Shown: positions 1 to 14,793 of the stretch, piece by piece
How the letters are laid out: every line of letters begins with the position of its first letter
How positions within the stretch are numbered: position 1 is the stretch's first letter
Assembly (NCBI GenBank): GCA_027053075.1
Contig: JALUEE010000048.1
Span: 1 to 14,793 of the forward strand
Source: a candidate division WOR-3 bacterium
Lineage (GTDB): Bacteria > Hydrothermota > Hydrothermia > B15-G9 > WFZT01
Reading direction: 5' to 3'
DNA: 14,793 bases
The notes under the pieces: model-generated
Seen by the model: only the letters and a program-made list of their open reading frames with translations
What the model was told of the DNA's origin: nothing
Databases searched by the model: none
Made by a program: the position numbers and the translations under genes

Positions 1-159
1 GTTGGTTATTACGATCCCCTGAAGGATGGAAACTTCAAGGTGGATATGGAGAAGTTAGAGGCTTGGTTATCCCGTGGGGCACAGATGACCCCGAGAGTCA
101 AGAGCATTGTTAAATTAACAAATAAGGGTATGCCCACCACTACACAAAAGGAGGAGTAA
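1..159 (+). CDS. rpsP: 30S ribosomal protein S16, 3' part (truncated by window start)
   Basis: Frame 1 reads VGYYDPLKDGNFKVDMEKLEAWLSRGAQMTPRVKSIVK...KEE*, stop TAA at 157-159. It carries the S16 motifs GxYDP and WLxxGAQxT and sits in the canonical position before khpA-rimM-trmD-rplS. Confidence 0.95.
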   Translation, partial: VGYYDPLKDGNFKVDMEKLEAWLSRGAQMTPRVKSIVKLTNKGMPTTTQKEE

Positions 160-162
160 GCA

Positions 163-402
163 ATGGGAGACCTCAAAGAGCTTATCGAGTATGTAGCAAA
201 AGCATTGGTTGATCATCCTGAGGAAGTTTCCGTGAAAGAGATTCCTGGAGAGAAAACTGTGATCTACGAGCTGAAGGTTGGTGAGGGTGACCTTGGCAAA
301 ATCATCGGAAGAGAGGGCAAAACAGCTAAGGCAATCAGGACCATCATCTCAGCAGCAGCAATGAAAAAAGGTAAGAGGGCCGTCCTCGAAATCCTCGAGT
401 AA
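163..402 (+). CDS. khpA: KH-domain RNA-binding protein KhpA (YlqC/UPF0109)
   Basis: ALVDHPEEV and [20 protein letters not shown] (GxxG KH motif). SD AAGGAGG at 148-154. Conserved position between rpsP and rimM. Confidence 0.95.
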
Positions 403-411
403 TCAACTTGA

Positions 412-915
412 GTGAAATACAGGGGCCCTATAACTATTGGAAGATTTGGGAAACCATTTGGTTATAAGGGTGAAATTAAACTCGTTTCTGAAATACCGGA
501 ATTCCGAAAATTTAGAACCCTTCGGGTTCAACTTCCAAAACTCGGTTACAAAAAACTTGAGATAGAGTATTTCAAACCTGCGGGTGGGCATACCCTTATT
601 ATCAAATTTGTAGGTATTGATTCTGAAGAACTTGCTGAACAGCTAAAAGGACTTGAACTCCTTGTAGATGCAGATGAACTACCCCCTACGGAAGAGGGGG
701 AATTTTACTTTTTTGAACTTATAGACGCTGAGGTTTTTGACGAATCTGGCTCTTTGATAGGTAAGCTTGAGTACATAGAAACCACCCCGGCCCATGAGGT
801 TTTCGTGATCCGCACGGAAGAAGGTAAGGAGATAATGATTCCTGTTGTGAAAGAGTTCATAAAATCCATTGATAAAGATAGCGGCCGAATTGTGGTGAAA
901 CTACCAAATGAGTGA
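412..915 (+). CDS. rimM: Ribosome maturation factor RimM
   Basis: N-terminal IGRFGKPFGYKGEIK, linker LPPTEEGEFYFFELI, C-terminal PRC barrel (EIMIPVVKEFIKSID). GTG start. Synteny with rpsP and trmD. Confidence 0.95.
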   Translation: MKYRGPITIGRFGKPFGYKGEIKLVSEIPEFRKFRTLRVQLPKLGYKKLEIEYFKPAGGHTLIIKFVGIDSEELAEQLKGLELLVDADELPPTEEGEFYFFELIDAEVFDESGSLIGKLEYIETTPAHEVFVIRTEEGKEIMIPVVKEFIKSIDKDSGRIVVKLPNE

Positions 916-1669
916 AAAGTGGATTTTTGACTTCATCGCCATATTTCCTGAGCTCATTAAACCTTTCCTGGAAGTAGGGCCTCTTAAAAAGGTGATTGAG
1001 GCTGGGACACTCGAAGTGCGGTTGTTTGACCTGAAAAAGATAGCGGATTCTCCGAAGCAGATTGACGACTACCCCTATGGCGGCGGGCCCGGCATGGTGA
1101 TTAAACCTGAGCCACTCAAAAGGGCTATTGAAAAAACGGGTGGTGGTTATGTAATATATTTCTCACCCCAGGGCGACAGATTGACTCAAGAGCTTGCTCA
1201 CAGGCTCATTGAAAAGAGGCATATAGTCTTTATATGTGGAAGGTATAAGGGCGTGGACGAGAGAATTGTTGAAAAGTACGTTGATCTCGAGCTGTCCATA
1301 GGAGATTACGTGCTCTCCGCAGGAGAGATAGCCGGAATTGTGGTGCTTGACGTGCTCTCGCGGCTTCTACCTGATGCCATGGGAGATATGGATTCCGCCC
1401 GCACAGATTCATTTGAATCCAGTCTCCTCGATGCTCCATACTACACACGTCCACGAGAGTTTGAAGGAATGGAAGTACCAGAAGTTTTGCTCTCTGGCAA
1501 CCATAAGCTTATTGAAAAATGGCGGAAAAGAGAGGCTTTAAAGAGAACCCTTTTAAAAAGACCAGATTTGCTTGAAAATATTGACCTCTCTCCCGAAGAA
1601 AAGAAGTTGTTGGAAGAAATCATTAAGGAGGTATTGGCTCATGAAGGACCACATAATAAAGGAAATTGA
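908..1669 (+). CDS. trmD: tRNA (guanine37-N1)-methyltransferase
   Basis: [52 protein letters not shown]. Overlaps rimM by 8 nt. Confidence 0.98.
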
Positions 1670-2018
1670 GTCAGAATTTATGAGGAAAGATATCCCGCAG
1701 TTCAAAGCTGGAGATACGGTTAGAGTTTATATCCGCATAAAAGAGATGAAGGAAAATCCGAAGACCAAGAAAGTGGAAGAGAGAATCAGGCTACAGCCTT
1801 TCGAAGGTGTGGTGATCAGAAGGAGAGGAAGTGGGCTTCAGGAAACATTTACAGTGAGGAAAGTCACACAGGGAATTGGCATTGAGAAGATTTTCCCGAT
1901 TCACTCACCCATCATTGAAAAGATCGATGTAATTAGAAGGGGTAAGGTTAGACGCTCGAGAATTTACTACATTAGAGAGAGAAGAGGTAAAGCTGCAAGA
2001 ATCAAAGAACTGAGATAA
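1641..2018 (+). CDS. rplS: 50S ribosomal protein L19
   Basis: [42 protein letters not shown]. Start reassigned to ATG 1641, which follows SD AGGAGG at 1626-1631. The ORF-track start at 1572 lies deep inside trmD. Confidence 0.97.
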
Positions 2019-2027
2019 GGGGGAATC

Positions 2028-2318
2028 ATGACAAAAGATGATATAGTAACCCAGATTTCAATGAAAACCGGGCTTACTAAAAAAGATGTGAAGGTTATGG
2101 TGGAAGCAATGCTTGCCACACTGAAGGAGGCCTTCCTGAACGAGGAGAGAGTGGAGCTAAGAGGCTTCGGTATATTTACGACCAAAATGAGGAAAGGGAA
2201 AAAGGGCAAAAACCCCCGTACCAACGAGGATATTTATATCCCTGACAAGAAAACGGTGGTCTTCAAGCCGTCAAAAACAGTTACAAGAATGTTAAACTCC
2301 AAAAAGGGAGGTAAGTGA
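2028..2318 (+). CDS. HU/IHF-family DNA-binding protein
   Basis: MTKDDIV, VELRGFGIF, GKNPRTNEDIYIP and VVFKPSK match the HU/IHF signature. Confidence 0.95.
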   Translation: MTKDDIVTQISMKTGLTKKDVKVMVEAMLATLKEAFLNEERVELRGFGIFTTKMRKGKKGKNPRTNEDIYIPDKKTVVFKPSKTVTRMLNSKKGGK

Positions 2319-2411
2319 ATGCCTTGTGGAAGAAAGAGGAAAAGGAAGAAGATCAAAAAGCATAAGCTAAAGAAAAGAAGGAAAAGGGATAGGCATAAGA
2401 AAAAGAAATGA
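2319..2411 (+). CDS. Small basic ribosomal protein, bS22/AURKAIP1-COX24 (mS38-like) family, 30 aa
   Basis: Translates MPCGRKRKRKKIKKHKLKKRRKRDRHKKKK*. SD GGGAGGT at 2306-2312, ATG directly after the HU stop, ATGA overlap with the next gene. The KR..K..KHK.KKR.K pattern is typical of this family. Confidence 0.85.
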   Translation: MPCGRKRKRKKIKKHKLKKRRKRDRHKKKK

Positions 2412-2896
2412 GGGCTGTTGTGATATCTGATACCCATATACCTTCAAGGGCGAGGGATATTCCGAAGGTAATATGGGAAGATATCGAGTCCTCAGACTTA
2501 ATAATACATGCGGGAGATTTCACAACTGTTGATTTTTATGTACAACTAAAGAGTGTAAAACCTTTGAAAGCAGTCCATGGCAACATGGACGAAATTGATT
2601 TGTTTCATTTGTTAAAAGAGAAAGAAATTTTTGACCTGGAGGGGGTCAGGGTTGGTCTAACTCATGGGTTTGGTGCACCGTACGGTATTGAAAAACGCGT
2701 GATGAAAGTCTTTGAGGGGGAGAACGTTGATCTTATAATATTTGGCCACAGCCACATCCCGGTTTTTAAAAAAGTTGATGGTATTCACCTTTTAAATCCA
2801 GGAACTCCCACCGATACCATATATGCCCGACGCCAGAGCTATGCCATCCTCACCGTGACAGACAACACTTTCAACGTAGAGATCAAATATTTGTAA
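2408..2896 (+). CDS. Metallophosphoesterase, YfcE/MJ0936/Vps29 family
   Basis: Calcineurin-like motifs SDTH, HAGD, GNMD, THG, FGHSH and NPGT. Confidence 0.93.
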   Translation: MRAVVISDTHIPSRARDIPKVIWEDIESSDLIIHAGDFTTVDFYVQLKSVKPLKAVHGNMDEIDLFHLLKEKEIFDLEGVRVGLTHGFGAPYGIEKRVMKVFEGENVDLIIFGHSHIPVFKKVDGIHLLNPGTPTDTIYARRQSYAILTVTDNTFNVEIKYL

Positions 2897-2985
2897 ATCT
2901 TTCTCCTTTTAGGAAATGCGTGCGGGATGAACAAGTTTTTCAATTGCTATTTCCCTTAATAAAAGCTTGGTACGCAAGGCTACTG

Positions 2986-3014
2986 TTGATATTAACACCT
3001 CAACCATTTAAAAT
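2986..3014 (+). promoter_or_regulatory. Putative sigma70 promoter for the satD-like cassette
   Basis: TTGATA (2986-2991), 17 nt, TAAAAT (3009-3014) in the intergenic region. Confidence 0.65.
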
Positions 3015-3077
3015 TCATTAGCGGATGCGTGATAAGGATTTGGAAAATTGTACACGTGAAGTCAATGGAGGTTGACC

Positions 3078-3761
3078 TTGGTATTTGGAGCAATTTTAGC
3101 TGATGTCGTAAGGCATAGAAAATTAAAAGACTGGCCACAAAAGCAAGAACTTCTTATGACTATAAATGAAAAAGTTACGAACAGGTTTGAAAAATATTTG
3201 TTGTTCCCCATTGAGATGACAGCCGGGGATAGACTCATAATACTCCTTAAAAATCCCCGGGAAATAAACAATATTCTCCTGAGTTACGAAGAGGAACTTT
3301 TCTTGAAAAACGCAAAAATTAAACTTAGATGGGGCATAGGTACCGGAAATCTAAACTTGATGGAATCACCTCATACAACAACTGGTGAAGCTCTTTACAG
3401 AGCCCAATCAGCACTGGAAAATGCTCACAGAAACCGTAAATTCTTCGGCTTTTCGTCCGGTTATCAAGATACTGATCGCCTATTGGGAATTTTGAAGAAT
3501 ACGGCGTACAACATTAGAGAGAGGTGGACTTCAAGACAGCGTGAGTTGAGGAAAATCATTATCAATTTGAAAAATTCTGATCAAAAGATCTCTCAGACAA
3601 AACTTGCCTATCTCATGGGGATGACCCAGCCGGCAGTATCTAAAATGATGAAGTCCATGCTTTTCGAAGAGCAGGAACTTTTGGAGAATGAGATCAATCT
3701 GCAATTAAAATATATAACCTCTGAAGGTTATACTCTGCAATATAACCCTGGAGGGTTATGA
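3078..3761 (+). CDS. SatD-family protein (nucleotide-cyclase-like N-terminal domain plus C-terminal HTH)
   Basis: Motif order AILADVV, AGD, RWGIGTG, GEALYRA, WTSRQ, SQTKLAYLMGMTQPAVSK follows the SatD pattern as I recall it. Start moved to TTG 3078, 6 nt after GGAGG (3067-3071); TTG 3072 abuts the SD. Confidence 0.75.
   Translation: MVFGAILADVVRHRKLKDWPQKQELLMTINEKVTNRFEKYLLFPIEMTAGDRLIILLKNPREINNILLSYEEELFLKNAKIKLRWGIGTGNLNLMESPHTTTGEALYRAQSALENAHRNRKFFGFSSGYQDTDRLLGILKNTAYNIRERWTSRQRELRKIIINLKNSDQKISQTKLAYLMGMTQPAVSKMMKSMLFEEQELLENEINLQLKYITSEGYTLQYNPGGL
3713..3760. promoter_or_regulatory. Two tandem palindromic putative operators, TATAACC-N6-GGTTAT, 28-bp period
   Basis: TATAACCT-ctga-AGGTTATA (3713-3732) and ATAACCCT-gg-AGGGTTAT (3742-3759), each with perfect 8-bp arms. 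Confidence 0.7.
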
Positions 3762-3764
3762 TTT

Positions 3765-4289
3765 ATGCTTCTATTAGAAGTATCATTGGCTCTTTTAATT
3801 TACATAATCCTATTCGTCGATTTTCTGATTCCGCGAATTATCGCCAGTTTATCAGTCACCGTTACAAGAAAAATCCACGTTGAGGATTTCCCAAAAATAT
3901 TTATCGCTGATATGGATGGAATATGGTATGATCCTGTTGAAAAAACACTTTACATGACGGATAAGTTTACAAGAGAGAATTATGAACTACTTATGCAAAG
4001 AATCGGGGACAATGTAGAGCAACAGAAAGTAGTGAAAGAGCTTTTCAAAAGTAAATCAAGGGACACTGGAAAATTTATCGGCCTATTTGAGGCAATCCTA
4101 CTTTTAACTGTAGCAATTTTCACTGAAAAATTAGATATTGTTGGATGGTATCTTGCTGCGAAGTTCATTGCTCTCAATGCAAGGGATAAGGAAAACCAGC
4201 AATACTACATTTTAGGCACTATTTTAAATGTATCAATGATTGTATTATTCTTTTTACTTTTCAAATCGATATGGGAGTGGATATTTTAA
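3765..4289 (+). CDS. Membrane protein resembling the C-terminal region of SatE/DUF3307-type proteins
   Basis: One N-terminal TM helix, a soluble loop, then GKFIGLFEAILL, VGWYLAAKF and QYYILGTILN. These echo the G.IG.LER, IG.LIAAKS and EY.LIGTL.S pattern of proteins found next to satD. Confidence 0.65.
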   Translation: MLLLEVSLALLIYIILFVDFLIPRIIASLSVTVTRKIHVEDFPKIFIADMDGIWYDPVEKTLYMTDKFTRENYELLMQRIGDNVEQQKVVKELFKSKSRDTGKFIGLFEAILLLTVAIFTEKLDIVGWYLAAKFIALNARDKENQQYYILGTILNVSMIVLFFLLFKSIWEWIF

Positions 4290-4316
4290 GTTAACTTTTT
4301 AAAGTCTTCCCCAGCC

Positions 4317-4345
4317 TTGAAATATTACCCCGCTGATGGTATCTT
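4317..4345 (+). promoter_or_regulatory. Putative sigma70 promoter (leaderless) for the radical SAM gene
   Basis: TTGAAA (4317-4322), 17 nt, TATCTT (4340-4345) preceded by TGn, then 6 nt to ATG 4352. No SD. Confidence 0.65.
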
Positions 4346-4351
4346 TTCCCG

Positions 4352-6703
4352 ATGCAGCATCCCTTTGGAAATGATCTGATAAGACTCGAAAAACCTGCTC
4401 GTTACATTGGGCAGGAAAGGAATGCAGTCTATAAAGATAAATACAAACTCCGTTTTGCCCTCGTTTATCCCGAAATCTACGAGGTTGGCATGTCCAATCT
4501 CGGACTCAAAATCATCTACCACGTGCTAAACTCTATTCCCGAAGTCTATGCAGAACGCGTCTTCTTACCCTGGCTCGACGCGCTGGAACTCATGCAAAAG
4601 AAGCAAATTCCTTTATTTTCTCTCGAAACCTACACACCACTCAATAAATTTGATGTAATTGGATTCTCCATGCATACGGAGCTAAATTACACCAACCTCC
4701 TCCTCGCTCTGGATTTAGGAAAAATTTCATTTCGCCGCGAGGATAGAAAAAAGCCAATAATCGTGCTCGGAGGCCCCGCAGCACTGAATCCAGCACCACT
4801 CGAGGAATTTGTGGATGTTTTCTTCGTAGGAGAAGCTGAGTTATCAGTTAAAGAGGCCACTCCCCTACTCCTCAGCTGGAAAATCGGGGAAATCACAAGA
4901 GACGAGCTTTTTAAGGAACTTGCAAAAATTGAAGGAGTTTATGTTCCAGCAGTTAAAAACAAGACTAAAAAAGGAATAGCTCCACTATCCCGTGAGCTCT
5001 ATCCCGCACGACAGGTTGTTCCAAACATAGACATTGTCCACAACCGCCTGACTATCGAGATTATGCGTGGCTGCACACGGGGATGCAGATTCTGTGAGGG
5101 TGGGATGGTTTATCGCCCACTAAGGAAACGCGAGGTAGATGATGTTCTTTCTATTATCGAGGAAGGTGTTAAATACACGGGATGGGATGAGGTAGGACTC
5201 CTTGCATTTACAAGCTCCGACTACCCTGAGCTGGTTGAGCTCATCGTAAAAATTAAAGAAAAATTTGAAAATCAGGTGTTTGTCTCCCTTCCTTCTCTAC
5301 CTGTGGATGCTATTAACCTTGAACTCATCGAGACAGTTGAAGATATGCGCAGATTCGGGCTCACCCTCGCACCGGAGACCGCATCAGACAGGCTGAGGAA
5401 GGTTATAAACAAAAATGTGCCACTTGAAGACATTGAAAAATCTATCGAAATTGCGAAAAGATTTGGCTGGAGACACATTAAACTTTATTTCATGATAGGA
5501 CTGCCAACAGAGACTGAAGAGGACGTGAGGGAACTCGGCTACTTTCTTAAAAGAATCGCTCGACAGGCAAGAAGAATCAGTTTCAAAGCCTCCATCTCCC
5601 CGTTTGTTCCCCGCCCACACACTCCATTCCAATGGGTGAGACAGGAAACACCCGATGAAATCTTCGAGAAGATTAGAATCATTAAATCCATCACCCGAAG
5701 GGAAAGAAACCTGAGGGTTTCATTTCACAATCCTTACAATTCACTCCTCGAAGGCATTCTTAGCAGGGGTGACGGGAGCCTCTCTAAGGTCCTCTTGGAA
5801 GCCTACAAAAACGGTGCATTTTTAGAGAGCTGGTCCGAGCAGTTTGATTTCTCAAAATGGGAAAAGGCATTTGATAAACTCGGAATAGACTACAGGGAAT
5901 ATCTCCGAGAAAGGGAGCTCAACGAAAAACTTCCCTGGGACAATATCAACGTGATGATTTTTAAAAAATACATGCAGCTTGAATATCGCAGGGCAATGAA
6001 CGAGGAGTACACATCCAACTGCATGACTGAAGGGTGCACGGGATGCGGTCCATTCCTGAAAATGGGCTTCAAACTTTGCAAAGAGGGGCTGCCATCTATG
6101 AAAATTCCGGAAAAAATTGAGATTAGGAAACCCGGGACTGAAGTAATCTATCGCTACCTGATTTTCTTCTCAAAAACCGGAAACGCAAGATTTATAGCCC
6201 AGAATGACACAGTGCGGCTTATTCTCCAGGCCTTAAAAAGTGCAGGTGTGAAAATACGCTATCGGGGAGAATTTGTTCCACGACCGGCCATCAGCACCGG
6301 CCCATCATTGATTCTCGGAGCAGAATCAAAAAATGAGCCACTTTACATAGAAACCCATACCGAGATCACGGATGAGGTGCTAAAAAAGGCATCCAGATTT
6401 CTCATACCGGGTCTCGAGTTGAAGCATGTTGTGCCACTCAATAAAAAAGTTAACTGGCAGGACTTTAACCGTGTGCTTTACAGGATAAAACTTCCAAGAG
6501 AACTGGCAGTGGCACTAAGTAGGACCTCATCAAATGGCATAAAAGTCAAAGTTGATGGGAACGGAATCACAATTGAAGCCCCGGCATCCGGCTTCAGTGT
6601 GCTAAAATTTCTATCTGAAAAACTTGGAATTGACAGAGAAGAGGCTCGAAGTTTTCAGATTGAGCGTTTTTATGCAATAACTTATAATACCACCCATGAC
6701 TGA
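4352..6703 (+). CDS. B12-binding radical SAM protein (TIGR03960-like) fused to a DUF2344/TIGR03936-like C-terminal domain
   Basis: EKPARYIGQE, YEVGMSNLG, EIMRGCTRGCRFC (CxxxCxxC), LTLAPE, KLYFMIGLPTET, FVPRPHTPFQW, LPWD and C..GCTGCG. The C-terminal FSKTGNARFI...PRPAISTGPSL.LGAES..E is DUF2344-like. Confidence 0.9.
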   Translation: MQHPFGNDLIRLEKPARYIGQERNAVYKDKYKLRFALVYPEIYEVGMSNLGLKIIYHVLNSIPEVYAERVFLPWLDALELMQKKQIPLFSLETYTPLNKFDVIGFSMHTELNYTNLLLALDLGKISFRREDRKKPIIVLGGPAALNPAPLEEFVDVFFVGEAELSVKEATPLLLSWKIGEITRDELFKELAKIEGVYVPAVKNKTKKGIAPLSRELYPARQVVPNIDIVHNRLTIEIMRGCTRGCRFCEGGMVYRPLRKREVDDVLSIIEEGVKYTGWDEVGLLAFTSSDYPELVELIVKIKEKFENQVFVSLPSLPVDAINLELIETVEDMRRFGLTLAPETASDRLRKVINKNVPLEDIEKSIEIAKRFGWRHIKLYFMIGLPTETEEDVRELGYFLKRIARQARRISFKASISPFVPRPHTPFQWVRQETPDEIFEKIRIIKSITRRERNLRVSFHNPYNSLLEGILSRGDGSLSKVLLEAYKNGAFLESWSEQFDFSKWEKAFDKLGIDYREYLRERELNEKLPWDNINVMIFKKYMQLEYRRAMNEEYTSNCMTEGCTGCGPFLKMGFKLCKEGLPSMKIPEKIEIRKPGTEVIYRYLIFFSKTGNARFIAQNDTVRLILQALKSAGVKIRYRGEFVPRPAISTGPSLILGAESKNEPLYIETHTEITDEVLKKASRFLIPGLELKHVVPLNKKVNWQDFNRVLYRIKLPRELAVALSRTSSNGIKVKVDGNGITIEAPASGFSVLKFLSEKLGIDREEARSFQIERFYAITYNTTHD
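6660..6688 (+). promoter_or_regulatory. Putative internal sigma70 promoter (leaderless) for moxR
   Basis: TTGAGC (6660-6665), 17 nt, TATAAT (6683-6688), 7 nt, ATG 6696. It lies inside the 3' end of the upstream CDS. Confidence 0.6.
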
Positions 6704-7685
6704 TAAAGAAATTTTTGAAATCATCAGCGGAATCGAATCTGCTATTGACAATGAACTTTCCAAAGTCATTGTTGGACAGAAAGAAGTAATCGAAAAGATA
6801 CTAATTGCCCTTCTCTCTGGTGGACATGTGCTTATTATCGGTGTGCCCGGGCTCGCCAAGACTCTCCTTGTCAAAACACTTGCCCAGATACTCGATCTTA
6901 AATTCTCAAGGATTCAGTTTACACCTGACCTAATGCCTTCTGACATAATTGGAACGGATATCATCGAAGAAGACCCTGCAACAGGTAAAAGAAGATTCAA
7001 GTTTGTCCGCGGTCCAGTCTTTGCAAATATGATACTTGCAGATGAGATAAATAGAACTCCCCCAAAGACCCAGTCTGCCCTCCTTGAGGCCATGCAAGAG
7101 CTAAGGGTCACGGCAGGTGGCAACACCTATGAATTGGATAAGCCGTTCTTTGTCCTTGCCACCCAGAACCCAATTGAACAGGAAGGTACATACCCTCTGC
7201 CCGAAGCACAGCTCGATAGGTTTATGTTTAACGTCTTAATCGACTATCCCGGCTATGAAGAAGAGCTTGAGATTGCAAAAACAACGACAGGTGTGGAGAC
7301 TCATGACCTTAAAAAAGTTCTCGGTAAAGAGGAACTCCTGAACGCCCAGAATCTTGTGCGCAGGGTTCCTGTGGCAGATAATGTAATAGAGTTCGCAGTT
7401 AAGCTATCCCGTGCCTCGAGACCATCTGACGAGCTTGCCACCGATTTTGTGAAAGAATACGTTCATTACGGAGCAGGGCCCAGGGCATCGCAGTACCTGA
7501 TACTTGGGGCTAAAGCACGGGCATTGCTAAAAGCAAGGCCCACCCCGACCATTGAAGATGTTGTCGAGGTGGCTTACCCTGTTTTGCGACACAGAATACT
7601 CGTGAATTTCAACGCTGAGGCCGAAGGCATTACATCAGAGGAAGTAATTCGCCATCTTCTCGAAGAGAGTAAAAAATGGATTTAA
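6696..7685 (+). CDS. MoxR-family AAA+ ATPase
   Basis: GVPGLAKT (Walker A), RIQFTPDLMPSDI, LADEINRTPPKTQSALLEAMQE, ATQNPIEQEGTYPLPEAQLDRF. Confidence 0.97.
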   Translation: MTDKEIFEIISGIESAIDNELSKVIVGQKEVIEKILIALLSGGHVLIIGVPGLAKTLLVKTLAQILDLKFSRIQFTPDLMPSDIIGTDIIEEDPATGKRRFKFVRGPVFANMILADEINRTPPKTQSALLEAMQELRVTAGGNTYELDKPFFVLATQNPIEQEGTYPLPEAQLDRFMFNVLIDYPGYEEELEIAKTTTGVETHDLKKVLGKEELLNAQNLVRRVPVADNVIEFAVKLSRASRPSDELATDFVKEYVHYGAGPRASQYLILGAKARALLKARPTPTIEDVVEVAYPVLRHRILVNFNAEAEGITSEEVIRHLLEESKKWI

Positions 7686-7698
7686 TGAGTATGCATCA

Positions 7699-7747
7699 CC
7701 TGTGCGGGCTCTCCCACGCACTTCGTGCGTGGGAGAGCCCGCACAGG
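7699..7747. repeat. Perfect 23-bp inverted repeat with TTC loop (REP-like hairpin)
   Basis: CCTGTGCGGGCTCTCCCACGCAC-ttc-GTGCGTGGGAGAGCCCGCACAGG, 13 nt after the moxR stop. No U-tract. Confidence 0.9.
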
Positions 7748-7825
7748 GATAAACAAATTAGTCTCGGAAGTCAATAATCATGGAGAATCTGCTCGGAGAA
7801 TTTATCTGGAATTTTAAGAGAAATT

Positions 7826-7883
7826 CCCCCCACCTAATTCCTCCCCCCACGCACGAAGTGCGTGGGGGGAGAATGGGAGGGGG
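7826..7883. repeat. BoxC/REP-like GC-rich hairpin with GAA loop
   Basis: CTCCCCCCACGCAC-gaa-GTGCGTGGGGGGAG (7841-7871, 14 bp) with a C-rich left tail and G-rich right tail. It shares the core CCCACGCAC-N3-GTGCGTGGG with the 7699 hairpin. Confidence 0.85.
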
Positions 7884-7909
7884 CAACACTTTGGAACACA
7901 CTTATAACC

Positions 7910-9172
7910 ATGGACAAGTTTGAAATCGAAGGTGGCTATCCATTAAGAGGCACGGTCAACATCAGCGGGGCAAAAAATGCGGTGCTGCCCCTTATGGCCG
8001 CGTCTATTCTATTTGAAAAACCTTTTACACTCCTTAATGTTCCCGATGTGCAGGATGTTTATACTCTTGCTGAGTTATTAGATGTGCTCGGTGTTAAAGC
8101 CGAAAGGCTTGAAAAGGGCAAATGGAGAATCGACCCCTCACGTATTACCTCCACCAGAGCCCCCTATGAGATAGTAAAAAAGATGCGTGCTTCTATCTAT
8201 GTGCTCGGTCCCCTGCTTGTTCGTGAGGGCAAGGCCGAAGTTTCGCTGCCCGGGGGATGTGCATTTGGTCCTAGACCCGTTGACCTGCACATCAAAGGGC
8301 TCAAAGCTCTTGGTGCCGAGCTAAATATTTGCCACGGTTATATCTGTGGAGAGCTCAAAGCCCCTCACGGGGCAGAGATAATCTTTGACAAAAAATCTGT
8401 GGGTGCAACTGCCCATATCATGATGGCAGCATCATTGATTCCAGAAAAAACAAGATTAATCAACGTCGCCCAGGAGCCCGAAGTTGTACAGCTTGGTGAA
8501 TTCCTGAAAGCATCCGGGGCAGAAATTTCCGGATTGGGAACCGACGTCATCGAGATCGTAGGTAAGGAGCATTTATCACCTCCTGACGGCTATTCAGTGA
8601 TTCCCGATAGAATTGAGGCTGGCACTTACGCAGTGGCGGCATATCTTACCGGTGGTGATGTAAAAATAGACAACTGCATACCCGAGCATTTTCGTAACGT
8701 TATCGATAAATTAAAACTGGCAGGAGCGAAGGTAGAGGAAGGGGAAACATTTATCAGGGTAACTCCCGAAAGTGACTTCATTAAACCGGTTAATATCATA
8801 ACAGCTCCCTTCCCCGGCTTTCCCACTGACATGCAGGCCCAGTTTATGTCATTAATGACCGTTGCAAAGGGCACAAGTGTGATAAAAGAGGGAATTTATC
8901 CTGACAGGTTTAAGCATGCTTTTGAGCTCAACCGATTAGGTGCCGATATCATCGTCGAGGACGGCACAGCAGTGGTAAATGGAGTTGAAAAACTTTACGG
9001 TGCACCGGTTATGGCAACAGACCTGAGAGCCTCAGCTGCCCTTGTCCTTGGGGGATTAATCGCCGAGGGAAAGACCATAGTTGATAGGATTTATCACCTT
9101 GATAGGGGATACGACTCTTTTGAGATAAAGCTACAGGCTCTTGGGGCCCATATTAAGAGGGTAAAAAGTTAG
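7910..9172 (+). CDS. murA: UDP-N-acetylglucosamine 1-carboxyvinyltransferase
   Basis: SGAKNAVLP, MRASI, PGGCAFGPRPVDLH (catalytic Cys present), PDRIEAGT, PGFPTDMQAQ, ATDLRASA, HLDRGY. Start reassigned to ATG 7910 (MDKF); the track start at 7862 is inside the hairpin repeat. Confidence 0.98.
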   Translation: MDKFEIEGGYPLRGTVNISGAKNAVLPLMAASILFEKPFTLLNVPDVQDVYTLAELLDVLGVKAERLEKGKWRIDPSRITSTRAPYEIVKKMRASIYVLGPLLVREGKAEVSLPGGCAFGPRPVDLHIKGLKALGAELNICHGYICGELKAPHGAEIIFDKKSVGATAHIMMAASLIPEKTRLINVAQEPEVVQLGEFLKASGAEISGLGTDVIEIVGKEHLSPPDGYSVIPDRIEAGTYAVAAYLTGGDVKIDNCIPEHFRNVIDKLKLAGAKVEEGETFIRVTPESDFIKPVNIITAPFPGFPTDMQAQFMSLMTVAKGTSVIKEGIYPDRFKHAFELNRLGADIIVEDGTAVVNGVEKLYGAPVMATDLRASAALVLGGLIAEGKTIVDRIYHLDRGYDSFEIKLQALGAHIKRVKS

Positions 9173-9882
9173 TTGTCCTTTTCCGGAACATAAACAAGAA
9201 TTCTGCCGCAGTTCTCACATCTACCAATTTCACCTGTGGAGCGAAGCTTAATGACAAGCTGAAGCGGCAGGACGGCGTTACACTCGCTACAGCTTCCATC
9301 AACCACATAGGCCACTGCAGTTCCCTTGGTTTTCCTGATTTTCTCATACTGGCTATAAAGTTCACCAGGTAGTTTTTTGACCACATTTTCTCGCTGTGCC
9401 CTGAGAATCGCAAGCTTATCGTCTATATGGGCAAATTCGTTCTGAATATCTTTAATCTTGTTTCTTATTTCCTGCTCCTTGTGTGCATTCTCTTCTTCTT
9501 TTTTCCCAAGGGTGGCTCTAAGTTCGTCAACCTGATATAGTAGCTCTATCTCTTTTTCTTCGAGAGATTCTTTTTCCCGTTTAGCGTTGGCTATTTGATC
9601 CATGAGAGCCCGGTATTCTTCGTTGCTTTTAACCATATGCTCCTTTGCCAGATAATTCTGGATTTCCTCTTCTTTGGATTTTATATCGAGCTCGATCTTT
9701 TTAATCTCCTTTTCCGTCTCTTTGATTTTACTGGAAAGGTCCTTTAGCTCTTTTTTGAGGTCATCTATCTCGCGCTCAAGCTCCTTTATCTGGAGGGGGA
9801 TAAGTTCTTTCCTCTTAAGATGGGTCTCAATTTCTTTATCTATCTTTTGAAGACTTACGAGAAGCTCGGCTTCGTGGTTCAT
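9169..9882 (-). CDS. Coiled-coil protein with C-terminal C4 zinc ribbon (DUF164/zf-RING_7, CdsZ/FlgZ-like)
   Basis: Long heptad coiled coil, LYSQYEKIRK, AVA, CSEC...CENCGRILV. Start ATG 9882 (MNHEAELLVSLQKID) is preferred over 9906 because the predicted promoter spans 9906. Confidence 0.92.
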   Translation of the reverse strand: MNHEAELLVSLQKIDKEIETHLKRKELIPLQIKELEREIDDLKKELKDLSSKIKETEKEIKKIELDIKSKEEEIQNYLAKEHMVKSNEEYRALMDQIANAKREKESLEEKEIELLYQVDELRATLGKKEEENAHKEQEIRNKIKDIQNEFAHIDDKLAILRAQRENVVKKLPGELYSQYEKIRKTKGTAVAYVVDGSCSECNAVLPLQLVIKLRSTGEIGRCENCGRILVYVPEKDN

Positions 9883-9890
9883 TGGCTTAA

Positions 9891-9919
9891 ATAATATTTC
9901 AACCATTCGGGACAGTCAA
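9891..9919 (-). promoter_or_regulatory. Putative sigma70 promoter (leaderless or near-leaderless) for the zinc-ribbon gene
   Basis: On the minus strand: TTGACT (9919-9914), 17 nt, TATTAT (9896-9891), 8 nt, ATG 9882. Confidence 0.7.
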
Positions 9920-10028
9920 ATTCAGACCATTTGAGGAAATTTATGAATCAAGCAAGTCAAAGTAAGATTGTATGCAATGATACCTGCTTTACATCCGATG
10001 CTTACCTAAGGAAAATCCAGATGTGCGA

Positions 10029-12368
10029 TTAATCAGCAGATTCCCTGAACTTCCTCGGTGGGACAAGGCCGGGATAATAGTGGTCAAAGAGTAAGTTAAA
10101 AAGCTCGTGTGACCTGATAACAATGGTTTTGTAATTCCACCCACGCTCAGCAGCAATCTCCCCTAACTCCTTCAAATGTAGAAAGTTCTCAAGAATCAAA
10201 ACTTCATCCATCTCGGAGAGCTCGATGTCAAGGTTCAGGAAGTAAAGCTGAGCCAGTTTCCTTGCAATGTCCCTAACATACCCCCATGGTATTACCTCCC
10301 GCCTGAAAAGTTTCACTCGCTCTACCTCGTCATCACTTATATTCCGCCTCTCGGTTATCCTCGAAATCCTCTGTCTGATCAACCGCAAGAAAAGCTCCGT
10401 CTCCATGTCCCTGTAATTTGTGTCTTTAAGCTTGATTATCCTCCTCACAAGAAGAGTATTAAACCTCTCGATAAAATCGCTGACCTCGTGGTTGTGCGCT
10501 TTTACATAAGCCACACTGTATTCACCACTTACAGCGTTTCGAACTGGTGAAATATATACCGGGTAATAGCCATTGCGAAACCAGAAGTTTAAAAGCTCTG
10601 GAGTCGCACCAAAACTCGCGCCAAACCAGTCAAACCTGCCAGAGTAAAATTCCTCCATCTTTTTTAAAGAAGCTGACCCGATGCCTTGATTGAAAAAGGA
10701 AGGATGGGCAGCTATTCTGACAACCCTGAGTCCTTTAAAACAGGGGAAGCGTGCATCCTCGTAATACCTCGCCAGAACAGAAGGGATAACATGGCCATTA
10801 ATCTCCTGGTGAAGCTCTGGATTTTGTGTAAGTCCCTCACAGATTTCCTCCGGCAAATTACCCTCCTCAGCTAAAAGAAGCGAGGATGCAAGTTTTTGAT
10901 CTAATTTGAGTGAAGCGGCATGAATGTGTGGTGCATCGGCAAGAATTATTATATCATTAGGTTCATTCCTGTAATGAGCAAGAATGTAAATTCCTATGTA
11001 TTTCCTGAGAGTCTCTCTGTCCTCAAGAAAGAGCTTTACGCGGTCAAATTCGATAAATTCCTGCCTCTTGAAATTGAGCTCATCTATCCTCTCGGGCTCT
11101 GCATCAAGGAGAAGCACATCATATAGCCACTTTTCTATTGGATCGTTTGCGCTATACCTTATGGGCTCGTTTAATTCAAAAATCTGAACGTTAATCCCAT
11201 CCTCTTTTAGTTTTCTGAGAAACCTTATATTGAAACCTCTTCCAGCCCCCTCGTACCCGTGGATTGTGGTTGAAAAGATGGATTTTTCAGCAACATTAAG
11301 GAGTTTGTGGAGCATGGGGACAGGCAACCCGGAGGCCTCATCGACAACCACCATGTCCACATTTTGATAAACCATGTCCATCGGGGTATGGTAAACCATT
11401 TCAAACTTCTTTCTCTTCAAAACTTTACCATCAAATTTTGGTGGTTCACCAAGAGTGGTCATGGCAAGTTTGGCAAATTCGAAAATGGTTTTCGCGCCCT
11501 CAAAGGATGGTGCCGTTACTCCCACTCTGAAACGGCCAAAATTCAGGTGATGCGCAAGCGCCCCTAAAAATAACCCCACCACTGCAGATTTCCCGCGTCC
11601 CCTGTTTGCTGTTACCACAAAGGTTCCATCTCCAGAAAAGTAGTACTTCTCCAATTTTTCAAGAACATCCACCTGATCCTGAGTAGCACAGAGCCTGTAA
11701 ATTCTTTTATCAAAGGTCATTCTTTCCGGAATGGTTATTTTCTGCCTTTCTTGGCTTTTTCCCTTTACTCTATTGGCAATTGCCTCAGTCTCGCTCACAA
11801 AATAGATGCCGGGAGACGTTTTCAGGGAATGCAGAAAGTATCTCTCAAAAGTTCTTTTAGTATCCCGCTCTGTATAAGGGTATGAAGCCAGCTCAAAATG
11901 CTGCTTCATGGTCTTCTCAAGCCATGAAGCAGGGGAATCTAAAAGAATAAAAATGATCCCACCACCCCTTACGGTATCAACAAGTATGCCGAGGTCATTG
12001 GGGAAGAGCGAGAACGTGAGATCAATCACAGCAGCATCAAAGGTCTCACCAAGCACAGTCCTTGAGCGTCCAATGGGGATGGTTTTGATGTAAATCTTTC
12101 GAGGTCTGTGCCGCTTAATTACCCGCATAAATCTCCAGTATGAACTTTCCCTATCCTCGTAGGCGTAAAGAACGCGCTTTTTCCCCTCAACTATACTATG
12201 AAACGCGAGAATAAGATATGCCGAGTAAGCAAACTTTTTGTGGGTATCCACTGCCAGTGTGATTATCCGTCTGTGCCTACTTGCGTTTGCGTCATAAACT
12301 GCTTCAAAGAGAAACTTTCCAAGCAGCTGCCTAAGGTTTTCGGGTAATTTTGAAAGGTACTTCTGCAT
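10029..12368 (-). CDS. tmcA: RNA cytidine N4-acetyltransferase TmcA/Nat10 family (DUF1726, helicase and GNAT domains)
   Basis: PNDLG...TVRGGG, ATQDQ, TANRGRGKSA (Walker A), VTAPS, VVDEASG, FSTTIHGYEGAGRGF, EPIRYSANDPIEKWL, AHYRNEPND, RVVRIAAHP, GASFG, FWFRNGY. Confidence 0.95.
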   Translation of the reverse strand: MQKYLSKLPENLRQLLGKFLFEAVYDANASRHRRIITLAVDTHKKFAYSAYLILAFHSIVEGKKRVLYAYEDRESSYWRFMRVIKRHRPRKIYIKTIPIGRSRTVLGETFDAAVIDLTFSLFPNDLGILVDTVRGGGIIFILLDSPASWLEKTMKQHFELASYPYTERDTKRTFERYFLHSLKTSPGIYFVSETEAIANRVKGKSQERQKITIPERMTFDKRIYRLCATQDQVDVLEKLEKYYFSGDGTFVVTANRGRGKSAVVGLFLGALAHHLNFGRFRVGVTAPSFEGAKTIFEFAKLAMTTLGEPPKFDGKVLKRKKFEMVYHTPMDMVYQNVDMVVVDEASGLPVPMLHKLLNVAEKSIFSTTIHGYEGAGRGFNIRFLRKLKEDGINVQIFELNEPIRYSANDPIEKWLYDVLLLDAEPERIDELNFKRQEFIEFDRVKLFLEDRETLRKYIGIYILAHYRNEPNDIIILADAPHIHAASLKLDQKLASSLLLAEEGNLPEEICEGLTQNPELHQEINGHVIPSVLARYYEDARFPCFKGLRVVRIAAHPSFFNQGIGSASLKKMEEFYSGRFDWFGASFGATPELLNFWFRNGYYPVYISPVRNAVSGEYSVAYVKAHNHEVSDFIERFNTLLVRRIIKLKDTNYRDMETELFLRLIRQRISRITERRNISDDEVERVKLFRREVIPWGYVRDIARKLAQLYFLNLDIELSEMDEVLILENFLHLKELGEIAAERGWNYKTIVIRSHELFNLLFDHYYPGLVPPRKFRESAD

Positions 12369-12382
12369 GGGATAAAATTATA
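12350..12382. promoter_or_regulatory. Putative bidirectional promoter with overlapping -10 boxes between tmcA and the ASCH gene
   Basis: Plus strand: TTGAAA (12350-12355), 17 nt, TAAAAT (12373-12378), 6 nt, ATG 12385. Minus strand: TATAAT (12382-12377), 8 nt, ATG 12368, with no convincing -35. Confidence 0.7.
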
Positions 12383-12384
12383 GA

Positions 12385-12759
12385 ATGGTCCCCGAACTGA
12401 AAACAGGCCTTGTGGTCAAATCCAGATTTGCAAAGCTCATTGTAGAGGGTGAGAAGTCATGGGAAATACGAAAAATTCCACCGTATGTCACGGGGATTGT
12501 TGGTGTAATAGATGGGGATAATGACCTCTTACTCGGGACCGTGGAAATTTCAGGATTTCTTGGACCTTTCTCACTGAAGGAAATCCTCAAATACGAAGAC
12601 AAACACCACGGAGGCAAGTTCTTGAAGAATTATGCGCGAGGGGGCATAAAGCTCTTTGCCTGGCAGCTCAGAAATCCTATCAAATTCTCAAAACCTCTCA
12701 AGGTCAAATACAAAGAGGGCAAAGCAGGCATCGCCGAAATTCTGGATGTTGAGGTGTGA
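12385..12759 (+). CDS. ASCH-domain (PUA-like) protein
   Basis: GLVVKSRFAKLIVEGEKSWEIR (GxKxxExR), LLGTVEI, FAWQLRNPIKFSKPL. Confidence 0.9.
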   Translation: MVPELKTGLVVKSRFAKLIVEGEKSWEIRKIPPYVTGIVGVIDGDNDLLLGTVEISGFLGPFSLKEILKYEDKHHGGKFLKNYARGGIKLFAWQLRNPIKFSKPLKVKYKEGKAGIAEILDVEV

Positions 12760-12929
12760 ATGGGGAAACCGCCGGAGGGTAATATTTATTTTGGAAAACA
12801 TCGGGCCTTTCTTGCCTCGTAGATTCTGGCTGTGGGGCTGTTAAATAACGCATTTCCCCACGTTTTGTGAGTGATAAGGCCTTTTGCTTGAACTTTGATA
12901 AATTTAATTTGAAAAAATTTAAGAAGTAG

Positions 12930-13406
12930 CCCCTCACCTTTATCCTCTCCCCGCAAATTATTTATGCGGGGAGAGGAAATTTTGTTTTCGAGTGGAACTG
13001 CAGAAACTGCATCAAATATGTTACTCAAAGACCTTTTCAGACTTTTACATAGAAGAAATTTTAGTTGCAACTCTATCCCCTTTCCGCAATCTCAAAATGC
13101 TTCCTTCCCCCGCTTGCAAAGCAAGCGGGGGAAGGATAAAGGGAGGGCATTCCGCTTGAAAAATTCAAGATGTGGCCTTTCAACGGACAACTTCAAAAAA
13201 CTCCCTCCCCCCACGCTCTGCGTGGGGGAGGGATAAAGGGAGGGGGTATTCCGCTTGAAATCTTTAAAAAATTTAAGTTGAAGGCCCTCACCCCATCCCT
13301 CTCCCACTTCGTGGGAGAGGGAGATTGGTGAATTTTTGATTAGAAATTTTTAGATGTGACACCTCACTTGACCTCTCCCCGCAAGTATTGGCGTGGGAAG
13401 AGGGAG
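12930..13406. repeat. Cluster of five BoxC/REP-like hairpins with purine/pyrimidine tails
   Basis: Stems at 12943-12977 (13 bp), 13102-13136 (16 bp, AAA loop), 13202-13233 (one bulge, TCT loop), 13296-13322 (12 bp, TTC loop) and a degenerate copy at about 13362-13406. Consensus CCCTCACC-N-CCTCTCCC...GGGAGAGG in both orientations. Confidence 0.85.
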
Positions 13407-13495
13407 ATTTTAATAAGAACTTTTTCACAAACTTTGCTTGTGTACTCGGACCCCACTAAAGTCACGCGACCCTACAGGCGAAGCCCATATTTCTA

Positions 13496-13527
13496 CAGCC
13501 CCCGCGCGAAGCGCGGGGCTGCTTTTT
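13496..13527. terminator. GC-rich hairpin next to the NCS2 stop codon; possible intrinsic terminator
   Basis: CAGCCCCCGCGC-gaa-GCGCGGGGCTG (one bulge) followed by CTTTTT on the plus strand. The minus strand has no clear U-tract. Confidence 0.5.
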
Positions 13528-14793
13528 AAAACATCAATACAAGTGCTATAATTGCGAAGATATCTATCACTATTAACGTCAGATTCAGGTCCTCAAACTT
13601 CCCAAGAAACAGCTTTATCAGCGTGTAAATCAAGAATCCCCAGACAATTCCCTGTGTGATAGAGTAAGTCAGCGGAATAAGGAAAAGCGCAGTAAATGCA
13701 GGAATCGCCTCATCCATCTTCTTCCAGTCAATATTCTTAAACGACTGAGCCATAAAGACACCAACTATAAAGAGCACAGGCGAGGTTGCCACAGCAGGAA
13801 CAAGAGACAGTATGGGACTGAAAAACATGAAAGGCAGGAAAAGGAGACCGGCCACCACAGCGGTGAGACCTGTTCGTCCTCCCTCCTCTACTCCGGCTGC
13901 CGACTCGATATAAGTTGTAGCAGACGAAGTTCCTGCGAGTCCGGAGATCGTAGTTCCAATTGCATCCACAAGGAGTGCCTTATCGATATTTATCGGCTGT
14001 CCTTCTTCGTCAATCAGTCCGCCAACGTAGGCCACACCGAGGAAGGTAGAAATCGAATCAAACATGTCGGTAAAGAGCAGGGTAAACCAGGGACCAATCA
14101 TTCCAATTGTTAGCGCGTCCTTTATATTGAGTTTCAAAAACACATCCAGCTTTGGCAGTGCAACAACACTTTTTGGAATACTCACAATGGGCTTTGCTAT
14201 CCATCCAGAATGCATCCCAATTAGGGTTACAATAAGGGCAATAACTGAATTAACGACGATAGAAATCACAAGGGCTCCTTTGATTTTCTTTGCAACGAGA
14301 ATGGACGTGATAAGCAGACCTGTGAGGAAAAGGATCGTTTGAACGTTAAAGCCACCAAAGGCAACCACAGTGCCGGGTCCATTTTTGATGAAGCCTACCT
14401 CAGCCATACCGATCAATGCGAGGAAGAGACCAATTCCAGATGCAACCGCGTACCTCAGGGACGCAGGAACCGCATTTACCACCCATGTTCTGACCTTTGT
14501 GACTGAAAGAATGATAAACACTATTCCGGAGATAAACACAGCCCCCAGTGCAGTTTGCCACGGAACCTTCATTCCGAGAACCAGTGTGAATGTAAAGAAC
14601 GCGTTGATTCCCATGCCAGGGGCGAGGGCATAGGGAAGATTTGCATACAACCCCATGAGAATGGACGAAATAGAGCTAACAATGACCGTGGCGAAGAGCA
14701 CACCGGAGAAGTCCATACCGGTCTTGGAAAGTATCATGGGGTTGACCACAATGATATATGCCATGGTGAGGAATGTGGTGACACCGGCAAGTA
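13526..14793 (-). CDS. NCS2 family AzgA/PbuG-type purine permease (5' end beyond window)
   Basis: The frame stays open to the window edge (LAGVTTFLTMAYIIVVNP). Motifs APGMGINAFF, GIGLFLALIG, DMFDSIST, TTYIESAAGVEEGGRTGLTA and PLTYSI, with many TM helices. Confidence 0.95.
   Translation of the reverse strand, partial: LAGVTTFLTMAYIIVVNPMILSKTGMDFSGVLFATVIVSSISSILMGLYANLPYALAPGMGINAFFTFTLVLGMKVPWQTALGAVFISGIVFIILSVTKVRTWVVNAVPASLRYAVASGIGLFLALIGMAEVGFIKNGPGTVVAFGGFNVQTILFLTGLLITSILVAKKIKGALVISIVVNSVIALIVTLIGMHSGWIAKPIVSIPKSVVALPKLDVFLKLNIKDALTIGMIGPWFTLLFTDMFDSISTFLGVAYVGGLIDEEGQPINIDKALLVDAIGTTISGLAGTSSATTYIESAAGVEEGGRTGLTAVVAGLLFLPFMFFSPILSLVPAVATSPVLFIVGVFMAQSFKNIDWKKMDEAIPAFTALFLIPLTYSITQGIVWGFLIYTLIKLFLGKFEDLNLTLIVIDIFAIIALVLMF

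Follow-up and report, generated by a model that had tools for sequence, protein, structure and literature searches.

The window analysed here, a stretch of 14,793 nucleotides from a candidate division WOR-3 bacterium, contains on its forward strand a satD-family gene (3078–3761, 227 aa), which most likely starts at a TTG codon at 3078 behind a Shine-Dalgarno sequence (SD) at 3067–3071. It is followed by a gene for a membrane protein (3765–4289, forward strand, 174 aa, ATG at 3765). Two tandem palindromes, TATAACCTCTGAAGGTTATA (3713–3732) and TATAACCCTGGAGGGTTATG (3741–3760), occupy the junction of these two genes.

SatD takes its name from the sat (secretion and acid tolerance) operon of Streptococcus mutans. 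The protein encoded here matches PF16264 [3.6e-17; 63.2 bits against a curated cut-off of 29]; NCBIfam profiles gave nothing above cut-off, and PADLOC defence profiles matched its helix-turn-helix (HTH) region only [PDC-S05, 5.7e-5]. In the AF2 model (pLDDT 92.5) residues 1 to about 150 are predicted to form a cyclase/GGDEF-like palm, followed by a C-terminal HTH (residues 172–192; 3591–3653, forward strand) which is also recognized by weak HTH profile matches, with residues 181–191 as the predicted recognition helix. Structure matches of the predicted palm to class III cyclases and GGDEF proteins have Z scores of 10–11.8 (rmsd 2.3–3.0 Å over 112–135 residues, the best match having a Z of 11.8). 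Two metal-binding aspartates on the palm fold mark class III cyclase and GGDEF enzymes; like the class III cyclase, GGDEF and Cas10 palms, the domain here has two aspartates (D9 and D51), both invariant in 149/149 SatD sequences. The window's copy has a histidine in place of a near-invariant serine and has an arginine after the second aspartate; since substitutions adjoin both aspartates, a catalytic role for this copy is doubtful.

Unlike these cyclases, SatD is predicted to dimerize through helices 131–149 and 193–208, which lie beside the HTH. The homodimer model supports the dimer that was originally proposed, scoring 0.64 against 0.00 for the best of three controls, with contact agreement of at least 94% and pLDDT of at least 90; among proteins of solved structure, 20 of 30 pairs and 1 of 23 single chains attain the same mark.

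The membrane protein has no Pfam match (E up to 10), none to DUF3307 [PF11750] among them, nor does it match the PADLOC defence profiles, and a search of the ESM Atlas gave unnamed clusters only, all under 0.9. It does match a profile of the partner genes at other satD loci [1.8e-16], built with the four orthologues left out, and appears to be a divergent member of the satD-partner family possessing the C-terminal core of DUF3307-type proteins. The window's pair thus resembles the sat-type pair in protein family, in gene order and in this core, but its partner lacks the N-terminal His-cluster region (PF11750) and carries a soluble insert. The insert (3860–4040) spans about 60 residues between the first helix and the conserved core, has no family match and was found only in the window's genome (G000) and in G004, G006 and G008 among the loci examined. 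The gene is the sole copy in its genome. An out-of-frame ATG (3758–3760), three bases past the SD at the gene junction, overlaps the satD stop codon (ATGA); it is absent in G004 and therefore probably incidental.

The two genes are an accessory unit. Their G+C content (satD 38.5%, membrane gene 33.7%) is below the 43–46% of the neighbouring genes; G001 and G003 have other genes at this place, after the phosphoesterase gene, and in G006 and G008 the pair sits coupled to serS. G005, G001 and G004 (loci L005, L007 and L010) have a second, distant pair of satD and a short partner gene, with GTAAACC-type junction sites, directly before cas1. That of G004 lies between cas4 and cas1; the array of such a pair could also gate the downstream adaptation genes. 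One satD in G018 (L008, 2112–2687) has no array, and the gene behind it encodes a different membrane protein in place of the usual partner.

Elsewhere in the window a gene for a TmcA/NAT10-type cytidine acetyltransferase (10029–12368, reverse strand, 779 aa) lies head to head, across a 16-bp gap, with a small ASCH-domain gene (12385–12759, forward strand; weak Pfam match). ASCH proteins that remove acetyl groups from ac4C exist, and these two genes may be a writer and an eraser. The intergenic region at 12800–13300 contains repeated CCCTCTCCC-like elements, which suggests REP-like repeats, and several short overlapping ORFs.

The tandem palindromes at the gene junction

Site 1 (TATAACC-N6-GGTTATA) lies within the 3' end of satD; site 2 (TATAACC-N6-GGTTATG), 28 bp past it, contains the SD GGAGG (3750–3754) and overlaps the satD stop codon TGA (3759–3761). 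Together they make up four 7-bp half-sites of alternating orientation with a 14-bp period (7-6-7-8-7-6-7; 3713–3760): TATAACC, 6 bp, GGTTATA, 8 bp, TATAACC, 6 bp, GGTTATG, the period of the whole sites being 28 bp. Both palindromes, the SD, the stop codon and the promoter-like hexamers have the positions and sequences given in the original prediction.

The pair is clearly beyond chance. Allowing up to one mismatch, the window has two occurrences of ATAACC-N6-GGTTAT where shuffles average 0.03, and none of 200 shuffled windows gives two matches. In the genome-wide scan that had been proposed, the exact motif was found at two positions in 2,444,650 bases, both at the satD/membrane-gene junction. 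A tandem-palindrome score permitting any spacer and any period was best at this pair (26/28, period 28), a value attained by none of 60 simulated windows (best 25). With a matrix built from the sites of other genomes, site 1 (25.3 bits) and site 2 (23.1 bits) rank first and second in the genome and the next unrelated site has 13.9 bits; as the matrix derives from loci picked with the same motif, only the gap to that next site is informative. The want of any other strong site implies that there is no wider regulon in this genome.

A loose pair on contig C32 (8769 and 8808, 39 bp apart; 12.7 and 11.3 bits) was rejected as being out of phase. A palindrome over the satD SD (GTCAA-N6-TTGAC, 3061–3076) was likewise rejected as an operator, its spacing being different and G004 lacking it. 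On contig C17 (36207–36250) tandem palindromes of the form TGTAAC-N5-GTTACA with a 27-bp period, unrelated to satD, are likely the operator of another regulator.

Both sites, 28 bp apart, are retained in G004, G006 and G008. Between the window's genome and G008, 25 of 28 arm bases are identical, compared with 9 of 20 bases in the spacers and linker and 34% of satD third codon positions. The reading frame also differs: in the window's genome and G004 both sites encode the satD tail, while in G006 and G008 the satD stop codon and the partner's start codon fall within site 1, and site 2 is part of the early coding sequence of the membrane gene. Arms kept despite saturated third positions and a differing frame point to selection on the DNA itself, the SatD tail (residues 211–227; 3708–3758, forward strand) probably being an accidental read-through of operator DNA. 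The suggestion that the tail is a by-product of the motif thereby gains support, also from the low pLDDT (under 50, AF2) of residues 217–227, from the closest homologues (P0002 and P0003, 214–215 aa), which end without a tail, and from the variable stop position: of 43 junction loci, 18 have the satD stop ahead of site 1, 14 inside site 1 and 11 farther on. The covariation of the inner base, which had been taken as preserving symmetry, is not kept in relatives, where the 6-bp spacer varies freely.

Site 1 overlaps a possible weak internal promoter (TTAAAA-18-TATACT; 3705–3734, forward strand, boxes at 3705–3710 and 3729–3734). Of the earlier proposal of a promoter here, the match itself and its register stand; it is weak (9/12 to consensus), alone it is not above chance (9 such matches in 2850–4400 against 5.1 ± 2.5 in shuffles), and it is poorly kept in G006 and G008, which have CTGAAA-18-TATGAG at this position. 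The right half-site accounts in part for its -10 box. The register, with the box at -8 and an 18-nt spacing, is shared with TTG boxes of the family: 6 of 19 arrays at junctions and 10 of 21 upstream have a TTG at -8/-7 relative to a site, other offsets being rare. A candidate promoter for satD itself (TTGATA-17-TAAAAT; 2986–3014, forward strand; 10/12 to consensus) has no operator nearby; the best operator-like match upstream of satD (9/14) equals the in-gene background.

Arrays and predicted recognition helices across bacteria

We searched for such arrays by two routes, by motif and by protein. With the tandem motif as sole query, a scan of GTDB genomes, one per species for 185,579 species, gave 59 loci, 52 of which have a SatD-family gene within 1.5 kb; their SatD proteins are 14–26% identical to that of the window. 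The array is upstream in 30 of these, at the satD/partner junction in 21 (one a remnant) and beside a frameshifted gene in one. At one further locus the partner gene lies directly behind the array.

The remaining 6 of the 59 are orphan arrays (L065, L067, L070, L083, L095 and L099; array at 1501, in L083 at 88) with neither cassette gene within 1.5 kb. They sit just after unrelated genes (restriction S subunit, purM and others). Two of the six genomes have SatD elsewhere, and four, which are possibly incomplete, have no clear SatD. Orphan arrays could be what remains of lost cassettes, or sites that are read in trans. An exact tandem operator with a 29-bp period is also present on a 70-kb viral contig from IMG/VR (L227, 1501–1547), between two tRNA-like sequences near the contig end and with neither satD nor partner in the fetched DNA; this single case is possibly a decoy or a captured site.

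The protein-picked set comprises 99 loci from four phyla, six partial matches and four centre loci reached through the motif having been left out. A motif-free score peaks in this set at periods 28 (26 loci) and 29 (36 loci) with a spacer of 6, any other period from 20 to 40 accounting for at most two of the 99, and in mid-gene control windows it never rose above 18/28. Comparable tandem palindromes near satD homologues, as the original prediction would expect, are present at many of these loci. After de-duplication at 55% identity, 64 protein-picked loci remain: 25 with an upstream array, 15 with a junction array, 4 with both and 20 with none above threshold. Arrays hold two to six phased sites. 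In the window's own phylum 8 of 12 loci are junction-only, and the window's locus has phased palindromes (26/28, period 28) beside satD together with the partner core. In a tree built from the palm domain, loci with upstream arrays and loci with junction arrays are intermixed, so that array placement has likely changed more than once; many forks of this tree stay open, and the window's entry sits on a long branch.

The half-site itself differs between lineages, the classes including TATAACC, GTAAAGC, GA(A/T)ACAA, TTCACCC and TATCGGC among others. A nine-residue frame was slid along SatD and its pairwise identity compared with half-site identity, overall identity being removed; nine of the 59 motif loci, which have no full satD, were left out. 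The stretch which best predicts the half-site is residues 181–191, the predicted recognition helix, with a partial r of 0.60 in 54 de-duplicated loci and of 0.51 in the 35 picked by protein only. In the latter, frames before the HTH average -0.01 (sd 0.10, maximum 0.27).

The window's helix appears to be of the type that goes with TATAACC, in which Gln opens the first helix, followed by Ser/Thr-Gln-Pro/Ala-Ala/Gly. This signature is found in 19 of 19 de-duplicated motif-picked loci and in 5 of 63 protein-picked loci; the permutation p of 0.0005 overstates the case, since the signature was defined after the table had been seen and related loci are not independent. We regard the covariation of helix and half-site as strong circumstantial evidence that SatD reads these sites. 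Together with the confinement of the sites to the satD locus it argues, on sequence grounds, that they are operators of the adjacent SatD, as had been predicted.

Proposed regulation and possible role of the membrane protein

We consider that the palindromes are probably operators at which a SatD dimer represses the downstream membrane-protein gene only, satD itself being unregulated. Two dimers would bind side by side with the 28-bp period, and bound SatD would block the weak internal promoter overlapping site 1 or, alternatively, act as a roadblock to transcription that continues past satD from its promoter. The binding may be tuned by a nucleotide which the palm domain binds or makes. An operator covering the spacer between the -35 and -10 boxes is the usual geometry of a repressor, and upstream arrays in the family often take up the space between a TTGACA and a TATAAT box. 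Operators over the regulator's own promoter are thus present in other family members and not at the window's satD. At many junction-only loci satD lies within 60 bp behind a host gene. Given this proximity, a plain candidate promoter and no upstream site, satD is likely made without feedback and the partner alone is gated. Counted against the operator reading are the 20 of 64 protein-picked loci lacking an array and the 6 of 59 motif loci that are orphans.

SatD might also bind these sites without simple repression, either by activating the weak internal promoter or by using the array as a scaffold or titration site. In its favour are the weakness of the promoter under site 1, the HTH of one SatD-family member, which weakly matches sigma-70 region-4-like profiles, and the orphan arrays away from the two genes. 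We think this unlikely, because arrays placed upstream lie over the -35/-10 spacer of promoters close to consensus. Also, satD of S. pyogenes is an essential accessory gene in the available portions of one report (PMC11323703), which fits the loss of a brake better than that of an activator.

A quite improbable alternative is that the palindromes work chiefly as hairpins in the mRNA, with site 2 hiding the SD and ending or pausing transcription until ribosomes finishing satD open it. Folding prediction does give both hairpins (-22.7 kcal/mol, z -2.09; 7 of 200 shuffled sequences fold as well), and site 2 holds the SD and is the only terminator-like call in 2850–4400, where 0.9 would be expected. 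However, mismatches in junction arrays are G-U in 21 cases and A-C in 19, with no excess of the pair-preserving kind, and the arm sequence itself, not pairing alone, is conserved and tracks an HTH. The fold is predicted to differ in G004 and G008, and in G006 and G008 stop and start both lie inside site 1. At 18 of 43 junction loci satD ends ahead of site 1, and ribosomes would there not reach the hairpins at all. The predicted SD-hiding hairpin opened by satD translation thus finds no backing as a selected function in the mismatch counts or in the stop codon, whose register varies; a hairpin as a side effect in the window's genome is possible. In upstream arrays the mismatches number 34 G-U and 15 A-C; these arrays, lying between -35 and -10, are not transcribed there.

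It is very improbable that the palindromes are functionless remnants of a leader duplication, or that some host regulator unrelated to SatD uses them. At 4 of the 64 loci the same two-site leader precedes both genes, so that a junction copy may stem from duplication, and orphan arrays persist without genes, but the arms are conserved against saturated synonymous divergence, and an unrelated regulator would have no regulon elsewhere in the genome. In integrons an attC site follows each cassette gene, with gaps of 5 and 6 bp between its core boxes. That the four alternating half-sites form an attC-, dif- or lox-like recombination site mobilizing the gene pair, to which the inverted AAC/GTT core pairs at a gene end and the accessory distribution of the pair (absent after the phosphoesterase gene in G001 and G003, beside serS in G006 and G008) lend some colour, is hardly credible, since the AAC-GTT gaps here are 8 bp, no array lies behind the partner gene in 124 of 125 loci (one scores at least 20), junction-only and upstream-only arrays never flank the cassette on both sides, arrays contain two to six phased sites, the half-site changes with the SatD helix, and no recombinase was recognized among the window's ORFs (six proteins profile-scanned).

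Among known systems the closest parallel in form is hipBA of E. coli, where, in the available text of PMC3376134, four cooperative 18-bp operators (TATCC-N8-GGATA) are bound by the HTH protein HipB. The likeness lies in several palindromes, an HTH protein and a two-gene unit, and the starts of O1 and O2, counted from the sequence as printed there, are 28 bp apart, which is the window's period. SatD has a cyclase-like domain; hipBA encodes a small Xre protein (HipB) and a kinase (HipA). The half-sites differ, and the hipBA operators precede both genes whereas those of the window lie between the genes and spare the regulator. By analogy, the satD array would appear to work like the hipBA array without being a member of that system. 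In the literature covered, which included few subscription papers, we found no DNA binding, operator or cyclase fold for SatD and no description of satD operator arrays.

The products recall Panoptes, in which mCpol activity suppresses the toxicity of a 2TM-beta membrane effector, as far as the available part of PMC12657230 goes. In both a Cas10/cyclase-like palm protein is encoded beside a membrane protein; SatD differs in its HTH and operators, and its partner is a multi-helix DUF3307-type protein. Profiles of mCpol and of the 2TM-beta effector gave no match to the window's pair (mCpol Pfam, E up to 0.1), and mCpol is absent among the SatD structure matches listed, the palm fold alone being common to both.

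One might speculate, although we find it doubtful, that SatD and its partner constitute an undescribed guard system in which a constitutively made cyclase-fold repressor, bound to the operators between both genes, silences a toxic membrane protein. Loss of SatD or of the nucleotide bound or produced by its palm, for example during phage infection, would then release the toxin. Three observations count for a toxic partner. In the accessible sections of PMC11323703, satD of S. pyogenes is essential in all tested transposon sets though found in about 71% of genomes, and no other accessory gene of that species is reported to be essential. Of 30 partner loci fetched from the window's phylum, 27 are directly preceded by satD or part of it, and two more stop at a contig edge. 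Finally, the partner in G032, a 94% complete genome in which the search gave no SatD, has a lysine at its invariant glutamate and an early stop. Against toxicity count G257 (91% complete), in which only a 3' fragment of satD precedes an apparently intact partner, L066, where an incomplete genome shows an array and a partner gene but no clear satD, and the defence profiles, which give nothing specific. If the guard reading is true, the system would run a Panoptes-like logic through transcription, it would explain how satD can be essential yet accessory in S. pyogenes, and the pairs of helix and half-site would be a natural set of orthogonal repressors and operators.

Phased palindromes read by an HTH dimer are a known regulatory form. 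Judged from sequence, the site pair described here is real and conserved, and probably the operator pair of an uncharacterised regulator family. The junction layout, which would put the regulator outside its own control, points to the partner as the thing that has to be kept off. SatD has so far carried an acid-tolerance label without a mechanism; this locus offers it a putative cognate site and a hypothesis, at the level of residues, of how that site may be read.
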